DNA from: a phage | DNA length: 51,269 nucleotides | Sequence record: PZ445518.1 | Direction: 5' to 3' (one strand) | Part shown: positions 1 through 51,269 of the stretch, one piece after another | How positions within the stretch are numbered: the first letter of the stretch is position 1 | Layout of the letters: the number at the start of each line of letters is the position of its first letter | The notes under the pieces: model-generated | What the model saw: the letters and a program-made list of their open reading frames with translations, nothing else | Databases searched by the model: none | What the model was told of the DNA's origin: nothing | Translations under genes and position numbers: made by a program

Positions 1-1569
1 ATGATCATATGGGAAGATTTGACGGCGGCGCAAAAGCGAGCCATTAAAGAAATCAGTGAGCATTCATTCGAAAAGATGATCAGAATCTGGTTTCAGTTAT
101 TGCAGGGGCAAAAATTCCAGAGCAACTGGCATTTTAGCTTATTGTGCAGTGAGGTAGAGAAGATCATCAATGGAGAGTCGCAGAATGTGATTTTCAACAT
201 TACGCCAGGTAGCGGTAAGACTGAGATTTTCTCGATCCACATGTCACCCTACGCGTCATTGAAAAGTCGGAAGGTGAGAAACCTTAACCTTTCGTTTAGT
301 GATGGACTTGTCCAGCAAAACAGCAACAGGATAAAGGAGATTATCGGTTCTCCTGAGTGGCAAGAGCTATGGCCAGGAAAACTGGCAAAGGCGAGCGCAA
401 AAGATCTCATAGTTACGGATGGCGGCAAGGTTAAATTGCAAGTTAACTCACGTTCTATTGGCGGACAGGTAACAGGTTTGCGTGGCGGCTATATGGACGA
501 TGGTTTTACTGGTATGCTGGTTCTGGACGATCCAGACAAGCCGGATGATATGCTTTCTAAGGTCAAGCGTGAGGCGATCCACATGCGGTTAAAAAACACA
601 GTGCGATCGCGTCGAATGAAAGACACTACGCCGATTGTTATGGTGCAACAGCGACTACACGTTAATGATTCCACCTGGTTCATGCTTAATGGCGGTATGG
701 GCGGTATTGAGTTTAAAGTTGTGAGCATTCCTGCGCTGGTTACGAAAGAATACCGCGAAACGCTTCCTGATTGGTTGAAGCCTGAATTTGATCGTGATGT
801 GTTGTCAAGTAAGCCAGTGATGATAGATGGCGTTGCTCATTATTCATTTTGGCCTGCGAAGGAAAGCGCGGAGGAATTGCTTGCATTGCGCAATGCAGAT
901 CCTTATACGTTCGCCAGTCAGTACCAACAGCAACCCATCGCGCTTGGCGGCAACGTGTTTAAAACAGAGTGGTTCCAGTATTACGGCAGCGGCGAAAAAT
1001 GCGCACTTCCTAAACCGGATCGCTTTGAATACACATTTATTACTGGTGATACCGCGCAGAAGGCCGGAGAGCTTAACGACTATTCAGTTTTTTGTTATTG
1101 GGGGATGTATAAGAATCGCGTTTACTTCATTGATGGCATTCGCGGAAAGTGGGAAGCGCCGGATCTTGAATTAAATTTTATTGCCTTCGTTAATCAGTGC
1201 TGGAAGCGCAATAAGGAGTGTGGCAGCTTGCGACGTATCCACATTGAGGATAAGGCCAGCGGCACGGGTTTGATTCAGGGGGCCAAAAAGAAGATCCCGA
1301 TTGATATAAATCCCGTTCAGCGAAGCAATGACAAGGTAACGCGAGCAATGGACGCCGCGCCAGTAATGAGGGCCGGACGTGTGGCACTGCCAGAAAGTCA
1401 TCCCATGTTACCTGAGATACTGGCAGAGGTTGCAGCGTTCACTTTTGACGATTCTCATCCCCATGATGATATTGTCGATAATATAGTTGATGCTGTTAAC
1501 GTCGAAATGAACTTGGCTGATGATCCGGTAGCAAGGATGAAAAAGCTGGCTGGTCTACGCAATAAATAG
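1..1569 (+). CDS. terL: terminase large subunit
   Basis: 522-aa ORF from base 1; P-loop-like GSGKTE near N-terminus; immediately upstream of portal; ATG at 1 overlaps inferred terS stop across window ends. Confidence 0.8.
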   Translation: MIIWEDLTAAQKRAIKEISEHSFEKMIRIWFQLLQGQKFQSNWHFSLLCSEVEKIINGESQNVIFNITPGSGKTEIFSIHMSPYASLKSRKVRNLNLSFSDGLVQQNSNRIKEIIGSPEWQELWPGKLAKASAKDLIVTDGGKVKLQVNSRSIGGQVTGLRGGYMDDGFTGMLVLDDPDKPDDMLSKVKREAIHMRLKNTVRSRRMKDTTPIVMVQQRLHVNDSTWFMLNGGMGGIEFKVVSIPALVTKEYRETLPDWLKPEFDRDVLSSKPVMIDGVAHYSFWPAKESAEELLALRNADPYTFASQYQQQPIALGGNVFKTEWFQYYGSGEKCALPKPDRFEYTFITGDTAQKAGELNDYSVFCYWGMYKNRVYFIDGIRGKWEAPDLELNFIAFVNQCWKRNKECGSLRRIHIEDKASGTGLIQGAKKKIPIDINPVQRSNDKVTRAMDAAPVMRAGRVALPESHPMLPEILAEVAAFTFDDSHPHDDIVDNIVDAVNVEMNLADDPVARMKKLAGLRNK

Positions 1570-1589
1570 CACTAATTGCTAAAAAGTTA
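1567..1589 (+). repeat. conserved 22-bp element, variant copy (no promoter geometry)
   Basis: AAATAGCACTAATTGCTAAAAAG after terL stop; followed by terminator, not by spaced -10. Confidence 0.5.
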
Positions 1590-1596
1590 TATAATC

Positions 1597-1626
1597 AAGG
1601 CTGGATTTTTCCAGCCTTTTTTATTA
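1597..1626 (+). terminator. rho-independent terminator-like hairpin
   Basis: AAGGCTGGA ttttt TCCAGCCTT followed by T-tract. Confidence 0.6.
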
Positions 1627-1639
1627 TGGAGATTTGACG

Positions 1640-2932
1640 ATGAGCGAAAAAACAAGGCTAGTTAAGGCCGATGGATACAACGAGATTTTCAAGGGTAGTA
1701 AGGGCAATGGGCGTGTAGAGTTGCCTTTCTTTATGCAGGGGTTCGAATACACCACGCACGATGATTTTTACATTCGTGACGGCCTAGCAAAACGAATCAT
1801 CGACGTTGTTCCAGAAGAAATGGTGACGCCTGGATTTAATATTGATGGCGTGGAAGATGAGGAAAGTTTTAGATCTTTGTGGGATGAGAAGCGACTAAAC
1901 GATAAAATCATTGATGCGCTTTGCTGGTCGCGTCTTTTTGGTGGCGCTGCAATCGTGGCAATCGTCCAGGATGGCAGGGCTTTAAAGTCACCTGTAGCGC
2001 CTGGTGCAATCCTTGAAGATGTTCGCGTTTACGATCGCTTTCAGGTTCGCGTAGAAAAGCGCGAAACTAATCCACGCAAGGTAAGATATGGTGAGCCATT
2101 AATTTACACCATTTCACCTGGTGCCGACTTGCCAGAATACCAGGTTCACTATTCGCGAGTCTGTATTATCGACGGTGAGCGGCTACCAAATCAGCGGCGT
2201 CAATCAAATGATGGGTGGGGTGAGTCGATCCTGAATAAGAGACTTGTTGAGGCTATTTGTGATTATAACTACTGCGAAAACTTAGCAACTCAATTGTTGC
2301 GACGTAAGCAACAGGCGGTATGGAAAGTTAAAGGTCTTGCTGATCTTTGTGATGATGATGATGGTGTTAGTGCCGCACGTTTGCGACTTGCTCAAGTTGA
2401 TGATGAGGGTGGCGTAGGCCGTGCGATCGGCATTGATGCGGAAGATGAGGAATATGATGTTTTAAATTCTGATATTTCTGCCGTCGATTCATTCCTGGAA
2501 AAGAAGATGGATCGCATTGTATCTCTTTCCGGCATCCATGAAATCATCCTCAAAAACAAGAACGTTGGCGGTGTTAGCGCGAGCCAAAACACGGCGCTTG
2601 AAACCTTCTGCAAGCTGATCGACCGAAAGCGAAAGGAAGAATACAAACCAATCCTTGAATTTCTGATCCCGTTCCTTATTCAAGAGGAAGAATGGAGCAT
2701 TCAGTTTGCGCCGTTAAGCGTTCCCAGCGAAAAGGACCAGGCCGAGATCTTGAACAAGAATATTGATTCTTTGAGCAAGGCTATTGACGGTCAATTCATG
2801 GATGCAGAAGAGGCGCGCGACACATTGCGAGCCATTGCGCCTAACGTTAAACTAAAAGACGGCAATGACATTAAATTACCTGAGCAAGACGTAGAGCCGG
2901 AGCCAGGAACAACAGAGGGTAGCAATCAATGA
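1640..2932 (+). CDS. portal protein
   Basis: ATG at 1640 with GGAG about 9 nt upstream (ORF-track start 1634 is TTG); ~430 aa; follows terL; stop overlaps next start (ATGA). Confidence 0.75.
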   Translation: MSEKTRLVKADGYNEIFKGSKGNGRVELPFFMQGFEYTTHDDFYIRDGLAKRIIDVVPEEMVTPGFNIDGVEDEESFRSLWDEKRLNDKIIDALCWSRLFGGAAIVAIVQDGRALKSPVAPGAILEDVRVYDRFQVRVEKRETNPRKVRYGEPLIYTISPGADLPEYQVHYSRVCIIDGERLPNQRRQSNDGWGESILNKRLVEAICDYNYCENLATQLLRRKQQAVWKVKGLADLCDDDDGVSAARLRLAQVDDEGGVGRAIGIDAEDEEYDVLNSDISAVDSFLEKKMDRIVSLSGIHEIILKNKNVGGVSASQNTALETFCKLIDRKRKEEYKPILEFLIPFLIQEEEWSIQFAPLSVPSEKDQAEILNKNIDSLSKAIDGQFMDAEEARDTLRAIAPNVKLKDGNDIKLPEQDVEPEPGTTEGSNQ

Positions 2933-3684
2933 TAGTGAAAGGCGTCGTTAAACAATGGCGCTTTCCTGAAGCAAGCGAGCGGCAATTGCGCCGCTCAATT
3001 CAGGAGGCGATAAGGGATCTTGTTGTGCTGATGCGCAGCAAAACAAAGGAAATGAAATTTGACGCGGACACCGAAGAAATCAACGCCGCAGAGGATGAGA
3101 TTAGTAGCTTCGCGTTAAAGCTAATAGCTGGCATCGCCGCATCACTTCCGGCTATCGGTTTTGCTGTTTATAAATTCAACGCGAAGCAATTTATTAACGT
3201 AGCCAAATCAACTGGAGGCAAGTCAAATTCAGCCGTTATCATCCTTATGGCTATTGGGGCCAATGCGAATGAGAGTTGGTATAGGACGCTATACGGTCAA
3301 TGGCATGACATGACGATCGCATCTCTTCAAAAGCTATTTGGAAACATCGTGTCTGACTGGTCAACCAATATTAGATTGGCAAACTTTCGCGGAATGAGAG
3401 ATAGCCAGGTTAATGAATTGGCTGGTAAGAGGTTCGCAGTGTATAGCTCTTGGGGTAAGACAAGGGCGGAAAACATCATAGGCGCTTGGAATAGTAGACT
3501 CATGCGCCAGCGTCTTTATGATTCAAAAGTAACTCATTATTTTTGGCATGGTATGCTTGATGACAGAGAGCGATTGCAGCATGTACAATGGGAAGGTAAG
3601 CGCATTGCGCTAGATTCTGAACATGATTTTCCTGGTGAGCCTTTCGGTTGTCGTTGTTGGGCCATACCAGATTGGAACAGTTAA
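2929..3684 (+). CDS. head morphogenesis / minor head protein (putative)
   Basis: 251-aa ORF translationally coupled to portal; position typical of minor head protein; no motif confirmed. Confidence 0.5.
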   Translation: MIVKGVVKQWRFPEASERQLRRSIQEAIRDLVVLMRSKTKEMKFDADTEEINAAEDEISSFALKLIAGIAASLPAIGFAVYKFNAKQFINVAKSTGGKSNSAVIILMAIGANANESWYRTLYGQWHDMTIASLQKLFGNIVSDWSTNIRLANFRGMRDSQVNELAGKRFAVYSSWGKTRAENIIGAWNSRLMRQRLYDSKVTHYFWHGMLDDRERLQHVQWEGKRIALDSEHDFPGEPFGCRCWAIPDWNS

Positions 3685-3694
3685 GAGGTATTAA

Positions 3695-4810
3695 ATGAAG
3701 GCAAAACAAAGATTTGATAGCGCCAAAGTAAAGGCGCACTTTGATGATAACGGGTTTTTAGTTGATCGCCCTATCGTGGCGCGAATTGGTTTACAAGTCT
3801 ATCAGACTCCTTTCGGTGAGCGCCGAGAATTTCGCCCTGCGTCAGAAGTATTCAAGGCCGACTCGCTCGCCACCTTTGCAGGGAAGCCGGTCACGGTTGG
3901 TCACGTCACGGTAACGCCAGAAAACGCCGAAAAGGTTGTAGTTGGTTCTTGTGCTGGCGCTGGTGTGCCGAACGGGATCGGCGTAGAGGTTCCGTTAAGC
4001 ATTTACTCAAAACGAGCAATCGAAAGCGCAAAGAAGCGAGACACGGCGGAAATTTCAGTTGGTTATACATCGGTTGATATTGATAAACCAGGCTGGGGCA
4101 ATAATAAAACTGGTGAGTACGTTTTCGATGAGGACGTTAGCGAAGACTGGAAACCTGATTCTCCTGATTGGGTTAAGTTTGATGCAATCCAGACTGAAAT
4201 CAAGGTAAACCACATCGCGTTAGTTTTCCGAGGTCGAGCTGGCATTGCAAAATTAAACCTTGATAGCCAGCAAGATTTTCCGTATAGTGACGACGTTATT
4301 AACAACAAAGAGGATCAAATCATGACTGTAAAAATTAAACTGGATGGCGCTGTAGAGTTTGACGTGCCGAAAGCGGTTGCGGATCACATTGAATCACTGA
4401 AAGCTGATACCAAAGCGCAGAAAGAAAAGGCTGACAGCCTGGAAGCTGAGCGAGACGCACTGCAAACCAAAGTAGATGGCATTCAGGATCAGATTGATGC
4501 CGCAGTCAAGAAGGCCAAAGAAGATGCCGAGCAATATGCTCAATTAGTGGCAGACGCTAAAGAGTTAGGCATCAAGTGCGACGGCCTGGATGCGAAAGCA
4601 ATCAAGGTTGCATACATCAAGGAAGTTATGGGCAATGACGTTTCTGATAAAACTGATGCCTATATCGAAACAGCTTTCGACATCGCCAAAAACTCTGATA
4701 AAATGGCGGCGCAGCGTAAGAGCATTAAAGGTGACTCTTTCGCGAATGAAAAGCAGGATGACGCAGGTTCTAAGCTGAATCCTAACGCTCGTTTTGAGAA
4801 ACTGAAATAA
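3695..4810 (+). CDS. capsid scaffolding protein (putative)
   Basis: 371 aa; C-terminal half Ala/Lys/Glu/Asp-rich coiled-coil-like; lies between head morphogenesis gene and capsid genes. Confidence 0.5.
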   Translation: MKAKQRFDSAKVKAHFDDNGFLVDRPIVARIGLQVYQTPFGERREFRPASEVFKADSLATFAGKPVTVGHVTVTPENAEKVVVGSCAGAGVPNGIGVEVPLSIYSKRAIESAKKRDTAEISVGYTSVDIDKPGWGNNKTGEYVFDEDVSEDWKPDSPDWVKFDAIQTEIKVNHIALVFRGRAGIAKLNLDSQQDFPYSDDVINNKEDQIMTVKIKLDGAVEFDVPKAVADHIESLKADTKAQKEKADSLEAERDALQTKVDGIQDQIDAAVKKAKEDAEQYAQLVADAKELGIKCDGLDAKAIKVAYIKEVMGNDVSDKTDAYIETAFDIAKNSDKMAAQRKSIKGDSFANEKQDDAGSKLNPNARFEKLK

Positions 4811-4822
4811 GGAGTAATTAAA

Positions 4823-5332
4823 ATGGCTAAAATTGGAGCAAGTTATTTTGACACTATGGCGCGTGCGCTTCCTGGTCAGGTATCCGATACTTCGGCATAT
4901 AACATCGACGGCGCTTGTGTTCTTGACAAGGAAGATGGCATCCCAATCCTGGTTGGCGTGGCTGTTAAGCTAAAAGGCGTTGACTCAATGGGTAATAAGC
5001 TGATCGACTCCATTTCCGCTGGCGGTGACGTTCCTTATGGCGTTGGCATCCGTTCTCACTTTCAAACAACGGCTGATAATGGTCGAATGGTTTATGAGGT
5101 TGGCGGCGGAATCAACGTTATGACAGAGGGCCGCGTTTGGATGATTGGAGATGATTCAGATAAGGCCAAAAAGCCATCGTATCGTGAGCCTGTAAAAATT
5201 GATGAAAACACTGGCAAGGTAAAAAGTGGTGGCGCTATCAATACCAACTGGATTTACACGGGAGATAAAACCACATTTGGAACTGGCGAAGATGTGTTGA
5301 CTTTGTTTGAAGTTCAGGTCTTCCCAAGCTAA
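4823..5332 (+). CDS. virion structural protein (possible capsid decoration), paralog of 5383..6165
   Basis: MAK start with strong RBS; shares YNIDG and W-I-TGD blocks with next gene; followed by terminator. Confidence 0.45.
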   Translation: MAKIGASYFDTMARALPGQVSDTSAYNIDGACVLDKEDGIPILVGVAVKLKGVDSMGNKLIDSISAGGDVPYGVGIRSHFQTTADNGRMVYEVGGGINVMTEGRVWMIGDDSDKAKKPSYREPVKIDENTGKVKSGGAINTNWIYTGDKTTFGTGEDVLTLFEVQVFPS

Positions 5333-5337
5333 AATTA

Positions 5338-5368
5338 AGGCGCTCGCTTGAGCGCCTTTTTTATTATG
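5338..5368 (+). terminator. rho-independent terminator
   Basis: AAGGCGCTC gctt GAGCGCCTT followed by TTTTTTATT. Confidence 0.65.
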
Positions 5369-5382
5369 TAAGGAGAAATGAA

Positions 5383-6165
5383 ATGGCTAAAGATTATTCA
5401 TCTGTTATGGGTCTTTCTTGCCCTGGTTGTTTGGTTGACTCTACTCGCTACAATATTGATGGAACTGGCGTTTGTGGTTCTGAGTCGATTATTGCTGGTA
5501 AGGTTGTTTTCTTCAAAGAGAGAGTAGAAGGTTATAGCATATTTGTTGATCATAAAGAGCATGATGCGGTTGTTGCTGGCGTCGCGCTAAGGAGCAACAT
5601 AACAACGACAGTTAACGAGGAAGACGGGTATTCAGACTACAAGGAAGGAGACGCCATCAACATTTTGACAAGAGGTGTTGTATGGTGTGTAACTCAAACA
5701 ATTGAATCTCCTCCTGAACATGGCGATCTTGTTTATGTTAACAATGATGGCTTTGTAGCAAAGAGTGACGGGGATGAAATCGTCGATGGCTGGATTTTTA
5801 CTGGTGACTTCTACAAGTTTGATGAAACAATAAACATAGTAGGAGTAAGGATAACGCCGCTTCATCATAGAAAATACCTTCTTACTGGTGCGATAATTGA
5901 GGCTGAAAATGGCTACATAGAGGGAACAGAGACGATTAATAACGTTCAATTAAAGGTAACGGTTGTTCCTACTTGGGCTGATGACAAAACGGGTCAGTGG
6001 ACAATTACAAACGAGCAAGATCCAAAGGTTGCCAGCGTTAGCCGTACAGGTCTTGTTGTTCCTACTGGTGTAGGAGGCAGAGTTAACGTCAACTGGACTG
6101 CTAATGATGGTTCTGGAGTTGCTGACCAGTTTGATATTGTATTTAAGAAAACCGCTGGCGAATAA
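5383..6165 (+). CDS. virion structural protein with Ig-like C-terminal region (possible capsid decoration)
   Basis: N-terminal half paralogous to 4823..5332; C-terminal Thr/Val/Gly-rich beta-type segment. Confidence 0.45.
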   Translation: MAKDYSSVMGLSCPGCLVDSTRYNIDGTGVCGSESIIAGKVVFFKERVEGYSIFVDHKEHDAVVAGVALRSNITTTVNEEDGYSDYKEGDAINILTRGVVWCVTQTIESPPEHGDLVYVNNDGFVAKSDGDEIVDGWIFTGDFYKFDETINIVGVRITPLHHRKYLLTGAIIEAENGYIEGTETINNVQLKVTVVPTWADDKTGQWTITNEQDPKVASVSRTGLVVPTGVGGRVNVNWTANDGSGVADQFDIVFKKTAGE

Positions 6166-6190
6166 CTGATAGCATAAAAAAACATTGCAC

Positions 6191-6210
6191 GTTTAACAAA
6201 AAGTGCTATC
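6191..6210 (+). repeat. conserved 22-bp element, inverted copy in late region
   Basis: GTTTAACAAAAAGTGCTATC upstream of major capsid gene, opposite to gene direction. Confidence 0.5.
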
Positions 6211-6214
6211 ATCT

Positions 6215-6242
6215 AGGCCGTTACATTTAACGGCCTTTTTTA
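6215..6242 (+). terminator. terminator-like hairpin immediately upstream of major capsid RBS
   Basis: GGCCGTTA cattt TAACGGCC followed by TTTTTT, which abuts GGAGG. Confidence 0.55.
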
Positions 6243-6255
6243 TGGAGGAAGCAAA

Positions 6256-7227
6256 ATGGCTAAAAAATACGATGAATTAGATGCTACCATTGTAGCAAAT
6301 CATTTACAGGTTCAGGGCGTTAAGGGTGATGCTTCTGATATGGGTATTTGGACCGCTCAAGAGCTACACAAGATCCGTTCAACGGCATACGAGAAAGAGT
6401 ATCCGGCAGGTTCCGCACTTCGCGTATTCCCTGTAACAAACGAGCTTTCTGATACTGATAAGACTTTTGAGTATCAGACTTTTGATAAGGTTGGCTACGC
6501 GAAAATTATCGCCGACTACACCGACGATCTGCCGACCGTGGACGCGCTGATGACTTCTGAATTTGGCAAGGTGTTCCGCCTGGGTAACGCTTTTCTGATC
6601 TCCATTGATGAGATTAAAGCAGGTCAGCGAACTGGCAAGAGCCTGTCAACTCGCAAGGCTAACGCTGCGCAAAATGCGCATGATCAGTTGATTAACTTCC
6701 TGGTGTTCAAAGGTTCCAAGCCTCATAAGATCGTTTCCGTTTTCGATCACCCTAACCTTACGAAAATTGTTTCTAAAGGATGGATGAGCCAGGATGGAAA
6801 CACCAAGTTCCCTGATGTGGCAAGCGATGAACTGGAGGCTGCAATCGAGACTATCGAGGAAGTAACCAAAGGTCAGCACCGCGCGACTAACATCCTGATC
6901 CCGCCGTCCATGCGTAAAGTCTTGACGGTTCGAATGGAAAATACCACTGAAAGTTATCTTGAATACTTCCAGAAGCAAAACGGCGGCATCACTATCGACT
7001 CTATCGCAGAGCTTGAGGATATTGACGGCAAAGGTACGAAAGGTTGCTTGGTTTACGAAAAAGATCCAATGAACATGAGCATTGAGATTCCAGAAGCGTT
7101 TAACATGCTTCCGGCGCAGCCAAAAGACCTTCATTTCAAGGTTCCTTGCACTTCCAAGTGTACTGGCCTTACTATTTACCGTCCGTTTACGATGGTGCTT
7201 ATTACTGGCTTGAAAAAGTCAGCTTAA
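6256..7227 (+). CDS. major capsid protein
   Basis: 323 aa; strong RBS GGAGG; terminator hairpins on both sides; position after scaffold and decoration genes. Confidence 0.7.
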   Translation: MAKKYDELDATIVANHLQVQGVKGDASDMGIWTAQELHKIRSTAYEKEYPAGSALRVFPVTNELSDTDKTFEYQTFDKVGYAKIIADYTDDLPTVDALMTSEFGKVFRLGNAFLISIDEIKAGQRTGKSLSTRKANAAQNAHDQLINFLVFKGSKPHKIVSVFDHPNLTKIVSKGWMSQDGNTKFPDVASDELEAAIETIEEVTKGQHRATNILIPPSMRKVLTVRMENTTESYLEYFQKQNGGITIDSIAELEDIDGKGTKGCLVYEKDPMNMSIEIPEAFNMLPAQPKDLHFKVPCTSKCTGLTIYRPFTMVLITGLKKSA

Positions 7228-7238
7228 TTAGATAACAT

Positions 7239-7270
7239 GGGGAGCCTTAAGGGTTCCCCTTTTTTTATTT
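7239..7270 (+). terminator. rho-independent terminator after major capsid gene
   Basis: GGGGAGCC ttaa GGGTTCCCC followed by TTTTTTTATTT. Confidence 0.65.
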
Positions 7271-7285
7271 ACGGAGTACACAAAA

Positions 7286-7552
7286 ATGAGCAAAACTTTA
7301 AAACTTAAAGTAACTGGCGTTTGCATGATTATTATGGACGGTAAGCGTTATCACCCTGGTGATGAGATTGAAATTGAATCTGATCGCATTAATGATTCCG
7401 CAATTGAATACCTGATCGCTCGCGGCGATGTGGAAGTTAAAGACAATTCCGAAATTAACGAGCAAATCAAGGAGAAAGCGGAGAAGAAGCGCAAAAAAGA
7501 TCCTACCGAGGGCAAGAGCCGCAAAGAGCTAGAGGATGGCGGCGAATATTAA
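7286..7552 (+). CDS. hypothetical protein
   Basis: 88-aa ORF with GGAG RBS; Lys/Glu-rich C-terminus. Confidence 0.4.
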
Positions 7553-7598
7553 TAATTGGGGCGCTTATGCGCCCCTTGTCATATCTGGAGAAAGCAAA

Positions 7599-8018
7599 AT
7601 GGTAGATGAATTTTACACAGACGCTGAAATCGTTCAGCAAATCGTAAAGTTGGCCCCACCAATGCAGCAGGTTGATCCCGATTTAATTGTGGCATGGATT
7701 GAGCTTGCTAAAGAATTTGTTTGCAAAAAACGGTTTAAAAACTCATACCCGAAAGCGGTTGCGCTTTACACTCTTCACCTTATGACCTTAGACGGGGCAA
7801 TGAAACAGGAAGGTGAAAGCGTAGAAAGCTATTCCCGCCGCGTTGCATCGTTCACTCTGACTGGTGAGTTTAGTCAGACGTTTGATCGAATTTCTTCCGA
7901 TACAAGCGGAAAGCAGATCCGACAAACGCCGTGGGGCAAAATGTACGAAGTGTTAAACCGTAAGCACGGTGGCGGCTTTGGACTTGTAACTGGATTGCGC
8001 CGGAGATGTTGCCGATGA
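7599..8018 (+). CDS. head-tail connector/adaptor (putative)
   Basis: ATG at 7599 after GGAG; in-frame with ORF 7536..8018; synteny only. Confidence 0.4.
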
Positions 8019-8389
8019 ATTACAATGAGATTGCAAGAATGGCTACTGCTGGGATTAACTTTTTCAGCGACGCTAACGGTATGTTTAAGTGCATCACGCA
8101 GCAGGGAGGGGTTGAGATTATCGGCGGAGAGGAAGTTGCCAAGCCTGAGATTTCAGTGATGATAAAGGGGCTTGTTAGATCTCCGAGGACTAGAGAGGTT
8201 GACGGTGAAACGATCCGAGTAACCGACAAGTTGGGGGTATTCACCAATGAAACTGAGATCAAAAATGGTTATCAGATTGAAATTGATGGCGATCGTTATG
8301 TTGTCGTTGAAGCAAGACCAGTCAGACAGACTAACATCACGGCAGCTTATCGTCCGATATTAAGGAGGATTGCAGTGCATGGCGGATAA
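8015..8389 (+). CDS. head-tail joining protein (putative)
   Basis: ATG overlaps upstream stop (ATGA); synteny only. Confidence 0.4.
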
Positions 8390-8822
8390 TTATAAGATCA
8401 GGGAATTTCACGGTGATATAAGCAGGTGGATTGATTCAGTAAGCAGCGGCCTTGTTGATTGCGTTGAAATGTTCGCGACAAACGTCCACGAGGATCTTGT
8501 AAAGCGTTCGCCAGTTGATACGGGCCGATATAAAGCTAACTGGCAGGTAACAGCAAACAAGCCGCCGCTATATGCTCTCAATCAATACGATCGCGATGGT
8601 AGTAAAACCATTGCAGAAGGCAAGCGAGCAATATATGCAATCATGCGGGGCGGTGGAGCGGTGCGGTCAATCTATTTTTCAAACATGCTTATTTACGCCA
8701 ATGCGCTTGAATACGGGCATTCAAAACAAGCGCCGTCCGGCGTGCTGGGAATCGTGGCGGTAAAGCTGCGATCCTATATGACTAAGGCAATAAAGGATTC
8801 GAGGGCAAAAAATGCACTATGA
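8370..8822 (+). CDS. neck / tail component (putative)
   Basis: 150-aa ORF overlapping neighbours; synteny only. Confidence 0.4.
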   Translation: MQCMADNYKIREFHGDISRWIDSVSSGLVDCVEMFATNVHEDLVKRSPVDTGRYKANWQVTANKPPLYALNQYDRDGSKTIAEGKRAIYAIMRGGGAVRSIYFSNMLIYANALEYGHSKQAPSGVLGIVAVKLRSYMTKAIKDSRAKNAL

Positions 8823-9213
8823 TTTAATGTTAGCGGCAAGAAAGGCGCTGGCGGAGGAATATGAATCACGATTCAAGATCGCCTATGAAAACGTTGATTT
8901 TGTTCCGCCTGGTGATGGTTCGATGTGGTTAAAATTTGACTACATGGAAGCCGACACAGATCGCATATCTCTTGATAGAAAATGCGTTTCTTATATCGGA
9001 TTGGTTCAGGTTGGAATTGTTATGCCTCCTGGCGGCGGCACTGATAAAGCGCGTTTGCTGGCTAAAGAGATTGCGAGATTTTTCTATGATGGTAGAATGT
9101 TTGAAACTGGCTATATTAGCGAGGGGGCAAACGTCCACGCATTACTAAAAAGTGAAACAGGTTGGTTCTTACCGATCCGTTTCAGTGTTAGGCTTGACAC
9201 AAAGGAGGAATAA
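8812..9213 (+). CDS. tail completion protein (putative)
   Basis: 133-aa ORF directly upstream of major tail gene. Confidence 0.4.
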   Translation: MHYDLMLAARKALAEEYESRFKIAYENVDFVPPGDGSMWLKFDYMEADTDRISLDRKCVSYIGLVQVGIVMPPGGGTDKARLLAKEIARFFYDGRMFETGYISEGANVHALLKSETGWFLPIRFSVRLDTKEE

Positions 9214-9215
9214 TC

Positions 9216-9878
9216 ATGCACTTGCCTAATGGTTCTCAAATTTTCATCGGCGTTAATATGGGTGATCCGATTCAGGCTACGGCTATTTCAAATGCTAATG
9301 ATCCTGTTTTTACGACTGCAAACACTCAAAGCATCAAAAAAGGCGCTTATGTTCTTATTGAAACATCTTCTTGGGGCAAACTTGTTAGTCGAGTGCTTCG
9401 AGTTAAGGAAGTATCAGGTAATGTAAGTGTTACTCTTGAGGGCGTTAGCACCAAAGATACAAACGTATTTCCAGAAGGAAAGAACACAGCAACTTTCCGA
9501 GAAGTGAAATCTTGGGTAGAGGTTCCTTGCGTGCAGGATCTTGCGCAGGACGGCGGCGAGCAACAGTATTACACTTATCAGTGTTTGGCTGATGACCAGG
9601 AGCAGCAGTTACCGACCTACAAGAGCGCGGTTTCTCTTACCTACACTTTCGCTCATGAATATGATAACCCGATTTATCCGATCTTGCGCGAGGCTGAGGA
9701 ATCCGGCGACGTAACCGCTTTGCGTATGTACGTGCCGAAAGCTAAAGAGATGCGTTGCTGGGCTGGCGTATTGTCTTTTAATGACATTCCGCAAACAACT
9801 ATGAACGAAATGGAAACTGTTTCCCTTTCTGTATCTCTGAAAGGCCGATTCACGTTCTTACCTTCCGACGTTAAGTAA
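9216..9878 (+). CDS. major tail protein (putative)
   Basis: 220 aa; RBS AAGGAGG; followed by strong terminator; upstream of chaperone and tape measure. Confidence 0.55.
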   Translation: MHLPNGSQIFIGVNMGDPIQATAISNANDPVFTTANTQSIKKGAYVLIETSSWGKLVSRVLRVKEVSGNVSVTLEGVSTKDTNVFPEGKNTATFREVKSWVEVPCVQDLAQDGGEQQYYTYQCLADDQEQQLPTYKSAVSLTYTFAHEYDNPIYPILREAEESGDVTALRMYVPKAKEMRCWAGVLSFNDIPQTTMNEMETVSLSVSLKGRFTFLPSDVK

Positions 9879-9881
9879 AAC

Positions 9882-9906
9882 AAGGGGCGTTGCGCCCCTT
9901 TTTTCA
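9882..9906 (+). terminator. rho-independent terminator after major tail gene
   Basis: AAGGGGCG ttg CGCCCCTT followed by TTTTTCATT. Confidence 0.7.
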
Positions 9907-9943
9907 TTCCTGTAAAATCAATCTATCAAATAAATTAATTCCA

Positions 9944-9965
9944 CTTTTAACAAAAAGTGCTATAA
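9944..9965 (+). repeat. conserved 22-bp element, inverted copy in late region
   Basis: CTTTTAACAAAAAGTGCTATAA just upstream of chaperone RBS; on minus strand it is followed after 19 nt by TAGATT. Confidence 0.5.
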
Positions 9966-9977
9966 GGAGATCTTAAG

Positions 9978-10295
9978 ATGGCAAAGATGAAACTAACGTT
10001 AGGCCCACTGCCTGATTTTAAGCTGCCTGTTTCTTTCGTGCTTCCAAATGGTGATGAGCAAGTTATTATTTTTACCGTGCGCCACAAGAAGGCAAGCGAA
10101 ATTCACGAACGATACACGGCAGAAAAGCCGATGAGCGACGTAGAAATGATCACCTTCCTTGCTTCCGGTTGGGATCTGGAAGATGAATTTAACGAGGAAA
10201 ACGTTGCTAAATTGCTGGATTATTACCCGTCTGCGTCATTATCGCTGACTGGTCATTATATGAAAGCGCTTGCGGGGCAGCGGGTAAAAAACTAA
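9978..10295 (+). CDS. tail assembly chaperone (lambda G-like)
   Basis: 105 aa, acidic; between major tail and tape measure genes; ends at slippery A_AAA_AAC. Confidence 0.65.
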   Translation: MAKMKLTLGPLPDFKLPVSFVLPNGDEQVIIFTVRHKKASEIHERYTAEKPMSDVEMITFLASGWDLEDEFNEENVAKLLDYYPSASLSLTGHYMKALAGQRVKN

Positions 10296-10612
10296 AGCGG
10301 GCGGTTTACCTGTTTTACCTCAAGCCGCCAACTGACGCACAATTAGAGGCCGTCGGCCTATCCCGTTCAGACTACGAAGGGGAGGAGCCGCCGGAGGTAA
10401 TTTTTGATGAATCAATGTTTCAATCTTGGGATCTGTTTTGCGCTATGCAGACGCAATGGAGATCGACTAGCGGCAGTGTGTATGGGTTCGACTATAACGT
10501 TTTGCCTATGCTTTTTGACATTTACAAGATTGAGGATCGGGAGATGGCGCTAAATGATTTGCGCATCATGGAACAAAAGGCGCTAGAAATGATTCATTCA
10601 AACAAAACATAA
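9978..10612 (+). CDS. tail assembly chaperone -1 frameshift fusion product (GT-like)
   Basis: Slippery heptamer A_AAA_AAC at 10286-10292; the -1 frame is open from there to the stop at 10612 and joins ORF 10415..10612. Confidence 0.5.
10286..10292 (+). promoter_or_regulatory. programmed -1 ribosomal frameshift slippery heptamer
   Basis: A_AAA_AAC in zero frame, ending one codon before the chaperone stop; -1 frame open to 10612. Confidence 0.5.
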
Positions 10613-10632
10613 GCGCCGCGAGGCGCTTTTTT
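10611..10632 (+). terminator. rho-independent terminator after chaperone frameshift ORF
   Basis: AGCGCC gcga GGCGCT followed by TTTTTTAA. Confidence 0.6.
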
Positions 10633-10651
10633 AATATCTGGAGGTTTTAAA

Positions 10652-13333
10652 ATGGCTGAAAAATACGCTGGCCTAACGCTAGGCGTTGACGTGTCGCAGG
10701 TCAACAATGCTGTTAAATCATTGCAGCAATTCAAGAAGGCAAACGACGACGCAAAAAAAAGCGTTAATGAATTTGTTGATTCTGAGGTTGTGGCCCGACA
10801 GCAAGCAAAACAGCTTGCCGAAGAACTGGCGCGCCAGAAAGCAGAATTTAAGAAAATCCAGGAGTCAATTGATCCCACTGCATCAAAGATTGATAAGCTG
10901 CGAAAGGCAGCGACACAGCTTGATGCGCTATGGAAAAAGGGCGTTGTTCCTGATCAGACTTTTTTTGAGCTTGGGGCAATTCTTGAGACGCAGCAAAACA
11001 AGCTGATCGCAACCAAAAAAGCGATGACAGAGGAAGGCCGCGCGGCGCTTGAGGAATCAAAGAACAAGGCGCGTGCAGCGGAAGAGGCTAAAAAATTCGT
11101 CCAGGCTTTGCGTGAGCAGGAAGAAGCAGCAGGAAAAAGCAAGTCTGAATTGCTGGAAATGAAAGCGGCACAGCTTGGAGTTAGCCAGGAGGCAGCACCT
11201 TACATCGCAAGGCTGAAAGAGCAGGAAAAGCAGATCCAGAAACTTGGGATTTCTACAGGCCAATACAAACAAGCAATGGCGCAATTGCCAATGCAGATCA
11301 CAGACGTGGTGACTTCACTTGCTTCTGGTATGCCAGTTTGGTTGGTCGCAGTCCAGCAGGGTGGACAGATCAAGGATTCTTTTGGTGGTGCATCCAATGC
11401 TTTAAAAGCGTTGCTATCTTTCCTGAATCCGGTAAACGTGGCGTTTGGCTTGCTTTCCGGCACGCTGGCAATTGCTGCATATAATGCCTACAAAGCACAG
11501 ACAGAGCTTGAGGCAATTAAAAAAACCGTTCAGGAAACAACTGGCTTGAGTGGTGAGTTTGCCGAAAAGATTGCTATAGGAATCAAGGAGCTTTCCGACA
11601 AGACAGGCGAAAGCGCCGAAGATCTGGCAAATGCTTACATCACCACGAAAGACGGCGCGAGCGAGGCGATTAAAAAACTGGTTGACGTTGGCATGACTTA
11701 TGATGACGCAAAAAAGAAAGTCAACGAGTACAAGGGCGCGTCTAGCTTTGTCAGCTTGAATAACGAAATTGCAAACCACAAAAACAAAGTCCTTGAGTTG
11801 GGCGATTCGTGGTATGAGGTTTTGAAAGCGAAGCGTGATTACGCTTCCCCGTCCGGCGGCCTGTTAGGTAAGGAGCTTGGCTATGTTAACCCTATGCTTA
11901 AGTTTGCACTTAACACTTATGAAGACATTGGAAAGGTCGTAAAAGATGCGAATAAGGACATGGCGGAACGAGCGGAGCGAATCGACAAAGAAAACCTGGC
12001 CTTAAACAGAGTGCGCGCAGCACAGGAGGCTTTAAACAAAGCCATTGAGGATCAGAAAAATGTGGCGCGTTCGGCTGATGAAGAACTGAAAAAGCGCGCG
12101 GCTGAAAACGTGGAGTTTAGGCGCAAAGAGCTTGAGGAAATCAAGAAGCAGGAGCAGAAAAAGAAAGAGGCTAAAGGGGGAATAGTTCGCGGCCCTACTG
12201 AGCAGCTTGATAAAGAGTTGTACGTTTTAAAGGCGCAACTGGAAACTCTTAAAGAGCATCGCACTGTTAACGATGTTATTTCTCGCCAGCGTAAATCTTT
12301 ATGGAGCATCGAAAAGCAGATCGAGATCCTGGAGAATGCGCAGAGCAAGCGTAAATTGACCGGAGCGGAACAGGCGCTACTAAACGAGCAAAAGGCCGTT
12401 CTTGAAATGGCAAGACAAAAAGCTGAGCTAGGGGATCAGATTGTTTTGCAGGAGCGCAAAAACAAGCTGGAGCAAGATAGTCTTAAGTTTATCCGTGAAA
12501 CTGAGGCTGCTATTGATGCGATTGGCCTTAAGCAACTTGGCTACACTGAAAAGCAGATCGAGCGTGAGCTAGAGTTACGCAAGCTGCGCACCGACTACGA
12601 GGCGCAAGGCGGAAGCGTTAGCGACGAAGTTTTTCAGCAAATGGAGACGAAACTTAAGCTGTATTACCAGGCACAAGACGAGGCGCAAGGCAACTGGTTA
12701 GCCGGAGCAAAGAACGCATGGGAGCTATTCGCGGAAGATGCAAACAATGCCTATGGCAATGTTCAGCAGATCGCAAGCGAGGCGTTAAACGGCCTTACAA
12801 ACCAATTAGCGAATTTTATCGCTACTGGCAAGGCAAACTTTAAAGACTTCTCGACGGCTATCATCAAAATGATTATTCAGATGATCACGAAAATGGTCGT
12901 CTTTAATGCGTTATCTGGCCTGATGGGTGGTCAAACCTGGACGATGGGGAGCTTGCTTAAGAATATTGGCGGATTTGCTGGCGGTGGATACACTGGCGAC
13001 GGCGGGAAGTATGAGCCAGCCGGAATTGTCCATAAAGGTGAATTTGTCATGACGAAGGAGGCGACGCAGCGTATTGGGGTAGGAAACTTGTACCGCATGA
13101 TGCGAGGCTATGCTAACGGCGGCGTTGTTGGTAGTTCCGGCTATACTGGCGGTGGCGCTGTAACTGGTGGAGCACCTCAATTTAACATCGGCGGGATTGA
13201 TGTTAGCATCACTAACGGAAACGATCCGAAGGGCATCGAAACTGGTGTTAAGATGATCTTTACTGATATGATTAAACGTTCCTGTATGCAGGGCGGCGAG
13301 GTTTACGAATTTGTTATGAGCAAGCGAGGTTGA
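10652..13333 (+). CDS. tail tape measure protein
   Basis: 893 aa, long coiled-coil-type Ala/Lys/Glu/Gln-rich stretches, Gly-rich C-terminal part; canonical position. Confidence 0.85.
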   Translation: MAEKYAGLTLGVDVSQVNNAVKSLQQFKKANDDAKKSVNEFVDSEVVARQQAKQLAEELARQKAEFKKIQESIDPTASKIDKLRKAATQLDALWKKGVVPDQTFFELGAILETQQNKLIATKKAMTEEGRAALEESKNKARAAEEAKKFVQALREQEEAAGKSKSELLEMKAAQLGVSQEAAPYIARLKEQEKQIQKLGISTGQYKQAMAQLPMQITDVVTSLASGMPVWLVAVQQGGQIKDSFGGASNALKALLSFLNPVNVAFGLLSGTLAIAAYNAYKAQTELEAIKKTVQETTGLSGEFAEKIAIGIKELSDKTGESAEDLANAYITTKDGASEAIKKLVDVGMTYDDAKKKVNEYKGASSFVSLNNEIANHKNKVLELGDSWYEVLKAKRDYASPSGGLLGKELGYVNPMLKFALNTYEDIGKVVKDANKDMAERAERIDKENLALNRVRAAQEALNKAIEDQKNVARSADEELKKRAAENVEFRRKELEEIKKQEQKKKEAKGGIVRGPTEQLDKELYVLKAQLETLKEHRTVNDVISRQRKSLWSIEKQIEILENAQSKRKLTGAEQALLNEQKAVLEMARQKAELGDQIVLQERKNKLEQDSLKFIRETEAAIDAIGLKQLGYTEKQIERELELRKLRTDYEAQGGSVSDEVFQQMETKLKLYYQAQDEAQGNWLAGAKNAWELFAEDANNAYGNVQQIASEALNGLTNQLANFIATGKANFKDFSTAIIKMIIQMITKMVVFNALSGLMGGQTWTMGSLLKNIGGFAGGGYTGDGGKYEPAGIVHKGEFVMTKEATQRIGVGNLYRMMRGYANGGVVGSSGYTGGGAVTGGAPQFNIGGIDVSITNGNDPKGIETGVKMIFTDMIKRSCMQGGEVYEFVMSKRG

Positions 13334-13335
13334 TA

Positions 13336-13686
13336 ATGAAGTTGGATCAGTTTAAGTGGTGTACGCAGGTTCAGAACGGCGGCGGGTCCATGACGTCATC
13401 AAATAACGATCGAGAGATTGCATTCGGTAACGGATACACTCAGGTAGCATCTGGAGGTTTTAACACAATCCGGCGAGAGTTTAGCATTGTTTACGCTGGG
13501 CTTGATTACAGAGATGTTGTCAAGTTCCTGAATGAGCACAGGCTAAAACCTTTCTTGTGGATCATGCCAGATGGAAGCCCTGGATTGTTTAGGGTTAAAA
13601 GCGGTAGCGTCGGGCTTACCCCATTGTCGCCAACCGTTCAGGAAGTAAAAGCCACTTTTACGGAACAATTTACATCAATGCAGTAA
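13336..13686 (+). CDS. minor tail protein (lambda M-like)
   Basis: Small ORF immediately after tape measure; synteny with lambda-type tail tip module. Confidence 0.55.
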   Translation: MKLDQFKWCTQVQNGGGSMTSSNNDREIAFGNGYTQVASGGFNTIRREFSIVYAGLDYRDVVKFLNEHRLKPFLWIMPDGSPGLFRVKSGSVGLTPLSPTVQEVKATFTEQFTSMQ

Positions 13687-13691
13687 TTTTA

Positions 13692-13717
13692 AAGCCGCCT
13701 TTGTGCGGCTTTTTTCT
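13692..13717 (+). terminator. rho-independent terminator
   Basis: AGCCGC ctttgt GCGGCT followed by TTTTTTC. Confidence 0.6.
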
Positions 13718-13749
13718 TGATGTTACAATGAGCAAAAAGGAGGTAGAAA

Positions 13750-14511
13750 ATGGCTAATAAAGAATCAGGTAGAGTTGAATTTGAGAACTGCCTACAAAGT
13801 TTGTACCCAGGCGAAATTATAACGCTTGTAGAGATTGACGGGACGAAGTTCGGAGCAAATATTTACCGATTTCACAATGAGAACATCTCTTATACTGCCG
13901 AGGAATTAATGCAAGCGCAGCAAACCGGAATCTTGCCGCCGAAAGATATTATTTTTCAGGGTGATGTTTACGGAGCGCGGCCTTTCGGTGTGAGCGGGAT
14001 TAACTTCACAAGTAACGGCAGGGCAGATAAGCCTCAGCTTATAGTGTCAAACCTTGACAGCAGGGTGAGCGCCATGATCAGAAATTACAATGGCATGATG
14101 CAAGCAAAGGTGACTTTCTGGATAACGGCAAAGGAATTTATCGGAGAAGGCGGAGCAATCAAAGATGGCGCTTACAGAAAATTGGTTTATTACATTGAGC
14201 GCCCAAGCCAGTACAATAGAGAGATAGCGAAATTTGATCTAACATCGCCTTACGATATGGATGGATTAATGATCCCGCCGCGCATCACTCAAAGCGTCTG
14301 CTATTGGGCGCAAAGGGGGTGGTACAGGAGCGGAAAGGGTTGCTCTTATAACGGATCGGCAATGTTCGATAAAGACAATAAGCCAGTAACAGATCCATCA
14401 CAAGACTATTGCGCCGGAACTGTAACGGCTTGCAAATTGAGGTTCGGTCAGCAAAACGAGTTGGATTTCGGCGGTTGCGCGGTGGCGTCACTGCTACGGA
14501 GGAATCAATAA
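13750..14511 (+). CDS. minor tail protein (lambda L-like)
   Basis: 253 aa with C-terminal Cys cluster (C..C..C..C) as in L-type tail tip proteins. Confidence 0.65.
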   Translation: MANKESGRVEFENCLQSLYPGEIITLVEIDGTKFGANIYRFHNENISYTAEELMQAQQTGILPPKDIIFQGDVYGARPFGVSGINFTSNGRADKPQLIVSNLDSRVSAMIRNYNGMMQAKVTFWITAKEFIGEGGAIKDGAYRKLVYYIERPSQYNREIAKFDLTSPYDMDGLMIPPRITQSVCYWAQRGWYRSGKGCSYNGSAMFDKDNKPVTDPSQDYCAGTVTACKLRFGQQNELDFGGCAVASLLRRNQ

Positions 14512-15242
14512 TGATTAGTGCAAAAATTAAACTTGAAATAATGCAGCACGTTAAAGAGGAATACCCTAAAGAGGCTTGCGGCGTCATAACTCAAAAGTCA
14601 CGGGTACAGAAATATCACCGCATAACCAACGTGCATGACGATCCAGAAAATCACTTTGAAATGGACGCCGTAGAATACGCTGAATCGCTCGACAAAGGCG
14701 AATTAATCGCGGTGGTGCATTCCCATTGCGGGGATGGTGCTAGCACGATACCGAGCGCGCACGACTCATGTATGTGCGATGAAATGGGTGTATCGTGGAT
14801 TATAGTTTCATGGCCCGAAGGTGATATGAGAATTGTCGAGCCGCAGGAGAGGCCGCTTATCGGTCGCCCGTGGTCGCTGGGGTCGTTCGATTGCTGGGGT
14901 CTTATCATGGCATGGCATAAACAGCACGGAGTAGTATTGAATGACTTCCGAAAGCCTTACGAGTGGTGGAAGTCAGAATATGGTGAAAATCTTTACCAGG
15001 ATAATTATTTGAAAGAGGGATTTGTTGAAACTAACGAGCCTCCAAAACCTGGTGATATGGTGATTATGCAACTATCATCACCAGTCTGGAATCATGCGGG
15101 AATTTATTTGGGTAACAACCAGCTATTACATCATGCGTTTGGAAAGCTATCTCGCATCGACTTGTATTCTGGATGGTATCAGGAGCACACTGTAAAAATT
15201 TGCCGACATAAGGATCTGAAATATGACATTGAAAGTAATTAA
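14511..15242 (+). CDS. tail assembly protein (lambda K-like, JAB/MPN + NlpC/P60)
   Basis: ATG at 14511 after GGAGG; HSHCGDGAS...SAHD JAMM-like motif followed by Cys/His hydrolase region. Confidence 0.7.
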   Translation: MISAKIKLEIMQHVKEEYPKEACGVITQKSRVQKYHRITNVHDDPENHFEMDAVEYAESLDKGELIAVVHSHCGDGASTIPSAHDSCMCDEMGVSWIIVSWPEGDMRIVEPQERPLIGRPWSLGSFDCWGLIMAWHKQHGVVLNDFRKPYEWWKSEYGENLYQDNYLKEGFVETNEPPKPGDMVIMQLSSPVWNHAGIYLGNNQLLHHAFGKLSRIDLYSGWYQEHTVKICRHKDLKYDIESN

Positions 15243-15819
15243 ACTATCCGGTTCCCTGGGGCGTAGATTTGGCGTCTTTCACAAAATGGCGGTTGACTCA
15301 TACCCCGAAGCAATACGCGCGTTATCTTCCCAGGTTGAAGGGTTCAAGGACTACATGCAAAGCGAAGTAGGATCGCGAATGAAGTATGCTGTATTCGTTG
15401 ATGGAAAAAACGTTGGTCAGCATGATGAAAAATCATGGAAGTGCGCGCGAGAGGTTCGAATAGTTCCTGTTCCAACTGGTTCTAAGTCCGGCGGCCTGTT
15501 CAATGTTGTTTTTGGTGCTGTAATTATGGCTACTGCGTTCATTACTGGCGGTGCAAGCCTGGCGGCTATGGGCGCTTTTGCATCTTCCGCATTTATGATG
15601 GGTGGGGCTATCGCGTTGGGCGGTGTAATGCAAATGATCTCACCGCAGCAGGGAGGAATGAAACTGCAAAGCCAATCATCGGAAAACAAGCCTTCTTACG
15701 CTTTCGGCGGTGCTGTAAATACCACGGCGGCAGGTTATCCGGTTCCTTTGCCATATGGATATAGGACAGTAGGCGGCGCAATCTGGTCGGCTGGCAGCTA
15801 CGCAGAAGATAAAGCATAA
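15223..15819 (+). CDS. tail assembly protein (lambda I-like)
   Basis: 198 aa with Gly/Ala-rich hydrophobic C-terminal half; between K-like and J-like genes. Confidence 0.55.
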   Translation: MTLKVIKLSGSLGRRFGVFHKMAVDSYPEAIRALSSQVEGFKDYMQSEVGSRMKYAVFVDGKNVGQHDEKSWKCAREVRIVPVPTGSKSGGLFNVVFGAVIMATAFITGGASLAAMGAFASSAFMMGGAIALGGVMQMISPQQGGMKLQSQSSENKPSYAFGGAVNTTAAGYPVPLPYGYRTVGGAIWSAGSYAEDKA

Positions 15820-15825
15820 AAAAAT

Positions 15826-15848
15826 ACCCGCCTTGCGCGGGTTTTTTT
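15826..15848 (+). terminator. rho-independent terminator
   Basis: ACCCGC cttg CGCGGGT followed by TTTTTTTG. Confidence 0.65.
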
Positions 15849-15897
15849 GTGCATTTATAATGTGCAAACCAAGAAACAGCACAAAAGGTTAAAAGTC

Positions 15898-18800
15898 ATG
15901 GCTAAATATATGATAAGCGGCAGTAAGGGCGGAAGCAAAAAGCCATACGTGCCAAAAGAGATGGAAGATAACCTGATCTCGATAAACAAGATTAAAGTTT
16001 TGCTGGCTGTATCTGATGGCGAGTGCGATCCAGATTTCACGTTGCGCGATCTTTATCTTGATGATGTTCCGGTTATTGCCAGCGATGGCACTGTTAACTA
16101 CGAGGGAGTTACGGCTGAATATCGACCAGGTACGCAGACGCAAGATTACATCCAGGGTTTTACTGACACATCAAGTGAGGTGACAGTTGCAAGAGATATT
16201 ACCGGAGACAATCCTTATGTTATTTCTGTTACAAATAAAAATCTATCTGCGGTAAGAATAAAGATCCTGATGCCAGTAGGCATTAAAACAGAGGATAACG
16301 GCGATCTTGTTGGCGTAAGGGTTGAGTATGCCGTAGATATGGCTGTTGATGGCGGTTCTTATAGCGAGGTTATGAGAGATGTAATTGACGGCAAGACAAG
16401 ATCAGGATACGACCGCAGCAGAAGGATTGATCTTCCTAAGTTTGATGAGCGCGTTTTAATCCGAGTAAAGCGACTGACTCCAGACAGCACATCTTCAAAG
16501 GTGACTGATAAAATCAAGCTGCAAAGTTACGCTGAGGTTGTTGATGCAAAATTCCGCTATCCTCTGACTGGACTTGTATTCGTAGAATTTGACAGCGAAT
16601 TGTTTCCTACGCAAATCCCTAACATTTCTATAAAAAAGAAATGGAAGATTATTAATGTGCCAAGCAACTATGATCCAATATCAAGAGAATATCACGGGTC
16701 ATGGGATGGGACTTTTAAAAAAGCGTGGTCAAATAATCCTGCTTGGGTTCTTTATGATCTGGTGACAAATCAGCGTTATGGACTTGATCAGCGAGAGTTA
16801 GGAATACAGATCGACAAGTGGAGCTTATACGAAGCGGGCGTTTACTGCGATCAGAAAGTTCCAGACGGTAAAGGCGGCACTGAGCCTCGCTACCTATGCG
16901 ATGTGGTGATTCAGAATCAAGTTGAGGCTTATCAGCTAATCCGTGACATTTGCTCAATCTTTCGCGGAATGAGTTTTTGGAATGGTGAGAGCTTATCAAT
17001 CGTGATTGATAAGCCGCGCGATCCATCATACGTGTTTACTAATGAAAACGTCATCAACGGTGATTTTCAGTACACAAACGCAAGCGAAAAAAGCATGTAC
17101 ACGCAGTGTAACGTGACGTTTGACGACGAACAAAACATGTATCAGCAGGACGTAGAGGGGGTTTTTGATACTGAGGCTGCATTACGATTTGGATACAATC
17201 CAACAAGCATTACAGCGATCGGTTGTACACGCAGGAGCGAAGCGAATCGTCGCGGTCGGTGGGTTTTGAAAACAAACCTTAGAAGCACTACTGTAAACTT
17301 TGCTACCGGACTAGAGGGGATGATTCCATCAATAGGTGATGTGATTGCTATCGCTGATAATTTTCAGAGCAGCAACCTAACGTTAAACCTATCGGGCCGA
17401 GTGATGGAAGTTTCAGGATTGCAGGTTTTCGTTCCGTTTAAGGTTGATGCTCGTCCTGGTGATTTTATTATCATCAACAAGCCGGACGGAAAGCCAGTTA
17501 AGCGCACGATCTCAAAGGTTAGCGCAGACGGAAAAACCATTGAGTTAAATATTGGATTTGGTTTTGATGTTAAGCCTGATACTGTTTTTGCGATTGACCG
17601 TACTGACCTTGCGTTGCAGCAATACGTTGTGACAACTATCAGCAAGGGTGATGACGAAAACGAGTTTACCTATTCAATCACTGCTGTAGAGTACGATCCG
17701 AACAAATACGACGAGATTGATTATGGAGTAAACATTGATGACAGACCGACTTCAATTGTTCAGCCTGACGTGATGGCAGCGCCTGAGAACGTTAAGATCT
17801 CATCTTATTCTCGCGTCGTGCAGGGTGTTAGCGTTGAGACTATGGTTGTTTCATGGGATAAGGTTCCTTACGCATCGCTTTATGAAATGCAGTGGCGAAA
17901 AGGTGATGGTAACTGGCTGAATACGCCGCAGACCGCTAACAAAGAGATAGAGGTAGAAGGGATTTACTCTGGCAACTACCAAGTAAGGGTGAGATCCGTT
18001 TCTGCAAGCGGTAACGCTTCCCCGTGGTCAAAGATTGCAACCGCCACTCTGACAGGTAAAGTTGGAGAGCCAGGAGCGCCGATTAATCTTACGGCTTCTG
18101 ATAATGAAGTTTTTGGCATTCGTGTCAAATGGGGTATGCCGGAAGGATCAGGCGATACGGCTTACATTGAGCTTCACCAATCGCCAGACGGAACGGTTGA
18201 AAACTCAAGTCTGCTTACGCTGATTCCATATCCTCAATATGAGTATTGGCATAGCACGTTACCAGCGGGGCAAGTTGTATGGTATAGAATCCGCAGCGTT
18301 GACAGAATAGGCAACGTTTCAAGCTGGACTGACTTTGTTCGCGGCATGGCGTCAGATGACGTTGAATCTGTTTTGGGCGACATTCTGGACAAGATTTTTG
18401 ATACAGAAGCTGGTCAAGAAATCAAAGAGAACGCCATAGACAGTGCCAATAAAATCAAAGACCAGGCGCAATCAATCATACAGAACGCGTTGGCAAATGA
18501 TGCAGATGTGAAGTGGACGCGAGTGCAAAACGGAAAGCGCAAGGCTGAATATGGTCATGCTCTTGAGCTTATCGCCAATGAAACAGAAGCGCGCGTAACT
18601 CAAATCGAAGAATTAAGGGCATCAATTGATGGCGAGATAACATCAAGCATCAAGACAGTGCAGGAGGCAATTGCCACTGAATCAGAGACGCGAGCGACTC
18701 AAATTCAGCAGCTTGATTCTAAATTCACAAAAGAAATCGACGGCGTGCGCAAGGATACTTCTGCAAGCATTAGCGATGTAAGGCAGACAATCACTAACGA

Positions 18801-19476
18801 GTCAGAAGCGCGCGCTCAGGCCGTTCAGCAGCTTGACGCTAAGTTCACGAAAGAGATAAACGACCTTGACGGAGTTATCAAAACAGAAGTCGAGGCTAAC
18901 ATCTCAGAAGTGAAACAGGCGATCGCCAATGAGACAGAGGCAAGGGTTCAGGCTGACCAGGCATTAACAGCACGATTTGGCGACGTTGAATCTGCATTGG
19001 TTGAAAAGTTGGATTCTTGGGCGAGCGTTGATTCAGTTGGGGCTAAATACGCTATGAAACTTGGCCTTACTTACAAAGGCCAGCAATACAGCGCAGGAAT
19101 GGTGATGCAGCTTTCGCAGGGTTCATCCGGCCTTATCTCGCAAATTTTGTTTGATGCTAACAGGTTCGCCATTATGACTAGCTCTACTGGAGGGACTTTT
19201 ACTTTGCCTTTCGTGGTTGAGAATAATCAGGTTTTCATTAATAGTCTTTTGGTGAAGAACGGTTCAATCACTAATGCGATGATTGGTAATGTGATTCAGT
19301 CAAACAACTTTGTTCAAAACCAGCAAGGATGGAGGCTTGATAAAAACGGAATCTTTGAGAATTACGGATCAACGCCAGGAGAAGGAGCTACTAAATTCAC
19401 CAATGAGGGATTGAAGGTAAAAGATGCAAACGGAGTATTGAGGGTTGAAGTCGGAAGGATTACCGGAAGCTGGTAA
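15898..19476 (+). CDS. central tail fiber / host specificity protein (lambda J-like)
   Basis: About 1190 aa from ATG 15898; internal ETEAR...QL.AKF repeats near C-terminus; last gene of tail module before bidirectional terminator. Confidence 0.85.
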   Translation: MAKYMISGSKGGSKKPYVPKEMEDNLISINKIKVLLAVSDGECDPDFTLRDLYLDDVPVIASDGTVNYEGVTAEYRPGTQTQDYIQGFTDTSSEVTVARDITGDNPYVISVTNKNLSAVRIKILMPVGIKTEDNGDLVGVRVEYAVDMAVDGGSYSEVMRDVIDGKTRSGYDRSRRIDLPKFDERVLIRVKRLTPDSTSSKVTDKIKLQSYAEVVDAKFRYPLTGLVFVEFDSELFPTQIPNISIKKKWKIINVPSNYDPISREYHGSWDGTFKKAWSNNPAWVLYDLVTNQRYGLDQRELGIQIDKWSLYEAGVYCDQKVPDGKGGTEPRYLCDVVIQNQVEAYQLIRDICSIFRGMSFWNGESLSIVIDKPRDPSYVFTNENVINGDFQYTNASEKSMYTQCNVTFDDEQNMYQQDVEGVFDTEAALRFGYNPTSITAIGCTRRSEANRRGRWVLKTNLRSTTVNFATGLEGMIPSIGDVIAIADNFQSSNLTLNLSGRVMEVSGLQVFVPFKVDARPGDFIIINKPDGKPVKRTISKVSADGKTIELNIGFGFDVKPDTVFAIDRTDLALQQYVVTTISKGDDENEFTYSITAVEYDPNKYDEIDYGVNIDDRPTSIVQPDVMAAPENVKISSYSRVVQGVSVETMVVSWDKVPYASLYEMQWRKGDGNWLNTPQTANKEIEVEGIYSGNYQVRVRSVSASGNASPWSKIATATLTGKVGEPGAPINLTASDNEVFGIRVKWGMPEGSGDTAYIELHQSPDGTVENSSLLTLIPYPQYEYWHSTLPAGQVVWYRIRSVDRIGNVSSWTDFVRGMASDDVESVLGDILDKIFDTEAGQEIKENAIDSANKIKDQAQSIIQNALANDADVKWTRVQNGKRKAEYGHALELIANETEARVTQIEELRASIDGEITSSIKTVQEAIATESETRATQIQQLDSKFTKEIDGVRKDTSASISDVRQTITNESEARAQAVQQLDAKFTKEINDLDGVIKTEVEANISEVKQAIANETEARVQADQALTARFGDVESALVEKLDSWASVDSVGAKYAMKLGLTYKGQQYSAGMVMQLSQGSSGLISQILFDANRFAIMTSSTGGTFTLPFVVENNQVFINSLLVKNGSITNAMIGNVIQSNNFVQNQQGWRLDKNGIFENYGSTPGEGATKFTNEGLKVKDANGVLRVEVGRITGSW

Positions 19477-19504
19477 AAAAGGGGGCATAGCCCCCTTTAA
19501 TTTT
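19475..19504. terminator. bidirectional terminator between convergent J-like gene and Cor-like cassette
   Basis: A-tract, GGGGGC ata GCCCCC, T-tract. Confidence 0.7.
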
Positions 19505-20117
19505 AATCATAGTGTGATGCATTTATAACCAAAACAGATGAAGCGGTGTAAATACCAACAGGTCCAGGAGTTTGTGCAACCTGCCTAGAAAAAGAGTAGA
19601 TCCCGTTACCATACGCGGCAGCTTGAGACTCAAAAATCATGAATCCACCTAAAGCCGGATTAGGAACAGAGTTTAATGCTGTCAGTGATGGCATTATGGC
19701 GCAAGGATAGCCCATGTTAACATCAAATGCGATCCCGCTTACGCCTACTTGCTTTGCATCTAGCGGCCTCATTTTTCCATGATAAACCATTTCACCATGA
19801 GCATTATAAAACGCTATGCCGTGACTACCTGGGGGAGTCACCATATTACTAAAAGCATAAACAATAACCTCACCCTGATTATCAGATCTATCAAGTCTTA
19901 TTGCGTGCCTTCCACCATTGTTAAATTGCGTGAATGATATGTATGATTTAGCGGTCAATCTAACAAAGAAAAAACATACCCTATCAACAGGAATTGACGA
20001 AGTAAAAACGGTTCCGGTATTAGCAGATATTACGGCCCGATCAATTAGATTAACTGGAGTGAAATCTGGACTTAACCATAACGATCCGTCTGATTTTTTT
20101 ATACTCATCCCGTACAT
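19503..20117 (-). CDS. hypothetical protein (third gene of Cor-like cassette)
   Basis: ATG 2 nt after upstream stop; ends at bidirectional terminator. Confidence 0.45.
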   Translation of the reverse strand: MYGMSIKKSDGSLWLSPDFTPVNLIDRAVISANTGTVFTSSIPVDRVCFFFVRLTAKSYISFTQFNNGGRHAIRLDRSDNQGEVIVYAFSNMVTPPGSHGIAFYNAHGEMVYHGKMRPLDAKQVGVSGIAFDVNMGYPCAIMPSLTALNSVPNPALGGFMIFESQAAAYGNGIYSFSRQVAQTPGPVGIYTASSVLVINASHYD

Positions 20118-20119
20118 TA

Positions 20120-20398
20120 TCACCCCCAAAAAGTATATATATATCTTGAATCAGATCCAGAAAGCCCACTCCATGTAACGGTGTCGCCACTTACCCCTAA
20201 GTTTGGTGCGCCAGGGTCGCCACCACGCCAGGAATTCATGCCAACATATATTGCTTTCAATGATTTACCTGGCGGCCTGTTTTGGTAAGTCTTGCTACCT
20301 GATGGCTGAGTGAATTTATCAAGGAAGAAAACAGGCGTTAAAAGACCTGTAACTTCCCTTCCTCGATCGTCATATATTGCATAACCATATTGCGCCAT
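20120..20398 (-). CDS. hypothetical protein
   Basis: 92-aa ORF translationally coupled to the lipoprotein gene. Confidence 0.45.
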   Translation of the reverse strand: MAQYGYAIYDDRGREVTGLLTPVFFLDKFTQPSGSKTYQNRPPGKSLKAIYVGMNSWRGGDPGAPNLGVSGDTVTWSGLSGSDSRYIYTFWG

Positions 20399-20673
20399 TA
20401 ATTACACCTCAAATCAATAAATTTACTTTCATTTTGCCAACGGTTGATAAATTTAACTTCTTTATTGTCAACGCTCAACCTGTATTGCTTTTGGCTGAAT
20501 CTGTTTTCTCGGACTGCATTAATTTTGACTTCATGTAATCCGTTAACAGGGAATGTTTTAACGTTAAATTTTGCCGTGCAATCGATCTCCTTGAAGTTGC
20601 CAGTAGGCGACGCTGCGCATCCTGTCAGAGCGGCTACAGTGGCGATAACTGCGATTAACTTTTTCATCTTCAA
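20398..20673 (-). CDS. outer-membrane lipoprotein, Cor-like superinfection-exclusion candidate
   Basis: Signal peptide plus lipobox LTGC (MKMKKLIAVIATVAALTGC); small size; next to tail genes as for cor in T1/phi80-type phages. Confidence 0.6.
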   Translation of the reverse strand: MKMKKLIAVIATVAALTGCAASPTGNFKEIDCTAKFNVKTFPVNGLHEVKINAVRENRFSQKQYRLSVDNKEVKFINRWQNESKFIDLRCN

Positions 20674-20698
20674 TACTCCTTAGTTGTTGTTGGCTGCA

Positions 20699-20744
20699 AC
20701 TATACACGATCTTGGGCATCGCGTTTAGCAAAAAGTGCTATTTG
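20699..20744 (-). promoter_or_regulatory. conserved-element promoter cassette (-10 TATAGT) for Cor-like operon
   Basis: Reverse complement of GTTTAGCAAAAAGTGCTATTTG, about 20 nt spacer, TATAGT, leader CAACAACAACTAAGGAG. Confidence 0.5.
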
Positions 20745-21110
20745 TTATTTTTTGTTTTCCGGTGTTATCGAATTTAAGACGGCGTAAATTTAGCGCAAAA
20801 TTTAGACAACATAAGATCAATAAACAATCAATAAAATAGATATATACATATAAAATCAATAGTTTATTTATTTATGTATGTATATTTGTTTTTTCTTGTT
20901 ATCTGCGTTTCTTGTGGTTTTGGTTGTTTGTGGTGATTTTTCTTTCTGAGTATCTGTATGTGCCATCATTCATGTGTATGTATATAATCCGGCGTATCTG
21001 AGAGAACAGGGGAACAAGAAAAATAACACACATTAATCATTAACTTATGAGTCAAATCTGTTTTCTTGCCATCTGAGAACGTTTAGAAAACAGAAAAAAC
21101 AAAACAGCTA
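20745..21110. promoter_or_regulatory. AT-rich divergent control region A
   Basis: About 365 bp without ORFs; TATTTATTTATGTATGTATAT and GTATCTGTATGTG word repeats; GGGAACAAGAAAAA..ACACATTAA box shared with region B. Confidence 0.5.
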
Positions 21111-21138
21111 TTGACTAAATCAACCAAATGGCTACAAT
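21111..21138 (+). promoter_or_regulatory. sigma70-type promoter for recombination module
   Basis: TTGACT, 16-nt spacer, TACAAT; about 30 nt upstream of exonuclease ATG. Confidence 0.6.
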
Positions 21139-21168
21139 GCACGCATAAAGCAACAAGGAGCATTAAAG

Positions 21169-22224
21169 ATGAGTGATTTTAACGCCTACACTAGCGAAGA
21201 AATGAGCAACGAGCTTTATCATGATCCTAACGCGTGGACGGCTGAATATGTCAGCGGTTCCAGCCTAGCGGAGATTTACAGCACTTGCCCGGCGTACTGG
21301 AAGTACAAGCCGCGCCAGGAAACTAAAGCACTTGTTTTCGGTACGCAGTCGCATACCAACTTTGAAAGCAAGGAGCTATTCGAAAAAACATATCGCCGCG
21401 CACCGTCGCAGGATGATTTTAAAGACCTGATCACTAGTCAAACGGCGTTAGCATCAAAGCTGAAATCTTTTGGCCTGAAAGGTACGACGGGTAAACAATA
21501 CCCTGAATTACTGGAAATGCTGTACAAGTGCGGCGAGGATCTCAATGTGTGGTGGCTTATCGAAATGATGGCAGAATGCCAGGCCGCAGCGGACGGAGTG
21601 CAGTTAATAGACGCTAAAGATTATGATGCCTGTGTAGCGATGCGGCGCGTACTTGAGGCCATACCGGAGCATAACGCTTGCATGAACAGCCCAACCGCGC
21701 AGCGTGAAATGTCAATATTTGGGATCATCAACGGCGTAAAAGTAAAAGTGCGTCTTGATCACGTTGACGTAAACAAGGATGTAAAGGCAACAATCATTAA
21801 CGGTTACGACGAAAAAGGCAGGCCGATTTATGAAGAAGTCACCTATCCAGAAGCGGTGATTATCACTGACTACAAAACAACGGTTAGCGCAAATCCGGTT
21901 GACTTCCAGCGCCTGGCTTACAATCACGGCTATTATCTTAAAATGGCTTTGCAACATGACTTATTCAAAAAGGCTTATCCAGACGAGGAAAGGCCAGTAA
22001 TTGTAAGATTGCTTGCGCAGGAGAAGAAAGAGCCTTACTTGCCGCTTGCTTTCCGCATGAATATTGAGCAATTGAAGATCGGGCGCATCCAGTACATGAG
22101 CGTGATCAACAAGTTCAACGTTTGCCAGCAGTTAGACGAATGGCCTTCGTATGCAAACGGGCAACCGGAAATTGATCTTGATACTCCTGATTGGGTTCGT
22201 GCTCAATTCAGGCATTATCTTTGA
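21169..22224 (+). CDS. PD-(D/E)XK family recombination exonuclease
   Basis: 351 aa; D...D/E-x-K arrangement (VRLDHVDV ... IITDYKTT); first gene of recombination module. Confidence 0.65.
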   Translation: MSDFNAYTSEEMSNELYHDPNAWTAEYVSGSSLAEIYSTCPAYWKYKPRQETKALVFGTQSHTNFESKELFEKTYRRAPSQDDFKDLITSQTALASKLKSFGLKGTTGKQYPELLEMLYKCGEDLNVWWLIEMMAECQAAADGVQLIDAKDYDACVAMRRVLEAIPEHNACMNSPTAQREMSIFGIINGVKVKVRLDHVDVNKDVKATIINGYDEKGRPIYEEVTYPEAVIITDYKTTVSANPVDFQRLAYNHGYYLKMALQHDLFKKAYPDEERPVIVRLLAQEKKEPYLPLAFRMNIEQLKIGRIQYMSVINKFNVCQQLDEWPSYANGQPEIDLDTPDWVRAQFRHYL

Positions 22225-22299
22225 TAAACTAAACAAATAGCTAAACTTTTATAATGGTTGGTGATATAATTCGCCAACCAGATAACGGGAGAATGAGGA

Positions 22300-22557
22300 A
22301 TGACAGACAAAGACAATGCCACATTATTGCATTTAGAACGATTCATTGATCGAGTAACCATTGCAATGAAAGAATTTATTAAGCCGATGAACATTAAAGA
22401 GTCGGAAGAAATGAAGACTTACATCAAGGACGTGGTTGCATCCATTGACAACGTTATCCTTGTTGCAACGATGAGCAAGGGAAACAAAGAGCGCGAGAGG
22501 TTGGTTGCTGAATCAACAGAAGAATTTATTAAAATGCTTGAAAGCGAGAAGGAATAA
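22300..22557 (+). CDS. hypothetical protein
   Basis: 85-aa ORF between exonuclease and annealing protein. Confidence 0.45.
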   Translation: MTDKDNATLLHLERFIDRVTIAMKEFIKPMNIKESEEMKTYIKDVVASIDNVILVATMSKGNKERERLVAESTEEFIKMLESEKE

Positions 22558-23214
<657 letters not shown>

Positions 23215-23257
23215 TAAACGGGGCGCTTGCGCCCCTTTTGTCATAGGAGAAAACAAA

Positions 23258-23710
23258 ATGCACGTTATTACAGGTGAGATTCGAAAAGAGCCAAAAGTAA
23301 AGCAAATGCCTAACGGCAGCACGCTATATGTTATTGAGCTTTCCGAACGATACAAAGACCGAGAAGGAAATTGGCAGTATACAAACTATGTGTTTTTCTT
23401 TAACGCGAAAACAGACGGCCTGAATGGTTGGTATGCTGAGGCGTTCCAGGTGGGCAAGGTTATTTCTGTTTCCTGCGATACCTTGCGAGTTGAAACGCGA
23501 GAATACAACGGAAAGATTTACAGTACCGTGCAGCCTGGCGGATTTGCAAACTTGCTATTTAGCCAGAGAGGTGAAAGCCAGCAACAATATCAGCAGCGAA
23601 CGCAAGGAGGATGGGGGCAACCACAACAGCAACAGCAACAAAATACTCAACAGCAGCCGCAGCAAAGCAATCAGCCTCCGATTGACTTTGACGACGATAT
23701 ACCATTCTGA
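23258..23710 (+). CDS. ssb: single-stranded DNA-binding protein
   Basis: OB-fold-sized N-terminal domain, Gln/Gly-rich linker, canonical acidic tail DFDDDIPF; ATG 23258 after GGAG. Confidence 0.8.
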   Translation: MHVITGEIRKEPKVKQMPNGSTLYVIELSERYKDREGNWQYTNYVFFFNAKTDGLNGWYAEAFQVGKVISVSCDTLRVETREYNGKIYSTVQPGGFANLLFSQRGESQQQYQQRTQGGWGQPQQQQQQNTQQQPQQSNQPPIDFDDDIPF

Positions 23711-23714
23711 TAAC

Positions 23715-23746
23715 AAAAAGCCCCGCATATGCGGGGCATTTTTTAT
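23715..23746. terminator. bidirectional terminator between ssb and tail-fiber-like gene
   Basis: AAAAAG CCCCGCAT at GCGGGG CATTTTTT. Confidence 0.75.
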
Positions 23747-24417
23747 TCTAACGTGGTTGGTTTGTTTACCAGTGCCGCTACAACCGCTTTTAGCTCGTCA
23801 ATTTCTTTTCTCATCTCATCGTTTTCCGCTTTCAGTTTCTTAACGTGGTGAATCAGTGGAACAGTGAGGCGGTCATACATAACGCCTTTCGCCACCATGC
23901 CATTACTTGAAGCAATGGCAGGATCTTCTCCTTCTTGCAGCGGTCGCCAGTGAACGTACTCCGGCGCAATTTCTCCAACCTCTTCCGCGATTAGCCCGTA
24001 CCATCCCCAATCTTTACGGTCGCTTTCACAAGTTGACCGATACCAAACAGGACGCATTTCAAGCATCAGATCCGCATATTCATCAATAACCGATTCTACG
24101 CTGCTCTTATAACGAGAAGAGGAAGTGGATCGTAAAACTTGCGACACTCCAGCATTTGGATCAAGCCATAAGTTTGCTGATTGAGCGGTTGTGTTAAGAT
24201 TAAATAAATAAAATGCATCGTTACCAGTTAGGGGGTAAAAACTCCCACTATACCTTCCGCTATCCAACTCGGATGATAGATCAGTTTGTTTTAGATACAG
24301 CTTCAACTTATTGTCAACATCAGTAGTTGATGCTTTTCCTGCGACATCCTGTTTTAGTGTTGAAACTTCATTTTTCAGCTTCGTTATATCACTAGGTATA
24401 ACAGTTACTGTAGCCAT
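23743..24417 (-). CDS. tail-fiber-like protein with C-terminal intramolecular chaperone (peptidase S74-like) domain
   Basis: SSSRYK Ser-Lys motif and WGWYGLIAEEVGEIAPEYV block resemble endosialidase-type chaperone domain; N-terminal coiled-coil. Confidence 0.55.
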   Translation of the reverse strand: MATVTVIPSDITKLKNEVSTLKQDVAGKASTTDVDNKLKLYLKQTDLSSELDSGRYSGSFYPLTGNDAFYLFNLNTTAQSANLWLDPNAGVSQVLRSTSSSRYKSSVESVIDEYADLMLEMRPVWYRSTCESDRKDWGWYGLIAEEVGEIAPEYVHWRPLQEGEDPAIASSNGMVAKGVMYDRLTVPLIHHVKKLKAENDEMRKEIDELKAVVAALVNKPTTLE

Positions 24418-24429
24418 TTTCCTAACTCC

Positions 24430-24708
24430 TTAAGCCCATTCTCTAATAGGCTGATCTAACTCAACCACGTATCCATTAAAAATTACGGCATCAAACTTAT
24501 CATCAATGATTCGCACATTGACGAAATAGCCGTCGTTCTTTCGCGCAATCTCATCGCCATCGTCAGATCGTGCAATTACTGTGTAAGTATTGCCGATCAC
24601 ATCGAGCAGGATTGTATCCTGAATGGATTCGTTTTCGTTCCATTCAATTTCTTCCAGAAAGGCGGAAAACTCCGCCTTGTCTACAAATTTCAGTGTTAAA
24701 TCACGCAT
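24430..24708 (-). CDS. hypothetical protein
   Basis: ATG at 24708 overlaps tail fiber stop (TAATG). Confidence 0.45.
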   Translation of the reverse strand: MRDLTLKFVDKAEFSAFLEEIEWNENESIQDTILLDVIGNTYTVIARSDDGDEIARKNDGYFVNVRIIDDKFDAVIFNGYVVELDQPIREWA

Positions 24709-26663
24709 TATACAATTTCCCCCAATTGATGATCTGTTAGTGCCTTGTGCCATATACGGAAGTTTCTAACGTGCCCGAAAAGATGACGTTCGCCCGTAGT
24801 TGTTTGTCCGCCAATCCTTATAGTAGCCGTTGATACTATATATCTCCATTCCGTTTTTGTTTCGCTTGATATTCTGGCATTACTTACACAACAAGTATTG
24901 TAATCACTCTTTACTCTCATTCCTATGATCATCTTTTTTAGTTTCGCATTCTCGTTAACCCTTCTGTTTGATTTACCTATATCGCAATAAGGGAATCCAT
25001 CACTATCGCCCTTGGCAGATCCGAAAGCAAGAATAATTTCCGCACCAGATTGATGACCTCCAGAACCAAAAACACGAGGCGCAGCACTTGGCGTCATACT
25101 CCAGTTTTTATGAGCTTCCACAAGCACTGTAAACGGCAAATTGTAAAGGTTGTTTTTTATTGGCAATGTAACCATATCGCTTGCCCTTGTTGTCGGACTT
25201 TCATTAGTTATAATGAATGATGAAGCGCAAGATCCAACCTCTACTTGAGGAGTTGTTAAATCCATAAAGCTATTTTCATCAAAAACTTCTCCTTGTTTAT
25301 TAACGACCTGTATTACCCCCCTAATGGAAGTTGATTCATCAGTAACTTTGTAAACTATTTCTGCAAAAATCCATTCCCCGTCTATGGTAGCGTTCTTTAG
25401 CACTATGTTTTTTGCGTCAACTCCAGAAGTTGCCACCCCTAAGTTATCGCAATCAATAATAGCAGAAGCAACAGAAGATAAAGGATCTCCCTTGTCAAAT
25501 CTTGCTGCAAATCTTACATTTTTCCCCTTAGCCCTAAAAGATATTGTAACTCCATCACCCTTTACAACTGCAATATTATTTGTAGTAAGTCCAGCTATAA
25601 TAGTGTAAGAGCCTACGCCACCTAAATATTTCCCTGGTTTAAATGTTGCATACTTAAACCCCCTTTCATCAGTCTTAGTTTCACCTCTTTCTAATCCTGT
25701 ATTTGGATTCCATGATTCAGGCTTATTTGAATTTACAAAATAGTTTGTTCTCTGCCCTTCAATCAAAAGACCATCCTTTTCAAATCTAGGTTCATCAATA
25801 GCAGCATCAGTAAGCAACCCAGACTTATTAATGTAAGTAGCGGTTGATGCACGTTTAAACTTAACAATCTTGTCACCTGGCATCGTGATCTCATCATCAC
25901 CTATGACAATCTTTTTGTATGACGGCGAGAATCCGGTGATCATATCCAGGGAATCATTAAATGGTATCCACACGTCAGGTAGAGGCTGCAATAAATCTTT
26001 GTAAGGTTCTGCGGCCTGTTTTGCGTATTCCTCCGCTTGATCTCGCGCACTTTCAGCGCCTGCCTTTGCGGTGTTCGCAGCATCACGCGCAGTTTCAGCG
26101 CCTTTTCTTGCAGTTTCAGCGCCAGTCTTTGCAGTGTTTGCAGCGTCGCGCGCGGATTCAGCGGCAGCCTTTGCAGTGTCAGCACCTTTCTTGCTATTCT
26201 CTGCATTTGTTGCGCTTGTCTTTGCGTTATTCTCGCTAGTTTTAGCTGCCTTCTGGCTTGCTGCGGCTGCGTCAGCATTTGTCTTTACGTCTTCCTGGAT
26301 CTTCTGTAGCTTATCCCAATCAAAATCCTTGATGATCTCAATAAATCCAGCAAGCTCCGACTCCTTTCCCTGGTAATAACGCAACGTTTCCGCTACGTCT
26401 TGCGCAAGACCGTCAACCGTTAACGAGTCATGAAGCAAGATCAGGTAATTTGTCTTCTGTACTACCGCGCCGCCAGTAGTAATTGCGCGAATGCTTGTAT
26501 CGCTAATCACTTCTGTAATCACAGCAGCTTGCAAAGGTTGAGCAAGAAAGAAAATAGTTGCGCCTGGGCGAATCAAGGTTAATTGCTCACGCCATTTTGT
26601 ACCGTAACCAGTTACATAACCTTGCGCGTCCATAGACGCTTGGCCTTGTCTGTAAATCGCCAT
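24708..26663 (-). CDS. tail fiber protein
   Basis: ATG at 26663 after AGGAGG; Ala-rich repeats (SARDAANTAK); C-terminal lectin/LamG-like region. Confidence 0.7.
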   Translation of the reverse strand: MAIYRQGQASMDAQGYVTGYGTKWREQLTLIRPGATIFFLAQPLQAAVITEVISDTSIRAITTGGAVVQKTNYLILLHDSLTVDGLAQDVAETLRYYQGKESELAGFIEIIKDFDWDKLQKIQEDVKTNADAAAASQKAAKTSENNAKTSATNAENSKKGADTAKAAAESARDAANTAKTGAETARKGAETARDAANTAKAGAESARDQAEEYAKQAAEPYKDLLQPLPDVWIPFNDSLDMITGFSPSYKKIVIGDDEITMPGDKIVKFKRASTATYINKSGLLTDAAIDEPRFEKDGLLIEGQRTNYFVNSNKPESWNPNTGLERGETKTDERGFKYATFKPGKYLGGVGSYTIIAGLTTNNIAVVKGDGVTISFRAKGKNVRFAARFDKGDPLSSVASAIIDCDNLGVATSGVDAKNIVLKNATIDGEWIFAEIVYKVTDESTSIRGVIQVVNKQGEVFDENSFMDLTTPQVEVGSCASSFIITNESPTTRASDMVTLPIKNNLYNLPFTVLVEAHKNWSMTPSAAPRVFGSGGHQSGAEIILAFGSAKGDSDGFPYCDIGKSNRRVNENAKLKKMIIGMRVKSDYNTCCVSNARISSETKTEWRYIVSTATIRIGGQTTTGERHLFGHVRNFRIWHKALTDHQLGEIV

Positions 26664-26678
26664 TTGTAAAATCCTCCT

Positions 26679-26700
26679 AAATAGCACTTTTTGCTAATGA
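26679..26700 (+). repeat. conserved 22-bp element, copy opposite to flanking genes
   Basis: AAATAGCACTTTTTGCTAATGA between primase terminator and tail fiber start. Confidence 0.5.
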
Positions 26701-26728
26701 CAATGCAGATAATAGCATTTTCAAGTGC

Positions 26729-26754
26729 AAAAAAAAACCCCGCATAAGCGGGGC
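26729..26754 (-). terminator. rho-independent terminator after primase
   Basis: Minus strand: GCCCCGC ttat GCGGGG followed by TTTTTTTTT. Confidence 0.7.
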
Positions 26755-26769
26755 AATACTAGCGGAGTT

Positions 26770-27699
26770 TTATAGCAGTGATTCGGGCTTGTAGAGTTTT
26801 CTTTCTACTCCCTGTTTAAAATTATCGTTAACAGGCATCATTATGTCAAGTCCTCTTTCCTCTGCCGCGATTATCACATCACGATCATCTTTCCGGCAGA
26901 CTACGCGCATTCTTCTTTCTCCTTTATATCTATGCGCAACCATTTCAAGATTTGAAGGAGTAAAACAGGCCCACACCTCTTGACCAGTTGATAAATGAAC
27001 ATGCTGAGAATCAACCCAATCAAGGCACAAATAGATCGTCTTATCTGTACTACCTGTTTTAACAACAGATCCGCGCGTGTAGTCGCGAGCTAAAAACCAA
27101 TCCTTTCCATCCTCATCAATGAAAAGCACGTTACACATTTCATCATCCAGCCCGTCATCATGCACCAGGTGACAAGGTAGCGCGTGAATGTATCGACCAT
27201 CCTTGACGCCGCAATCATAATGACAATCTTCCGGCGGATATATCCCCTCATAAACGCTTAAAGGTGTGCGATCGAATTTTAATGTTTTTGCCATCACTTT
27301 TTCGCAACATTCATGACTTGCCTGTTTCCCGAACGAGTAACCAGAAGAACGCGAAGCGCGTTTGTTTGCTCTGATCCTGTAATCTTGTGGCACTTTTCCG
27401 AGGAAGCGGCCCAAAATGTTGATGGCCTCGCTGTAAGGTTCGCCAGTTAATTTCATTAACCAACCGATCCCCGTGTCGTTGCCGCACACGTTGCAGATCG
27501 CGCCGCCGTCGCCCTCTTCATTTAGCTTATCAGTCCATCTAAAACGATCCTTACCGCCGCAGTGTGGGCAAGGTTGATGCTTTTTGTTGAAAACATCGCT
27601 ATGCAGTCCGCAAATGCTTTGTAGTGCTTCACGCCATAACCCCTTCATATATGGCAAAACATCTTCTTTCTGATAGGTCATAAAGTTTTCAGTATTCAT
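26770..27699 (-). CDS. DNA primase (zinc-ribbon type)
   Basis: CPHCGG...CNVCG zinc ribbon near N-terminus; ATG at 27699 just downstream of terminator hairpin. Confidence 0.65.
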   Translation of the reverse strand: MNTENFMTYQKEDVLPYMKGLWREALQSICGLHSDVFNKKHQPCPHCGGKDRFRWTDKLNEEGDGGAICNVCGNDTGIGWLMKLTGEPYSEAINILGRFLGKVPQDYRIRANKRASRSSGYSFGKQASHECCEKVMAKTLKFDRTPLSVYEGIYPPEDCHYDCGVKDGRYIHALPCHLVHDDGLDDEMCNVLFIDEDGKDWFLARDYTRGSVVKTGSTDKTIYLCLDWVDSQHVHLSTGQEVWACFTPSNLEMVAHRYKGERRMRVVCRKDDRDVIIAAEERGLDIMMPVNDNFKQGVERKLYKPESLL

Positions 27700-27709
27700 G
27701 GCAAACCTC

Positions 27710-27747
27710 AATAAAAAAGCCCAGCAAATATTATCATTTCGCTGGGC
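27710..27747 (-). terminator. terminator/attenuator hairpin between HTH gene and primase
   Basis: Minus strand: GCCCAGC..GCTGGGC followed by TTTTTTATT, immediately upstream of primase RBS. Confidence 0.55.
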
Positions 27748-27754
27748 CTTATCA

Positions 27755-28231
27755 TTAGCTATTCGTGCTGTTATCACCTTTGTAGAATCGTCCGCCTGGT
27801 TCGTAGTCTGAATTTTTGACTACGCGCAACATATCGTATTTGTCGCAACGGGTAGTAAGAGGCTTACCGTTAGAATCAAACCGCAGATCTGGACGACAAA
27901 ATGATGCGCGGTATCCTTTGCATCCATTATATTTGTAGTCGTTATGCACCTTTTGTGCTCCAGCGGCTGAAATCATACCACGCTTTCGCCACTGGTTAAC
28001 GACTTGCTGAGATACGCGCAGACGTCGAGCCATAGCAGGAACGCCGCCGTAATACTCGATCAGAATGTCAAGGCGAGATTTCAGGCTTGCTTTTACCTCA
28101 TCTCGCAGGATAAGAAATCCGGTTCGGTGTTTTCGTGGTTTTTTGTCTTTACCTCGTCGCGTTCCGTTGTTACCGTTAATAGTGCGCTTGTCGATCTCAC
28201 CCGTAGATACTGCAATTCGTGCATCTTTCAT
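27755..28231 (-). CDS. HTH DNA-binding protein (putative transcriptional regulator)
   Basis: Helix-turn-helix-like segment GGVPAMARRLRVSQQVVNQWRKRG; first gene of leftward operon from divergent region. Confidence 0.5.
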   Translation of the reverse strand: MKDARIAVSTGEIDKRTINGNNGTRRGKDKKPRKHRTGFLILRDEVKASLKSRLDILIEYYGGVPAMARRLRVSQQVVNQWRKRGMISAAGAQKVHNDYKYNGCKGYRASFCRPDLRFDSNGKPLTTRCDKYDMLRVVKNSDYEPGGRFYKGDNSTNS

Positions 28232-28241
28232 CTAGTCACCT

Positions 28242-28286
28242 CATAGCATTTTTTGTTAAAACAGTTTATTGTAATGAGTCTATTAT
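28242..28286 (+). promoter_or_regulatory. conserved-element promoter cassette (-10 TATTAT) upstream of helicase
   Basis: CATAGCATTTTTTGTTAAAAC, 19 nt, TATTAT. Confidence 0.5.
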
Positions 28287-28318
28287 ATACTCCAAATGGC
28301 ATTTTTTAAAGGTTTAAG

Positions 28319-30316
28319 ATGATTCCAAATATCGAAAAACAAATATCAGCATTAGGCGAGGCAGTAATAAAAAGCATCCAAGAGCGATTCACGGTTGGCA
28401 ATATAGTGCCTTATCCTTATCAGTGCGTTGCGTATGCAGAGATCGCAAAGCGCATGAAAAACTATGAGCATCCTTTCTTTGTTAAGGCTTCTGTATCGGC
28501 TGGCAAAACATTGATGTTTGCGATGGTTGCGGCGCAATGCCGCAAAATGGGATTGAAAATGATGGTCCTTGCTCGCCAGGCTGAAATTGTTGATCAGGAT
28601 TCGGAAGAGATCAGCAATCTTGGCGTGCCAAACTCAATCTATTGCGCCGGACTGAAAACAAAAAGCGCATACTTTCCGATCGTAGTCGGTTCTGAGGGCA
28701 CTGTAGTAAACGGATTGTTTAAGTCGTTAGGTGATTATGTTCCGCACGTTATCGGTATTGATGAATGTCACCAGGTGGATTGGGAGGATCTCGCGGACGC
28801 GATAGAAAATAATGAATCTTACCAGCAGATGACCACTAAGAAGGATTTGCCAGTACTGATTGGAGAAGAACAGCAATTTGATTCCAATGGCGATCCAATG
28901 TTCGGAACAGGGCGCACACAGTACACCGTAATAATCATGGAAATGATGCGCAGGTGTCGCGAGGCATACGGGCACGAATTGCGAATATTCGGCATGACTG
29001 GATCTGAGTTTCGCGGCGTGGTTCCAATACTGGTTGAAGATAAGAACAAAAAGGGATTCTGGCGTGAGCAAGTAACTAACATAGACACAAACTACTTAAT
29101 CAAATTCGGTTCGGTAGTGCCAACAAATTTCGGCGACGTCGGCGACCTGGGGTATGACCTTTCAGAGTTCGAGGCCAGTAGCGAGGACGGCGTTTCAGAC
29201 TTTGACGCTAAAACATTGCGCAAGATGGAAGAAAAGATCCATCAAGACGCAACAATGACACAGAAAATCATGGCTAAAGTCCATGAGATATGCAAAGACA
29301 GGAACGGAGTTTTAGTTACATGCGCAGGGGAAAGGCACTGCAAGGAGGCCGCCGCCGCACTGCCGCCAGGCGTTGAATACAGGATCATAACTGGCAAGAC
29401 TGGAGATAATCAGCGTAAAGAGTGGCTGAGGGAGGCATACGAGGGAAAAGTAAAATACATCTTCCAGGTACAGGCGCTTACCACTGGCGTTAACGTTCCG
29501 TTTTGGGATACTTCGGTAATACTGAGAAAGATAGGATCTCTAACATTGCTTATCCAGCTTTTGGGGCGCGGCATGCGACTGCTTAAGCAATGGCACATTG
29601 AACAGGGATTCAAGAAAAAAGATCATCTTGTATTGGATTTTGCAGGTACTATGGATGAGTTAGGTGATTTGTATTTCGATCCAATCCTTGAGCAAGCGCA
29701 ATTCCAAAAGAGATTTACAAACGGGAAAGAGCCTAAGACTTGTCCGATATGTGGAACGCTAAACAGCTTTTACGCTCGCCGATGTATGCACGTAGACGAT
29801 AACGGGAAGCGATGTGAGCATTTTTGGACTTACAGAATTTGCGAGGACCAGGTAGATCCGAGAACGAAAAAGATAATCAAGCGCGGTTGTGGAACAAAAA
29901 ACGACGTAGTGGCGAGAGTATGCCGTTGTTGCGATATTTCTCTTGTCGATCCTAACGAGAAGTTAAGCGGTAAGCACTACACCAAAAACGATTGGTGCAA
30001 CGTTAAATCTTTCCGCGTTGATATGACGAAAAACCAGAAAGGAATTATTTTTTGCTATGAGCTTGAGGCCAACGGCGATACGTTCAAGGCATACGAAAGA
30101 TTTTTCCCTGAGTCAGAAAGCAACATTTGCCGGACGATATGGAGAAAAATAGCATTGCAGCACATACCGGATCGCAAGATTGCTGGTATGGTGGCGAGCT
30201 ATAGAAATGCTCGTAAAATAATGTCATACGCTCATCACATCATGCCGCCTGTACGCGTAACGCATCGCAAAAACGGCAAAGGTGAGGATAACATTGCAAA
30301 ACGGGAGTTTGTTTAA
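28319..30316 (+). CDS. superfamily 2 DNA helicase with C-terminal zinc-finger region
   Basis: Walker A SVSAGKT, DExH box IDECH, C-terminal CxxC clusters. Confidence 0.8.
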   Translation: MIPNIEKQISALGEAVIKSIQERFTVGNIVPYPYQCVAYAEIAKRMKNYEHPFFVKASVSAGKTLMFAMVAAQCRKMGLKMMVLARQAEIVDQDSEEISNLGVPNSIYCAGLKTKSAYFPIVVGSEGTVVNGLFKSLGDYVPHVIGIDECHQVDWEDLADAIENNESYQQMTTKKDLPVLIGEEQQFDSNGDPMFGTGRTQYTVIIMEMMRRCREAYGHELRIFGMTGSEFRGVVPILVEDKNKKGFWREQVTNIDTNYLIKFGSVVPTNFGDVGDLGYDLSEFEASSEDGVSDFDAKTLRKMEEKIHQDATMTQKIMAKVHEICKDRNGVLVTCAGERHCKEAAAALPPGVEYRIITGKTGDNQRKEWLREAYEGKVKYIFQVQALTTGVNVPFWDTSVILRKIGSLTLLIQLLGRGMRLLKQWHIEQGFKKKDHLVLDFAGTMDELGDLYFDPILEQAQFQKRFTNGKEPKTCPICGTLNSFYARRCMHVDDNGKRCEHFWTYRICEDQVDPRTKKIIKRGCGTKNDVVARVCRCCDISLVDPNEKLSGKHYTKNDWCNVKSFRVDMTKNQKGIIFCYELEANGDTFKAYERFFPESESNICRTIWRKIALQHIPDRKIAGMVASYRNARKIMSYAHHIMPPVRVTHRKNGKGEDNIAKREFV

Positions 30317-30735
30317 TGGCTATAACTGATAAAGGAGATTATCTTGAGTTTTACGAAAGAGATCCAACCGACACGAGAAAGGAAGTTAATCACCAGATAG
30401 ATAGCTTTCAGTGGTTGACTTATGCTCATCCTTATTTGCTAGCTTGGCATACGGTAAACGAGAATGAGAAGTCGAAAGTAACGGCGATGATTGATCAGCA
30501 GTCCGGCTTGGTTAAGGGGGTAAGCGATTTCATCATCCTGATTGGTTCAAACGGAAAATACCCCTTTGCAGCGATTGAGATCAAACGAGTGAATAAATCA
30601 GGCAAGGGGAAAGCATCACCAGTCAGCGATGAACAAAAGGCTTTTTTGCGTCGCGTTCGCAGCTTAGGAGGATTCGCTGCGGTCGCCTACGGATTTAATC
30701 AGTTTAAGTTAGCTATTGAATACATGCTTAAATAG
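30316..30735 (+). CDS. VRR-NUC domain nuclease
   Basis: 139 aa with D-x(n)-E-x-K type block (DFIILIG...AIEIK); coupled to helicase. Confidence 0.6.
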   Translation: MAITDKGDYLEFYERDPTDTRKEVNHQIDSFQWLTYAHPYLLAWHTVNENEKSKVTAMIDQQSGLVKGVSDFIILIGSNGKYPFAAIEIKRVNKSGKGKASPVSDEQKAFLRRVRSLGGFAAVAYGFNQFKLAIEYMLK

Positions 30736-30775
30736 CACTTTTTGTTAAAACTGGCGCGATGGATTGCGCCATAAT
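30730..30775 (+). promoter_or_regulatory. conserved-element promoter cassette (-10 CATAAT) upstream of dam
   Basis: AAATAGCACTTTTTGTTAAAAC (contains stop TAG of VRR-NUC gene), 19 nt hairpin TGGCGCG..GCGCCA, CATAAT. Confidence 0.55.
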
Positions 30776-30812
30776 TCAATAACACGAGATGGCTTTTAAT
30801 AGCGGAGAAATG

Positions 30813-31541
30813 AAAATGGCTAAAGATATTTTAGATAAAGACACCCATGACGCATTTGTTAGCTTTGAGCAGTTGGAGAGAGAAACGTTTATAGGAAATG
30901 CTCTTGCAACTGGAGGCCATTACCAGGCAGTAAAGCCAAATCAATATTATAAGGTAAGCGGCAACCGATACGCTGGAAGCACTACGCCGGACGTTGTGCG
31001 CGATATGTGGAGCACACCTCAAGAGATCGTGGAGTGGATGGAATCAGAATTTGGCGAATACGATCTCGACGCGGCAGCAAGCCAGGAAAACGCAGTTTGC
31101 GAGAAGTTCTATAGCAAGGAAACAAACTGCTTAAAGCGTTGGTGGGGTAGCAACAAGCACGTATGGCTTAACCCGCCGTACAGCAACCCAACTCCATTTA
31201 TCAAGAAAGCAATTGAGCAAATGGAGCACAACAACCAAATTGATGTTTTGTTGCCATCCGACAACTCTACAGCATGGTTTTATGAGGCGCAGAAAAACGC
31301 GGCTGAAATCATCTGGATCACTGGCGAGGTTTACGAAGAGGGGGGAGTGGAATATTCCCGCACCGGAAGAATCGCCTTTGTGTCTGGATTGACTGGCGAG
31401 CCTGTACAGGGCAACAATAAGGGAAGCGTGATTTTTGTCATGCGCAAACTTAAAGAAGGCGAGGAGCAGAAAACGCGATACGTTAAGATCAGCGATATTT
31501 GCCCCTCTGTAACCGAACGCCGCGCGCGCAAACGGAGCTAA
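30813..31541 (+). CDS. dam: DNA N6-adenine methyltransferase
   Basis: NPPY catalytic motif (WLNPPYS) preceded by DLDAAAS SAM-binding-like block; start 30813 or 30819. Confidence 0.75.
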   Translation, partial: KMAKDILDKDTHDAFVSFEQLERETFIGNALATGGHYQAVKPNQYYKVSGNRYAGSTTPDVVRDMWSTPQEIVEWMESEFGEYDLDAAASQENAVCEKFYSKETNCLKRWWGSNKHVWLNPPYSNPTPFIKKAIEQMEHNNQIDVLLPSDNSTAWFYEAQKNAAEIIWITGEVYEEGGVEYSRTGRIAFVSGLTGEPVQGNNKGSVIFVMRKLKEGEEQKTRYVKISDICPSVTERRARKRS

Positions 31542-31545
31542 CACG

Positions 31546-31803
31546 ATGAAAAAAGAGAGAAGCGTTTATTTAAATGAAACTGGCGAGTGGTTGTTATTTC
31601 GCGCTATGGTGTGCGATGCACTTGATAAAAACCCTAACGTGAAAAAGATGATTGATTGCGATCCGTGGGAATTTTCAAGCGCATTAGATATGAGCTTTGA
31701 TGAGACAAGAAAACTCCCTCTTGAAAAATGGCACGAACAAATCAGAAATGATATGCAAGAGTTTGTAGATTCGTGGAATTTTCAGAACGGAATGATCCAC
31801 TAA
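31546..31803 (+). CDS. hypothetical protein
   Basis: 85-aa ORF; stop TAA followed by TAG of conserved element. Confidence 0.45.
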   Translation: MKKERSVYLNETGEWLLFRAMVCDALDKNPNVKKMIDCDPWEFSSALDMSFDETRKLPLEKWHEQIRNDMQEFVDSWNFQNGMIH

Positions 31804-31846
31804 TAGCACTTTTTGTTAAAACGCCCGGCATTTTGTCGGGCATAAT
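31801..31846 (+). promoter_or_regulatory. conserved-element promoter cassette (-10 CATAAT)
   Basis: TAATAGCACTTTTTGTTAAAAC, 19 nt hairpin GCCCGGC..GTCGGGC, CATAAT, then leader box CATCGAAACGAAC. Confidence 0.55.
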
Positions 31847-31872
31847 TATTTCATCGAAACGAACGTGAGGAA

Positions 31873-32058
31873 ATGAAAATGGTAGTATATAGCAAGAAAG
31901 CATTTGACAAGGCGCAACAAGCCGCACGCGAGGCGGTAAAAGGTGGAACGAAAAACAATATGCAGCTTGATTGGGGCGCTGCAATGATTCTACTTCGCGT
32001 TGCATATGGTCACTACCCATTAGAATTTGCGGAGGCATATTATAAGCATGAAGATTGA
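31873..32058 (+). CDS. hypothetical protein
   Basis: 61-aa ORF downstream of promoter cassette 31801-31846. Confidence 0.4.
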   Translation: MKMVVYSKKAFDKAQQAAREAVKGGTKNNMQLDWGAAMILLRVAYGHYPLEFAEAYYKHED

Positions 32059-32290
32059 ACAAGGTAGAGAGGCGGTATGGAATCACGCTAAAGAATGCGG
32101 AATAGCCGACGATATAAAGAAGATCGCGCAATACTTTGATATTGCAGATGTGAGCATAATTAGCGGCGATAAGATGACTTTCCTCAAGGAAAGGCCGCGA
32201 AAAATGGTAAGAGTTCCAGCAGTTCCAACAAAAATTGATTTCAAAGAGGCAATGGCTAAAATCCGAGAGCCTCGCAAATATTATAAATGA
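32048..32290 (+). CDS. hypothetical protein
   Basis: ORF 32027..32290 with internal ATG at 32048. Confidence 0.35.
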   Translation: MKIEQGREAVWNHAKECGIADDIKKIAQYFDIADVSIISGDKMTFLKERPRKMVRVPAVPTKIDFKEAMAKIREPRKYYK

Positions 32291-32384
32291 GGATAGTTAT
32301 CATGTGGCGCTTGTTTGTTCTACCGTTACCCGTTATCATCGCTGTTACAGTTATGTACCATATAGTGATGAGATAGGTGGCAGA

Positions 32385-33500
32385 ATGAAAAATGTAAAAA
32401 TTACAGATGAGCAATTCAAGATCGAACGGGCGGCGGGTAAGACATATAAACAGATCGCTCAAGAGTACGGAATGAATGTGAGAAGCGTCGAGCGTCGCGC
32501 GGCGCGACTTGCAAAGCAAGGCCAGGTATCCACCATTGGAGCGCCTTGTTTTGGCGTTCATGGTGAGTCAGTAATGACTGACAAAGAAGGCAACATAATC
32601 CTAAAGTGGACTAAAACCAGCAAGGATAAAGAGCAATTAGAAGCATTAATGCGCGCAGCAATGGAGGCATTTAGCGAGGAAGTGCCGCGATTAGATCCGG
32701 TTCCATTACAGGAGCGTGACTATAACGAAACGCTTTCCTTGTATCCGATCTTTGACATGCACTTAGGAGCTATGGCCCATAAGCACGAATGCGGCGAAAA
32801 TTGGGATACTGCCACGGCAGAGCGCGTTATGAATAACTTTATCGACTATGCTTTAATGTGCGCACCGGATAGCGAAAAGGCTGTCATCCTGATTGGTGGC
32901 GATATGCTGCATAGCGACGGCCTGGAGGCGGTTACACCTGCAAGCGGTCACGTACTGGATCAAGATAGTCGATATGCAAAATTGGTTTACGTTGCCATCC
33001 GTGCAATGCGACGCGCAATCAATAAAATGTTGTTAAAGCATAAACATGTTGAAGTCCAGATCGTAGAGGGCAATCATGACCAATCAGGAATGATTTGGCT
33101 ACGCGCAGCAATGGCGGCAGCATATGAAAACGAGCCGCGCGTTTACGTTGATGTTTCCCCTCGCGTTGTGCACCACACGCAATACGGAAAAACTTTCCTT
33201 GCGTACCATCACGGGCACACAGTGCGTAAACCGGAGGCTTTGCTAATGATGTGCGCGTCAGATTGGCGGGAGGACTTCGGAAACTCAAAAACGATGTATG
33301 CGCACGTAGGGCACTGGCATCACCAGACCGTGACAGAAACGTCGCTTGGCATCGTTGAGGTGCATAGCACCCTGGCGGCAAAAGACGCATACGCCGCGCG
33401 AGGTGGCTGGAGATCTCGACGCCGTGCGGCGGTTATCATTTACGACAAAGAGCATGGAGAGGTGGGGCGATTTGTTCACTATCCAGAAATGATGAATTGA
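32385..33500 (+). CDS. HTH + calcineurin-like metallophosphoesterase
   Basis: Phosphoesterase motifs D-x-H (FDMHLG), GD (GGDMLHSDG), GNHD, GH-x-H (HVGHWHH); N-terminal HTH-like segment; ATG 32385. Confidence 0.6.
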   Translation: MKNVKITDEQFKIERAAGKTYKQIAQEYGMNVRSVERRAARLAKQGQVSTIGAPCFGVHGESVMTDKEGNIILKWTKTSKDKEQLEALMRAAMEAFSEEVPRLDPVPLQERDYNETLSLYPIFDMHLGAMAHKHECGENWDTATAERVMNNFIDYALMCAPDSEKAVILIGGDMLHSDGLEAVTPASGHVLDQDSRYAKLVYVAIRAMRRAINKMLLKHKHVEVQIVEGNHDQSGMIWLRAAMAAAYENEPRVYVDVSPRVVHHTQYGKTFLAYHHGHTVRKPEALLMMCASDWREDFGNSKTMYAHVGHWHHQTVTETSLGIVEVHSTLAAKDAYAARGGWRSRRRAAVIIYDKEHGEVGRFVHYPEMMN

Positions 33501-33547
33501 TGAATTTTTATTTAAATCAATGACAAATTAAATCAAAAACTTGCAAG

Positions 33548-33580
33548 GGGGCGGCGTTTGTCGCCTCTTTTTTTTGTTTA
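33548..33580 (+). terminator. terminator-like hairpin followed by T8
   Basis: GGGGGCGGCG tttgt CGCCTC (imperfect stem) followed by TTTTTTTT. Confidence 0.45.
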
Positions 33581-33645
33581 ATTTTTTACCATGTACGTTT
33601 ATCATGCGGTCAATATATTGACTTTAATTAATATGGAGAATAAAA

Positions 33646-33861
33646 ATGAAAGATTTTATTAACGCAGCTACCGCCGGATCTGGCGGTTCATCTATCGCAA
33701 GCGCCGCTACAGGGCAGTTAACCATTGCTATTGCCAGCTTTGTTTTAATGGCTGCATTCGGTGCATGGGGCGCTTACCTTCGCTGGCGTGATAGTAAAAA
33801 ATTCCACGAGGCGATCGAAAAAGGTGATATTCAAAAAGCTATTGAAATCAGGGGCAAGTAA
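33646..33861 (+). CDS. holin (putative)
   Basis: 71 aa, hydrophobic transmembrane core, charged C-terminus; directly upstream of endolysin. Confidence 0.6.
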
Positions 33862-34352
33862 TGAGCATAAAGAACAAGGTAGCGGCTGCGGCCTTTGGCG
33901 TTGCGGTTGCCTTGACTTCTCCACTTCTTGAAGAGATCGAAGGGGTAAGATACAAGCCATACAAAGATATTGCTGGAGTATGGACGGTTTGCGCAGGAAT
34001 CACCGGACCAGATGTTATCCTGGGGAAAACGTACACTAAAAAAGAGTGTGATGCTTTGTTGGCTAAGCATATCCAGGTTGCTAAAAAGGAAGTTGACAAG
34101 CAAGTTAAGGTTGACATTCCTGATAGTATGCGTGCAGCAATGTACTCATTCACTTACAATGCAGGTGTGGGAGCTTTCAGAAATTCAACAATGCTGAAAC
34201 TCATAAACCAGGGGAAATTAAACGAGGCTTGCGATCAGCTTTATCGTTGGACTTATTACCATAACCAAAAAACAGGAAAGCGCGAGAAGTCTAAAGGCTT
34301 ACTTAACAGGCGCAAGGTCGAATACAAATATTGCACAATGGATCTGAAATGA
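33861..34352 (+). CDS. SAR endolysin (phage lysozyme, T4 lysozyme-like fold)
   Basis: N-terminal signal-anchor-release-type hydrophobic stretch; catalytic E-x8-D-x5-T ([16 protein letters not shown]). Confidence 0.8.
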
Positions 34353-34744
34353 TGAAGAATTTTTTACTTACACCAATCGCAATGGCGGTGATCTTGTCTG
34401 GATGTTCAAGCGTTACGCCACTGACCGGATTAATCGGCAGTAAGCCGGAAATCACAGCACAGGCTGGAGCGGAGAACGTGAAGCAGACAGTTGGCATTAC
34501 AGCAAAGCAGGACGCCAGCACAAAACAGGAAACCACAATAAAGGAATCTGCGGTTGACAAGGTGGACACGTCCAGCAAGAAGGATTTCACAACATCAACC
34601 ATTCAGGCCAATACCATCAAGGCAGACAAAATTCAGGTCGTGCAGGGTAATAACGGCAGATGGTACGATCCGGTAATCATATGCGTGGTTGTGTTAATTG
34701 TGCTGATTTGTCTTTACTGGAGAGAAAAGAAAAAGGAGGCTTAA
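34349..34744 (+). CDS. unimolecular spanin (u-spanin)
   Basis: N-terminal lipoprotein signal with lipobox LSGC plus single C-terminal TM helix ([16 protein letters not shown]); follows endolysin as in phage T1. Confidence 0.65.
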
Positions 34745-34760
34745 TGCCTCCTTTATTTTT
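34731..34760. terminator. bidirectional terminator between lysis cassette and convergent early genes
   Basis: AGGAGGC ttaat GCCTCCT flanked by A-tract and T-tract; overlaps u-spanin stop. Confidence 0.7.
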
Positions 34761-34984
34761 ATGCGTCGGGCCACATATGAGTTTCGTTTGTTGGCTTGTT
34801 CGATTCGTCGTACTGCCTTACTTCAATGCTGCAAGTGTCGCCGTACATTTCTGCAATCTTGCGCTCATTTTCAAACGCCGATTGCTCACTCCAGCCTGAA
34901 TCCTTATCGTAAACTGTCGGGATTTCAGAAGAAGATCCATTTGCATGATTGTATACGCGAACTACTAAAAACTTGCTGGACATG
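34759..34984 (-). CDS. hypothetical protein
   Basis: ATG at 34984 after AAAAGGA RBS; downstream of promoter cassette. Confidence 0.45.
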
Positions 34985-35020
34985 ATTTTTCCTTTTTGGT
35001 TGGTTCGTTTCGATGAAACA

Positions 35021-35066
35021 AATATACCCGACACAATGTCGGGAGTTTTAACAAAAAATGCTATTC
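35021..35066 (-). promoter_or_regulatory. conserved-element promoter cassette (-10 TATATT)
   Basis: Minus strand: GAATAGCATTTTTTGTTAAAAC, hairpin CCCGAC..GTCGGG, TATATT, leader CATCGAAACGAAC. Confidence 0.5.
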
Positions 35067-35255
35067 CATACGCTTTACTGTAACCAATAACACACCATCA
35101 TCATTGCATAAAACGTGTTCATTGGTGCTAAAAGCGCGCATATCTGAATAAAGCAGCGTAAGTAACGCATGAATAAGATCCTCATGTGATATTGAATTTA
35201 CGGCGCAGTGCTTCAAGATCTTGTCTATTAGCTTTTGCCTGGAACAATTCATCAT
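35061..35255 (-). CDS. hypothetical protein
   Basis: Stop TAG lies inside conserved element; overlaps 35182..35577 in another frame, so start uncertain. Confidence 0.3.
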   Translation of the reverse strand: MMNCSRQKLIDKILKHCAVNSISHEDLIHALLTLLYSDMRAFSTNEHVLCNDDGVLLVTVKRME

Positions 35256-35577
35256 CGCCCATCTCCCCTATTCTAGCCATATCCCTGATCCAGTCGTTGC
35301 GCATACCATCCAGGCTATACAATTCGAATCCGAAAGGCCGCTTTGACGATCCTTTGGACCAGTATTTTCCGCAGACTCCATCTATATAACCAGCCGTCAT
35401 CATTCTTGCGCAAAATTCCTTAGATGCAAGGCTGGCGAACATTCGCGGCGTAAGTCCGGCGGCCCGTGCGAGCCGCTCACATTCTCTATGCTGATAGATA
35501 AATTTGGCTATGTGCTGCCTGTTAAACCAATCGTATGACTCACACCATTTATACAGATCAAGCAAAAACATAATCAT
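35182..35577 (-). CDS. hypothetical protein
   Basis: 131-aa ORF; start overlaps upstream gene stop. Confidence 0.45.
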   Translation of the reverse strand: MIMFLLDLYKWCESYDWFNRQHIAKFIYQHRECERLARAAGLTPRMFASLASKEFCARMMTAGYIDGVCGKYWSKGSSKRPFGFELYSLDGMRNDWIRDMARIGEMGDDELFQAKANRQDLEALRRKFNIT

Positions 35578-37154
35578 CCCAGCAGTATTGGATTGACAAA
35601 AATAACACCATTAATCACACAAACATAATTTCTTTCTTCCAGCATTGGCAGTAAGTGCCCTTCTATCCTTTTCATTACGCCAGCCTGACCAACGAAAGGT
35701 TTTACCTTTCTCGCTGATTCGTACAGGGCGCGGATATTCAGAATACCTTTATTAGCCTTGCCGTGCCTCGTGATCAATTCAATCAATTTACCCATTTCAG
35801 CATCATCACCAGCATAACCAGAAGCATTGGCGGCGCTAATGTATGTTTTGCTCAATTCCTGAAACATGATCAACGCCTCTTGCATTGTTTCCACGTCGAT
35901 CTCTTTCGACTTCTGCGGGTATCCGGCAGGATTAAACCAGTTACGGATAACATGCAGGACGGAAGCAAGCCTGATCACCTGTTTATCCATTTTACCCAGC
36001 GCACCGCGTAACATTGTATGAGAATACTTTCCTCCGTCTGCAAGATGCGGTTCCATATCCTGGCGAGCAATGTTGAGCACTCGCATAGCTGAACGGCTTA
36101 TTTTCAGCGATATATTTGATTCGCTCATGATGTTATGCACCAATTGATAATATTGGGCTTTCAATTCAGAATCCACCGCCTCATAGGTAGAATCACCATT
36201 TTCATCAATGAATGAGCGACGGCCTAAGAATGATTCCTCTCGGACCAACAAAAAACGCTCACTAACACCGATGCCTCGCGATCCAGCGTCCATGATTCCG
36301 CTTATCGTTTCATCCTGGGCTATGACGCTCATACATCCAAGCGCGCGAAAACTCATATTATTGTCAGCATTAGCACGGGCAATTGATACGTGACCATTAT
36401 CCCACGCCTTAAGCACTAACTCACTGTTAGTCTTCCTTTCGCTATTTGCATAGGTCAAGCCTAACAGACTGTTAATACTTGTTGCTTCATCAGATATTAC
36501 GGCAAAGTTACCTTGCTTGTTGTTGATTTTCGCCAAGCCTTCTGGAGTTGTATCTGAAACAGGAAAAGTTATATCACACATTTTTTCCAGCTTTTCCTCC
36601 AGATCCTCTTTTTCCTGGTATAGAGATTCCATATCAGCGCCGGATCTTTCGCTTTTCATCTCCTTTGCAAGACCTGCCAGCTTTGCCTGTATTTTCTTTC
36701 TTTCCTTGCGGCGTTGCTCGTTGATCTTCTCAACTTCCGCAATCATCGGAGCAATAGCCATGCTGTTGATCGCAGATTTACCAGTTGACGGCGGCTGGCT
36801 TGTAACGACGTAAAGCGCAGTCGGCTGATCGGTTCCGTGATAGTCAACCGTAAAGCGTCCAAGCATAGCGGCAGAAATGCAGCCGATAAAGTGCATGTAA
36901 GCCGATGATTCAGGGAATTGAACGGATCGCGCAATGCTGCGTGATAACTTGCCGACAACATCAATATCATTACCAAGAGAAATAACGGGGTAGCGATCGT
37001 GACCGCTATTCACATCCTTTACGTCGCCCCAAAAGCTGGACGACTGGCGATAGCCGTTAGCCTGAATTGATACGCGAACTGGCGAAAGGTTCTGGCTTTC
37101 AGCCATAGCGATTATTTGTTGTGGAGTTAATTTGTTCGTTTCTAATGAAAACAT
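35574..37154 (-). CDS. P-loop NTPase, DUF3987 / primase-C-terminal-like replication protein (putative)
   Basis: 526 aa; Walker A-like PPSTGKS; size and placement among replication genes. Confidence 0.5.
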   Translation of the reverse strand: MFSLETNKLTPQQIIAMAESQNLSPVRVSIQANGYRQSSSFWGDVKDVNSGHDRYPVISLGNDIDVVGKLSRSIARSVQFPESSAYMHFIGCISAAMLGRFTVDYHGTDQPTALYVVTSQPPSTGKSAINSMAIAPMIAEVEKINEQRRKERKKIQAKLAGLAKEMKSERSGADMESLYQEKEDLEEKLEKMCDITFPVSDTTPEGLAKINNKQGNFAVISDEATSINSLLGLTYANSERKTNSELVLKAWDNGHVSIARANADNNMSFRALGCMSVIAQDETISGIMDAGSRGIGVSERFLLVREESFLGRRSFIDENGDSTYEAVDSELKAQYYQLVHNIMSESNISLKISRSAMRVLNIARQDMEPHLADGGKYSHTMLRGALGKMDKQVIRLASVLHVIRNWFNPAGYPQKSKEIDVETMQEALIMFQELSKTYISAANASGYAGDDAEMGKLIELITRHGKANKGILNIRALYESARKVKPFVGQAGVMKRIEGHLLPMLEERNYVCVINGVIFVNPILLG

Positions 37155-37182
37155 TCGTTAGCTTCTCCTTTGTGGGCCGTAA

Positions 37183-37230
37183 ATTTTAACGGCCCAATAC
37201 TACCCCGTTTTGTCAAAAAGTGCTATTTGA
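37183..37230 (-). promoter_or_regulatory. conserved-element promoter cassette (-10 TAAAAT)
   Basis: Minus strand: AAATAGCACTTTTTGACAAAA, 19 nt, TAAAAT inside hairpin GGGCCGT..ACGGCCC. Confidence 0.45.
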
Positions 37231-37498
37231 TCCGCTCTATTGCAACCAGAAGTCGATCAGGCTGGCGGTCGCTGTAGCATTCTCCTGTAATCCCATCCTT
37301 AAACGTAAAGTAAAGCGCCTTATGATATGAAAAACCAATCAGCCAACCTACCGCCGTTTTTTTGATGGGCCTGACTATATCGCCAGGCTTGAAGGTTTTT
37401 GTTGCTGAATGAGTCACCTTATAGCGATATTCAGCCTTGATCATAAGGCTTCTCGCTTCCGTGGTTTTTGTGGAATCCGTACTTTTTCCAAATGGCAT
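37223..37498 (-). CDS. hypothetical protein
   Basis: Stop TAG embedded in conserved element; start uncertain (overlaps HNH gene end). Confidence 0.35.
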   Translation of the reverse strand: MPFGKSTDSTKTTEARSLMIKAEYRYKVTHSATKTFKPGDIVRPIKKTAVGWLIGFSYHKALYFTFKDGITGECYSDRQPDRLLVAIERIK

Positions 37499-37952
37499 CT
37501 CTTGATGCTACAGCGCTATCAATTGATGCATGATAACCACCAGAAATACACCTGCCATCAACAGTTACTTGTACGCACCATTTAGACACCCTCTTATTCC
37601 ACATCACGCCAGTATAACCAGATTTATTTGTCGATCTCCTTGTGTGGTTTTGTGAGTTTTGTTTTCTTGTGACAAGCCGGAGGTTTTCGATTCTATTGTC
37701 ATCTCTTATGTGATTCACGTGATCTATCTCCATTCCTTTTGGTATTGTTTTTCCATGCATCCACCAAACAATCCAATGCGCCGGATACTCTCTGCCACCA
37801 ATACCTATACGTCTATATCCGTTTTTAGTTATATAACCTGCCTCATCGCCAATTTTTGCCCGTCTTCCTGATGGGCTTTTCCATAATAGACGACCATTTT
37901 CATATATAAATAAATTTAGAAGTACTTGCCTTGAAATTCCGCTATTGCACAT
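37431..37952 (-). CDS. HNH homing endonuclease with AP2 DNA-binding domain
   Basis: HNH motif EIDHVNHIRDDNRIENL...N; AP2-like SGYTGVMWNKRVSKWCVQV...GGYHAS; start overlaps upstream gene end. Confidence 0.75.
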   Translation of the reverse strand: MCNSGISRQVLLNLFIYENGRLLWKSPSGRRAKIGDEAGYITKNGYRRIGIGGREYPAHWIVWWMHGKTIPKGMEIDHVNHIRDDNRIENLRLVTRKQNSQNHTRRSTNKSGYTGVMWNKRVSKWCVQVTVDGRCISGGYHASIDSAVASRDAIWKKYGFHKNHGSEKPYDQG

Positions 37953-38143
37953 TTAAATCCCACCTCGCATCTTTCAAGAGTCCATTGCTCACCTTGAGCA
38001 TCAACAACGTAACCAGCTACAGCGCCTAAAACCCTTCCCATAATTATCTCATAGCGTTTCCCTTCCTTAAAATGCTGACCTGGCTTTACGCTGTTCATGT
38101 GGTGGTAAACTTTTGAGCATTTTATTGTTCTCTTCTTTGCCAT
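37916..38143 (-). CDS. hypothetical protein
   Basis: 75-aa ORF with AAGGAG RBS downstream of promoter cassette. Confidence 0.45.
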   Translation of the reverse strand: MAKKRTIKCSKVYHHMNSVKPGQHFKEGKRYEIIMGRVLGAVAGYVVDAQGEQWTLERCEVGFKCAIAEFQGKYF

Positions 38144-38174
38144 CGTTTATTTCTCCTTTCGTTTCGGTGAAGTG

Positions 38175-38220
38175 ATTATGCCAGGTTTTTACACCTGGCT
38201 TTTAACAAAAAGTGCTATTT
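38175..38220 (-). promoter_or_regulatory. conserved-element promoter cassette (-10 CATAAT)
   Basis: Minus strand: AAATAGCACTTTTTGTTAAAA, 19 nt hairpin GCCAGGT..ACCTGGC, CATAAT, leader CACCGAAACGAAAGGAG. Confidence 0.55.
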
Positions 38221-38925
38221 TGAGTTTGACTCAAATACGGCGCGAGCAAATCCGCGCGGAGTGAGGGAGCGGATCATCTTTGTGCGTGATGAATTGCCGC
38301 CAGTTTTGGCCCAGCCTGGATTATCTTTGTCTTTCTCTTTCGGCAGGATTAAAGCGCGTGGAGGAATAACAAAGCCGTTGCCAGTCCAGAGGCATGTTTT
38401 CTTAAAGTAGCGATCCCGCGCCGGAATAATATCAGGGAAGTCGGGATGTTTATCATCTTCCGGCAGATAGCCAGCGTAATCGCACGGATGGAACGTATAA
38501 TCAGGCTTACGCCATAACGTTGACAACTTGCCAACCGGATTTTCGATCATGTAAGGAACACCGAAATAATCAGCTATATCAGCCGCGATTCTGCAAGTGT
38601 CGGCGGCCTCATCCTGGAACGATGGATTCTCAAGGCGTTTTTTGGCCCAATGGCGAGATCCGCTATTTGCAAGGTCGGTGCAAGGAGGGAACGCCATAAT
38701 AAAATCAGGATTGCCCCACTCATTATTGATTGCCTTAACATAAAAAGCATCATCAATCCAGACGTTAACGTATTCGATATTCTCATGCTGTATGCGCACT
38801 GACTGGTAATCACCGTGATCGCCGCCGTCAGCATTAAAGCAAATGCACTTATATCCATTATCAGCCCAATCTTTAACGGCTTTACCAGATCCATCAAATA
38901 GGGAGAATATTAAACCTTTATACAT
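38215..38925 (-). CDS. SAM-dependent DNA methyltransferase-like protein (C5-cytosine methyltransferase-type motifs)
   Basis: Ordered motifs FDGSG (motif I-like), FPPC (PC motif), IENPVG (ENV motif); only ~236 aa; stop TAG inside conserved element. Confidence 0.45.
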   Translation of the reverse strand: MYKGLIFSLFDGSGKAVKDWADNGYKCICFNADGGDHGDYQSVRIQHENIEYVNVWIDDAFYVKAINNEWGNPDFIMAFPPCTDLANSGSRHWAKKRLENPSFQDEAADTCRIAADIADYFGVPYMIENPVGKLSTLWRKPDYTFHPCDYAGYLPEDDKHPDFPDIIPARDRYFKKTCLWTGNGFVIPPRALILPKEKDKDNPGWAKTGGNSSRTKMIRSLTPRGFARAVFESNSK

Positions 38926-38935
38926 CGTCATTACC

Positions 38936-39160
38936 TCAAAACGGAAAACAGCGCGGACAACCAGGATCGAAATCGCATCCACAATCATTAACAATCATAG
39001 TGGGATCTGCAAATATTGCGCTTGATTCAAGATCCATATCCATATCACCTAAAGCCTCATCAAGACTCTTAATTTTATATGCCACTTCAAGCGCCGCCTC
39101 TTTATTTAGTCCGGCATCTTCTGCCATTTGAAGGCGCTCAAAAAATCCTTCTTGACTCAT
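38936..39160 (-). CDS. hypothetical protein (acidic, Cys-rich C-terminus)
   Basis: 74-aa ORF; C-terminal CGCDFDPGCPRC. Confidence 0.45.
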   Translation of the reverse strand: MSQEGFFERLQMAEDAGLNKEAALEVAYKIKSLDEALGDMDMDLESSAIFADPTMIVNDCGCDFDPGCPRCFPF

Positions 39161-39273
39161 CGCATAATCCCCTTAATAACAGCCAAGATAATAGCCAGGC
39201 CAGCAGCAGTAACCAAAAAGCCAACCGCGCCAATAATCGAATAAAAAAAGAAATCAATAGCCTTATCTATCAT
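39157..39273 (-). CDS. small membrane protein (38 aa)
   Basis: ATG after GAGGTGGAA; single hydrophobic helix; stop TGA overlaps next ATG; below ORF-track size cutoff. Confidence 0.3.
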   Translation of the reverse strand: MIDKAIDFFFYSIIGAVGFLVTAAGLAIILAVIKGIMR

Positions 39274-39314
39274 TTCCACCTCATTTAAAAGGCGGCAAAA
39301 CGCCGCCATATTAA

Positions 39315-39542
39315 TTAAAGAGCACGCCAGCTTTGAATATAGAAAGCGTTTTCTTCCAGTAATTCTTTTACCTGATCTTTATTGTATTTGCGCACCTTAC
39401 CGCCTGGATGGATACCAATAAGATAGCCGCCTTTGCCCTCGGTGATAGTGATTTGGCTAATTCCGCAAGACTTATCAAGTTTTACAGCCACGCGGTGATG
39501 AGCGTCAATAGTTGCCATAATGTTTAAAACTTTTACTTTCAT
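39315..39542 (-). CDS. hypothetical protein
   Basis: 75-aa ORF in leftward early operon. Confidence 0.45.
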   Translation of the reverse strand: MKVKVLNIMATIDAHHRVAVKLDKSCGISQITITEGKGGYLIGIHPGGKVRKYNKDQVKELLEENAFYIQSWRAL

Positions 39543-39650
39543 TTAAATATCCTCAATTGAAATATGAATGGCGTCGTGCTCTTTTTCCGTCGCCGCCGTA
39601 ATGGTCATTTGCAGCCGATACCATCCAGGCATTTTTGAAAATAAATAGCC

Positions 39651-39863
39651 TCATTTCTTATTTTTCATCTTAAATTTATGGCCCGGAACACCAGCGCCAA
39701 TATAGCCATCGCTGTATTCCATTAAATAAAGGTGAAGACCATTATCTGAAATTACATGAGGATCTTCTTTGAGATTTCCCATTAGTGGATATTCTTTTTC
39801 GCGCGTGAATTTCCAAATTGAGTTATAAGTTTCTACGCATTTAAGTTTTAATTGCTTTGCCAT
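39651..39863 (-). CDS. hypothetical protein
   Basis: 70-aa ORF, coupled to upstream gene. Confidence 0.45.
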   Translation of the reverse strand: MAKQLKLKCVETYNSIWKFTREKEYPLMGNLKEDPHVISDNGLHLYLMEYSDGYIGAGVPGHKFKMKNKK

Positions 39864-40060
39864 TAGATGATCTCCATGTATGTTTCAAAGCCATTTAACT
39901 TGAACAGGCCGTTTTCACATTTGCGAACGTTCCAAGTTAGCCCTGAGTGGTACGCCTCCATATCATCAAGGTCAATGGTGATTTCAGCACCTTTCTTAAA
40001 CAAACATTTTTCGTGAGACTTGTCGCGCTTAACAACTTTAACATCAACCTGATTTTCCAT
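39863..40060 (-). CDS. hypothetical protein
   Basis: 65-aa ORF with GAGGA RBS downstream of promoter cassette. Confidence 0.45.
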   Translation of the reverse strand: MENQVDVKVVKRDKSHEKCLFKKGAEITIDLDDMEAYHSGLTWNVRKCENGLFKLNGFETYMEII

Positions 40061-40091
40061 CTTTAAATCCTCGTTTGTTGTCGATGCGCTT

Positions 40092-40139
40092 ACTATACCA
40101 ATCAGCAGCGCATCGTTTTTAACAAAAAGTGCTATTTAG
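40092..40139 (-). promoter_or_regulatory. conserved-element promoter cassette (-10 TATAGT in hairpin loop)
   Basis: Minus strand: AAATAGCACTTTTTGTTAAAAA, then 8-bp stem GATGCGCT..AGCGCATC enclosing TATAGT. Confidence 0.5.
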
Positions 40140-40399
40140 TCCAGAAATTCGATTTCACGCTCTCCAGTTAACGGATCTACAAGCCAGAATCCGAGCGGTT
40201 CGCCGTGAGCACCGCCATAGAATCCAAGCGCCGTCAGATCTTCACCTTTAACGAATACAAGGTTTCCGCTAAGGCTTACGTGAGACACGTTAACGATAAC
40301 CGGAAATGTGCGATCCTTAAATGCAGGCCGCAGGGCGTAACATCCGTTATTGAGCAATCGTGCTTTGCGCTTAACTGGAATAGGTGCATTAATTTTCAT
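40136..40399 (-). CDS. hypothetical protein
   Basis: 87-aa ORF with AAGGAG RBS; stop adjacent to conserved element. Confidence 0.45.
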   Translation of the reverse strand: MKINAPIPVKRKARLLNNGCYALRPAFKDRTFPVIVNVSHVSLSGNLVFVKGEDLTALGFYGGAHGEPLGFWLVDPLTGEREIEFLD

Positions 40400-40625
40400 G
40401 GTTATTACTCCTTATCGTAAAGATTTAAAGACGTATAGTTTATTGCGGTAACTATATATCCGCATTGTTATTTCTCGCAACGCAATATATTCCTTCCTGT
40501 TTTCCGGAATCCTGGCGAGCAATAACAGGCAGTATTTATAAGCGCGGTCAAGATTCCTTTCCGTGCCCCTGCAATATCCCTTGTTGCGCCTGGAGCGGCA
40601 CAGCCATAACAATTTCTTGAACATT

Positions 40626-40859
40626 TCAGATACGCCCATACAGATCGCAAACTTCATTGATAAAACAGCGTTGAGACTCTTTATCCTGCTTCTCAAACAT
40701 CGCACGGCACTCATAGCGGTGATTATGCACGATGACAACAACCATATTTTCAGGTGCTGACGGGTGACGCGCTGACGCGTCGCAGATTGAAACATCCATA
40801 CCCATCTCATGTGCTTTCTTGATCACATCCAACATTTTTTCTTCTCCTGCAATAAGCAA
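40626..40859 (-). CDS. hypothetical protein
   Basis: 77-aa ORF with protein-like composition; competing overlapping ORFs make this region ambiguous. Confidence 0.3.
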   Translation of the reverse strand: MLIAGEEKMLDVIKKAHEMGMDVSICDASARHPSAPENMVVVIVHNHRYECRAMFEKQDKESQRCFINEVCDLYGRI

Positions 40860-41089
40860 ACATCATTGATAAAATCAGCACGGCCCTTAATGTTGCTGAT
40901 GTGGAACGTCTTTTCAGCGTACAGGCCATCACCTTCAATCACGATCATTACGCGAGTCGGTTTATTCACGGGCGCACACGAAAAGAGTGGTCGCGCCGGA
41001 AGAAATTTAGTAGCCACATCCAGGTTAGCCCTGGCGGCCCTGCAAAACGCCTCCGCCAGATCCAAATCATTTTCGGTAATCACCGCCAT
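40823..41089 (-). CDS. hypothetical protein
   Basis: 88-aa ORF, coupled to upstream gene. Confidence 0.4.
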   Translation of the reverse strand: MAVITENDLDLAEAFCRAARANLDVATKFLPARPLFSCAPVNKPTRVMIVIEGDGLYAEKTFHISNIKGRADFINDVCLLQEKKKCWM

Positions 41090-41361
41090 TACTTCTTGAT
41101 CTCCTTACTGATAAATTTCAGCACCTGGCGCAAGAAAACTTCGTTGTTGATAGTCGCTGGCAATTCTTCTTTCACTTCTTGCGGCAGATAGATATTGCCG
41201 TGCCAGGTCAAGCAATCGTAGTTGATACGATAAGAGCAAAGCCACTCGCAATCGTTATCTGCTTCCCAAATGCAGAGTTGCAGAACATCGCCAAAATCTT
41301 CAACAGTCAGATCCAGACCGTGACGCTTAGCGAAATTGAAAGTGGTTTTGCTGATGTTCAT
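41089..41361 (-). CDS. hypothetical protein (first leftward early gene)
   Basis: ATG at 41361 after AGGAG; directly downstream of promoter cassette in divergent control region. Confidence 0.5.
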   Translation of the reverse strand: MNISKTTFNFAKRHGLDLTVEDFGDVLQLCIWEADNDCEWLCSYRINYDCLTWHGNIYLPQEVKEELPATINNEVFLRQVLKFISKEIKK

Positions 41362-41396
41362 TTACTATCTCCTGAGCGGTTCGTTTCGATGTGTGT

Positions 41397-41444
41397 AATG
41401 TACCCGATCAGGCGGCCTGAGTTTTAACAAAAAGTGCTATTTGA
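41397..41444 (-). promoter_or_regulatory. conserved-element promoter cassette (-10 TACATT) for leftward early operon
   Basis: Minus strand: AAATAGCACTTTTTGTTAAAAC, 19 nt, TACATT, leader CATCGAAACGAAC. Confidence 0.5.
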
Positions 41445-41979
41445 CGGTTAGCACCAGGATTGTGATCGAAATAATCAAAAGTAATCATTCGTAATCAAAT
41501 CACGTCAAAATGATGATTGCATTTGCAAATTTGATGAGAAAAGTAATCACGTTTAATCATTGGTTGCAGGGGAGATAGTGAAACCTTCCCCTCTTGCCTC
41601 ACTTTCCCGCCTGGCTGTCAGTGGTTGTTATGTTCCGTTCCCGCCTGTTCTTTTGTTGACCTTCCGCAAAATACGATAACAAAAAATAACAAACAATACC
41701 TATATAATACATTGAAAAATAAGGATTATTTATTTATATGTATCTATATATTATCTTTTGTTATCTTGGTTATTGTGGTATTTGGTGGGGGTATATAGTT
41801 TTTGTGTATCTATATGTGTGTATGGGTATGTAGGGGCATATATATCTATATGGCACTTTCCGCGAGAAAACTTCGATAACAGCCAATGATAACATTGATT
41901 TATAAGGAAAAATAACGCCAATATTGTTATTGTGCCACCATATAAAATTGATAAAACACGCGGGAACAAGAAAAAACAG
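41445..41979. promoter_or_regulatory. AT-rich divergent control region B (candidate operator/origin region)
   Basis: About 535 bp without ORFs; GTAATCA x3, palindrome ATTTGCAAAT, TTCCCGCCTG x2, TATGT/GTATCTATAT word repeats, GGGAACAAGAAAAA box. Confidence 0.5.
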
Positions 41980-42008
41980 TTGACACATTAAATAGCATTA
42001 TTGATAAT
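41980..42008 (+). promoter_or_regulatory. sigma70-type promoter for rightward early operon
   Basis: TTGACA, 17-nt spacer, GATAAT; about 30 nt upstream of ATG 42038. Confidence 0.6.
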
Positions 42009-42037
42009 GCCGACACCTAACAACCAGGAGGTAGAAA

Positions 42038-42502
42038 ATGAGCGAGCAATCATTAACTGACACGCTGCGCCGTGCAGCTATTATGCTGGCTAATGGCGAG
42101 GAAGAGGCGATCAAGATTCCTGACGCGTATTTGCAGGTCCACATGTTCGGCAAGAAGTCGGCAAGCAATCCGGCGGCCTACATTCGCCAGATCATGAGTC
42201 GAGTTCCAGAAGTCGCCGAGCGGGGGCGCGTATCCGTTACCCGTGGAGTTTACGGGCCGGAAGATGAAAACTTCGGTAGCACTTTCTACGAGGTGCGCAT
42301 TGTTGAAGGACGTCGCAAGGTTTACAACAAAGAGGCACTGGAAAGGGCAGTACGCCAGGCTAAGCGCAAGGTTGCAGAGGCGATCATTGATATGTCACCA
42401 AACCTAGCAAACTATGCGCCGGAAGAGTATGAAACATTATCAAAGGCCGTCGCTGACTTTCACGCGATGATCAAAAAAACTTTCCTGGAGGATGAGCAAT
42501 GA
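42038..42502 (+). CDS. hypothetical protein (first rightward early gene)
   Basis: AGGAGG RBS; downstream of TTGACA-N17-GATAAT promoter. Confidence 0.5.
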   Translation: MSEQSLTDTLRRAAIMLANGEEEAIKIPDAYLQVHMFGKKSASNPAAYIRQIMSRVPEVAERGRVSVTRGVYGPEDENFGSTFYEVRIVEGRRKVYNKEALERAVRQAKRKVAEAIIDMSPNLANYAPEEYETLSKAVADFHAMIKKTFLEDEQ

Positions 42503-42771
42503 AAAAGGCGTTAATCGGTGTTTTGGTGGCAATGGCATTCCTGACCGGATGTAAAGAAGATGGCGCGCATGTTGGCAATGTGCAGATGGCTAACCCTGGC
42601 GATGACTACAACGTAAGGGAGCTATTCACCGCTGACGGATGCACTGTTTACCGATTCTATGACGATCGCACTGTTTACTTCACCAACTGCAAGGGAACTA
42701 CTAGCTGGGAAGTGTCGAAAAGCAATGGCAAAGGCACGAAGACAGAACATATGACCGTCGAGACAAAATAG
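42499..42771 (+). CDS. lipoprotein (second putative exclusion-type lipoprotein)
   Basis: Signal peptide with lipobox LTGC (MKKALIGVLVAMAFLTGC); stop TAG inside conserved element. Confidence 0.6.
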   Translation: MKKALIGVLVAMAFLTGCKEDGAHVGNVQMANPGDDYNVRELFTADGCTVYRFYDDRTVYFTNCKGTTSWEVSKSNGKGTKTEHMTVETK

Positions 42772-42811
42772 CACTTTTTGTTAAAACTCAAAAACGATAA
42801 CCAGGCATAAT
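42766..42811 (+). promoter_or_regulatory. conserved-element promoter cassette (-10 CATAAT) driving structured leader
   Basis: AAATAGCACTTTTTGTTAAAAC (contains stop TAG of lipoprotein gene), 19 nt, CATAAT. Confidence 0.55.
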
Positions 42812-43013
42812 ACACACATAGACGGGCGGCAAGGATTGCTGCGGGAGAGGAGCGACGCAGGGGCTTGATCGAAGTGTCAGGATTCCCAACCGTGAGGCCA
42901 GAACTATCACACTCGCCACCAGGCAGAACGCTAGATAGGTCACTGAACTGAGGCTACCGACGAAGTGAAGCCCGTCACCAAAGATTAAACGGTTATTTAT
43001 GTGAAAGGGGTTA
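42812..43013 (+). ncRNA. GC-rich structured leader / candidate small RNA
   Basis: About 200 nt without convincing ORF; downstream of promoter cassette; 7-bp closing stem GACGGGC (42821-42827) with GCCCGTC (42970-42976). Confidence 0.3.
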
Positions 43014-43196
43014 ATGATGGATAAGATCATCAAAATGAGCGAAGTCAAGCCGGGAATGATGGTTAAATTTGCTGGCAAATATCGCCTAGTGCTGGATAAC
43101 TGCCGCAAAGAGAACATTCTTACAATTCGTGTAAATGGCAAGGCGCAGCTATTCGCCCCTAACGCAGATATTGACGTTGAAGTTAGAATTAAGTAA
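43014..43196 (+). CDS. hypothetical protein
   Basis: 60-aa ORF after long structured leader; RBS AAAGGGG. Confidence 0.45.
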   Translation: MMDKIIKMSEVKPGMMVKFAGKYRLVLDNCRKENILTIRVNGKAQLFAPNADIDVEVRIK

Positions 43197-43211
43197 TTAG
43201 GAGAAATCACC

Positions 43212-44336
43212 ATGTTAAAACTTGCTGACATTAAATTCCCGATCACCTTCGAATCTCGCGGCATTGGTCATTACATTTTTACTGATGAAAAAACATGCCA
43301 TAAGGTTAATATGAATAGCGACAAACTAAGCCCATCAACAATGGAGATTGAACACTTTATTGATGCGCACAATACGCAGTACAACGCACTTAAAGACTAT
43401 GGCTATGCAATGCCAGGCTACACATGTTTGCACTACAAGCCATATAAAGGCCAGGTGTTGCCAGTAAAAGAGAACAAGCAATTCCTGCTGGATAGCGAGG
43501 AGATTGTATACCCGATCACCTTTGAAACGGCAGGAAATAGCGTTGTGACTTTCACATCTCGCGACAACGGCACATATGGAAACGGCTTGAGAACAAGTTA
43601 TAATGTTGATTACTTCGTCGCCTGTCATAACATGGCTAATCCTAACAACGATAAGAACAAGGTGTACTACGTGCGCGATATTGAAAGGCAGTGGCCTAAG
43701 AAAGACTCCCAGGCAGAGATTCCGATGGTTCATATGAAAACCTGCGACTACAAAAAGCTGTGGTGCTTAAGTCTGGACAATATCAAGTATCCGATCACGT
43801 TCCGCACGACTGGTAAGTCAACGATTCGCTACACATCGCGCGAAAATGGCGTTTATAGCGATGGTACGAAATCAGGGTTGAAAGTTGATTTCTTTGTCAA
43901 CGGTCACAATAGATACAATCCGCACAACGAAGAGGATAAAGTGTACTACGTGGAAGACATTACAAAACACTTATTTGGAGAAACTCCATTCGGCGGCGGT
44001 AAGACGTCAATTCAAAAAATCATTGGCGATGAGATCCACAAAGCGGCTGCCGAAATGAAAGCTCCTGGAGGCTGGCGTATTGACAAGAGCGCATTTGCAA
44101 ATCAAGAAATCGTAACGCAGGGCGCAATTGAAGATATGCCAGTTGCAGCCACTCTAAAAGGAGTCCGGCTTGATGACGGCACCTGGTATGAAGTAACGGC
44201 TACACCAAAGACGATCGAGATTCATGATGACGTTGTTATCCTTCTGCTTCACTACGGCGGCTATAAAAACCGGACGATTGCAGGTGAGATCAGCATTAAG
44301 CGCGGAACGATGATTAAGTGGAAGGTGAAGATTTGA
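43212..44336 (+). CDS. protein with three tandem ~95-aa repeats (unknown function)
   Basis: Repeat units begin IKFPITFESRG / IVYPITFETAG / IKYPITFRTTG and each ends with a ..DKVYYV(R/E)DI-type block. Confidence 0.6.
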   Translation: MLKLADIKFPITFESRGIGHYIFTDEKTCHKVNMNSDKLSPSTMEIEHFIDAHNTQYNALKDYGYAMPGYTCLHYKPYKGQVLPVKENKQFLLDSEEIVYPITFETAGNSVVTFTSRDNGTYGNGLRTSYNVDYFVACHNMANPNNDKNKVYYVRDIERQWPKKDSQAEIPMVHMKTCDYKKLWCLSLDNIKYPITFRTTGKSTIRYTSRENGVYSDGTKSGLKVDFFVNGHNRYNPHNEEDKVYYVEDITKHLFGETPFGGGKTSIQKIIGDEIHKAAAEMKAPGGWRIDKSAFANQEIVTQGAIEDMPVAATLKGVRLDDGTWYEVTATPKTIEIHDDVVILLLHYGGYKNRTIAGEISIKRGTMIKWKVKI

Positions 44337-44412
44337 GTTTGCTCACTGCGGCGCACGTCGCCGCATGGATCGGATTGTTTTCCTACCTGTTTAGCTTTTA
44401 TTGAGGTGAGAG

Positions 44413-44565
44413 ATGGCTACCTGGATTTTGCTGATTCTTATGATTGATGGCGGCGTTGACCATATCGAAATGAATAGCCAGCAATCTTGCATTGAGGCAC
44501 GAGAGCAGATCAAGAACAACAACAGTTTTTATGCGTACACTCACACGCTATGTATTAAGAAATAG
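44413..44565 (+). CDS. small hydrophobic Cys-containing protein (50 aa)
   Basis: RBS GAGGTGAGAG; stop TAG inside conserved element; paralog of 45854..46015; below ORF-track cutoff. Confidence 0.35.
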   Translation: MATWILLILMIDGGVDHIEMNSQQSCIEAREQIKNNNSFYAYTHTLCIKK

Positions 44566-44604
44566 CACTTTTTGTTAAAACTCAAATGTGGGGCCAGGTA
44601 TAAT
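44560..44604 (+). promoter_or_regulatory. conserved-element promoter cassette (-10 TATAAT)
   Basis: AAATAGCACTTTTTGTTAAAAC, 18 nt, TATAAT flanked by GGCC..GGCC. Confidence 0.6.
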
Positions 44605-44634
44605 GGCCTCACTTTCAACGAAGGAGATAAAACG

Positions 44635-44856
44635 ATGTACATTAAAAATAAGATGAAATGCGTTTCCGTTAACTATGCTTGCTCTGGCATGTTCAAGCCT
44701 GGCGAAATCTATACGGCGCAAAAACTGAAAACATCAACCGGATCTTTTTACGTGAGCAATAGTAAGGGGTATCGCATGTTCCTGAACGGCGGCGAAGGCA
44801 CTAAGGTTATGGCACACGCTATGGTAATGGCTGAATTTGAGGAAGTGAAACAATGA
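44635..44856 (+). CDS. hypothetical protein (tandem paralog of next gene)
   Basis: ATG after AAGGAGA; shares PGE-IY / YxxFLNGxxGT / AEFEEV blocks with 44853..45098. Confidence 0.5.
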   Translation: MYIKNKMKCVSVNYACSGMFKPGEIYTAQKLKTSTGSFYVSNSKGYRMFLNGGEGTKVMAHAMVMAEFEEVKQ

Positions 44857-45098
44857 TCATTGAAAACAATTTTCTTTGCGTTAAGAGCAATAGACCATTC
44901 TTCACACCTGGCAAGGTGTACCAGGGCAAGAAGGACACAAGAGATGGTCACTCTTATCATGTTCACTGCAACAACGGATACAAGTTTTACCTTAACGGCG
45001 AGAATGGAACTGAGATTGTTGCGTTTGAAAACGTAGTTGCCGAGTTCGAGCAGATTACAGACGCGGAATTTGAGGAAGTGAAAGATGAAAACAAATAA
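44853..45098 (+). CDS. hypothetical protein (tandem paralog)
   Basis: ATG overlaps upstream stop (ATGA); paralogous blocks as above. Confidence 0.5.
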   Translation: MIIENNFLCVKSNRPFFTPGKVYQGKKDTRDGHSYHVHCNNGYKFYLNGENGTEIVAFENVVAEFEQITDAEFEEVKDENK

Positions 45099-45306
45099 GC
45101 GCGTCAAGCACAGGTTTACTGATAACCACGGCGACGCGATTGATGTATACAAGTTCGGCGATCGCGTGTTTATTGATGGCACGTTTGAAGGTGGTCGTAG
45201 GCCGGATTTTAGGTCGATACTTACCGTTGACCAAGTGCGCAAGCTGGCAGATAAGTTAAATGATCTGGCAGATGAAATAGAATACAAGCAAATCCATTTT
45301 AATTGA
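45085..45306 (+). CDS. hypothetical protein
   Basis: 73-aa ORF overlapping upstream gene by 14 nt. Confidence 0.45.
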   Translation: MKTNKRVKHRFTDNHGDAIDVYKFGDRVFIDGTFEGGRRPDFRSILTVDQVRKLADKLNDLADEIEYKQIHFN

Positions 45307-45317
45307 TAGGTTTTATA

Positions 45318-45857
45318 ATGAAAAAATACACTTTCGAACTATGGGGCAAGAAGTACGAATTAATCACCAGCAAGCCGATTGTTATCGTTGACCTGGACGG
45401 CACACTATCGGACGGATCGCATCGTTTGCATTTGCTGCCAACTGAAAGCTTGCACCTTACGGAATCGTGGCGCGAGTTTAACAGGGCCGCAGCAGGAGAT
45501 TCACCGATTAAAAGCACGATCGCGATTGTTAACGGTTTGTGGGTGTCGGGATTTGCCATCGTCATCTTGACCGGACGCAGCGACGAGGTGCGCTATGAAA
45601 CCTGCAAATGGTTGAATGAGAGCGGCGTGAAGTTTGACGAAATCATCATGCGCCGCCAGGAGGACAACCGAAAGGATACGGTTATTAAAGAAGAAGCCTT
45701 GCGCGCTATTGGCCTGGACAATATTGTTTGCGCCTTTGACGATTCGCCGAACGTTGTTAAGCACTTCCGCAGCCTGGGAATCACAACCTATCAGGTCACG
45801 GAATACGACAAGCCACACGCTCACCTGCAATCTCACGGCGTGGAGTGTTTAAAATGA
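45318..45857 (+). CDS. HAD-superfamily phosphatase / nucleotidase
   Basis: HAD motif I DLDGT (IVIVDLDGTLSD), motif II ILTGRS, downstream K and DD residues. Confidence 0.65.
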   Translation: MKKYTFELWGKKYELITSKPIVIVDLDGTLSDGSHRLHLLPTESLHLTESWREFNRAAAGDSPIKSTIAIVNGLWVSGFAIVILTGRSDEVRYETCKWLNESGVKFDEIIMRRQEDNRKDTVIKEEALRAIGLDNIVCAFDDSPNVVKHFRSLGITTYQVTEYDKPHAHLQSHGVECLK

Positions 45858-46015
45858 CTTGGTTGCTTTTAATCTTTGTCACAAGTTACAACTCCGCAGC
45901 TATTGAGTCGCAGGAGTTCCACGGCGAATCAAGATGCCAGGAAGCGCGAAAGCAAGTTATTCTCCACATGTCAGATAGTGGGAAGGATGTAACAGCGTTA
46001 TGCGTTCGTAAATAG
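45854..46015 (+). CDS. small hydrophobic Cys-containing protein (53 aa)
   Basis: ATG overlaps upstream stop (ATGA); stop TAG inside conserved element; paralog of 44413..44565. Confidence 0.35.
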   Translation: MTWLLLIFVTSYNSAAIESQEFHGESRCQEARKQVILHMSDSGKDVTALCVRK

Positions 46016-46056
46016 CACTTTTTGCAAAAAACAGATCATCGGGCTTGCTGTATAGT
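46010..46056 (+). promoter_or_regulatory. conserved-element promoter cassette (-10 TATAGT in hairpin loop)
   Basis: AAATAGCACTTTTTGCAAAAAAC, stem GGGCTT..AAGCCC enclosing TATAGT, leader CATCAACAACAAACGAGGA. Confidence 0.5.
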
Positions 46057-46087
46057 AAGCCCATCAACAACAAACGAGGATTAAATC

Positions 46088-46351
46088 ATGGCTAACAAGA
46101 TCGAGTTTTTTAAAGCTGTAGACATTATCGACGGCGCGCCTAGCTTCTTTGCTATCCATTCTATTGACGGCAAGGATATTGGGTACAACGTTATCCGTCG
46201 AGATGGAATCTCAAAAATTAGTGACCTGGTAGGCCATATTGTGTCAAACGGGAAATGCGCATGGCCCGATTCGCCACGAGAGCCACGCCGCCGCGACATG
46301 GTAGAGCCTGTTCTGCTTTACACTCTGGTAGTAGAGGGAGAAAATAAATGA
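46088..46351 (+). CDS. hypothetical protein
   Basis: ATG after GAGGA, downstream of promoter cassette. Confidence 0.5.
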   Translation: MANKIEFFKAVDIIDGAPSFFAIHSIDGKDIGYNVIRRDGISKISDLVGHIVSNGKCAWPDSPREPRRRDMVEPVLLYTLVVEGENK

Positions 46352-46533
46352 TTTGGTTACTTGCTTTTTTGGTTGCTTTTCTCTACATTTCAGGCTTATT
46401 TACGTTCCGCGCTTTTGTGAAATATTCTGGCACGACAGACAAGGACGATAAAATCGTTCTCGCTTTCTGGTTTGTTTGGGTGTGGTTAGCAATTTACGAG
46501 ATCATTAGAGACAAACAGAAATTTGAGTGGTGA
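46348..46533 (+). CDS. small membrane protein (two predicted TM helices)
   Basis: Two hydrophobic stretches; start overlaps upstream stop. Confidence 0.45.
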   Translation: MIWLLAFLVAFLYISGLFTFRAFVKYSGTTDKDDKIVLAFWFVWVWLAIYEIIRDKQKFEW

Positions 46534-46592
46534 TTCTTGCTATGGCGCATTCATGCAGTGCGCCATGTTGAGAAAACCTAAAGGGGGAGACG

Positions 46593-46742
46593 ATGCGTAA
46601 CTTTGAAAAAATCATTACCAAAAAGAAGCGTCGCGGGTACGATGAGCATGTGGAGCTTGTGAAAAAGCAACGCAAGAAGCGCAACGAAGACAAGAAGCGC
46701 GGGAAAAAAATTAATGCGATTTTTCGCTATGGAGATCATTAA
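46593..46742 (+). CDS. small highly basic protein (49 aa)
   Basis: ATG after AAAGGGGGAGA; Lys/Arg-rich; stop 2 nt before kinase ATG; below ORF-track cutoff. Confidence 0.3.
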   Translation: MRNFEKIITKKKRRGYDEHVELVKKQRKKRNEDKKRGKKINAIFRYGDH

Positions 46743-46744
46743 TC

Positions 46745-47335
46745 ATGAAACGAGACATTATCATCCTTAATGGGCCGCCAGGTTGCGGGAAGGACACTAT
46801 TGCAGCTTACCTAACGGGCCATCGTTACCCAGCGGTTAATGCGTCATTCAAACAGCCGATGTTCGATATTGCGTTTTCCATGCTTGGCACGACTCGATAT
46901 GATGAGTTTATTGACCTGTACAACGACCGAGAGCAAAAAGAAAAGCCTCAAGTTATCTTAGGCGGCAAGTCACCTCGACAATTCATGATCTGGATTAGCG
47001 AGGATGTAATGAAGCCAGTCTTTGGGGAGCAGTATTTCGGGCGTCGAATGGTTGAAGAGATTAACGAGATGTACCGAGATTTGGCGGTTGTGATCAGTGA
47101 TGGCGGATTCCACGAAGAAATCAAGCCGCTTGTTAAGGCAGGGCATGAAGTGCATATTTGCCGATTGCATCGCGACGGCTTCACGTTTGCTGGCGATTCG
47201 AGAGACTACATTGACCTGAGCGGTTATCACTATCGAATCCATCACTATGACTTCCACTTGCAGGACGGCAAGCCGGAACTGGCTGTAAACGAGATCGTCA
47301 ATGCTGTCAAATGGAAGCACACACAGATTAAATAG
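46745..47335 (+). CDS. deoxynucleoside monophosphate kinase-like P-loop kinase
   Basis: P-loop GPPGCGKDT and several collinear blocks resembling T4 gp1 dNMP kinase (recalled, not searched); stop TAG inside conserved element. Confidence 0.6.
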   Translation: MKRDIIILNGPPGCGKDTIAAYLTGHRYPAVNASFKQPMFDIAFSMLGTTRYDEFIDLYNDREQKEKPQVILGGKSPRQFMIWISEDVMKPVFGEQYFGRRMVEEINEMYRDLAVVISDGGFHEEIKPLVKAGHEVHICRLHRDGFTFAGDSRDYIDLSGYHYRIHHYDFHLQDGKPELAVNEIVNAVKWKHTQIK

Positions 47336-47375
47336 CACGAATTGCTAAACGCGGGGCGCAATGCCTCGCTATAAT
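47330..47375 (+). promoter_or_regulatory. conserved-element promoter cassette (variant element; -10 TATAAT)
   Basis: AAATAGCACGAATTGCTAAAC, 19 nt, TATAAT. Confidence 0.55.
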
Positions 47376-47405
47376 GCAAACACCAATCAACGAGAGGAAA
47401 CAATC

Positions 47406-47807
47406 ATGGTGGAGTTAAACGACATTCGCGTTGGAACAAAATTTCGCGTAACCTGGGCAGATAAATATTGTGGCGTTAGCAAGGGCCAGGTTGTTGCGGT
47501 GGATAGTATTTATCGTGGTGTTAGTGGTGACTTTCGCCGTCCGCGCATCAATAATGGCTATATCATTACTCGCCGTATTGGCTTTGATAATTATTGCGTA
47601 GTGGCGACTCAAGGAGTTTTGATTGAGCTTAAGAGAATCAGCGATCATCGCGGTCGTCATGTTAAGGCAATGAAAACACCATTTCAGCGAGCGAGATACG
47701 ATGCGCGACGTATGCGCCGACTTGCGCGAAATGCGATCAAGTTCAAAAAGCCTGGCGATGATTTTTACGGCATGTATAAGGGGATTGCGCGCAATGCTGG
47801 GAAATAA
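47406..47807 (+). CDS. hypothetical protein (basic)
   Basis: ATG 47406 after GAGAGGAAA, downstream of TATAAT of promoter cassette. Confidence 0.5.
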   Translation: MVELNDIRVGTKFRVTWADKYCGVSKGQVVAVDSIYRGVSGDFRRPRINNGYIITRRIGFDNYCVVATQGVLIELKRISDHRGRHVKAMKTPFQRARYDARRMRRLARNAIKFKKPGDDFYGMYKGIARNAGK

Positions 47808-47906
47808 CAATAACGCAACGAATCCTAAGACACCTTTTGATTTTCATTCCGCAATGATTGCGGTATTATCAATGCTACTTTTTCTTTATAGCATGAGGGC
47901 GCTACT

Positions 47907-48155
47907 ATGGTTTTTAACGCATTGAAACGACTGTTTAAGCCGGAATACCGGATCGTATTTTGCCGCGACTGTTCTACTTATCATGTGCAGCGACGCAGCT
48001 TAGGCGGCAATTGGCACTATGTTACAGACGACTTTTTCGGCATCATTGCCACTGAATTTAAGTATTACAGCGATGCTTATATGTACGTCAAGAAGCGCCA
48101 CCGCTTACGCAAGTGTCGTTTTTCCGTGCTGATTCACGTTAATGATTGTTACTGA
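47907..48155 (+). CDS. hypothetical protein (Cys-containing)
   Basis: 82-aa ORF. Confidence 0.4.
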   Translation: MVFNALKRLFKPEYRIVFCRDCSTYHVQRRSLGGNWHYVTDDFFGIIATEFKYYSDAYMYVKKRHRLRKCRFSVLIHVNDCY

Positions 48156-48162
48156 GGTGAAA

Positions 48163-48345
48163 ATGAAAACTGGTATTATTATTCTTTTCCTGATTCTTTT
48201 CGGCAGTCATTTAACCATTAACTATGAGGGCATTATGGCCTTTTGGGGCAACTTGATGATGTTTGCCGCTGGTTCAATTGCTGGCTACTCTGACGGGAAA
48301 AAGGATGGTGTGCGCAAGATGCTGATGGGGCTTAAACAAAAATAA
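48163..48345 (+). CDS. small membrane protein
   Basis: ATG 48163 after GAGGTGA; two hydrophobic segments. Confidence 0.4.
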   Translation: MKTGIIILFLILFGSHLTINYEGIMAFWGNLMMFAAGSIAGYSDGKKDGVRKMLMGLKQK

Positions 48346-48356
48346 GGGGATATGAA

Positions 48357-48647
48357 ATGGCAAACAAAACTTACCGCAAACTACTGGTTAACGCTTTTGA
48401 AAACATCGCGCAGTGTAACAAGTGGAACGACTCTAAACACTCGCCAATCACAATGAAGCGCGCCGGATTCAAAAATACTCGTTCATGGGCGCGAGCTTTC
48501 GCAGCTTGCTATATGCCGGATGGCGGACTAGGGGTGATGAACGATTTTTTGATCAACATGATAGAGGAAGCGGCGCGAGAGGATCGACCGCTGACACAGC
48601 GAGATTTTGACGGCTTCGCGCGCGATGAGCTTTACTATCTGAGTTAA
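48357..48647 (+). CDS. hypothetical protein
   Basis: 96-aa ORF; stop TAA immediately followed by TAG of conserved element. Confidence 0.5.
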   Translation: MANKTYRKLLVNAFENIAQCNKWNDSKHSPITMKRAGFKNTRSWARAFAACYMPDGGLGVMNDFLINMIEEAAREDRPLTQRDFDGFARDELYYLS

Positions 48648-48690
48648 TAGCACTTTTTGTTAAAACTTCCGCAAGGGCATTTGGTAAAGT
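48645..48690 (+). promoter_or_regulatory. conserved-element promoter cassette (-10 TAAAGT in hairpin loop)
   Basis: TAATAGCACTTTTTGTTAAAAC, stem AAGGGCA..TGCCCTT enclosing TAAAGT. Confidence 0.45.
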
Positions 48691-48722
48691 GCCCTTATTG
48701 AAGCGAAACAGAGGAAAGCGCA

Positions 48723-48935
48723 ATGAAAATCAAAATCACCAAAATCGACACTATCAACGGCGACGGATCAATCACTCTTGAGCAATGTGGCTTGGTTGTT
48801 GGTGATGTGCTGGAAGTTGACGGACATTTCAGCGACGGATCTTATTGTGTTATTGCGCCGCGCAACAGCGAGTTTATCAAGGCTGGCGACAATATTAGTG
48901 TTAACCATGACGAATGCGAGGTAGTAGAAGAATGA
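48723..48935 (+). CDS. hypothetical protein
   Basis: 70-aa ORF downstream of promoter cassette. Confidence 0.45.
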   Translation: MKIKITKIDTINGDGSITLEQCGLVVGDVLEVDGHFSDGSYCVIAPRNSEFIKAGDNISVNHDECEVVEE

Positions 48936-49165
48936 TCACGATTAACCTTTCAGAGAAGCAAGCATATCAAGTGATGCGCTACATTTCTGGCTTTGGTATG
49001 GAAGGCGCTATGGGTGAAGTTGCGGATCAGATTTGCCGTCAACTTACACCAGCACCAACGCGAGCGGCAGAAACTGCCGCATGGCGCAACGAGGCTGGAT
49101 ACATCCAGAAAGCTATTGAAGACTGGAAGCGCATAAACGAGACTATGGAGGAATCAGGTTTATGA
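48932..49165 (+). CDS. hypothetical protein
   Basis: ATG overlaps upstream stop (ATGA). Confidence 0.45.
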   Translation: MITINLSEKQAYQVMRYISGFGMEGAMGEVADQICRQLTPAPTRAAETAAWRNEAGYIQKAIEDWKRINETMEESGL

Positions 49166-49476
49166 TTTATATTCACTACTACCAAATCGGAACTAACGAG
49201 AACAAGAAAGAGCATCGTTTCATCCATGATGATTTGGACAAGGCAAAGGCACAGCAACAGGTTTTAGGCGGTGTCATTCAGGCTTTTGAGCCTGTAGAAG
49301 ATATTGAGTACCGCGAGCATTTAAAAGATGTTGTTATTGATGAGATCTCTTGCTTGATTGATGATATGACAAATCACGGCCCTGGTTCACCGTGGGAAGA
49401 TGCAGGATCTGTAACGTGGGATAAGGCCAAAGTTAAGACGCTAAACAACTTTCGAGAGATTCTCGACGGTTTTTAA
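49162..49476 (+). CDS. hypothetical protein
   Basis: 104-aa ORF, start overlaps upstream stop. Confidence 0.5.
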   Translation: MIYIHYYQIGTNENKKEHRFIHDDLDKAKAQQQVLGGVIQAFEPVEDIEYREHLKDVVIDEISCLIDDMTNHGPGSPWEDAGSVTWDKAKVKTLNNFREILDGF

Positions 49477-49537
49477 TTAAAAACGCATAGCCGTTAGAGC
49501 GCCTAAATCGCATTCTAACGAGCTATTTTTCTGGTAA

Positions 49538-49675
49538 GGTGATTTAATGGATGAGTACAAACAACCCTCGCAATGGTGCAAAGAGAAGCAGGAGGAAGCA
49601 CTTGAGCGCGGAGATGTAGAAGAAGCTATGAACTATTTCAAACTTGCGGAAGAATGGAAGGGGAGAGGATACTGA
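49538..49675 (+). CDS. small acidic protein (45 aa)
   Basis: ATG 49538; stop TGA overlaps ATG of next ORF; below ORF-track cutoff. Confidence 0.3.
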   Translation, partial: GDLMDEYKQPSQWCKEKQEEALERGDVEEAMNYFKLAEEWKGRGY

Positions 49676-49905
49676 TGTTCGGCATGAACGAGGCGCAATT
49701 CAACGCAGCTAAACGCCAGGCTAAAAAGTGCGGCGAGGCAATGAAAGCGGATGTGGAAAAGCGCGGGAAGTATGTTGATGAAGTAATGAAGGGAATCATT
49801 GCAGAACACTACCAGCCAATCGCGCCAATGTTGACGATCACTCAATTCATTTGGCTATGTGGTTACTTGCGCGGACGTTGGGGGAACGCTTTCGACAGGG
49901 AATGA
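49675..49905 (+). CDS. hypothetical protein
   Basis: Internal ATG of ORF 49654..49905 coupled to upstream stop. Confidence 0.45.
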   Translation: MFGMNEAQFNAAKRQAKKCGEAMKADVEKRGKYVDEVMKGIIAEHYQPIAPMLTITQFIWLCGYLRGRWGNAFDRE

Positions 49906-49934
49906 TTGACAACTCTTTCCTGATTGGTTAGCAT
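49906..49934 (+). promoter_or_regulatory. sigma70-type promoter
   Basis: TTGACA, 17-nt spacer, TAGCAT, directly after stop of 49675..49905. Confidence 0.45.
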
Positions 49935-50067
49935 GGCGTCGTTTACATAAGAGCGGCTTTGTCCGAACGCGTGACGCGATAGTCACACAACAACGGCGAT
50001 ATGCAGGAGGTTTTTGCAATGCAAAATAATCCGTAAGACGTATCGCCTTTTTTAATGGAGATCCAAA

Positions 50068-50301
50068 ATGATTAAATACAAATTAACCGTTTCTTTCCGT
50101 GATACCGTTATTCATCCTTTCTACAATAGCTTTGTTAACAGCTTTACAGTAGAAGCGACAAGTGATCAGCTTGACGGTGACGAAACTTGCATTTCTATCG
50201 GCAATGTTGCTTATCCGATTCACAACATTACCAGCATTAAGCGTGAGGTTGTCGCTGATGAATTACAAAGTGAAGATGACGATCCGGCGAATGGGGCGTA
50301 A
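50068..50301 (+). CDS. hypothetical protein (acidic C-terminus)
   Basis: 77-aa ORF after GGAG, downstream of promoter 49906-49934. Confidence 0.45.
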   Translation: MIKYKLTVSFRDTVIHPFYNSFVNSFTVEATSDQLDGDETCISIGNVAYPIHNITSIKREVVADELQSEDDDPANGA

Positions 50302-50439
50302 CTGCCAATCATGCAAACAGGAATATGAATGCGTAGTCGATGCTCTTGATGAACTGGAAGCAGTAGCAAAAGCAAAAGAGCAATCGGGCGCTAATCCTGA
50401 AACACATCAATTTTCAATTAATCTTGTGAGGGCTTTACA

Positions 50440-50664
50440 ATGATCGCATTATCTTTCTGCATTGGTTTTATCATGGCTATCATTATCTTTTCCGTTGTCA
50501 TGCGCTTTGCTTATAAGTTCGTGATTAATAAAGGTTGGTACGCTTCTGCCATCTGGAGCGAAAAACAAAAGAAATGGCTTGTACGTGGTCAATACCTGAT
50601 GATCGGCAGCAAGATCCTAAATTCCATTCGAGCCAAAGATGGAAAAGTAAAATATACAGCTTAA
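50440..50664 (+). CDS. small membrane protein
   Basis: N-terminal hydrophobic helix; followed by strong terminator. Confidence 0.45.
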   Translation: MIALSFCIGFIMAIIIFSVVMRFAYKFVINKGWYASAIWSEKQKKWLVRGQYLMIGSKILNSIRAKDGKVKYTA

Positions 50665-50692
50665 AAATTACCCGCCGCACGGCGGGTTTTTT
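50663..50692 (+). terminator. rho-independent terminator before terS
   Basis: ACCCGCCG cac GGCGGGT followed by TTTTTTATT. Confidence 0.7.
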
Positions 50693-50705
50693 ATTGCCAG
50701 TTGTT

Positions 50706-50714
50706 TGGTATAAT
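50706..50714 (+). promoter_or_regulatory. extended -10 promoter for terS-terL
   Basis: TGgTATAAT between terminator 50663-50692 and terS RBS. Confidence 0.45.
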
Positions 50715-50742
50715 CAGGCATCTAACCAAAGGAGGATTAACA

Positions 50743-51269
50743 ATGGCTAAAAACGTTGAGCCTGCTGTAAAGGCATTAAATTTCAAAGAGTTATATAATA
50801 AAACTTATGGCGATATTGTCACGCTAAACAACCGCCACAAGTACACGCCGGAACAGGTTTTTGATATGGCGATCCGCTATTTCACTTGGGCAGAAGAGAA
50901 TCACATCCAGGCGGCTGAAACTGCTTCCTTTCAGGGTGACGTGTACGAGAGCAGAGTTTACAAGCCTCGCGTTTTCACGGTTAACGGATTCAGCTTGTAT
51001 CTCGGCGTGACTGAGGCTGCCGTAAGCAAATGGCGTAAAGAGCCTGGATTCTGCGATGTGATGGAGTTTGTTGATAAAGTAATTTACGAGCAAAAATTCC
51101 AGCTTGCGGCAAATAACATGATTAATGCTGGATTTATCGGTAAAGAGATCGGCGTAGAGAAGCCAGCAACAGTGAGCGTTGAAGCTAGCGCGGCAGCTAA
51201 TGCAAGCATTGACGCAGTAACTGCCGATGAGGTGAAAGAGGCTGTTATTGATATTCTGGAGCAACTTTA
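50743..51269 (+). CDS. terS: terminase small subunit (runs to window edge; stop completed by base 1)
   Basis: RBS AAAGGAGG; HTH-like TVNGFSLYLGVTEAAVSKWRK; directly upstream of terL across the window junction. Confidence 0.7.
   Translation, partial: MAKNVEPAVKALNFKELYNKTYGDIVTLNNRHKYTPEQVFDMAIRYFTWAEENHIQAAETASFQGDVYESRVYKPRVFTVNGFSLYLGVTEAAVSKWRKEPGFCDVMEFVDKVIYEQKFQLAANNMINAGFIGKEIGVEKPATVSVEASAAANASIDAVTADEVKEAVIDILEQL

What the first reader, a model, noticed from the sequence alone, without database searches (positions are those of the whole stretch)
41445..41979. Control region B: clustered direct repeats and palindrome, candidate operator/iteron array
Within about 535 non-coding bp: three copies of (A/C)GTAATCA (about 41480-41487, 41490-41497, 41543-41550) with inverted TGATGA copies, a 10-bp perfect palindrome ATTTGCAAAT (about 41521-41530), a hairpin AGGGGA..TCCCCT (about 41567-41592), two direct copies of TTCCCGCCTG about 32 bp apart (about 41597-41606 and 41629-41638), then an AT-rich array of TATGT/GTATCTATAT-type words before the TTGACA-N17-GATAAT promoter. 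The density of distinct repeat types suggests a switch region or origin rather than a simple promoter pair.
Basis: seen in the sequence. Interest (0 to 1): 0.5.

Follow-up and report, generated by a model that had tools for sequence, protein, structure and literature searches.

The report
Phage packaging-start and origin-like control hub

Summary
The window is Shigella phage JK16 (Warwickvirus, Drexlerviridae). The finding fills most of the 676-bp divergent intergenic region 41362-42037.

What holds up:
- Five same-strand TAATCA copies, four of them in 10-bp register.
- A genome-wide concentration of GATAACA.
- A roughly 125-nt AT-rich imperfect palindrome.
- A near-consensus rightward promoter.

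What does not hold up: the exact 10-bp palindrome, the AGGGGA/TCCCCT hairpin, the exact TTCCCGCCTG pair and the TATGT-type words.

Comparison with about 30 diverged relatives shows two modules that recombine independently at about 41630.

- **Left block (41443-41630).** It carries lineage-specific short repeats. The T1 and TLS records start at the equivalent place; the TLS paper states that its start is the restriction-mapped pac cut. A 585-bp duplication in the JK16 record begins at 41636. I read this block as the packaging-initiation (pac) region.
- **Right AT-rich module.** It has a conserved core flanked by inverted AACA/TGTT pairs and a second copy at 20670-21169. Its lineage-specific heptamers are concentrated in those two regions and resemble phage P4 ori/crr repeats. 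The phage's primase is P4-alpha-like. I read this module as a candidate origin.

Promoters are well supported, pac is probable and ori is plausible. None is proven.

The parts
41397..41442 (-). Leftward early promoter. It consists of the Drexlerviridae 21-nt repeat (minus-strand sense AAATAGCACTTTTTGTTAAAA, 41422-41442) plus a -10 TACATT (plus strand AATGTA, 41397-41402). It lies just outside the finding's left edge.
   Evidence: There are 15 copies genome-wide against 0.02 expected. [quoted passage not shown] The repeat was described for TLS in PMC11447400, with function unknown.
41469..41562 (+). TAATCA array: three copies at 41472, 41482 and 41492 and two at 41544 and 41554, each cluster at 10-bp phasing. 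The two clusters flank the central dyad.
   Evidence: p about 0.004 against shuffles, and the only such cluster in the genome. All copies are invariant in 6 Warwickvirus sequences. The block occurs only in about 61 Warwickvirus records.
41511..41537 (.). Central dyad TGATGATTGC-ATTT-GCAAATTTGATGA (TTGC-N4-GCAA at 41517-41528).
   Evidence: Other lineages have TTGC-N7-GCAA dyads at the same relative place: 25 in 34 regions, against 0-3 for other spacers. T1 genome position 1 starts at such a dyad.
41566..41617 (+). G-rich conserved block GCAGGGGAGATAGTGAAACC..TTCCCGCCTGGCTG. Its function is unknown.
   Evidence: A motif of the type GAGGGG..GAAAC..TTCC..CCTGGC recurs in T1, TLS, L010, L013, L040 and L049/50. 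It has no significant fold.
41630..41650 (.). Module boundary. It is the mosaic recombination junction between Warwickvirus subgroups and the left edge (41636) of the 585-bp tandem duplication in the JK16 GenBank record. It is a candidate DNA-end or pac-cut zone.
   Evidence: Searches show that identity collapses at the same architectural position in six lineage pairs. One search shows the duplication 41636-42222.
41664..41790 (.). AT-rich imperfect palindrome. The A/C-rich arm (41673-41700, GATAACAAAAAATAACAAACAATA) and the G/T-rich arm (41751-41780, TTATCTTTTGTTATCTTGGTTATTG) flank a conserved core (41698-41750) with TATAAT at 41703-41708. It is a candidate unwinding element or initiator loading site.
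   Evidence: ssDNA fold z = -3.5 and -4.2. The core stays 0.78-0.90 identical where the flanks drop to 0.23-0.5. An 18-lineage alignment gives AAC-N-AAC..CTATAATA..GTTAGTTATATAT..TGTT-N5-TGTT. Arms of different sequence keep the dyad in L017, L040, L042 and TLS.
41804..41866 (+). Second ATATA cluster followed by CTTTCCGCGAG (TTCCGC at 41858).
   Evidence: ATATA/TATAT is the top enriched 5-mer in the window, T1 and TLS (15-25 copies against 1.4-2.1 expected). TATATATGGGGTA..TCCGC recurs across lineages.
41875..41894 (+). Tandem GATAACA pair (41875, 41888). Further copies lie at 41675 (+) and 41759 (-). This is the lineage-specific iteron-like heptamer.
   Evidence: 6 of 15 genome copies lie in regions A+B (p = 6e-7). 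T1 uses TGTAACA (6 of 6, p = 2.5e-10) and TLS uses GTGAACA (4 of 8, p = 2e-5).
41962..41975 (+). GGGAACAAGAAAAA, shared exactly with region A (21010-21023; inverted copy at 20887-20900).
41980..42008 (+). Rightward early promoter TTGACA-N17-GATAAT. Its spacer holds AAATAGCATT.
   Evidence: 11 of 12 positions. Near-consensus promoters sit at the same place in the relatives.
42038..42502 (+). First rightward gene (DUF7174, 154 aa). It is exchanged together with the AT-rich module as one cassette.
20670..21169 (+). Region A, a paralogous copy of the AT-rich module in the same orientation. It lies upstream of the recE-erf-ssb operon and has its own leftward 21-nt repeat and rightward TTGACT-N17-TACAAT promoter.
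   Evidence: The same A/B pairing with lineage-specific motifs is seen in T1 and TLS.

Best explanation
The finding is the cis-acting hub of a T1-like genome. It sits between two divergent early promoters and is built of two modules.

**1. Left block (41443 to about 41630).** This comprises the TAATCA array, the central TGATGATTGC-N4-GCAAATTTGATGA dyad and a G-rich block. I propose it is the packaging-initiation (pac) region. The small terminase would load on the phased short repeats, and the first cut of a headful series would be made within or just right of the block (about 41520-41640), with packaging proceeding rightwards. All of this is inferred.

**2. Right AT-rich module (about 41650-41979).** I propose it is an iteron-type replication origin, one of two copies; the other is region A at 20.7-21.2 kb. 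A phage DNA-binding protein would occupy the AACA/TGTT-type heptamers (GATAACA in this phage). These lie in inverted pairs around a conserved, easily melted AT core. The flanking early promoters would supply transcriptional activation, and the P4-alpha-like primase and the phage helicases would start synthesis. All of this is inferred.

**Shown versus inferred.** The sequence architecture, its conservation, the modular exchange and the promoters' consensus quality are shown. Protein binding, cleavage and initiation are inferred.
For: **Promoters**
-.

**pac**
- The T1 and TLS records begin inside the equivalent intergenic region, 84 and 118 nt right of the 21-nt repeat, which corresponds to window 41525-41560.
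- The TLS paper gives its start as the restriction-mapped pac site, and the T1 record annotates a 2.8-kb repeat region from its position 1.
- PMC7718038 states that pac lies 'in the corresponding region' in T1-like phages.
- The XY3 record starts at 41578.
- The JK16 record carries a 585-bp tandem duplication starting at 41636, as expected from an untrimmed MIRA contig-end overlap.
- A mosaic junction recurs at the same spot in six lineage pairs.
- The TAATCA cluster is unique in the genome and helically phased.
- The left block and TerS stay together (TerS 99-100% identical) while the right module is swapped.

**ori**
- GC content is 27.5% at 41661-41860.
- The palindrome folds with z = -3.5 to -4.2, and the dyad is kept with different arm sequences in other lineages.
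- The core is conserved within diverged flanks.
- There are two copies per genome in the window, T1 and TLS.
- Lineage-specific heptamers are concentrated in, and for T1 confined to, the two copies.
- The P4 record annotates ori type-1 repeats TGTTCACC (= GGTGAACA) at 9-11-bp spacing, in two cis regions, with ori lying in a divergent intergenic region. TLS and SECphi27 carry GTGAACA(G) tandems.
- The primase is homologous to the P4 alpha N-terminus (E = 2e-15).
- The literature reports no origin for T1-like phages.
Against: - There are no read-start, cleavage, binding or replication data for this phage.
- The T1 and TLS ends come from low-resolution restriction mapping. The TLS base 1 was chosen by resemblance to P22 pac.
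- Many records are simply co-linearised with T1.
- The JK16 duplication could be real rather than an assembly overlap.
- Earlier authors pointed to the ATATA repeats, not the left block, as the T1 pac (second-hand).
- TerS and the left block also co-vary with general phylogeny, so the linkage is weak evidence.
- No homologue of P4 alpha's C-terminal DNA-binding domain was found.
- Exact-word repeats inside the AT-rich half are not above shuffles.
- GC skew only follows gene orientation.
- Two copies upstream of two early operons fit a transcriptional role equally well.
- The window's dyad has an N4 spacer, not the N7 spacer seen in other lineages.
Confidence: 0.45

Rival explanations
1. The region is purely transcriptional. 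Both AT-rich modules (regions A and B) are upstream regulatory regions of strong early promoters. The short repeats are operators for an early-to-middle switch protein, such as the Cro/YdaS-like regulator at 27755-28231 or the DUF7174 product, and the AT-rich DNA acts as an UP-like or curved enhancer or as an H-NS/IHF target. Neither packaging nor replication starts here.
For: - Both modules sit in the same orientation 100-250 bp upstream of near-consensus sigma-70 promoters heading early operons.
- A perfect TATAAT is conserved at the left edge of the core.
- The AT module and the first early gene are exchanged as one cassette, like an operator-regulator immunity module.
- The DUF7174 model has a helix/strand N-domain weakly resembling winged helices.
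- IHF consensus sites lie in the core of 11 lineages and in region A.
- The phage encodes an HTH regulator.
Against: - The T1 and TLS pac mapping places a non-transcriptional function here.
- Region A is 99% identical between phages whose DUF7174 proteins are only 32% identical, so DUF7174 cannot be the factor shared by A and B.
- The repeats lie far upstream (-50 to -330) rather than over the promoter.
Confidence: 0.25
2. The AT-rich ATATA core itself is the pac site, as earlier T1 work reportedly suggested ('five ATATA repeats'). The left block would then be promoter-regulatory only.
For: - ATATA/TATAT is the most enriched 5-mer in the window, T1 and TLS.
- A later paper cites the earlier literature as proposing ATATA repeats for T1 pac.
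- The JK16 duplication (41636-42222) spans the core.
- AT-rich bent DNA with IHF sites accompanies the terminase sites of lambda cos and P1 pac (established knowledge).
Against: - The same core module occurs twice per genome (region A), whereas T1 packaging series start from one site.
- TerS is 99% identical between phages whose AT module differs apart from the core.
- The same later paper reports that Rtp and MSK lack the ATATA repeats.
Confidence: 0.12
3. The region is a hypervariable early-gene cassette with mostly neutral spacer. The right module is simply the promoter-leader of a fast-evolving first early gene (possibly anti-defence). Its repeats are low-complexity AT-rich sequence, and only the two promoters matter.
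For: - Exact-word repeats in 41650-41979 are not above shuffles.
- DUF7174 proteins are only 20-60% identical between lineages.
- The listed palindrome, hairpin and TTCCCGCCTG pair are not conserved.
Against: - The core stays 0.78-0.90 identical amid 0.23-0.5 flanks and is alignable across 18 lineages.
- The heptamers are concentrated in regions A+B.
- The TAATCA array is significant.
- The dyad symmetry is kept with different arm sequences.
Confidence: 0.1
4. The region holds unannotated small genes or a small RNA.
For: - Some GenBank records annotate up to five hypothetical proteins here.
- ORFs of 31-72 aa exist.
Against: - The 31-aa ORF at 41738-41833 loses its ATG and changes frame in relatives.
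- No Rfam family reaches its threshold.
- 41560-41660 is not structured.
- The careful T1, TLS, SECphi27 and BASEL annotations leave the region empty.
Confidence: 0.03

Closest known systems
pac regions of coliphages T1 and TLS (restriction-mapped start of headful packaging)
   Same: - Same family, and the same divergent intergenic region between the leftward replication/early arm and the rightward small-gene arm leading to terS/terL.
- Same order of elements: 21-nt repeat promoter, short-repeat block, G-rich block, AT core, sigma-70 promoter.
   Different: - The primary sequence of the short-repeat block is not alignable.
- T1 has TTGC-N7-GCAA dyads and TGATTG; TLS has TGATT runs; the window has TAATCA x5 and an N4 dyad.
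- The exact pac sequence is not defined in any of them.
Phage P1 pac and SPP1 pac (terminase sites built of clustered short repeats flanking the cut, with bent DNA or IHF)
   Same: Two clusters of a phased hexamer (3 + 2 TAATCA) flank a central segment of about 45 bp, next to AT-rich DNA. This comparison rests on my knowledge of P1 and SPP1 and was not tested here.
   Different: - The hexamer is different and has no GATC/Dam motif.
- TerS here is described as P22-gp3-like (T1 annotation), and P22 pac lies inside the terS gene.
- Binding and cleavage are untested.
Satellite phage P4 ori and crr (type-1 repeats TGTTCACC bound by the alpha primase-helicase)
   Same: - Octamer or heptamer repeats with an AACA/TGTT core at 9-11-bp spacing in both orientations, next to AT-rich DNA.
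- Two separated cis regions per genome.
- ori lies in a divergent intergenic region.
- TLS and SECphi27 carry GTGAACA(G), identical to the P4 repeat core.
- The primase is homologous to the alpha N-terminus.
   Different: - The window's variant is GATAACA, with fewer and looser copies.
- No homologue of alpha's DNA-binding C-terminus was found.
- The helicase is a separate DUF3987 protein with no BLAST similarity to alpha.
Lambdoid OL/OR immunity regions
   Same: - Two operator-bearing control regions per genome share lineage-specific sites.
- A control region plus its adjacent first gene is exchanged as a cassette.
   Different: - This is a virulent phage with no repressor.
- The sites do not overlap the promoters.
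- Region A does not co-vary with the cassette gene.

Membership tests
Drexlerviridae 21-nt intergenic repeat / promoter element | Match to aaATAGCACnnnTTGnTAAAA, oriented with transcription, about 76 nt upstream of a start codon | tested here: met
   The element at 41422-41442 (minus sense) lies 61 nt from the ATG at 41361. There are 15 copies against 0.02 expected. The consensus is from PMC11447400. It lies outside the finding's coordinates.
Sigma-70 promoter | -35 and -10 hexamers close to consensus with a 16-18-nt spacer, upstream of a gene | tested here: met
   TTGACA-N17-GATAAT at 41980-42008, 11 of 12 positions. Equivalent promoters occur in relatives. The transcription start was not mapped.
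Headful pac site | The physical end of the first headful (terminase cut) maps to the site | tested here: inconclusive
   There are no reads for this phage. Indirect evidence: the T1 and TLS record starts at the equivalent place, the XY3 start at 41578 and the JK16 duplication edge at 41636.
Headful pac site | A site unique in the genome with recognition repeats for the small terminase | tested here: inconclusive
   The TAATCA cluster is unique and phased, but TerS binding is not testable with these tools. TerS and left-block co-variation is confounded by phylogeny.
Iteron-type origin (P4 ori/crr-like) | Clustered short repeats at about helical spacing, specific to the origin region(s) | tested here: met
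   GATAACA: 6 of 15 genome copies lie in regions A+B (p = 6e-7). T1 TGTAACA is 6 of 6 and TLS GTGAACA is 4 of 8. Paired AAC/TGTT arms are seen in 18 lineages. Caveat: within the AT-rich half alone, repeats are not above shuffles.
Iteron-type origin (P4 ori/crr-like) | Adjacent AT-rich unwinding element | tested here: met
   GC content is 27.5% at 41661-41860. The AT core is conserved and centred on the dyad.
Iteron-type origin (P4 ori/crr-like) | A cognate initiator with a homologous origin-binding domain (P4 alpha C-terminus) | tested here: not met
   Only the primase domain of alpha has a homologue (E = 2e-15). There is no hit to alpha residues 561-777 anywhere in the window.
Iteron-type origin (P4 ori/crr-like) | Replication initiates at the site, or the site supports replication | not testable with these tools
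   This needs marker-frequency sequencing, 2D gels or plasmid assays.
Operator / immunity-type control region | An adjacent regulator gene co-varies with its binding sites, and the regulator is DNA-binding | tested here: inconclusive
   The cassette exchange of the AT module plus the DUF7174 gene is shown. However, region A does not co-vary, and the DUF7174 fold is only weakly winged-helix-like.

The most novel reading that the evidence does not exclude
T1-like phages replicate from a pair of P4-like origins (region B at about 41.7 kb and region A at about 20.85 kb). Each is a conserved AT-rich dyad flanked by inverted, lineage-specific (G)NNAACA iterons. A still-unidentified phage initiator would load there together with the split P4-alpha-type primase and a separate helicase. 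The pac site abuts the region-B copy, so that packaging start, an origin and both early promoters form one roughly 0.6-kb hub.
Probability: 0.3. Interest if true: 0.7.

Novelty: new member of a known kind. Interest (0 to 1): 0.58.

Why it matters
T1 is one of the seven classic T phages and a notorious laboratory contaminant, yet two recent papers report no identified origin. One states that no iterons exist anywhere in the TLS genome. The pac site is known only to about restriction-map resolution.

This analysis provides:
- base-level candidates for both functions;
- a conserved two-copy AT-core module and lineage-specific heptamers concentrated in the two copies;
- a recurrent recombination junction that explains the mosaicism at the early-gene end.

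All of these are directly testable with read-start analysis, marker-frequency sequencing and plasmid assays. Defined pac and ori fragments would also be useful for building T1-based transducing or phagemid tools.

Tried and rejected
- **Rfam scan** of 41000-42400 at a permissive E-value: only sub-threshold eukaryotic snoRNA, RNase P and miRNA noise.
- **RNA fold** of the 'hairpin' segment: not structured.
- **Small ORFs:** not conserved.
- **GC skew** as an origin indicator: it merely follows gene orientation.
- **DUF7174 as the protein shared by regions A and B:** rejected, because region A is 99% identical between phages whose DUF7174 differs.
- **DUF3987 helicase or any window ORF as a homologue of P4 alpha's DNA-binding C-terminus:** none found.
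- **IHF consensus:** present in many relatives' cores and in region A, but absent from the window's region B.
- **TerS and left-block co-variation:** uninformative beyond phylogeny.
- **Literature:** the original T1 (Roberts 2004) and Rtp (Wietzorrek 2006) papers are not held. No Drexlerviridae transcriptome or termini paper gave base-level data.
- **blastn of the left block:** it reaches only Warwickvirus. Cross-genus comparison therefore had to rest on architecture rather than alignment.

Full report
**Identity and setting**

The 676-bp segment 41362-42037 is 100% identical to Shigella phage JK16 (Warwickvirus, Tempevirinae, Drexlerviridae). It is the divergent intergenic region between two genes:
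- a leftward 90-aa gene (41089-41361), which heads the arm leading to Dcm and a DUF3987 helicase;
- a rightward 154-aa gene (42038-42502), which heads the small-gene arm leading to terS/terL.

The finding (41445-41979) is the part between the two promoters.

**The promoters**

- *Rightward.* TTGACA-N17-GATAAT at 41980-42008 matches 11 of 12 consensus positions. Near-consensus equivalents occur in all relatives inspected.
- *Leftward.* This promoter lies just left of the finding. A 21-nt element at 41422-41442 occurs 15 times in the window against 0.02 expected, always pointing with transcription. A TATAAT-like hexamer follows 21-22 nt after its TTGTTA in the copies counted by hand from the sequences.
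- This is the 'aaATAGCACnnnTTGnTAAAA' repeat already described for TLS, T1, Rtp and Rogue1. Its function is still open.

**Checking the listed repeats**

All the listed repeats exist, some a few bases from the stated positions.

| Feature | Result |
|---|---|
| TAATCA | Real signal: five same-strand copies at 41472, 41482, 41492, 41544, 41554. Only 4 of 1000 shuffles match. It is the only such cluster in the genome. |
| Words in the AT-rich half | Not above shuffles |
| AGGGGA/TCCCCT segment | No significant fold (z = +1.6) |
| Perfect ATTTGCAAAT | Window-specific; 5 of 6 relatives have CTTTGCAAAT |
| TTCCCGCCTG pair | Neither copy is conserved as such |

**Two modules**

- The block 41443-41649 is found only in about 61 Warwickvirus records, at 93-100% identity.
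- From about 41630 the Warwickvirus subgroups diverge.
- Between the window and SECphi27 the left genes are 99% identical. The AT-rich part plus the first rightward gene (Pfam DUF7174) form a swapped cassette with 32% aa identity. DNA identity returns at the end of that gene.
- The same collapse of identity at the same architectural position is seen in six lineage pairs. An island of 0.78-0.90 identity remains at the AT core.

**Comparative architecture**

I fetched 45 loci around the helicase and 26 around TerS, plus the T1 and TLS genomes. Although the sequences are not alignable by BLAST, every lineage has the same order of elements:

1. 21-nt promoter element.
2. A block of lineage-specific short repeats.
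3. A G-rich block ending in ..TTCC..CCTGGC.
4. An A/C-rich arm.
5. The AT core.
6. A G/T-rich arm.
7. A second ATATA cluster followed by ..TCCGC.
8. Tandem (G)NNAACA repeats.
9. A sigma-70 promoter.

The short-repeat blocks differ between lineages:
- TTGC-N7-GCAA dyads: 25 in 34 regions, against 0-3 for any other spacer.
- TGATT runs in TLS.
- An ATTATTCCA/TGGAATAA triple in T1, L010, L014, L018, L034 and L044.
- TAATCA plus a TTGC-N4-GCAA dyad in the window.

**Packaging**

- The T1 and TLS GenBank records both begin inside this intergenic region, 84 and 118 nt to the right of the 21-nt element. That corresponds to window 41525-41560. T1 base 1 falls at the first TTGC-N7-GCAA dyad.
- In TLS, position 1 is the restriction-mapped pac end, refined by resemblance to P22 pac. 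The T1 record annotates a 2.8-kb repeat region from position 1.
- The SU57 paper states that pac lies in the corresponding region of T1-like phages.
- The XY3 record starts at 41578.
- The JK16 record equals the window plus a 585-bp tandem duplication of 41636-42222. JK16 was assembled with MIRA from 2x250 reads. An untrimmed contig-end overlap that was later rotated would give exactly this pattern, which would place the original contig end at 41636. That is 6 bp from the recurrent mosaic junction.
- TerS is 99-100% identical in phages that share the left block but carry different right modules.

Together these observations make the left block, and the junction at about 41580-41640, the best candidate for the pac site and cut. 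All of this evidence is indirect.

**Origin-like module**

- An alignment of the core from 18 lineages gives AAC-N-AAC .. CTATAATA .. (AATCAAT) .. GTTAGTTATATAT .. TGTT-N5-TGTT. These are inverted AACA pairs around a conserved AT core.
- The dyad persists with entirely different arms. In L017, for example, the arms are C-rich and G-rich and the fold gives z = -7.3.
- The module occurs twice per genome, at region A (20670-21169) and region B, in the window, T1 and TLS. The two copies share lineage-specific words.
- The lineage-specific heptamers are concentrated in A+B:
  - T1 TGTAACA, 6 of 6 genome copies (p = 2.5e-10);
  - window GATAACA, 6 of 15 (p = 6e-7);
  - TLS GTGAACA, 4 of 8 (p = 2e-5).
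- Some lineages have blatant arrays: CGGAGGATT 8-9 times in L049/L050 and TTTGCGGTA 5 times in L040.
- The P4 record annotates ori type-1 repeats TGTTCACC (GGTGAACA on the other strand) at 9-11-bp spacing in two cis regions, ori and crr. The ori lies in a divergent intergenic region.
- The window's primase is homologous to the P4 alpha N-terminus (E = 2e-15).
- Recent papers report no origin and 'no such repeats' in T1-like genomes.

Evidence against:
- No homologue of alpha's DNA-binding C-terminus was found.
- GC skew is uninformative.
- A purely transcriptional role fits the two-copy, promoter-proximal layout equally well.

**DUF7174**

- The AF2 model has pLDDT 80. It has an N-terminal helix/strand domain plus two long C-terminal helices.
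- Region A is 99% identical between phages whose DUF7174 proteins are only 32% identical. DUF7174 is therefore not the factor common to A and B. It may act only on the variable part of region B, or it may be an unrelated fast-evolving early protein.

**Verdict**

- The best reading is a composite hub: two early promoters (well supported), the pac region in the left block (probable) and one of two iteron-type, P4-like origin candidates in the AT-rich module (plausible).
- The main rival is a purely transcriptional control region.
- The 21-nt repeat and the approximate location of pac were already in the literature. As far as the held literature shows, the conserved two-copy AT-core module, the region-concentrated heptamers, the P4 resemblance, the recurrent mosaic junction and the JK16 duplication have not been described.

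Noticed in passing
window 41636-42222 versus L001 (MK962751) 8677-9261: The GenBank/RefSeq JK16 record (51,854 bp) equals the window (51,269 bp) plus a 585-bp tandem duplication. The duplication spans the AT-rich module, the rightward promoter and the first 185 nt of the DUF7174 gene, and it creates a truncated 68-aa 'hypothetical protein' CDS. It is probably an untrimmed MIRA contig-end overlap, but it could be real.
   Followed up: partly
window 1567, 6190, 9944, 20722, 26682, 28244, 30733, 31804, 35045, 37207, 38199, 40116, 41421, 42769, 44563, 46013, 48648: The 21-nt Drexlerviridae repeat is followed 21-22 nt later by a TATAAT-like hexamer in the copies counted by hand. A G+C-rich dyad often lies between or over the -10. 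At several copies a conserved leader CATCGAAACGAAC lies just before the ribosome-binding site. This looks like a phage-specific promoter class with an UP-like or activator site replacing the -35.
   Followed up: partly
window 20670-21169: This is a second divergent control region with the same architecture: 21-nt repeat, AT-core palindrome, GGGAACAAGAAAAA, then a TTGACT-N17-TACAAT promoter upstream of recE-erf-ssb. It holds one of only four perfect IHF consensus matches in the genome (20854, AATCAATAGTTTA). It is 99% identical in SECphi27.
   Followed up: partly
L007 (T1) 2, 32, 165; L013, L016, L019, L026, L027, L030, L032, L043, L049, L050, L072: The 15-bp dyad TTGC-N7-GCAA occurs two to four times at a fixed place in many lineages, typically 30-31 bp apart. 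Other spacer lengths are essentially absent. T1's base 1 abuts the first copy. The binding protein is unknown.
   Followed up: partly
L049 and L050 (about 277-800 of the extracted region); L040 about 403-721: Some relatives carry unmistakable iteron arrays around the AT core: CGGAGGATT 8-9 times in both orientations, TTTGCGGTA 5 times, and GCACGCAAT 4 times at 15-bp spacing.
   Followed up: no
window 41993-42002: The spacer of the rightward consensus promoter contains AAATAGCATT (AAATAGCTTT in SECphi27-type phages). This resembles the conserved 5' half (ATAGCAC) of the 21-nt repeat. A single factor could therefore activate the repeat promoters and repress this early promoter.
   Followed up: no
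T1, L010, L014, L018, L034 and L044, directly right of the 21-nt element: An ATTATTCCA .. TGGAATA .. TGGAATAA triple (an inverted pair plus a direct copy) is shared by lineages from different subfamilies. It is absent from the window.
   Followed up: no
one search hit list: Seven records named 'Campylobacter phage' (host Campylobacter jejuni) match this coliphage intergenic region by megablast. These are probably mislabelled or contaminated records.
   Followed up: no
MN781674 (vB_EcoS_XY3) record end/start = window 41577/41578: This record is opened inside the left block, in the loop of the AGGGGA/TCCCCT segment. Whether that reflects a determined terminus is unknown.
   Followed up: no
window 35574-37154 (-) and 26770-27777 (-): The replication genes look like a split P4-alpha arrangement. 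A Zn-ribbon/TOPRIM primase is homologous to the alpha N-terminus. A separate DUF3987 helicase lies about 8 kb away, and a Cro/YdaS-like HTH regulator (27755-28231) lies next to the primase.
   Followed up: partly

What the first reader, a model, noticed from the sequence alone, without database searches (positions are those of the whole stretch)
42812..43013. GC-rich ~200-nt structured leader or candidate small RNA between a promoter cassette and a 60-aa ORF
After the -10 CATAAT at 42806-42811 there are about 200 nt without a convincing ORF before ATG 43014. The segment is much more GC-rich than neighbouring intergenic DNA and is closed by a 7-bp stem, GACGGGC at 42821-42827 pairing with GCCCGTC at 42970-42976, enclosing about 140 nt. 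It lies upstream of the triplicated-repeat protein gene, so it could be a cis-regulatory RNA (riboswitch or thermosensor-like) or a processed small RNA. It does not look like a tRNA.
Basis: partly seen in the sequence, partly recalled or inferred. Interest (0 to 1): 0.55.

Follow-up and report, generated by a model that had tools for sequence, protein, structure and literature searches.

The report
New conserved phage leader RNA
The GC-rich gap is a real, about 155-nucleotide, intricately folded RNA at the very start of a phage transcript; it is shared almost unchanged by several unrelated groups of virulent enterobacterial phages, matches no described RNA family, and its job is still unknown.

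Summary
The window is Shigella phage JK16, a T1-like Warwickvirus.

**What is there**
- Positions 42818-42980 (+) encode a multi-helix RNA that begins 1-3 nt after the likely transcription start.
- Single-sequence folding is unremarkable (z = +0.65). Comparison with other phages is decisive.
- The same element lies behind a -10 box in about 172 phage records: some Warwickvirus, about 135 Dhillonvirus, Changchunvirus-like phages, and 40-kb PT1/Arya/Lumpael-type phages.
- Nine helices are supported: 94% of cells pair, against 33-39% in slid controls, and 26 of 51 pairs show compensatory changes.
- About 65 nucleotides are invariant, and G-U pairs fix the strand.

**What was excluded**
- No conserved ORF in any frame.
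- No Rfam, tRNA or tmRNA match.
- No hit in E. coli genomes, plasmids or GTDB genomes.
- No homology to HK022 put RNA.

**Context**
- The first downstream genes are unrelated between lineages.
- Close relatives of JK16 carry only a plain hairpin at this position.

**Function is inferred, not shown.** My best guess (about 0.3) is a promoter-proximal module acting in cis on host RNA polymerase, put-like. The rivals are a processed trans-acting RNA, a ligand- or factor-binding regulator, and a ribozyme.

The parts
42771..42811 (+). Promoter-type cassette. GCACTTTTTGTTAAAAC lies at 42771-42787 and the -10-like CATAAT at 42806-42811. The inferred transcription start is around A42818.
   Evidence: This is one of 15 co-oriented copies of the 17-mer in the window, against 0.34 expected. 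In every lineage a -10-like hexamer sits 7-10 nt before P1. In Dhillonvirus it is part of TTGACT-N17-TAATAT. The transcription start is inferred, not mapped.
42818..42980 (+). The whole structured RNA domain: about 155 nt from P1 to P1, plus a 3-nt 5' lead and the ACCA tail.
   Evidence: The covariance model hit covers 42820-42979 with 143 bits and E = 2.7e-44, and it is the only copy in the window. The core is 73-100% identical in 172 phage records.
42821..42827 (+). P1, 5' strand (GACGGGC). It pairs with 42970-42976.
   Evidence: Seven of 8 columns show double-sided changes: GACGGGC/GCCCGTC, GGGCGGCG/CGCCGCCC, GTCGAC/GTCGAC, GACGGGTG/CACCTGTC and AGGCAG/CTGCCT. The outer G-C pair is present in 24 of 26 sequences.
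42828..42840 (+). P2 hairpin (GGCAA-GGA-UUGCU) with an invariant GGA loop.
   Evidence: The stem covaries (GC/UA/CG and CG/GC/AU types) while the loop GGA is invariant.
42841..42848 (+). P1b 5' strand (G42841, C42842) followed by the invariant GGAGA strand of an internal loop. This is the possible non-bulged strand of a k-turn, with G42847 and A42848 next to P3.
   Evidence: RNAalifold found P1b on the unfitted MAFFT alignment. The pair types are AU:10, GC:10, GU:2 and UA:1. The k-turn reading rests on sequence pattern only and is an inference.
42849..42853 (+). P3, 5' strand (GGAGC). It pairs with 42953-42958, with A42956 bulged.
   Evidence: 100% of cells pair. A-U changes to G-C at the middle pair, 13 sequences each.
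42855..42893 (+). P4 (42855-57 with 42891-93), enclosing P5 (42860-63 with 42884-87) and P5b (42864-69 with 42876-81; loop CGAAGU). Followed by the invariant AAC.
   Evidence: This is the most conserved block, 92% identical between JK16 and Dhillonvirus. P5b shows U-A to G-U, C-G to U-A, and U-G to C-G or U-A changes. An invariant G-U pair fixes the strand. P4 never varies, so it is not informative.
42896..42949 (+). Second arm. P6 (42899-901 with 42943-45, plus 42896-97 with 42948-49), P7 (42904-09 with 42932 and 42934-38), and P8 (42912-13 and 42915-17 with 42922-26). The P8 loop is GNRA in most relatives and ACCA in JK16. The invariant motifs CACU and GAGAACGC lie here.
   Evidence: P7 has 6 of 7 pairs with double-sided changes, including independent changes inside Dhillonvirus: CCAGGT/ACCTGG, CCTGGT/ACCAGG and CCCGGT/ACCGGG. 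P6 varies as CAG/CUG, CGA/UCG and AUA/UAU. P8 varies as GCC/GGC, CCG/CGG, CCC/GGG and CUC/GAG. The extra pair A42909-U42932 alternates between A-U and C-G.
42953..42966 (+). P3 3' strand (GCUaCC), the invariant GACGAAG, and the P1b 3' strand. This is the possible bulged strand of a k-turn: bulge GAC at 42959-61 and G.A/A.G at 42962-63.
   Evidence: These columns are invariant in 26 sequences. Pairing is counted. The k-turn reading is an inference.
42970..42980 (+). P1 3' strand (GCCCGTC) followed by ACCA.
   Evidence: ACC(A/U) follows P1 within 0-2 nt in most lineages. The resemblance to tRNA and 4.5S-RNA ends is from memory and is a lead only.
42981..43013 (+). A C/A-rich, G-poor linker with the Shine-Dalgarno region of ORF60.
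   Evidence: The linker is 10-45 nt long in all lineages. It is loosely conserved as (A/U)UUAAC and contains no intrinsic terminator.
43014..43196 (+). ORF60 (phrog_8121), the first gene behind the RNA in JK16.
   Evidence: A real gene family, but not an obligate partner of the RNA.

Best explanation
**Shown.** The segment encodes a previously undescribed, strongly conserved RNA domain of about 155 nt.
- It has two nested three-way junctions and nine helices.
- About 65 nucleotides are invariant, mostly in junctions and internal loops.
- It starts within 1-3 nt of the 5' end of a transcript made by host sigma-70 RNA polymerase.
- It is always followed, without a terminator, by co-directional genes whose identity does not matter.

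**Inferred.** The domain folds as soon as it leaves the polymerase. It then acts in cis as a promoter-proximal module on a conserved host machine.

The most likely target is the transcribing RNA polymerase itself. Binding would make it resistant to pausing and termination, so that it reads through the intrinsic terminators lying inside the downstream gene arrays. That is how HK022 put RNA works, but this RNA has an unrelated and much larger fold.

The closing stem P1 would additionally protect the 5' end of the mRNA.

Probabilities:
- A real, selected RNA structure: about 0.97.
- It acts in cis on the expression of its own transcript: about 0.55.
- The specific mechanism is processive antitermination: about 0.3. 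The confidence value given for this explanation refers to this last, most specific claim.
For: **Structure**
- 94.1% of 1251 cells pair, against 33-39% when the 3' partners are slid by 1-3 columns.
- 26 of 51 pairs have changes on both sides.
- The covariation score is 0.474, against at most 0.074 in slid controls; 0 of 500 shuffles reach it.
- RNAalifold on the unfitted MAFFT alignment independently recovers P3, P4, P5 and P8 and adds P1b.
- Invariant and frequent G-U pairs fix the + strand.
- Variable columns are mostly paired ones (62 of 96 paired, 34 of 77 unpaired), and there is no 3-base periodicity.

**Position**
- A -10-like hexamer lies 7-10 nt before P1 in every lineage. In Dhillonvirus it is part of TTGACT-N17-TAATAT behind a T-rich upstream stretch.
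- The phage has no RNA polymerase gene of its own.

**Independence from cargo**
- The first downstream ORFs fall in different PHROGs.
- There is no terminator between the RNA and the first ORF in any lineage.

**Need for read-through**
- In Dhillonvirus, which keeps the RNA in about 135 of about 149 genomes, a 7-GC-pair terminator lies 540-700 nt downstream.
- The next gene's Shine-Dalgarno sequence and ATG follow that terminator within about 20 nt. Every transcript of the following recombination genes must therefore pass it.
- The arrangement is similar in L027.
- In JK16's genus, where the RNA is dispensable, no strong terminator follows for 7.7 kb.
- T1-type genomes are full of such intra-operon terminators.

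**Precedent.** putL also starts at about +3 of an early transcript and acts without protein factors (PMC9378689).
Against: - No experiment bears on function, and the positional analogy with put is the only link.
- There is one copy per genome, whereas HK022 has one put site per early operon.
- In L038 and L045 the RNA heads a 0.5-0.65-kb unit. It ends at a bidirectional terminator facing convergent tail-fibre-like genes, where read-through would be harmful.
- In L027 the cassette sits as a moron inside the tail module.
- In Warwickvirus the interior of the RNA can be replaced by a plain hairpin with the downstream genes unchanged.
- The size and architecture are unlike put (74 nt, V-shaped, with a triplex). 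The covariance model finds nothing in the HK022 early region.
- The RNA is the constant part and the genes are the variable part. That fits equally well with the RNA itself being the product.
Confidence: 0.3

Rival explanations
1. The RNA itself is the product. It is cut out of the leader as a stable species of about 160 nt, with its 5' end at or near the transcription start and its 3' end just after P1. It then acts in trans, for example as a decoy or sponge for a conserved host protein or an anti-phage defence. The downstream genes merely share its promoter.
For: - The RNA is the constant element and the genes behind it are variable.
- It behaves as an accessory element in Warwickvirus.
- It is part of moron-like cassettes (promoter, RNA, small ORFs, terminator) in L027, L038 and L045.
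- It is restricted to virulent phages and absent from 5,426 E. coli genomes, plasmids and GTDB genomes.
- P1 has a near-invariant outer G-C pair followed by ACC(A/U). This resembles tRNA and 4.5S RNA ends, which RNase P recognises (the resemblance is from memory).
- There is a precedent: phage P4 CI RNA is matured from its own operon leader (from memory).
Against: - No terminator or other defined 3'-end signal follows the RNA in any lineage, and an ORF always starts 10-45 nt later.
- No target is known.
- ARAGORN and Rfam see nothing tRNA-, tmRNA-, C4- or Y-RNA-like.
Confidence: 0.25
2. The RNA is a sensor domain, either a riboswitch or a protein-binding operator. It binds a small molecule or a host or phage factor and thereby sets the translation, Rho-dependent termination or decay of its own mRNA.
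For: - The architecture is typical of aptamers: covarying helices around invariant junction nucleotides, a possible k-turn, and a GNRA loop.
- The location is a 5' UTR.
- The tail after P1 is C/A-rich and G-poor. It could serve as a rut or standby site.
- There is a precedent for protein-bound 5' UTR motifs in phage early operons: Aca proteins (PMC13551039).
Against: - No expression platform was found. There is no terminator. The distance from P1 to the Shine-Dalgarno sequence and the intervening sequence vary, and no conserved anti-SD pairing exists.
- The possible alternative P1/extended-P2 pairing is not conserved in Dhillonvirus.
- The downstream genes share no function.
- The class is never found in bacterial genomes, which is unusual for a metabolite sensor.
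- No Rfam riboswitch matches, even at E <= 10.
Confidence: 0.2
3. The RNA is a new class of self-cleaving ribozyme. It trims the leader and leaves the downstream mRNA, or itself, with a 5'-OH or cyclic-phosphate end that changes its stability.
For: - The core is invariant inside covarying helices, and its size is compatible with a ribozyme.
- It is associated with arbitrary phage genes, as is typical for bacterial self-cleaving ribozymes (from memory).
Against: - No known ribozyme family matches.
- No candidate cleavage site is evident, and nothing specific points to catalysis.
Confidence: 0.07
4. The feature is not an RNA element at all. It would then be a DNA-level signal (origin, single-strand initiation site or recombination linker), an unannotated small ORF, or a chance stem.
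For: - In several lineages the element lies within about 1 kb of primase or helicase genes.
- Some records annotate ORFs across it.
- The folding energy of the single sequence is not better than chance.
Against: - No reading frame is open in all lineages, and substitutions are not 3-periodic.
- G-U pairs would be C.A mismatches on the other strand. A -10 box at fixed distance argues for a transcript.
- The link to replication genes fails in JK16, L027, L038 and L045.
- Chance is excluded by covariation.
Confidence: 0.03

Closest known systems
HK022 put RNAs (putL/putR), protein-independent processive antiterminators
   Same: - Encoded immediately downstream of an early sigma-70 promoter, with the structure beginning at about +3 of the transcript.
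- Independent of which genes follow.
- The phage relies on host RNA polymerase.
- Terminators lie inside the downstream gene arrays.
   Different: - put is about 74 nt, two stem-loops in a V with a triplex. This RNA is about 155 nt with nine helices and two three-way junctions.
- There is no sequence or structure homology: R1 scores at most 7.8 bits on the HK022 early region.
- There is one copy per genome rather than one per early operon.
- It is found in virulent phages, not lambdoid ones.
- Antitermination activity has not been tested.
EAR (eps-associated RNA) of Bacillus, an RNA processive antiterminator
   Same: A structured RNA of about 120 nt within an operon that is thought to act on elongating polymerase. 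It is comparable in size and complexity (from memory).
   Different: - It belongs to a different phylum and lies inside an operon rather than at the 5' end.
- No Rfam family, EAR included, matches the element even at E <= 10.
Phage P4 CI RNA and P1/P7 C4 RNA (leader-derived, RNase P-processed regulatory RNAs)
   Same: Phage RNA derived from the untranslated leader of the operon it belongs to. A terminal stem followed by an RCC-type tail would suit RNase P (from memory).
   Different: - Those RNAs are about 77-80 nt antisense regulators with known target sites.
- The C4 family model (Rfam) does not match.
- No complementary target was found here.
Riboswitch aptamers that contain a k-turn (SAM-I, lysine, c-di-GMP-II classes)
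   Same: - 5' UTR location.
- A multi-helix junction with invariant junction nucleotides.
- A possible k-turn (CC|GAC|GA opposite GA|GG).
- A GNRA loop.
   Different: - No expression platform.
- No coherent regulon.
- Never found in bacteria.
- No model match.
phi29 pRNA
   Same: A phage-encoded structured RNA of 120-170 nt made from an early promoter. Its sequence drifts while its structure is kept (from memory).
   Different: - pRNA is a free-standing gene of Bacillus podoviruses with a packaging-motor role.
- The Rfam model does not match.
- The phages here use ordinary terminases.
Unnamed candidate structured RNAs from bulk surveys of viral genomes (Fremin et al. 2023, PMC10690425)
   Same: That survey used the same kind of evidence (conservation plus covariation in IMG/VR contigs). 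IMG/VR contains at least 20 copies of this element, so it may be among their roughly 10,000 unnamed candidates.
   Different: The element is not described in the text. The supplement is not held, so this could not be checked. No function is assigned there in any case.

Membership tests
Any Rfam 15 family (4227 models, including riboswitches, ribozymes, EAR, C4, pRNA, Y-RNA-like and 6S) | Covariance-model score at or above the family's gathering threshold | tested here: not met
   There are 0 hits in the whole window at gathering thresholds. At E <= 10 nothing overlaps the element in JK16 or in six other lineages.
tRNA / tmRNA | Cloverleaf or tRNA-like domain recognised by ARAGORN | tested here: not met
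   There are 0 genes in the window. Only the terminal stem plus ACCA recalls an acceptor end.
HK022 put RNA | About 70-nt two-stem V-shaped fold, with sequence similarity among put sites | tested here: not met
   The RNA has about 155 nt and nine helices. Model R1 gives only noise, at most 7.8 bits, on the HK022 early region with filters off. The put architecture is taken from PMC9378689.
HK022 put RNA | Located directly downstream of an early host-polymerase promoter | tested here: met
   A -10-like hexamer lies 7-10 nt before P1 in all lineages. The transcription start is inferred, not mapped.
HK022 put RNA | Suppresses downstream terminators in cis by binding the RNA polymerase beta' zinc-binding domain | not testable with these tools
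   Only context is available. Terminators are followed at once by genes in Dhillonvirus and L027, but the contexts in L038 and L045 argue the other way.
Riboswitch | Conserved aptamer with covarying helices and invariant junctions | tested here: met
Riboswitch | Expression platform (terminator/antiterminator or SD-sequestering helix) overlapping the aptamer | tested here: not met
   There is no terminator between the RNA and the ORF. The P1-to-SD spacer varies in length and sequence, and no conserved alternative pairing was found.
Riboswitch | Association with a functionally coherent gene set | tested here: not met
   The first downstream ORFs fall in at least 8 different PHROGs of unknown function.
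Riboswitch | Specific ligand binding | not testable with these tools
   This needs in-line probing or ITC.
Self-cleaving ribozyme | Site-specific self-scission | not testable with these tools
   No known class matches. A cleavage assay is required.
Kink-turn motif (structural sub-element) | A C helix ending in C-G, then a 3-nt bulge, then tandem sheared G.A/A.G pairs opening the NC helix | tested here: inconclusive
   The sequence pattern fits and is invariant. P3 ends C42958-G42849, the bulge is G42959 A42960 C42961, and G42962 A42963 lie opposite G42847 A42848. The NC side is irregular, with 3-4 extra nucleotides before P1b. No 3D test was possible.
Protein-coding small ORF | A reading frame open and conserved across relatives, with 3-periodic substitution | tested here: not met
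   Every frame is interrupted in at least one lineage. Variable columns number 21, 19 and 19 across the three phases.

The most novel reading that the evidence does not exclude
This is the founding member of a new class of phage RNA whose folded body, not the genes behind it, is the selected product. Two readings remain open:
- A protein-free RNA that reprograms E. coli RNA polymerase with a fold unrelated to put.
- An abundant early decoy, with a tRNA-like G-C/ACCA terminus, that neutralises a conserved host factor or an anti-phage defence.

Either way it would be a mobile, promoter-linked RNA module that virulent enterobacterial phages exchange across family boundaries.
Probability: 0.3. Interest if true: 0.9.

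Novelty: new variant of a known kind. Interest (0 to 1): 0.72.

Why it matters
Complex, highly conserved RNA folds of this size usually mark ribozymes, riboswitches or RNA-protein machines. New ones in E. coli phages are rare.

This one is present in well over a hundred sequenced coliphages. These include members of the BASEL collection (for example Bas97) and the whole genus Dhillonvirus, so it can be tested at once in standard laboratory systems.

- If it modifies RNA polymerase, it would be only the second kind of protein-free phage antiterminator. It would also address how T1-like and Dhillonvirus phages read through the many terminators inside their operons.
- If it acts in trans, it would be a new type of RNA-based host takeover or counter-defence.

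It is also a methodological reminder. Thermodynamic folding of the single sequence gave no signal (z = +0.65), and only comparison with relatives revealed the structure.

Tried and rejected
- **Single-sequence folding.** No better than shuffles, so it is not usable as evidence.
- **Rfam.** Nothing at gathering thresholds or at E <= 10, in seven lineages.
- **tRNA/tmRNA.** None found.
- **Pattern scan GAGAACGC..GGCNACCGACGA.** Almost all hits were chance matches in GC-rich coding DNA, and only L059 was new. The three GTDB hits and 6 of 16 metagenome hits were also chance and gave no R1 match.
- **Hidden ORF.** Rejected.
- **RNA plus ORF60 as an obligate pair.** Rejected, because ORF60 is common in Webervirus without the RNA.
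- **Homologous downstream genes across lineages.** Rejected.
- **Link to a replication origin.** Adjacency to primase or helicase genes holds in some lineages but fails in JK16, L027, L038 and L045.
- **P1 versus extended-P2 switch.** Possible in JK16, Motto and PT1 but absent in Dhillonvirus.
- **boxA/nut-like reading of the (A/U)UUAAC motif after P1.** It lacks the GCUC part of boxA and is missing in several lineages.
- **CsrA sponge idea (GGA motifs).** Only the P2 loop and the J2/3 GGA are constant. The third GGA is lost in L059 through a compensatory change, so it is constrained by pairing.
- **T-loop and sarcin-ricin-loop resemblances.** These do not hold in register (by eye).
- **Second copy per genome, as with putL/putR.** None found.
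- **Homologues in T1, Webervirus, Rogunavirus or HK022.** None found.
- **Literature.** No paper contains the core sequence. Searches on Dhillonvirus or Drexlerviridae with RNA terms gave nothing relevant. The supplement of the viral csRNA survey is not held.
Full report
**Identity of the window and check of the observation**

The window is Shigella phage JK16 (MK962751; Drexlerviridae, Tempevirinae, Warwickvirus), matched at 100% identity.

- CATAAT at 42806-42811.
- GACGGGC at 42821-42827, complementary to GCCCGTC at 42970-42976.
- ATG 43014 opening a 60-aa ORF.

The gap between the DUF4884 lipoprotein ORF (42499-42771) and ORF60 holds only a TTG-started 28-aa ORF and a long antisense ORF. 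The segment has G+C 0.59, against 0.30-0.47 around it. ARAGORN finds no tRNA.

The sequence alone gives no statistical support for structure. The MFE is -51.7 kcal/mol against -54.5 +/- 4.3 for dinucleotide shuffles, z = +0.65.

**Distribution**

BLASTN with the intergenic segment shows that its core is conserved in phages that share no other DNA with JK16. The core is window 42844-42895, extendable to about 42807-42965.

172 INPHARED records hold it:

| Group | Records | Identity to JK16 |
|---|---|---|
| Warwickvirus | about 21 | at least 95% |
| Dhillonvirus | about 135 | 90-95% over the 52-nt core |
| 38-44-kb phages (PT1/Jilinvirus, Lumpael/Murrayvirus, Arya, IME279, MQ-4, BUCT618, Bas97) | about 16 | 80-90% |

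PHB17 (Changchunvirus), 'Pseudomonas' phage Motto and two uncultured 50-kb contigs also carry it.

Pattern scans added about 20 IMG/VR contigs and 10 metagenome contigs.

The element is absent from:
- 5,426 complete E. coli genomes.
- 72,556 plasmids.
- One genome per GTDB species. The three pattern hits there are chance and give no model match.
- T1, a Webervirus, a Rogunavirus, and the HK022 early region.

There is one copy per genome. The helicase-primase gene of Dhillonvirus is found at full length in 149 records, so the RNA is close to universal in that genus.

**Structure**

Aligning representatives shows blocks of invariant sequence separated by segments that differ but stay complementary. 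The invariant blocks are:
- GGAGAGGRGYRACGCWGGGG
- GAUCGWAGURUCWGRAUUCCYAACCGUGA
- CACU
- GAGAACGC
- AGGCYAYCGACGARG

I built a structural alignment of 26 distinct sequences (alignment A4) and counted pairs for a nine-helix model:
- 94.1% of 1251 cells form standard pairs, against 33-39% when the 3' partners are slid by 1-3 columns.
- 26 of 51 pairs have changes on both sides.
- The covariation score is 0.474, against at most 0.074 for slid versions, with 0 of 500 column shuffles reaching it.

One caveat applies. The registers of P1, P2 and P7 were chosen by complementarity, so these counts lean towards the model. Two things offset this:
- RNAalifold on the plain MAFFT alignment independently predicts P3, P4, P5/P5b and P8. 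It also found a two-pair helix I had missed, P1b, with GC, AU, UA and GU types.
- The compensatory changes in P1 and P7 are visible in the raw sequences. P7 reads CTATC/GATAG, CGCAC/GTGCG, CATTGG/CCAATG, CATAAC/GTTATG, CATGAT/ATCATG and CCAGGT/ACCTGG. Within Dhillonvirus alone it also reads CCTGGT/ACCAGG and CCCGGT/ACCGGG.

G-U pairs that are invariant (G42863-U42884) or frequent would be C.A mismatches on the other strand, so the + strand is the functional one.

JK16 coordinates of the helices:

| Helix | 5' strand | 3' strand | Notes |
|---|---|---|---|
| P1 | 42821-27 | 42970-76 | |
| P2 | 42828-32 | 42836-40 | loop GGA |
| P1b | 42841-42 | 42965-66 | |
| P3 | 42849-53 | 42953-58 | A42956 bulged |
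| P4 | 42855-57 | 42891-93 | |
| P5 | 42860-63 | 42884-87 | |
| P5b | 42864-69 | 42876-81 | |
| P6 | 42899-901 | 42943-45 | plus 42896-97 with 42948-49 |
| P7 | 42904-09 | 42932, 42934-38 | |
| P8 | 42912-13, 42915-17 | 42922-26 | |

The fold is two nested three-way junctions, (P1, P2, P1b) and (P3, P4-5, P6-8).

Between P1b and P3 lies an invariant internal loop, GGAGA opposite GACGAA. Its pattern is a helix ending C-G, a three-base bulge GAC, and then GA opposite GA. This fits a kink-turn, but that is an inference from the pattern only.

The P8 loop is GNRA in most lineages. The GGA loop of P2 is invariant although its stem covaries, which suggests a tertiary contact.

**Not a gene, not a known RNA**

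- No reading frame is open in all lineages.
- Variable columns are spread evenly over the three codon phases (21, 19, 19).
- Variable columns are concentrated in paired positions: 62 of 96 paired against 34 of 77 unpaired.
- Rfam 15 gives nothing at gathering thresholds in the window, and nothing overlapping the element at E <= 10 in seven lineages.
- No paper in the held library contains the core sequence.
- A bulk survey of viral structured RNAs (PMC10690425) may list it anonymously, but its tables are not held.

**Context**

In every lineage a -10-like hexamer (CATAAT, TATTAT, TAATAT or TATAGT) lies 7-10 nt before the first pair of P1. The transcript should therefore begin 1-3 nt before the structure. 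In Dhillonvirus the promoter is TTGACT-N17-TAATAT behind a T-rich stretch.

In JK16 the -10 belongs to a cassette, GCACTTTTTGTTAAAAC...CATAAT. The 17-mer occurs 15 times in the genome, always co-oriented with the genes.

After P1 comes a C/A-rich, G-poor linker of 10-45 nt, often starting ACC(A/U) and loosely (A/U)UUAAC. A Shine-Dalgarno sequence and an ORF follow, and there is never a terminator in between.

The first ORFs are unrelated: phrog_8121, 2684, 4344, 3127, 35278, 34680, 24586, a lipoprotein, a 32-aa membrane peptide, and EaA-like proteins. ORF60 of JK16 is found in about 143 Klebsiella phages behind an ordinary 72-nt spacer.

Close relatives of JK16 (tuinn, SECphi27 and many others that match only the first 63 nt) have at the same spot a plain hairpin, GGGCGGC-loop-GUCGCCC, plus the C/A-rich tail. 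This sits directly before the homologue of the 374-aa gene. The interior of the RNA is therefore dispensable in that genus, while a 5'-terminal stem is kept.

Further downstream the contexts differ between lineages:
- **Dhillonvirus.** A strong terminator (seven G-C pairs plus a U run) lies 540-700 nt downstream. The Shine-Dalgarno sequence and ATG of the next gene follow within about 20 nt, and then the recombination genes. All their transcripts must read through it.
- **L027.** Similar, although there the whole cassette sits inside the tail module.
- **PT1 and Bas97.** The unit is bracketed by terminators, and the late activator gene follows after a 390-nt gap.
- **L038 and L045.** The unit is short and ends at a bidirectional terminator facing convergent tail-fibre-like genes.
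- **JK16.** No strong terminator follows for 7.7 kb.

T1 itself, which lacks the RNA, has about 17 annotated terminators just before co-directional genes.

**Interpretation**

*What is shown.* This is a real RNA domain under strong selection, of a class not described in Rfam. It is linked to a promoter, independent of the genes behind it, exchanged among otherwise unrelated virulent enterobacterial siphophages, and dispensable in at least one genus.

*What is inferred.* It binds something conserved in Enterobacterales. I rank the possibilities as follows:
- **About 0.3:** a co-transcriptionally acting module that modifies RNA polymerase, as HK022 put does (features from PMC9378689).
  - For: its position at +1 to +3, its independence from cargo, the terminator-then-gene arrangement in the genus that always keeps it, and its dispensability where no terminator follows.
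  - Against: the L038/L045 and L027 contexts, the single copy, and the lack of any homology to put.
- **About 0.25:** the RNA itself is the payload. It would be excised and act in trans. Its moron-like and accessory behaviour and its G-C/ACCA end fit this reading.
- **About 0.2:** a ligand- or factor-binding regulator of its own mRNA. The fold is aptamer-like, but there is no expression platform, no regulon and no bacterial occurrence.
- **About 0.07:** a new self-cleaving ribozyme.
- **About 0.03:** a DNA-level signal, a small ORF, or chance.

The link to the triplicated-repeat gene and the riboswitch or thermosensor labels are not supported.

**Verdict**

It represents a new RNA family. I rate it 'new variant of a known kind' (promoter-proximal structured phage leader RNAs) because most of the probability lies with mechanisms that have precedents. 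About 0.3 remains for a role without precedent.

Interest is 0.72. A specialist in bacterial RNA or phage transcription would want to test it, and the test systems (E. coli K-12, BASEL phages) are at hand.

Noticed in passing
window: 6190, 9944, 20722, 28246, 30735, 31806, 35045, 37207, 38199, 40116, 41421, 42771, 44565, 46015, 48650: There are fifteen copies (at most 3 mismatches; 0.34 expected) of GCACTTTTTGTTAAAAC, each oriented like the local genes. Several are followed about 18-22 nt later by CATAAT or TATAAT, often with a GC-rich hairpin in the spacer. This looks like a phage-specific promoter or regulatory cassette.
   Followed up: partly
L003 1300-1345 (phage tuinn); L073 1375-1410 (SECphi27): Close relatives carry, in place of the RNA plus ORF60, only a 7-bp hairpin GGGCGGC-loop-GUCGCCC and a C/A-rich tail before the next gene. 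The hairpin resembles the P1 stem of the PT1-type RNA, as if the interior had been deleted.
   Followed up: partly
L002 1210-1675; L073 880-1335: XY3, SECphi27 and relatives have two extra small ORFs (61 aa each) inserted upstream, with a second copy of the promoter cassette. This shows cassette-wise gain and loss in this early region.
   Followed up: no
window 43212-44336: The 374-aa ORF matches phrog_7116 in three stretches, which confirms an internally triplicated protein of unknown function. Relatives have a 297-aa version.
   Followed up: no
window 43014-43196: ORF60 (phrog_8121) has 80-86% identical homologues in about 143 Klebsiella Webervirus phages. One record (Roth72) labels it 'anti-RM protein stp1', an unverified annotation.
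   Followed up: partly
window 44346-44364: A GC-rich hairpin, TGCGGCG-cacgt-CGCCGCA, lies directly after the 374-aa ORF without an adjacent T run. It may be an mRNA 3' stabiliser or a weak terminator.
   Followed up: no
window 41600-42010: An AT-rich (G+C 0.30-0.33) divergent intergenic region contains a near-consensus sigma-70 promoter, TTGACA-N17-GATAAT, at 41980-42008. The RNA may therefore also be transcribed by read-through from upstream.
   Followed up: no
window 50670-50687: A strong bidirectional intrinsic terminator, ACCCGCCGCACGGCGGGT plus a T run, ends the small-ORF region just before the terminase genes.
   Followed up: no
L097/L098 (phage T1, NC_005833): The T1 record annotates about 17 rho-independent terminators lying 10-25 nt before the next co-directional gene. 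How T1-like phages read through them appears to be an open question.
   Followed up: no
L043 6932-7070 (+); L037 12036-12174 (-): Weak R1 matches (15.1 and 10.9 bits; E 0.03 and 0.7) lie on the opposite strand about 0.85 kb from the element in two Dhillonvirus contigs. They are probably chance hits inside coding sequence.
   Followed up: no
L005 1660-1700; L094 2640-2690; L004 1675-1700: In PT1, Bas97 and MQ-4 an additional strong GC hairpin lies between the RNA and the first start codon (GCCCC..GGGGC / CACCAG..CUGGUG, and GCCCCGG-UACG-CCGGGGC). The first ORF there is a 28-32-aa membrane peptide in PT1 and Bas97.
   Followed up: no
PQ843332.1 (Escherichia phage P-GXEC-L2P5, 88.6 kb): This record holds three places matching the element and two matching the Dhillonvirus helicase-primase gene. 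It looks like a concatenated or chimeric assembly of two Dhillonvirus genomes.
   Followed up: no

What the first reader, a model, noticed from the sequence alone, without database searches (positions are those of the whole stretch)
43212..44336. 374-aa protein built from three tandem ~95-aa repeats of an unrecognised domain
Three consecutive units start with I(K/V)(F/Y)PITF(E/R)(S/T)xG (IKFPITFESRG at residue ~7, IVYPITFETAG, IKYPITFRTTG) and each contains a later ..N(P/H)..D(K/N)KVYYV(R/E)DI-type block; units 2 and 3 are the most similar. A ~120-aa C-terminal region is unrelated. The gene has its own promoter cassette and long structured leader, and a small ORF (43014-43196) precedes it. I could not place the domain in any family I recognise. 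It may be a host-takeover or anti-defence factor, but the function is unknown.
Basis: seen in the sequence. Interest (0 to 1): 0.55.

Follow-up and report, generated by a model that had tools for sequence, protein, structure and literature searches.

The report
Triple-repeat early phage protein, function unknown
A T1-like phage gene really does encode three copies of a small, previously undescribed protein module plus a conserved barrel domain, but it is a rare recombinant of a catalogued family of unknown function; the more unusual item is the conserved folded RNA in front of its operon.

Summary
The window is Shigella phage JK16 (Drexlerviridae). ORF 43212-44336 is JK16_00033, an annotated hypothetical protein.

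**Observation:** confirmed. Three copies of a ~65-residue module lie at residues 1-65, 92-155 and 185-248 (HMM E 2e-11 to 4e-28). An unrelated C-terminal domain lies at 298-373.

**Family:** phrog_7116, which includes phage T1 Orf70. It has no Pfam, NCBIfam, PADLOC or PDB sequence match. Only 55 representatives turned up among 1.84 billion proteins. Relatives normally carry one or two modules; three occur only in JK16 and one other cluster.

**Origin of unit 2:** a ~247-nt cassette recombined in from another allele (91% identical), not a recent duplication.

**Function:** untested. I infer a non-enzymatic early adaptor or binding protein.

**Leader:** the "structured leader" is real. It is a ~155-nt RNA (42821-42976) with compensatory base changes, shared by early operons of at least four siphophage groups, and absent from Rfam.

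The parts
42766..42792 (+). 27-nt promoter-like cassette AAATAGCACTTTTTGTTAAAACTCAAA. Its TAG is the stop codon of the upstream gene. A -10-like CATAAT follows at 42806-42811.
   Evidence: An exact second copy lies at 44560-44586. Further copies lie at 41416-41438(-) and 9939-9961(-), with 0 expected by chance. The core is conserved in T1, swan01 and other relatives, always at a gene end. The -10-like boxes are shown. Promoter activity was not tested.
42821..42976 (+). Conserved structured leader RNA (covariance-model match 42817-42987). Helices:
- closing helix P1: 42821-42827 with 42970-42976
- hairpin P2: 42829-42839
- helix GGAGC 42849-42853 with GCUACC 42953-42958
- invariant arm: 42855-42893
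- variable arm: P4 42899-42901 with 42943-42945; P5 42903-42908 with 42934-42939; P6 42915-42924
   Evidence: Covariance-model hit of 156.6 bits, E 3e-37, and the only copy in the window. 95% of cells are paired, against 81% in shuffles and 29-40% in slid controls. 18 of 44 pairs have changes on both sides. RNAalifold independently recovers P1, P2, P5 and P6. No Rfam match at E<=10.
43014..43196 (+). 60-aa ORF (JK16_00032, phrog_8121), the first gene of the transcription unit. Its stop codon ends 15 nt before the target's ATG.
   Evidence: Unrelated to the target's C-terminal domain.
43212..44336 (+). Target CDS JK16_00033, 374 aa. RBS AGGAG lies at 43200-43204.
   Evidence: phrog_7116 E 2.1e-92. 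Synonymous changes outnumber non-synonymous ones against relatives.
43212..43406 (+). Unit 1 (residues 1-65), the divergent 'N-terminal type' module. A conserved tail YAMPGY..YKPYKGQVLPV follows, up to residue 85.
   Evidence: HMM E 1.9e-11. Same strand-strand-strand-(strand)-helix-strand order as units 2 and 3 in the full model. 96.9% DNA identity to the two-unit gene of phage swan01.
43485..43676 (+). Unit 2 (residues 92-155). It lies inside the acquired segment 43466-43712 (gene nt 255-501).
   Evidence: HMM E 4.3e-21. The segment is absent from swan01-type genes. An overlapping stretch (gene nt 248-499) is 91.3% identical to nt 248-499 of the P0207-type gene (L003). Unit 2 and unit 3 DNA are only 67.8% identical over 121 nt. 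Junctions are shown.
43764..43955 (+). Unit 3 (residues 185-248).
43956..44102 (+). Linker (residues 249-297), low-confidence and partly helical.
   Evidence: pLDDT below 50 over residues 258-299. Length and sequence vary among relatives.
44103..44330 (+). Conserved C-terminal beta-barrel domain (residues 298-373). It carries the family's most conserved motifs (IEDMP.GA.L.G, W, P..IEVHDD, E..IKRGT).
44347..44365 (+). GC-rich hairpin TGCGGCG-CACGT-CGCCGCA between the target and the next ORF.
   Evidence: Read from the sequence. The scan did not call it a terminator. Function not tested.
44413..44565 (+). 50-aa ORF (JK16_00034, phrog_5579), the conserved downstream neighbour.
   Evidence: Homologous to T1 Orf69, which directly follows T1 Orf70.
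44560..44586 (+). Second exact copy of the cassette, followed by TATAAT. It starts the next transcription unit.
   Evidence: (TTAAAA-18-TATAAT).

Best explanation
Shown:
- JK16_00033 is a genuine gene under purifying selection.
- It encodes a soluble 'beads-on-a-string' protein of the phrog_7116 / T1-Orf70 family, so far found almost only in T1-like (Drexlerviridae) phages.
- The family is built from two independent modules. One is a ~65-residue alpha/beta 'PITF' module (three or four short strands, a helix with the HN..NP.N motif, one more strand), present in one to three copies, with no solved structural counterpart. The other is a conserved ~75-residue SH3-like beta-barrel at the C-terminus, joined by a flexible linker.
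- The three-module JK16 form arose by recombination. A ~247-nt segment carrying a diverged module from another allele type was inserted into an ordinary two-module gene.
- The gene sits in the accessory small-gene region next to pnk. It lies behind a conserved promoter-like cassette, a conserved structured leader RNA and a 60-aa ORF.

Inferred:
- The protein has no catalytic function and acts early in infection as an adaptor.
- The conserved barrel docks on a conserved partner. That partner is most plausibly a nucleic-acid or ribonucleoprotein machine, because the nearest folds are EF-P/eIF5A domain I, L2, L19, Pelota and KOW-type barrels.
- The variable, exchangeable and multiplied PITF modules bind a second, more variable partner, with extra copies adding avidity or breadth.
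For: - Repeat and domain limits.
- Family and narrow range: phrog_7116, E 2e-92; 55 of 1.84e9 representatives; 224 phage records, from Escherichia, Shigella, Salmonella and Citrobacter T1-like phages.
- Architectures among 307 collected proteins: U-U-C 163, U-C 107, U-U-U-C 2. Each module also occurs alone or fused to other unknown-function families.
- Recombinant origin. An independent second three-unit cluster, P0001, is 92% identical with 8 member sequences.
- Purifying selection, synonymous/non-synonymous codons: 12/6 for unit 2 and 9/3 for unit 3 plus the C-terminal domain.
- Structure: with consistent weak Foldseek hits to small barrels.
- No signal peptide or transmembrane segment, pI 8.1, not acidic.
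- No enzyme-family hit.
- Context: conserved synteny with the 50-aa ORF in T1 and JK16 and with the cassette.
Against: - Nothing here measures expression time, binding or phenotype. 'Early' rests only on position among small genes and pnk, away from structural genes, and on general knowledge of T1-like genome layout.
- Invariant polar residues could mark an active or metal site rather than an interface. These are H and N in the module, and E, HDD and KRGT in the barrel.
- The third module may add nothing functionally.
Confidence: 0.4

Rival explanations
1. Anti-defence effector. The PITF modules are inhibitors or decoys for a host immune sensor, and module number and type change by recombination under an arms race. 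The barrel multimerises or stabilises the protein.
For: - Patchy, accessory distribution and strong mosaicism. Module number is 1-3, alleles of both modules are exchanged, and both are fused to other domains.
- Location among small early-region genes.
Against: - Within a lineage, synonymous codon changes outnumber non-synonymous ones, which gives no sign of diversifying selection.
- No anti-defence library was available to test against.
Confidence: 0.2
2. The three-module architecture has no significance of its own. It is a neutral by-product of illegitimate or homologous recombination between two allele types, and the protein works exactly like the common two-module form.
For: - Only 2 of 307 collected family members have three modules.
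- The junctions fall in the linkers on short shared sequence (TGCCAGT at the left, GCAGAG at the right).
- The flanks are 97-98% identical to a two-unit gene.
Against: - The reading frame and the module's conserved residues are intact.
- The inserted unit has 12 synonymous against 6 non-synonymous codon changes relative to its donor type.
- A second, 92% identical three-unit cluster exists, so the form has persisted and diverged.
Confidence: 0.3
3. A structural or tail-fibre-associated virion protein, as one GenBank record annotates a homologue.
For: - PP988008.1 labels its homologue 'tail fiber protein'.
- There is a weak Pfam Gp53-like_C match.
- Repeated small beta-rich modules are common in fibres and decoration proteins.
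Against: - The Pfam match is 13.7 bits against a cut-off of 24.9, with no stretch passing on its own.
- The gene lies among small hypothetical genes and pnk, not in a structural module, in both JK16 and T1.
- All other records say 'hypothetical'.
Confidence: 0.05
4. A small enzyme, for example a nuclease or hydrolase using the conserved E / HDD / KRGT residues of the C-terminal domain or the H-N..N-P-x-N residues of the module.
For: Near-invariant acidic and histidine residues in the barrel (IEVHDD, E..IKRGT) and H, N and N in the module.
Against: - No hit to any enzyme family in Pfam, NCBIfam or PDB sequences.
- Both domains are very small (65-75 residues).
- The nearest folds are non-catalytic binding barrels.
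Confidence: 0.08

Closest known systems
phrog_7116 / VOG4991: phage T1 Orf70 (AAP49930.1) and its Drexlerviridae homologues, function unknown
   Same: - Same module and same C-terminal domain (E 2e-92).
- T1 Orf70 is 38% identical over residues 186-373.
- Same neighbourhood: followed by the 50-aa ORF, behind the same cassette, near pnk.
   Different: - T1 has one module (161 aa) and most Warwickvirus relatives have two (296-297 aa). JK16 has three, the middle one imported from a different allele type.
- JK16 and its close relatives also have the leader RNA and the 60-aa ORF in front, which T1 lacks.
Translation-protein SH3-like / KOW-type small beta-barrels (EF-P domain I, EfpL, eIF5A N-domain, L2 C-domain, L19, Pelota N-domain)
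   Different: - About 10% identity.
- No Pfam KOW or EFP_N hit.
- I see no PGKG-type modified loop or KOW glycine motif in residues 298-373.
- The family's own conserved motifs (IEDMP.GA, IEVHDD, IKRGT) are unrelated to those families.
Small beta-barrel reader or RNA-binding domains (Tudor/Spindlin, Sm/LSm, KOW) compared with the PITF module
Cis-acting leader RNAs of phage early operons (riboswitches; the HK022 put antiterminator RNAs) compared with the leader at 42821-42976
   Same: - It sits at the very 5' end of an early transcript, right after a -10-like box, in every phage that has it.
- It has a multi-helix structure with covariation.
   Different: - No Rfam family at E<=10.
- No counterpart in HK022 with the family's own covariance model.
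- The downstream genes differ between phage groups, unlike a gene-specific riboswitch.
- It is about twice the size of put as I recall it (from memory, not tested).

Membership tests
phrog_7116 / T1 Orf70 family (uncharacterised) | Significant match to the family profile over its whole length | tested here: met
   E 2.1e-92, 308.8 bits. Three matched stretches, the best covering residues 185-373 against profile positions 1-173 of 173.
phrog_7116 / T1 Orf70 family (uncharacterised) | N-terminal PITF module(s) followed by the conserved C-terminal barrel | tested here: met
   U-U-U-C architecture by domain HMMs. Relatives are U-C or U-U-C.
phrog_7116 / T1 Orf70 family (uncharacterised) | Conserved position in the small-gene region of Drexlerviridae, followed by the 50-aa ORF | tested here: met
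   JK16 annotation, T1 annotation, and T1 Orf69 is homologous to the JK16 50-aa ORF.
Translation-protein SH3-like / KOW barrels (EF-P domain I etc.) | Small five-to-six-stranded SH3-like barrel fold | tested here: met
Translation-protein SH3-like / KOW barrels (EF-P domain I etc.) | Sequence-profile membership (Pfam KOW, EFP_N, eIF-5a and similar) | tested here: not met
   No such Pfam family at E<=1. No PDB sequence hit with the domain profile.
Translation-protein SH3-like / KOW barrels (EF-P domain I etc.) | Functional signature: the modified Lys/Arg loop of EF-P (PGKG) or the KOW glycine motif, and binding to ribosome or RNA polymerase | not testable with these tools
   I see no PGKG or KOW motif in residues 298-373 when reading the sequence. 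Binding needs experiments.
Tail fibre protein, Gp53-like_C (PF21882) | Score at or above Pfam's gathering threshold | tested here: not met
   13.7 bits against a cut-off of 24.9, E 0.094, with no stretch passing on its own.
Tail fibre protein, Gp53-like_C (PF21882) | Encoded within the tail or structural gene module | tested here: not met
   Neighbours are small hypothetical genes and pnk/HAD phosphatase in JK16, swan01 and T1.
Known anti-phage defence components (PADLOC) | Match to any model of the library | tested here: not met
   No family at E<=0.1 for the target or its four neighbours.
Known anti-defence proteins (Acr, Ocr/Ard DNA mimics and others) | Homology to, or acidic DNA-mimic character of, a characterised inhibitor | tested here: inconclusive
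Any Rfam 15 RNA family (for the leader RNA) | Covariance-model score reaching the family's gathering score | tested here: not met
   No match at E<=1 on 41000-46000. On 42800-43000 at E<=10 there is only a 9-bit snoRNA noise hit on the opposite strand.
HK022 put-type antiterminator RNA (for the leader RNA) | Homologous element in HK022 downstream of its early promoters | tested here: not met
   Model R1 with filters off gives nothing better than 10.7 bits (E 0.17) anywhere in HK022. Whether the leader has an antitermination function cannot be tested here.

The most novel reading that the evidence does not exclude
The locus could be a new kind of early-infection module made of two undescribed parts.

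1. A ~155-nt leader RNA with invariant 20-30-nt blocks. Unrelated virulent siphophages (Warwickvirus, Dhillonvirus, Murrayvirus, Alux-21-like) place it at the 5' end of early transcripts. It could bind a conserved host machine such as RNA polymerase, the ribosome or an RNase, and so control or protect early expression.

2. A protein whose PITF module is a new fold. Its EF-P/KOW-like barrel could dock on the host translation or transcription apparatus, with module number tuned by cassette exchange.
Probability: 0.12. Interest if true: 0.75.

Novelty: new variant of a known kind. Interest (0 to 1): 0.4.

Why it matters
**The protein.** It gives a clean definition of two new domain families: the PITF module and its partner barrel. 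Neither is in Pfam, and the module has no solved structural relative. It also shows module-level cassette exchange inside a single phage gene. That makes T1 Orf70, a gene of a classical model phage, a tractable target for partner-finding experiments. On its own this is one more uncharacterised accessory phage protein.

**The leader RNA.** This could matter more. It is a strongly conserved structure with compensatory base changes, at the start of early transcripts in several unrelated virulent coliphage groups. It is absent from 5,426 complete E. coli genomes and from Rfam. That points to an undescribed RNA-based control of early phage gene expression, which can be tested directly with reporter fusions and structure probing.

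Tried and rejected
**Family and structure searches that found nothing**
- Pfam, NCBIfam and PADLOC scans of the target and its neighbours found nothing usable.
- PDB sequence searches found nothing with the protein, the module profile or the barrel profile.
- Foldseek of the full model against PDB gave no hit at E<0.2.
- The afdb50 library was not available, so neither model was compared with the AlphaFold database or BFVD.

**Relationships tested and rejected**
- The tail-fibre annotation of one homologue: rejected because the Pfam score is below cut-off and the genomic context is wrong.
- The small upstream ORF related to the C-terminal barrel: rejected (hhalign probability 1.7%).
- The module related to the barrel: rejected.
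- The module related to T1 Orf71: rejected.
- Fusion partner P0250 being MazG-like, which I suspected from an EExGE-like motif: not supported by Pfam or PDB searches. All fusion partners belong to PHROGs of unknown function.
- A recent tandem duplication as the origin of the repeat: rejected, because unit 2 and unit 3 DNA are only 67.8% identical, while unit 2 is 91% identical to another allele.

**Leader RNA**
- The thermodynamic test was negative (z +0.64).
- Single-sequence MFE folds were inconsistent between relatives.
- My first version of helix P3 (GGGGCY with GGCYACC) showed only one-sided changes. I replaced it with GGRGC/GCYACC, which has a true G-C to A-U exchange.
- A resemblance to FMN-riboswitch blocks that I recalled from memory was not borne out by Rfam.
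- Homology to HK022 put RNA was not found.
- No similarity to any complete E. coli genome.

- The third homologue search, with an alignment of distant members, returned mostly the same multi-unit proteins and added little diversity.
- Five literature searches and two paper look-ups found nothing on this protein family or RNA.

Full report
**Identity of the locus.** The 1.9-kb stretch around the finding is 100% identical to Shigella phage JK16 (MK962751; Drexlerviridae, Tempevirinae, Warwickvirus). ORF 43212-44336 (+) is the annotated CDS JK16_00033, 'hypothetical protein' QEG04988.1. Its neighbours are small hypothetical genes:
- Upstream are a DUF7174 gene and a DUF4884 lipoprotein gene.
- Then comes a 60-aa ORF (43014-43196, phrog_8121), whose stop codon ends 15 nt before the target's ATG.
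- Downstream are a 50-aa ORF (phrog_5579), two small paralogous ORFs and a HAD-type phosphatase/pnk gene.

**Check of the observation.** The repeat is real.
- PITF motifs lie at residues 10, 101 and 194.
- Against 500 shuffles, unit 2 vs unit 3 scores z = 32.7, unit 1 vs unit 3 z = 8.0 and unit 1 vs unit 2 z = 4.7. No unit resembles the C-terminal part (z below 2).
- An HMM built from one-unit relatives finds three instances at 1-65, 92-155 and 185-248 (E 1.9e-11, 4.3e-21, 4e-28). A second HMM finds the C-terminal domain at 298-373 (E 1.6e-41).
- The folded module is about 65 residues, and the remaining ~27 residues of each period are linker.
- Profile-profile comparison confirms that the C-terminal domain is unrelated to the module.

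**Family and distribution.** The protein is not an orphan.
- It matches phrog_7116 (E 2.1e-92), a family of unknown function. The family is labelled VOG4991 in the swan01 record.
- tblastn finds it in 224 phage records, essentially T1-like phages of Escherichia, Shigella, Salmonella and Citrobacter. These include phage T1 itself, whose Orf70 is 161 aa with one module plus the barrel.
- An exhaustive profile search of 1.84 billion representative proteins found only 55 hits.
- There is no Pfam, NCBIfam or PADLOC hit and no PDB sequence hit.
- Among 307 collected relatives the architectures are U-U-C (163), U-C (107), C alone (21), U alone or fused (13) and U-U-U-C (2: JK16 and cluster P0001, which is 92% identical).
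- Both modules also occur fused to other domains, all of unknown function.
- In T1, as in JK16, the gene is followed by a homologous ~50-aa ORF.

**Origin of the triple form.**
- Gene nt 1-254 and 502-1118 are 96.9% and 98.2% identical to the two-unit gene of phage swan01.
- The segment in between (gene nt 255-501, window 43466-43712) is absent from swan01.
- An overlapping stretch of that region (gene nt 248-499) is 91.3% identical to nt 248-499 of a different allele type, the U-U-C protein P0207 on a 52-kb metagenomic phage contig.
- Unit 2 and unit 3 DNA are only 67.8% identical over 121 nt.
- So unit 2 was acquired by recombination between alleles, with junctions in the linkers on short shared sequences. 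It is not a recent tandem duplication.
- Synonymous codon differences outnumber non-synonymous ones in every segment: 4/3, 12/6 and 9/3. The gene is therefore maintained by selection.

**Structure.**
- The full-length AlphaFold model has mean pLDDT 70 and pTM 0.32. It shows three similar small domains (strand-strand-strand-(strand)-helix-strand), disordered linkers (84-88, 162-182, 258-299) and an all-beta domain at 299-373.
- A model of one module (residues 184-254), made with a 47-sequence alignment of modules, is confident: pLDDT 94.3 and pTM 0.82.
- The single-module model did not hit these structures. The match therefore belongs to the C-terminal domain, an SH3-like small barrel of the 'translation-protein SH3-like/KOW' type.
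- This is fold-level resemblance only. Identity is about 10%, and no KOW or EFP_N profile matches.
- Foldseek against PDB gave nothing significant, and the AlphaFold-database library was unavailable.

**Transcription-unit context.**
- The 27-nt 'cassette' AAATAGCACTTTTTGTTAAAACTCAAA occurs twice exactly (42766-42792 and 44560-44586), each time starting at the stop codon of the preceding gene. Diverged copies lie at 41416-41438(-) and 9939-9961(-), with none expected by chance.
- Its core is conserved at gene ends in T1, swan01 and other relatives.
- It is followed 12-13 nt later by a -10-like hexamer: CATAAT, TATAAT or TACATT.
- It is therefore a plausible family-wide promoter element. It serves the operon (60-aa ORF, target, probably the 50-aa ORF), not the target alone. 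Promoter activity is inferred.

**The leader RNA.** The 221 nt between the cassette and the 60-aa ORF contain no convincing ORF and fold no better than shuffled sequence (z +0.64). Yet blastn found the core in 180 phage records, including unrelated groups: Dhillonvirus, Murrayvirus (phage Lumpael) and the unclassified phage Alux-21. It is nearly always in unannotated DNA and always just downstream of a -10-like box.
- Invariant blocks of up to 29 nt alternate with stems that change by compensation:
  - P5 (6 bp) occurs in 8 versions.
  - P4 (3 bp) occurs in 3 versions.
  - P6 (3 bp plus a tetraloop) occurs in 3 versions.
  - The closing helix P1 occurs in at least 5 versions.
- A covariance model built from 7 sequences of one class finds a single copy in the window (42817-42987, 156.6 bits). 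It finds none in the first 6.4 kb of T1 or anywhere in HK022.
- On 26 instances, a nine-helix model with 44 pairs has 95.0% of cells paired, against 81.4% in shuffles (0 of 500 as high) and 29-40% when partners are slid. 18 pairs have changes on both sides.
- Caveats: the alignment was fitted to a related model, and the instances fall into only three or four clades.
- G-U pairs, for example CGCUGG/CCAGUG, indicate RNA on the + strand.
- A metagenome scan added 16 more instances from the same clades.
- Rfam 15 has no match at E<=10, and no complete E. coli genome carries similar sequence.
- The first downstream gene differs between phage groups: phrog_8121, phrog_3127 and phrog_38793. The element is therefore a generic early-transcript leader rather than a gene-specific switch.
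- Its function is unknown. Candidates are control of elongation or termination, control of mRNA stability or translation, or titration of a host factor.

**Most likely mechanism of the protein.**
- Shown: the modular architecture, the narrow phage-restricted family, the recombinational origin of the third module, purifying selection, the absence of secretion signals or of any enzyme signature, and the position in an accessory small-gene operon.
- Inferred (confidence about 0.4): a non-enzymatic adaptor made early in infection. The conserved barrel docks on a conserved partner, most plausibly a nucleic-acid or ribonucleoprotein machine given its nearest folds. The exchangeable PITF modules bind a more variable partner, with copy number adding avidity or breadth.
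- Rivals:
  - An anti-defence inhibitor or decoy (0.2).
  - The third module being a functionally neutral recombination by-product (0.3; this is compatible with either function).
  - An enzyme (0.08).
  - A virion or tail-fibre protein (0.05).

**Novelty and score.** The sequence and its family are already in public catalogues as 'unknown function'. New here are:
- the definition of the two domains;
- the lack of a solved counterpart for the module;
- the SH3-like nature of the barrel;
- the cassette-exchange origin of the rare triple form.

This is a new variant of a known, uncharacterised kind and is of moderate interest by itself.

Noticed in passing
window 42821-42976 (+); also L006-L035 and 16 of the loci L039-L118: A ~155-nt leader RNA with nine helices and compensatory base changes lies at the 5' end of early transcripts. 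It is found in Warwickvirus, Dhillonvirus, Murrayvirus and Alux-21-like phages. It has no Rfam match, no counterpart in HK022 and no similarity to complete E. coli genomes. The downstream genes differ between phage groups.
   Followed up: yes
window 42766-42792, 44560-44586 (+); 41416-41438, 9939-9961 (-); L002 1453-1469 and 2272-2288: A 27-nt cassette (AAATAGCACTTTTTGTTAAAACTCAAA) starts at the stop codon of the preceding gene and is followed by a -10-like hexamer. It is conserved at gene ends across T1-like phages and looks like a family-wide promoter or unit-boundary element.
   Followed up: partly
window 44635-44856 and 44853-45098 (+): Two adjacent small ORFs (73 and 81 aa as compared) are paralogues: 37% identity, E 4e-16. 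This is a tandem gene duplication just downstream of the second cassette. Function unknown.
   Followed up: partly
window 44413-44565 (+); L002 3389-3538: A 50-aa ORF with a hydrophobic N-terminus (phrog_5579) directly follows the target family's gene in both JK16 and T1 (Orf69). This is a conserved gene pair that might work with the target.
   Followed up: partly
window 44347-44365 (+): A GC-rich 7-bp hairpin (TGCGGCG-CACGT-CGCCGCA) lies in the 76-nt gap between the target and the 50-aa ORF. The scan did not call it a terminator, and swan01 has no annotated 50-aa ORF at this position.
   Followed up: no
window 42038-42771 (+): A DUF7174 gene overlaps (ATGA) the start of a DUF4884 lipoprotein gene whose signal peptide ends in a lipobox (LTGC). 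The lipoprotein is a possible envelope or superinfection-exclusion protein of this phage.
   Followed up: no
L002 2344-2832 (T1 Orf71): The T1 gene just upstream of Orf70 itself contains an internal repeat: ..IKLLSNGGYKGF.. and ..VRLLSNGGYPMR.. It is unrelated to the PITF module (hhalign probability 0.07%).
   Followed up: partly
phage records MG065685, MG065680, MG065679, MG065641 and others: Twelve to nineteen records named 'Campylobacter phage' with host Campylobacter jejuni carry sequence related to these E. coli T1-like phages. The protein matches are about 61% identical and the DNA matches about 90%. I suspect mislabelling or contamination of those entries but did not check it.
   Followed up: no
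protein P0222 (375 aa): One representative reads U-C-U-C, with the second half an exact repeat of the first and an out-of-frame-looking tail. It is probably an assembly or gene-calling artefact across a repeated contig end, not a real architecture.
   Followed up: no

Follow-up and report, generated by a model that had tools for sequence, protein, structure and literature searches.

A 21-nt direct repeat, aaATAGCACnnnTTGnTAAAA, has been described for phage TLS and was noted in the same work for T1, Rtp and Rogue1 (PMC11447400). The function of this repeat is unsettled; it may be an UP or -35-like part of a promoter, an enhancer site or a 'stoperator' (PMC11447400). Small proteins of the kind treated here are encoded by T1 (AZS32502.1; MK213796 3389-3538) and by the T4-like phage RB49 (RB49p231 and RB49p232). 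In RB49 the two copies, RB49p232 and p231, lie in tandem between nrdA and nrdB, and the RB49-type tandem pair is kept in > 50 Krischvirus genomes.

The window analysed here is the whole of a 51,269-nt stretch of phage DNA (PZ445518.1). Megablast of positions 44000-46400 gave a 100% match to Shigella phage JK16 (MK962751/NC_049814), a T1-like phage (Drexlerviridae, Tempevirinae, Warwickvirus), and 131 related records, almost all of them from T1-like coliphages. JK16 has two small genes, gp34 and gp39, whose products equal the T1 and RB49 proteins in length and have in common with them an M-x-x-W-hydrophobic start, a C..A helix motif and a C-V-K-K/R end. T1 has a single copy, with a TAATG overlap with the upstream gene, whereas JK16 has two copies at different sites. 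The T1 copy resembles gp34 in lying behind a gp33-like gene and in having its stop codon on the TAG of the repeat but, unlike T1, JK16 has a 23-codon mini-ORF inserted before gp34.

gp34 and gp39 are annotated members of a phage protein family

gp34 (JK16_00034) occupies 44413..44565 on the + strand and encodes 50 amino acids (MATWILLILMIDGG...CIKK), corresponding to 18229-18381 of the JK16 record. gp39 (JK16_00039), at 45854..46015 (+), encodes 53 amino acids (MTWLLLIFVTS...CVRK) and corresponds to 19670-19831; an alternative longer form in the same frame would begin at a GTG at 45845. Throughout the gp34-gp39 region the window coordinate is the JK16 record coordinate plus 26184. Both ORFs are thus present at the positions and with the sequences given in the first-pass annotation. 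That annotation also described them as missed, which does not hold for the public record, since both are carried as hypothetical-protein CDS in GenBank and RefSeq (MK962751/NC_049814). Their absence from the ORF track is probably due to a length cut-off, as both appear when the minimum of the ORF lister, 60 amino acids by default, is set to 30. As they stand, gp34 and gp39 are ordinary annotated hypothetical genes of little significance.

The proposal that the two proteins are paralogous was borne out. BLASTP aligns gp34 and gp39 over their full length with 16/52 identities (about 31-32%, E 3e-6). The phrog_5579 profile, which has 52 positions, is matched end to end by gp34 (E 5.7e-22, residues 1-50 on profile 1-52) and also by gp39 (E 3.5e-9, residues 1-53 on profile 2-52), the latter having a second match to the related phrog_3766 (E 8.4e-7). 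A family HMM detects exactly these two copies; across all frames of the window there is no third, and the best match after them has an E value of 0.79. Together, these three results establish the paralogy. The identity of gp34 to the single copies of other phages (48% for T1 and 40% each for Motto and Henu7) exceeds that to gp39. Judged by these alignments, gp34 and gp39 are old, anciently diverged paralogs, gp39 belonging to a divergent lineage. The profile matches indicate that both are plain members of the catalogued phage family phrog_5579 and in that sense already known; they differ in nothing from phrog_5579/phrog_3766, families to which no function is assigned.

An exhaustive search of 1.84 billion representative proteins with the family profile gave 82 clusters at the 50% identity level (E ≤ 1e-3), nearly all of 48 to 68 residues. 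A word-indexed homolog search returned close relatives only, and a narrow alignment of the locus against IMG/VR gave three near-identical loci. In an alignment of 81 family sequences C47 is invariant, W4, L6, E19, F20, C26 and A29 are at least 90% conserved, and the best-conserved stretch is a T-W-I-L-I-I block; His17 occurs only in a subset of members. The conserved cysteines are Cys26 and Cys47 in gp34 and Cys28 and Cys50 in gp39, although the commonest metagenomic gp34 variant (P0002, 267 contigs) carries C26F. A C-x-EAR-x-Q block and a C-(I/V)-(K/R)-K end had been singled out from the two JK16 sequences; these are real in gp34 and gp39, but the family as a whole keeps only C..A and C-V-x-K. 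No match to the family was found in Pfam or NCBIfam, nor at E < 0.16 in a sequence search of the PDB, and it has no model in the former and no solved structure.

Homologs are also carried by Pseudomonas phage Motto and by Henu7, whose copy is unannotated in its RefSeq record. On metagenomic contigs, family members always lie within long arrays of small unknown genes of early or accessory type. One metagenomic copy adjoins an Acb2/Tad1-like gene.

Both genes end in the TLS-type direct repeat

The element TAGCACTTTTTG(Y)(W)AAAA, which may also be written TAGCACTTTTTG(TT/CA)AAAA, occurs in 17 copies in the window, against 0.53 expected. Direct repeats of the TLS type are recognized by a match to aaATAGCACnnnTTGnTAAAA, by an orientation that follows transcription and by a start codon about 76 nt downstream. 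At 44563 and 46013 the sequence fits aaATAGCACnnnTTGnTAAAA in this orientation, the next ATG being at +72 and +75, respectively. The first copy, TAGCACTTTTTGTTAAAA (44563..44580, +), provides in its TAG the stop codon of gp34. Behind it are a TATAAT hexamer (44599-44604), a hairpin (44588-44612) and the ATG of gp35 at 44635. In the second, TAGCACTTTTTGCAAAAA (46013..46030, +), the TAG is the stop codon of gp39. It is followed by TATAGT (46051-46056), which lies inside a hairpin (46041-46062), and by the gp40 ATG at 46088. A further copy upstream (42769..42786, +) marks the start of the module gp32-gp33-mini-ORF-gp34.

Other copies are arranged in the same way. About 12 JK16 copies have a -10-like hexamer at an offset of 36 to 38 from the T of the TAG, and in 11 of these the next start codon is 69 to 80 nt downstream. 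All JK16 copies belong to the 'TTT' subtype of the TLS repeat except one (1567). The hairpins around the -10 hexamer in JK16, which are specific to individual copies, are not mentioned in the description of the TLS repeat (PMC11447400).

gp34 and gp39 each close a module at whose end stands a conserved, promoter-associated repeat; the first-pass annotation had seen both stops in a conserved promoter element. While both do stop at the TAG of this element, the arrangement is no peculiarity of these genes: an ORF of at least 50 amino acids ends on the TAG in 9/17 copies, and three more end at a TAA 3 to 4 nt upstream. As nine of the repeats overlap an upstream stop in this manner, the overlap reflects genome compaction and the TAG stop was rejected as a special trait of gp34 and gp39. 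The K-K-stop with which family members end fits the 5' 'aaATAG' of the repeat; in phages lacking the repeat, such as RB49, members of the family keep the same C-terminus.

A conserved mini-ORF lies between gp33 and gp34

The gene preceding gp34 is gp33 (43212..44336, +), which encodes a protein of 374 amino acids with internal repeats, the C-terminal domain of which recurs in T1, in the protein encoded immediately ahead of the small gene. The 76-nt spacer between gp33 and gp34 is filled by an unannotated mini-ORF of 23 codons (LSLLTAAHVAAWIGLFSYLFSFY; 44333..44404, +) that encodes a hydrophobic peptide and whose TTG start overlaps the gp33 TGA stop. About 37 relatives retain this ORF, with 82 to 96% identity at the amino-acid level. 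The identity is 52% in egaa and JakobBernoulli, and the egaa version shows an ATGA overlap but lacks the inverted repeat.

The inverted repeat in question, TGCGGCG-cacgt-CGCCGCA (44347-44365), lies within the mini-ORF and is what the first-pass annotation called a hairpin. As the 23-codon ORF is conserved and the inverted repeat is absent from egaa, the hairpin is a by-product of the codons for A-A-H-V-A-A and was rejected as a conserved RNA element. Of the earlier statement that each small gene follows a larger one with start/stop coupling or a hairpin, the ATGA overlap of gp39 stands and the inverted repeat before gp34 does exist, but the latter consists of mini-ORF codons. Genome compaction accounts for the stop in the repeat, coupling within an operon for the ATGA, and a mini-ORF that had been overlooked for the 'hairpin'.

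Predicted fold and proposed role

AlphaFold2 models of gp34 and gp39, built with the family alignment, have mean pLDDT values of 90.2 and 95.0. Strands β1 (residues 4-10) and β2 (14-20), a helix (23-36) and strand β3 (43-49) are predicted for gp34, and the corresponding elements of gp39 are at residues 2-10, 15-23, 25-39 and 45-52. Both paralogs are therefore predicted to adopt the same β-β-α-β topology, in which the hydrophobic N-terminal segment is strand β1. Models of homologs in BFVD superpose with TM scores of 0.84 to 0.86, and the BFVD matches are uncharacterized phage proteins only. The predicted fold is that of a small soluble domain, although AlphaFold2 confidence for a protein of 50 residues is not proof of solubility.

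Foldseek against the PDB gave nothing below an E value of 0.046, the best match being the N-terminal half of the designed protein Top7. T7 Gp2, T4 Dmd, AcrIIC3 and AcrIC8 also combine a three-stranded sheet with one helix, but these matches are not significant (E 0.6 to 0.8; for inhibitors of the T7 Gp2 and T4 Dmd type, 4lk0_M has E 0.62 and TMq 0.52, and 5hy3_B has E 0.78 and TMq 0.45). None of the four has sequence similarity to gp34 or gp39 or is known to have a motif or target in common with them, and they serve as an analogy for mode of action only. Sequence and fold searches of Pfam, NCBIfam, PDB, Foldseek and BFVD assigned no function, and the literature on the gp34/gp39 locus tags, phrog_5579 and T1-like transcriptomics yielded nothing on either gene.

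With moderate confidence, gp34 and gp39 are best explained as accessory, soluble, cytoplasmic protein-binding factors made early in infection. Each would be the last cistron of an early module transcribed by host RNAP and would be translated from its own Shine-Dalgarno sequence, gp39 being additionally coupled to pnk through the ATGA. The product would be a compact, soluble β-β-α-β mini-domain with the hydrophobic N-terminus as a core strand, one conserved cysteine in the first helical turn and the other on β3. The conserved residues appear to be core or capping positions, with no conserved catalytic constellation, and the other positions seem to vary freely. Such a protein could act by stoichiometric binding of a host or phage protein early in infection, in an accessory role of the host-takeover or counter-defence type. 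The hydrophobic face of the sheet that would be left uncovered may allow formation of a homodimer or heterodimer. Both genes are non-essential, and their products would be partly redundant. The cytoplasmic location, the binding mode, dimerization and the role are those that we infer to be most likely. Some features sit less easily with this explanation, among them the C26F of the commonest metagenomic gp34 variant. A near-invariant cysteine pair is unusual in a cytoplasmic binder and would be easier to understand in an exported peptide with a disulfide bond, or as a metal or redox site, and the all-hydrophobic strand could mediate membrane association.

A more specific form of the protein-binder explanation may be put forward tentatively for phrog_5579 as a whole. 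Its members, uncharacterized but widespread β-β-α-β mini-proteins with a cysteine pair, found in virulent enterobacterial T1-like and RB49-like phages and in many metagenomic phages, might inhibit a host factor or a defence system stoichiometrically, and the genomes with two copies (gp34 and gp39, RB49p231 and p232) might use a heterodimer or address two targets. With its breadth, very small size and confident models, and with its variable presence among coliphages that are otherwise nearly identical and easy to engineer (JK16, BASEL and T1 relatives), phrog_5579 is a cheap target for finding out what one of the many small early ORFs of phages does.

The hydrophobic N-terminus

The N-terminus is hydrophobic in every member of the family, and gp34 and gp39 had been suggested to be small membrane or secreted effectors. 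If this segment were a signal peptide or anchor, the proteins would be exported or membrane effectors whose mature part contains a periplasmic C26-C47 disulfide; two near-invariant cysteines would be natural in an oxidizing compartment. The segment itself gives little indication of this. A single-pass membrane protein needs a hydrophobic stretch of about 18 to 20 residues and a 19-residue Kyte-Doolittle maximum of at least 1.6. Among the 81 family members the uninterrupted hydrophobic run is 5 to 10 residues long (median 8) and the median of the 19-residue maximum is 1.22, with only 7/81 reaching 1.6; the values for gp34 and gp39 are 1.22 and 1.05. A single-pass membrane protein is accordingly not supported, given also that AlphaFold2 shows a β-strand here.

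A Sec-type signal peptide would have a positively charged n-region and an h-region of 7 to 15 hydrophobic residues with an AXA-type cleavage site behind it. Some of these features are missing or inconstant. No K or R stands ahead of the hydrophobic run in 74/81 members, gp34 and gp39 included. Motifs resembling signal-peptidase sites are present in gp39 (S-A-A after the run) and in several relatives (SAA, AAA or ASA), but no AXA-like site is seen in gp34 or in the T1, Motto and Henu7 proteins, and in T1 a proline follows the candidate site. Nor is the segment poorly conserved, as a signal region would be; no other part of the family is as conserved, W4 and L6 within the run reaching at least 90%. 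The neighbouring genes do include one for a lipoprotein with the lipobox LTGC (42499-42771) and one for a protein with two TM segments (46348-46533). gp34 and gp39 themselves lack the lipobox L-x-x-C of a lipoprotein: QQS and ESR stand ahead of their cysteines, which lie 15 to 18 residues past the hydrophobic run.

From the sequence statistics, the conservation of the run and its prediction as core strand β1 with pLDDT > 90 in both paralogs, the membrane or secreted reading is unsupported, and we regard export as unlikely.

Association with pnk

gp39 directly follows pnk (gp38; 45318..45857, +), which encodes a HAD-type polynucleotide 3'-phosphatase, and the two genes are translationally coupled, the gp39 ATG overlapping the pnk stop as ATGA (45854-45857). 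In pSf-1 and egaa a small gene overlaps pnk in the same way, as it does in Motto and Henu7, where the identity of the small genes to gp34 and gp39 is only 30 to 40%. RB49 has a pnk homolog (44% identity) at a distance of one gene, nrdB, from its tandem pair. The small protein might therefore be a dedicated partner or regulatory subunit of the phosphatase, acting in RNA or nucleotide repair.

This linkage is not universal. The T1 small gene and gp34 are coupled instead to a gp33-like protein, with pnk 0.75 to 1.4 kb away. A pnk homolog was found in none of five independent metagenomic contexts (flanks of 0.8 to 5 kb on each side). Conversely, pnk is kept in NorthRox and three IMG/VR relatives from which gp39 is absent; in NorthRox a different C-terminal extension of pnk takes the place of gp39. 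Because of these three observations a dedicated partnership with Pnk is only a minor alternative, slightly less probable even than export.

The conserved cysteine pair

The cysteines might also form a redox-active site or, in a dimer (2 x 2 Cys), a bridging metal or Fe-S site, with a role in redox or nucleotide metabolism, for example together with ribonucleotide reductase. Consistent with this are the conservation of C47 and C26, the position of the RB49 copies next to nrdA and nrdB and that of the JK16 copies among annotated nucleotide-metabolism genes (pnk and a dNMP kinase). However, a CxxC motif is lacking in the family, as is any conserved third or fourth ligand, the confinement of His17 to a subset of members and the C26F of the abundant variant P0002 do not suit such a site, and there is no likeness to thioredoxin, glutaredoxin or NrdH folds. 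In addition, ribonucleotide reductase is not encoded by JK16 or T1 in the regions examined. A redox or metal site is improbable on this evidence. Membership of the thioredoxin/glutaredoxin group, defined by a CxxC active site on a thioredoxin fold, was rejected.

Coding status and natural loss

Compared with its counterpart in pSf-1, gp39 shows 12 synonymous changes and one non-synonymous change (ω 0.017), while the surrounding DNA is 87.5% identical; against phage egaa ω is 0.12. These substitution patterns indicate that gp39 is under strong purifying selection. The gp34 orthologs of close relatives are near-identical at the DNA level (0 to 2 synonymous changes) and so give no dN/dS signal; diverged gp34 orthologs exist in T1, Motto and Henu7. 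Lack of conservation in related genomes had been named, together with undetected translation, as a ground for discarding the two ORFs. They proved to be conserved, in 82 clusters and with ω of 0.017 to 0.12 for gp39, and from comparative sequence evidence we take gp34 and gp39 to be genuine protein-coding genes. That they are spurious or non-functional ORFs persisting merely between conserved regulatory elements, as their dispensability in some natural relatives and the silence of gp34 in dN/dS might suggest, is effectively refuted by the conservation data, i.e. by the ω values of gp39 and the retention of length, start and motif in 82 divergent clusters, along with the confident predicted fold and the conserved Shine-Dalgarno sequences and coupling signals, and it is very improbable.

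The distribution of the two genes among relatives indicates that they are dispensable, variably present and accessory. In addition to the losses of gp39 described above, gp34 is absent from egaa. A deletion variant lacks gp35-gp39, pnk included, together with the C-terminus of gp34, and no other family member was found within ±10 kb of it. The junction of this natural deletion, at the microhomology CACGAGAGC, fuses codon 31 of gp34 with the end of gp40, and the variant is represented by 19 metagenomic contigs from several samples.

Natural variants of the gp34-gp40 region

The two small paralogous phrog_5579 proteins of JK16, gp34 and gp39, lie in a region that is partly deleted in some relatives. 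In the metagenomic relatives L020-L022, about 1.8 kb has been lost naturally, so that gp34 (...CIEARE) is fused to gp40 (PRRRDMVEPVLLYTLVVE) at a 9-nt microhomology, CACGAGAGC (L020 10001-10150, equivalent to 44496 and 46283 in the window). Nineteen contigs show this deletion, which removes gp35-gp39 including the pnk phosphatase. In a second chimera, P0008, a different gene is fused at the same left junction.

At the gp39 position, the pnk phosphatase gene of phage NorthRox (238 codons; L015 1821-2537) carries an in-frame, unrelated C-terminal extension of 58 residues where gp39 would be, and this extension stops at a TAA immediately 5' of the TAG of the T1-like 21-nt repeat. In phage Henu7, an ATGA overlap links the pnk stop to a phrog_5579 family member (MISAWILVSISYYGGLQPIEF...CVKK; 2001-2153 in L006) that is without annotation in the RefSeq record, NC_054894.

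The gap between gp33 and gp34 contains an unannotated, TM-like mini-ORF of 23 codons, LSLLTAAHVAAWIGLFSYLFSFY (44333-44404, + strand), whose TTG start overlaps the gp33 stop (TTGA). About 37 related phages keep it as an ORF, and its hydrophobicity is retained despite substitutions in the five relatives read. Identity falls to 52% in egaa and JakobBernoulli. In egaa the mini-ORF (MSIYTLMHIAGWIGLFLYILMHY, L014 about 1369-1440) is present with an ATGA overlap, yet gp34 is absent.

Neighbouring genes

Upstream on the + strand, 42499-42771 encodes a predicted lipoprotein of 90 aa with a signal peptide and the lipobox LTGC, matching Pfam DUF4884 at 31.9 bits (cut-off 30). Its gene, too, stops at the TAG of a repeat copy, and the putative product could be of the superinfection-exclusion type. 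Within gp33 (374 aa; 43212-44336, + strand) lie tandem repeats, each about 90 aa long (motif P-I-T-F-E/R-x-x-G ... V-Y-Y-V), followed by a C-terminal domain that a 161-aa T1 protein also has. Since relatives have 297-aa versions, the number of gp33 repeats varies.

The adjacent paralogs gp35 and gp36 (44635-44856 and 44853-45098, + strand) match phrog_9122 (E = 3e-4 and 2.6e-10, respectively) and share the C-terminus ...AEFEEVK. Relatives differ in how many copies of this unit they carry, and this accounts for the 84-93% coverage classes obtained by megablast of 44000-46400.

Repeat copies and associated hairpins

The window has 17 repeat copies, for example at 30733, 31804, 38200 and 40117 (both on the - strand), 44563, 46013 and 48648. 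About 12 have a -10-like hexamer on their 3' side at a fixed offset of 36-38 nt. The distance from TTGTTA to this hexamer is about 21-22 nt, exceeding what a standard sigma-70 -35 element allows. Directly 5' of or around the hexamer is a GC-rich hairpin of copy-specific sequence, with z-scores of -3 to -5 against shuffles for most copies; these hairpins are not mentioned in the TLS paper describing the repeat (PMC11447400). A compensatory change is seen between T1 (AAGGCCA...TGGCCTT) and the JK16 copy at 48648 (AAGGGCA...TGCCCTT).
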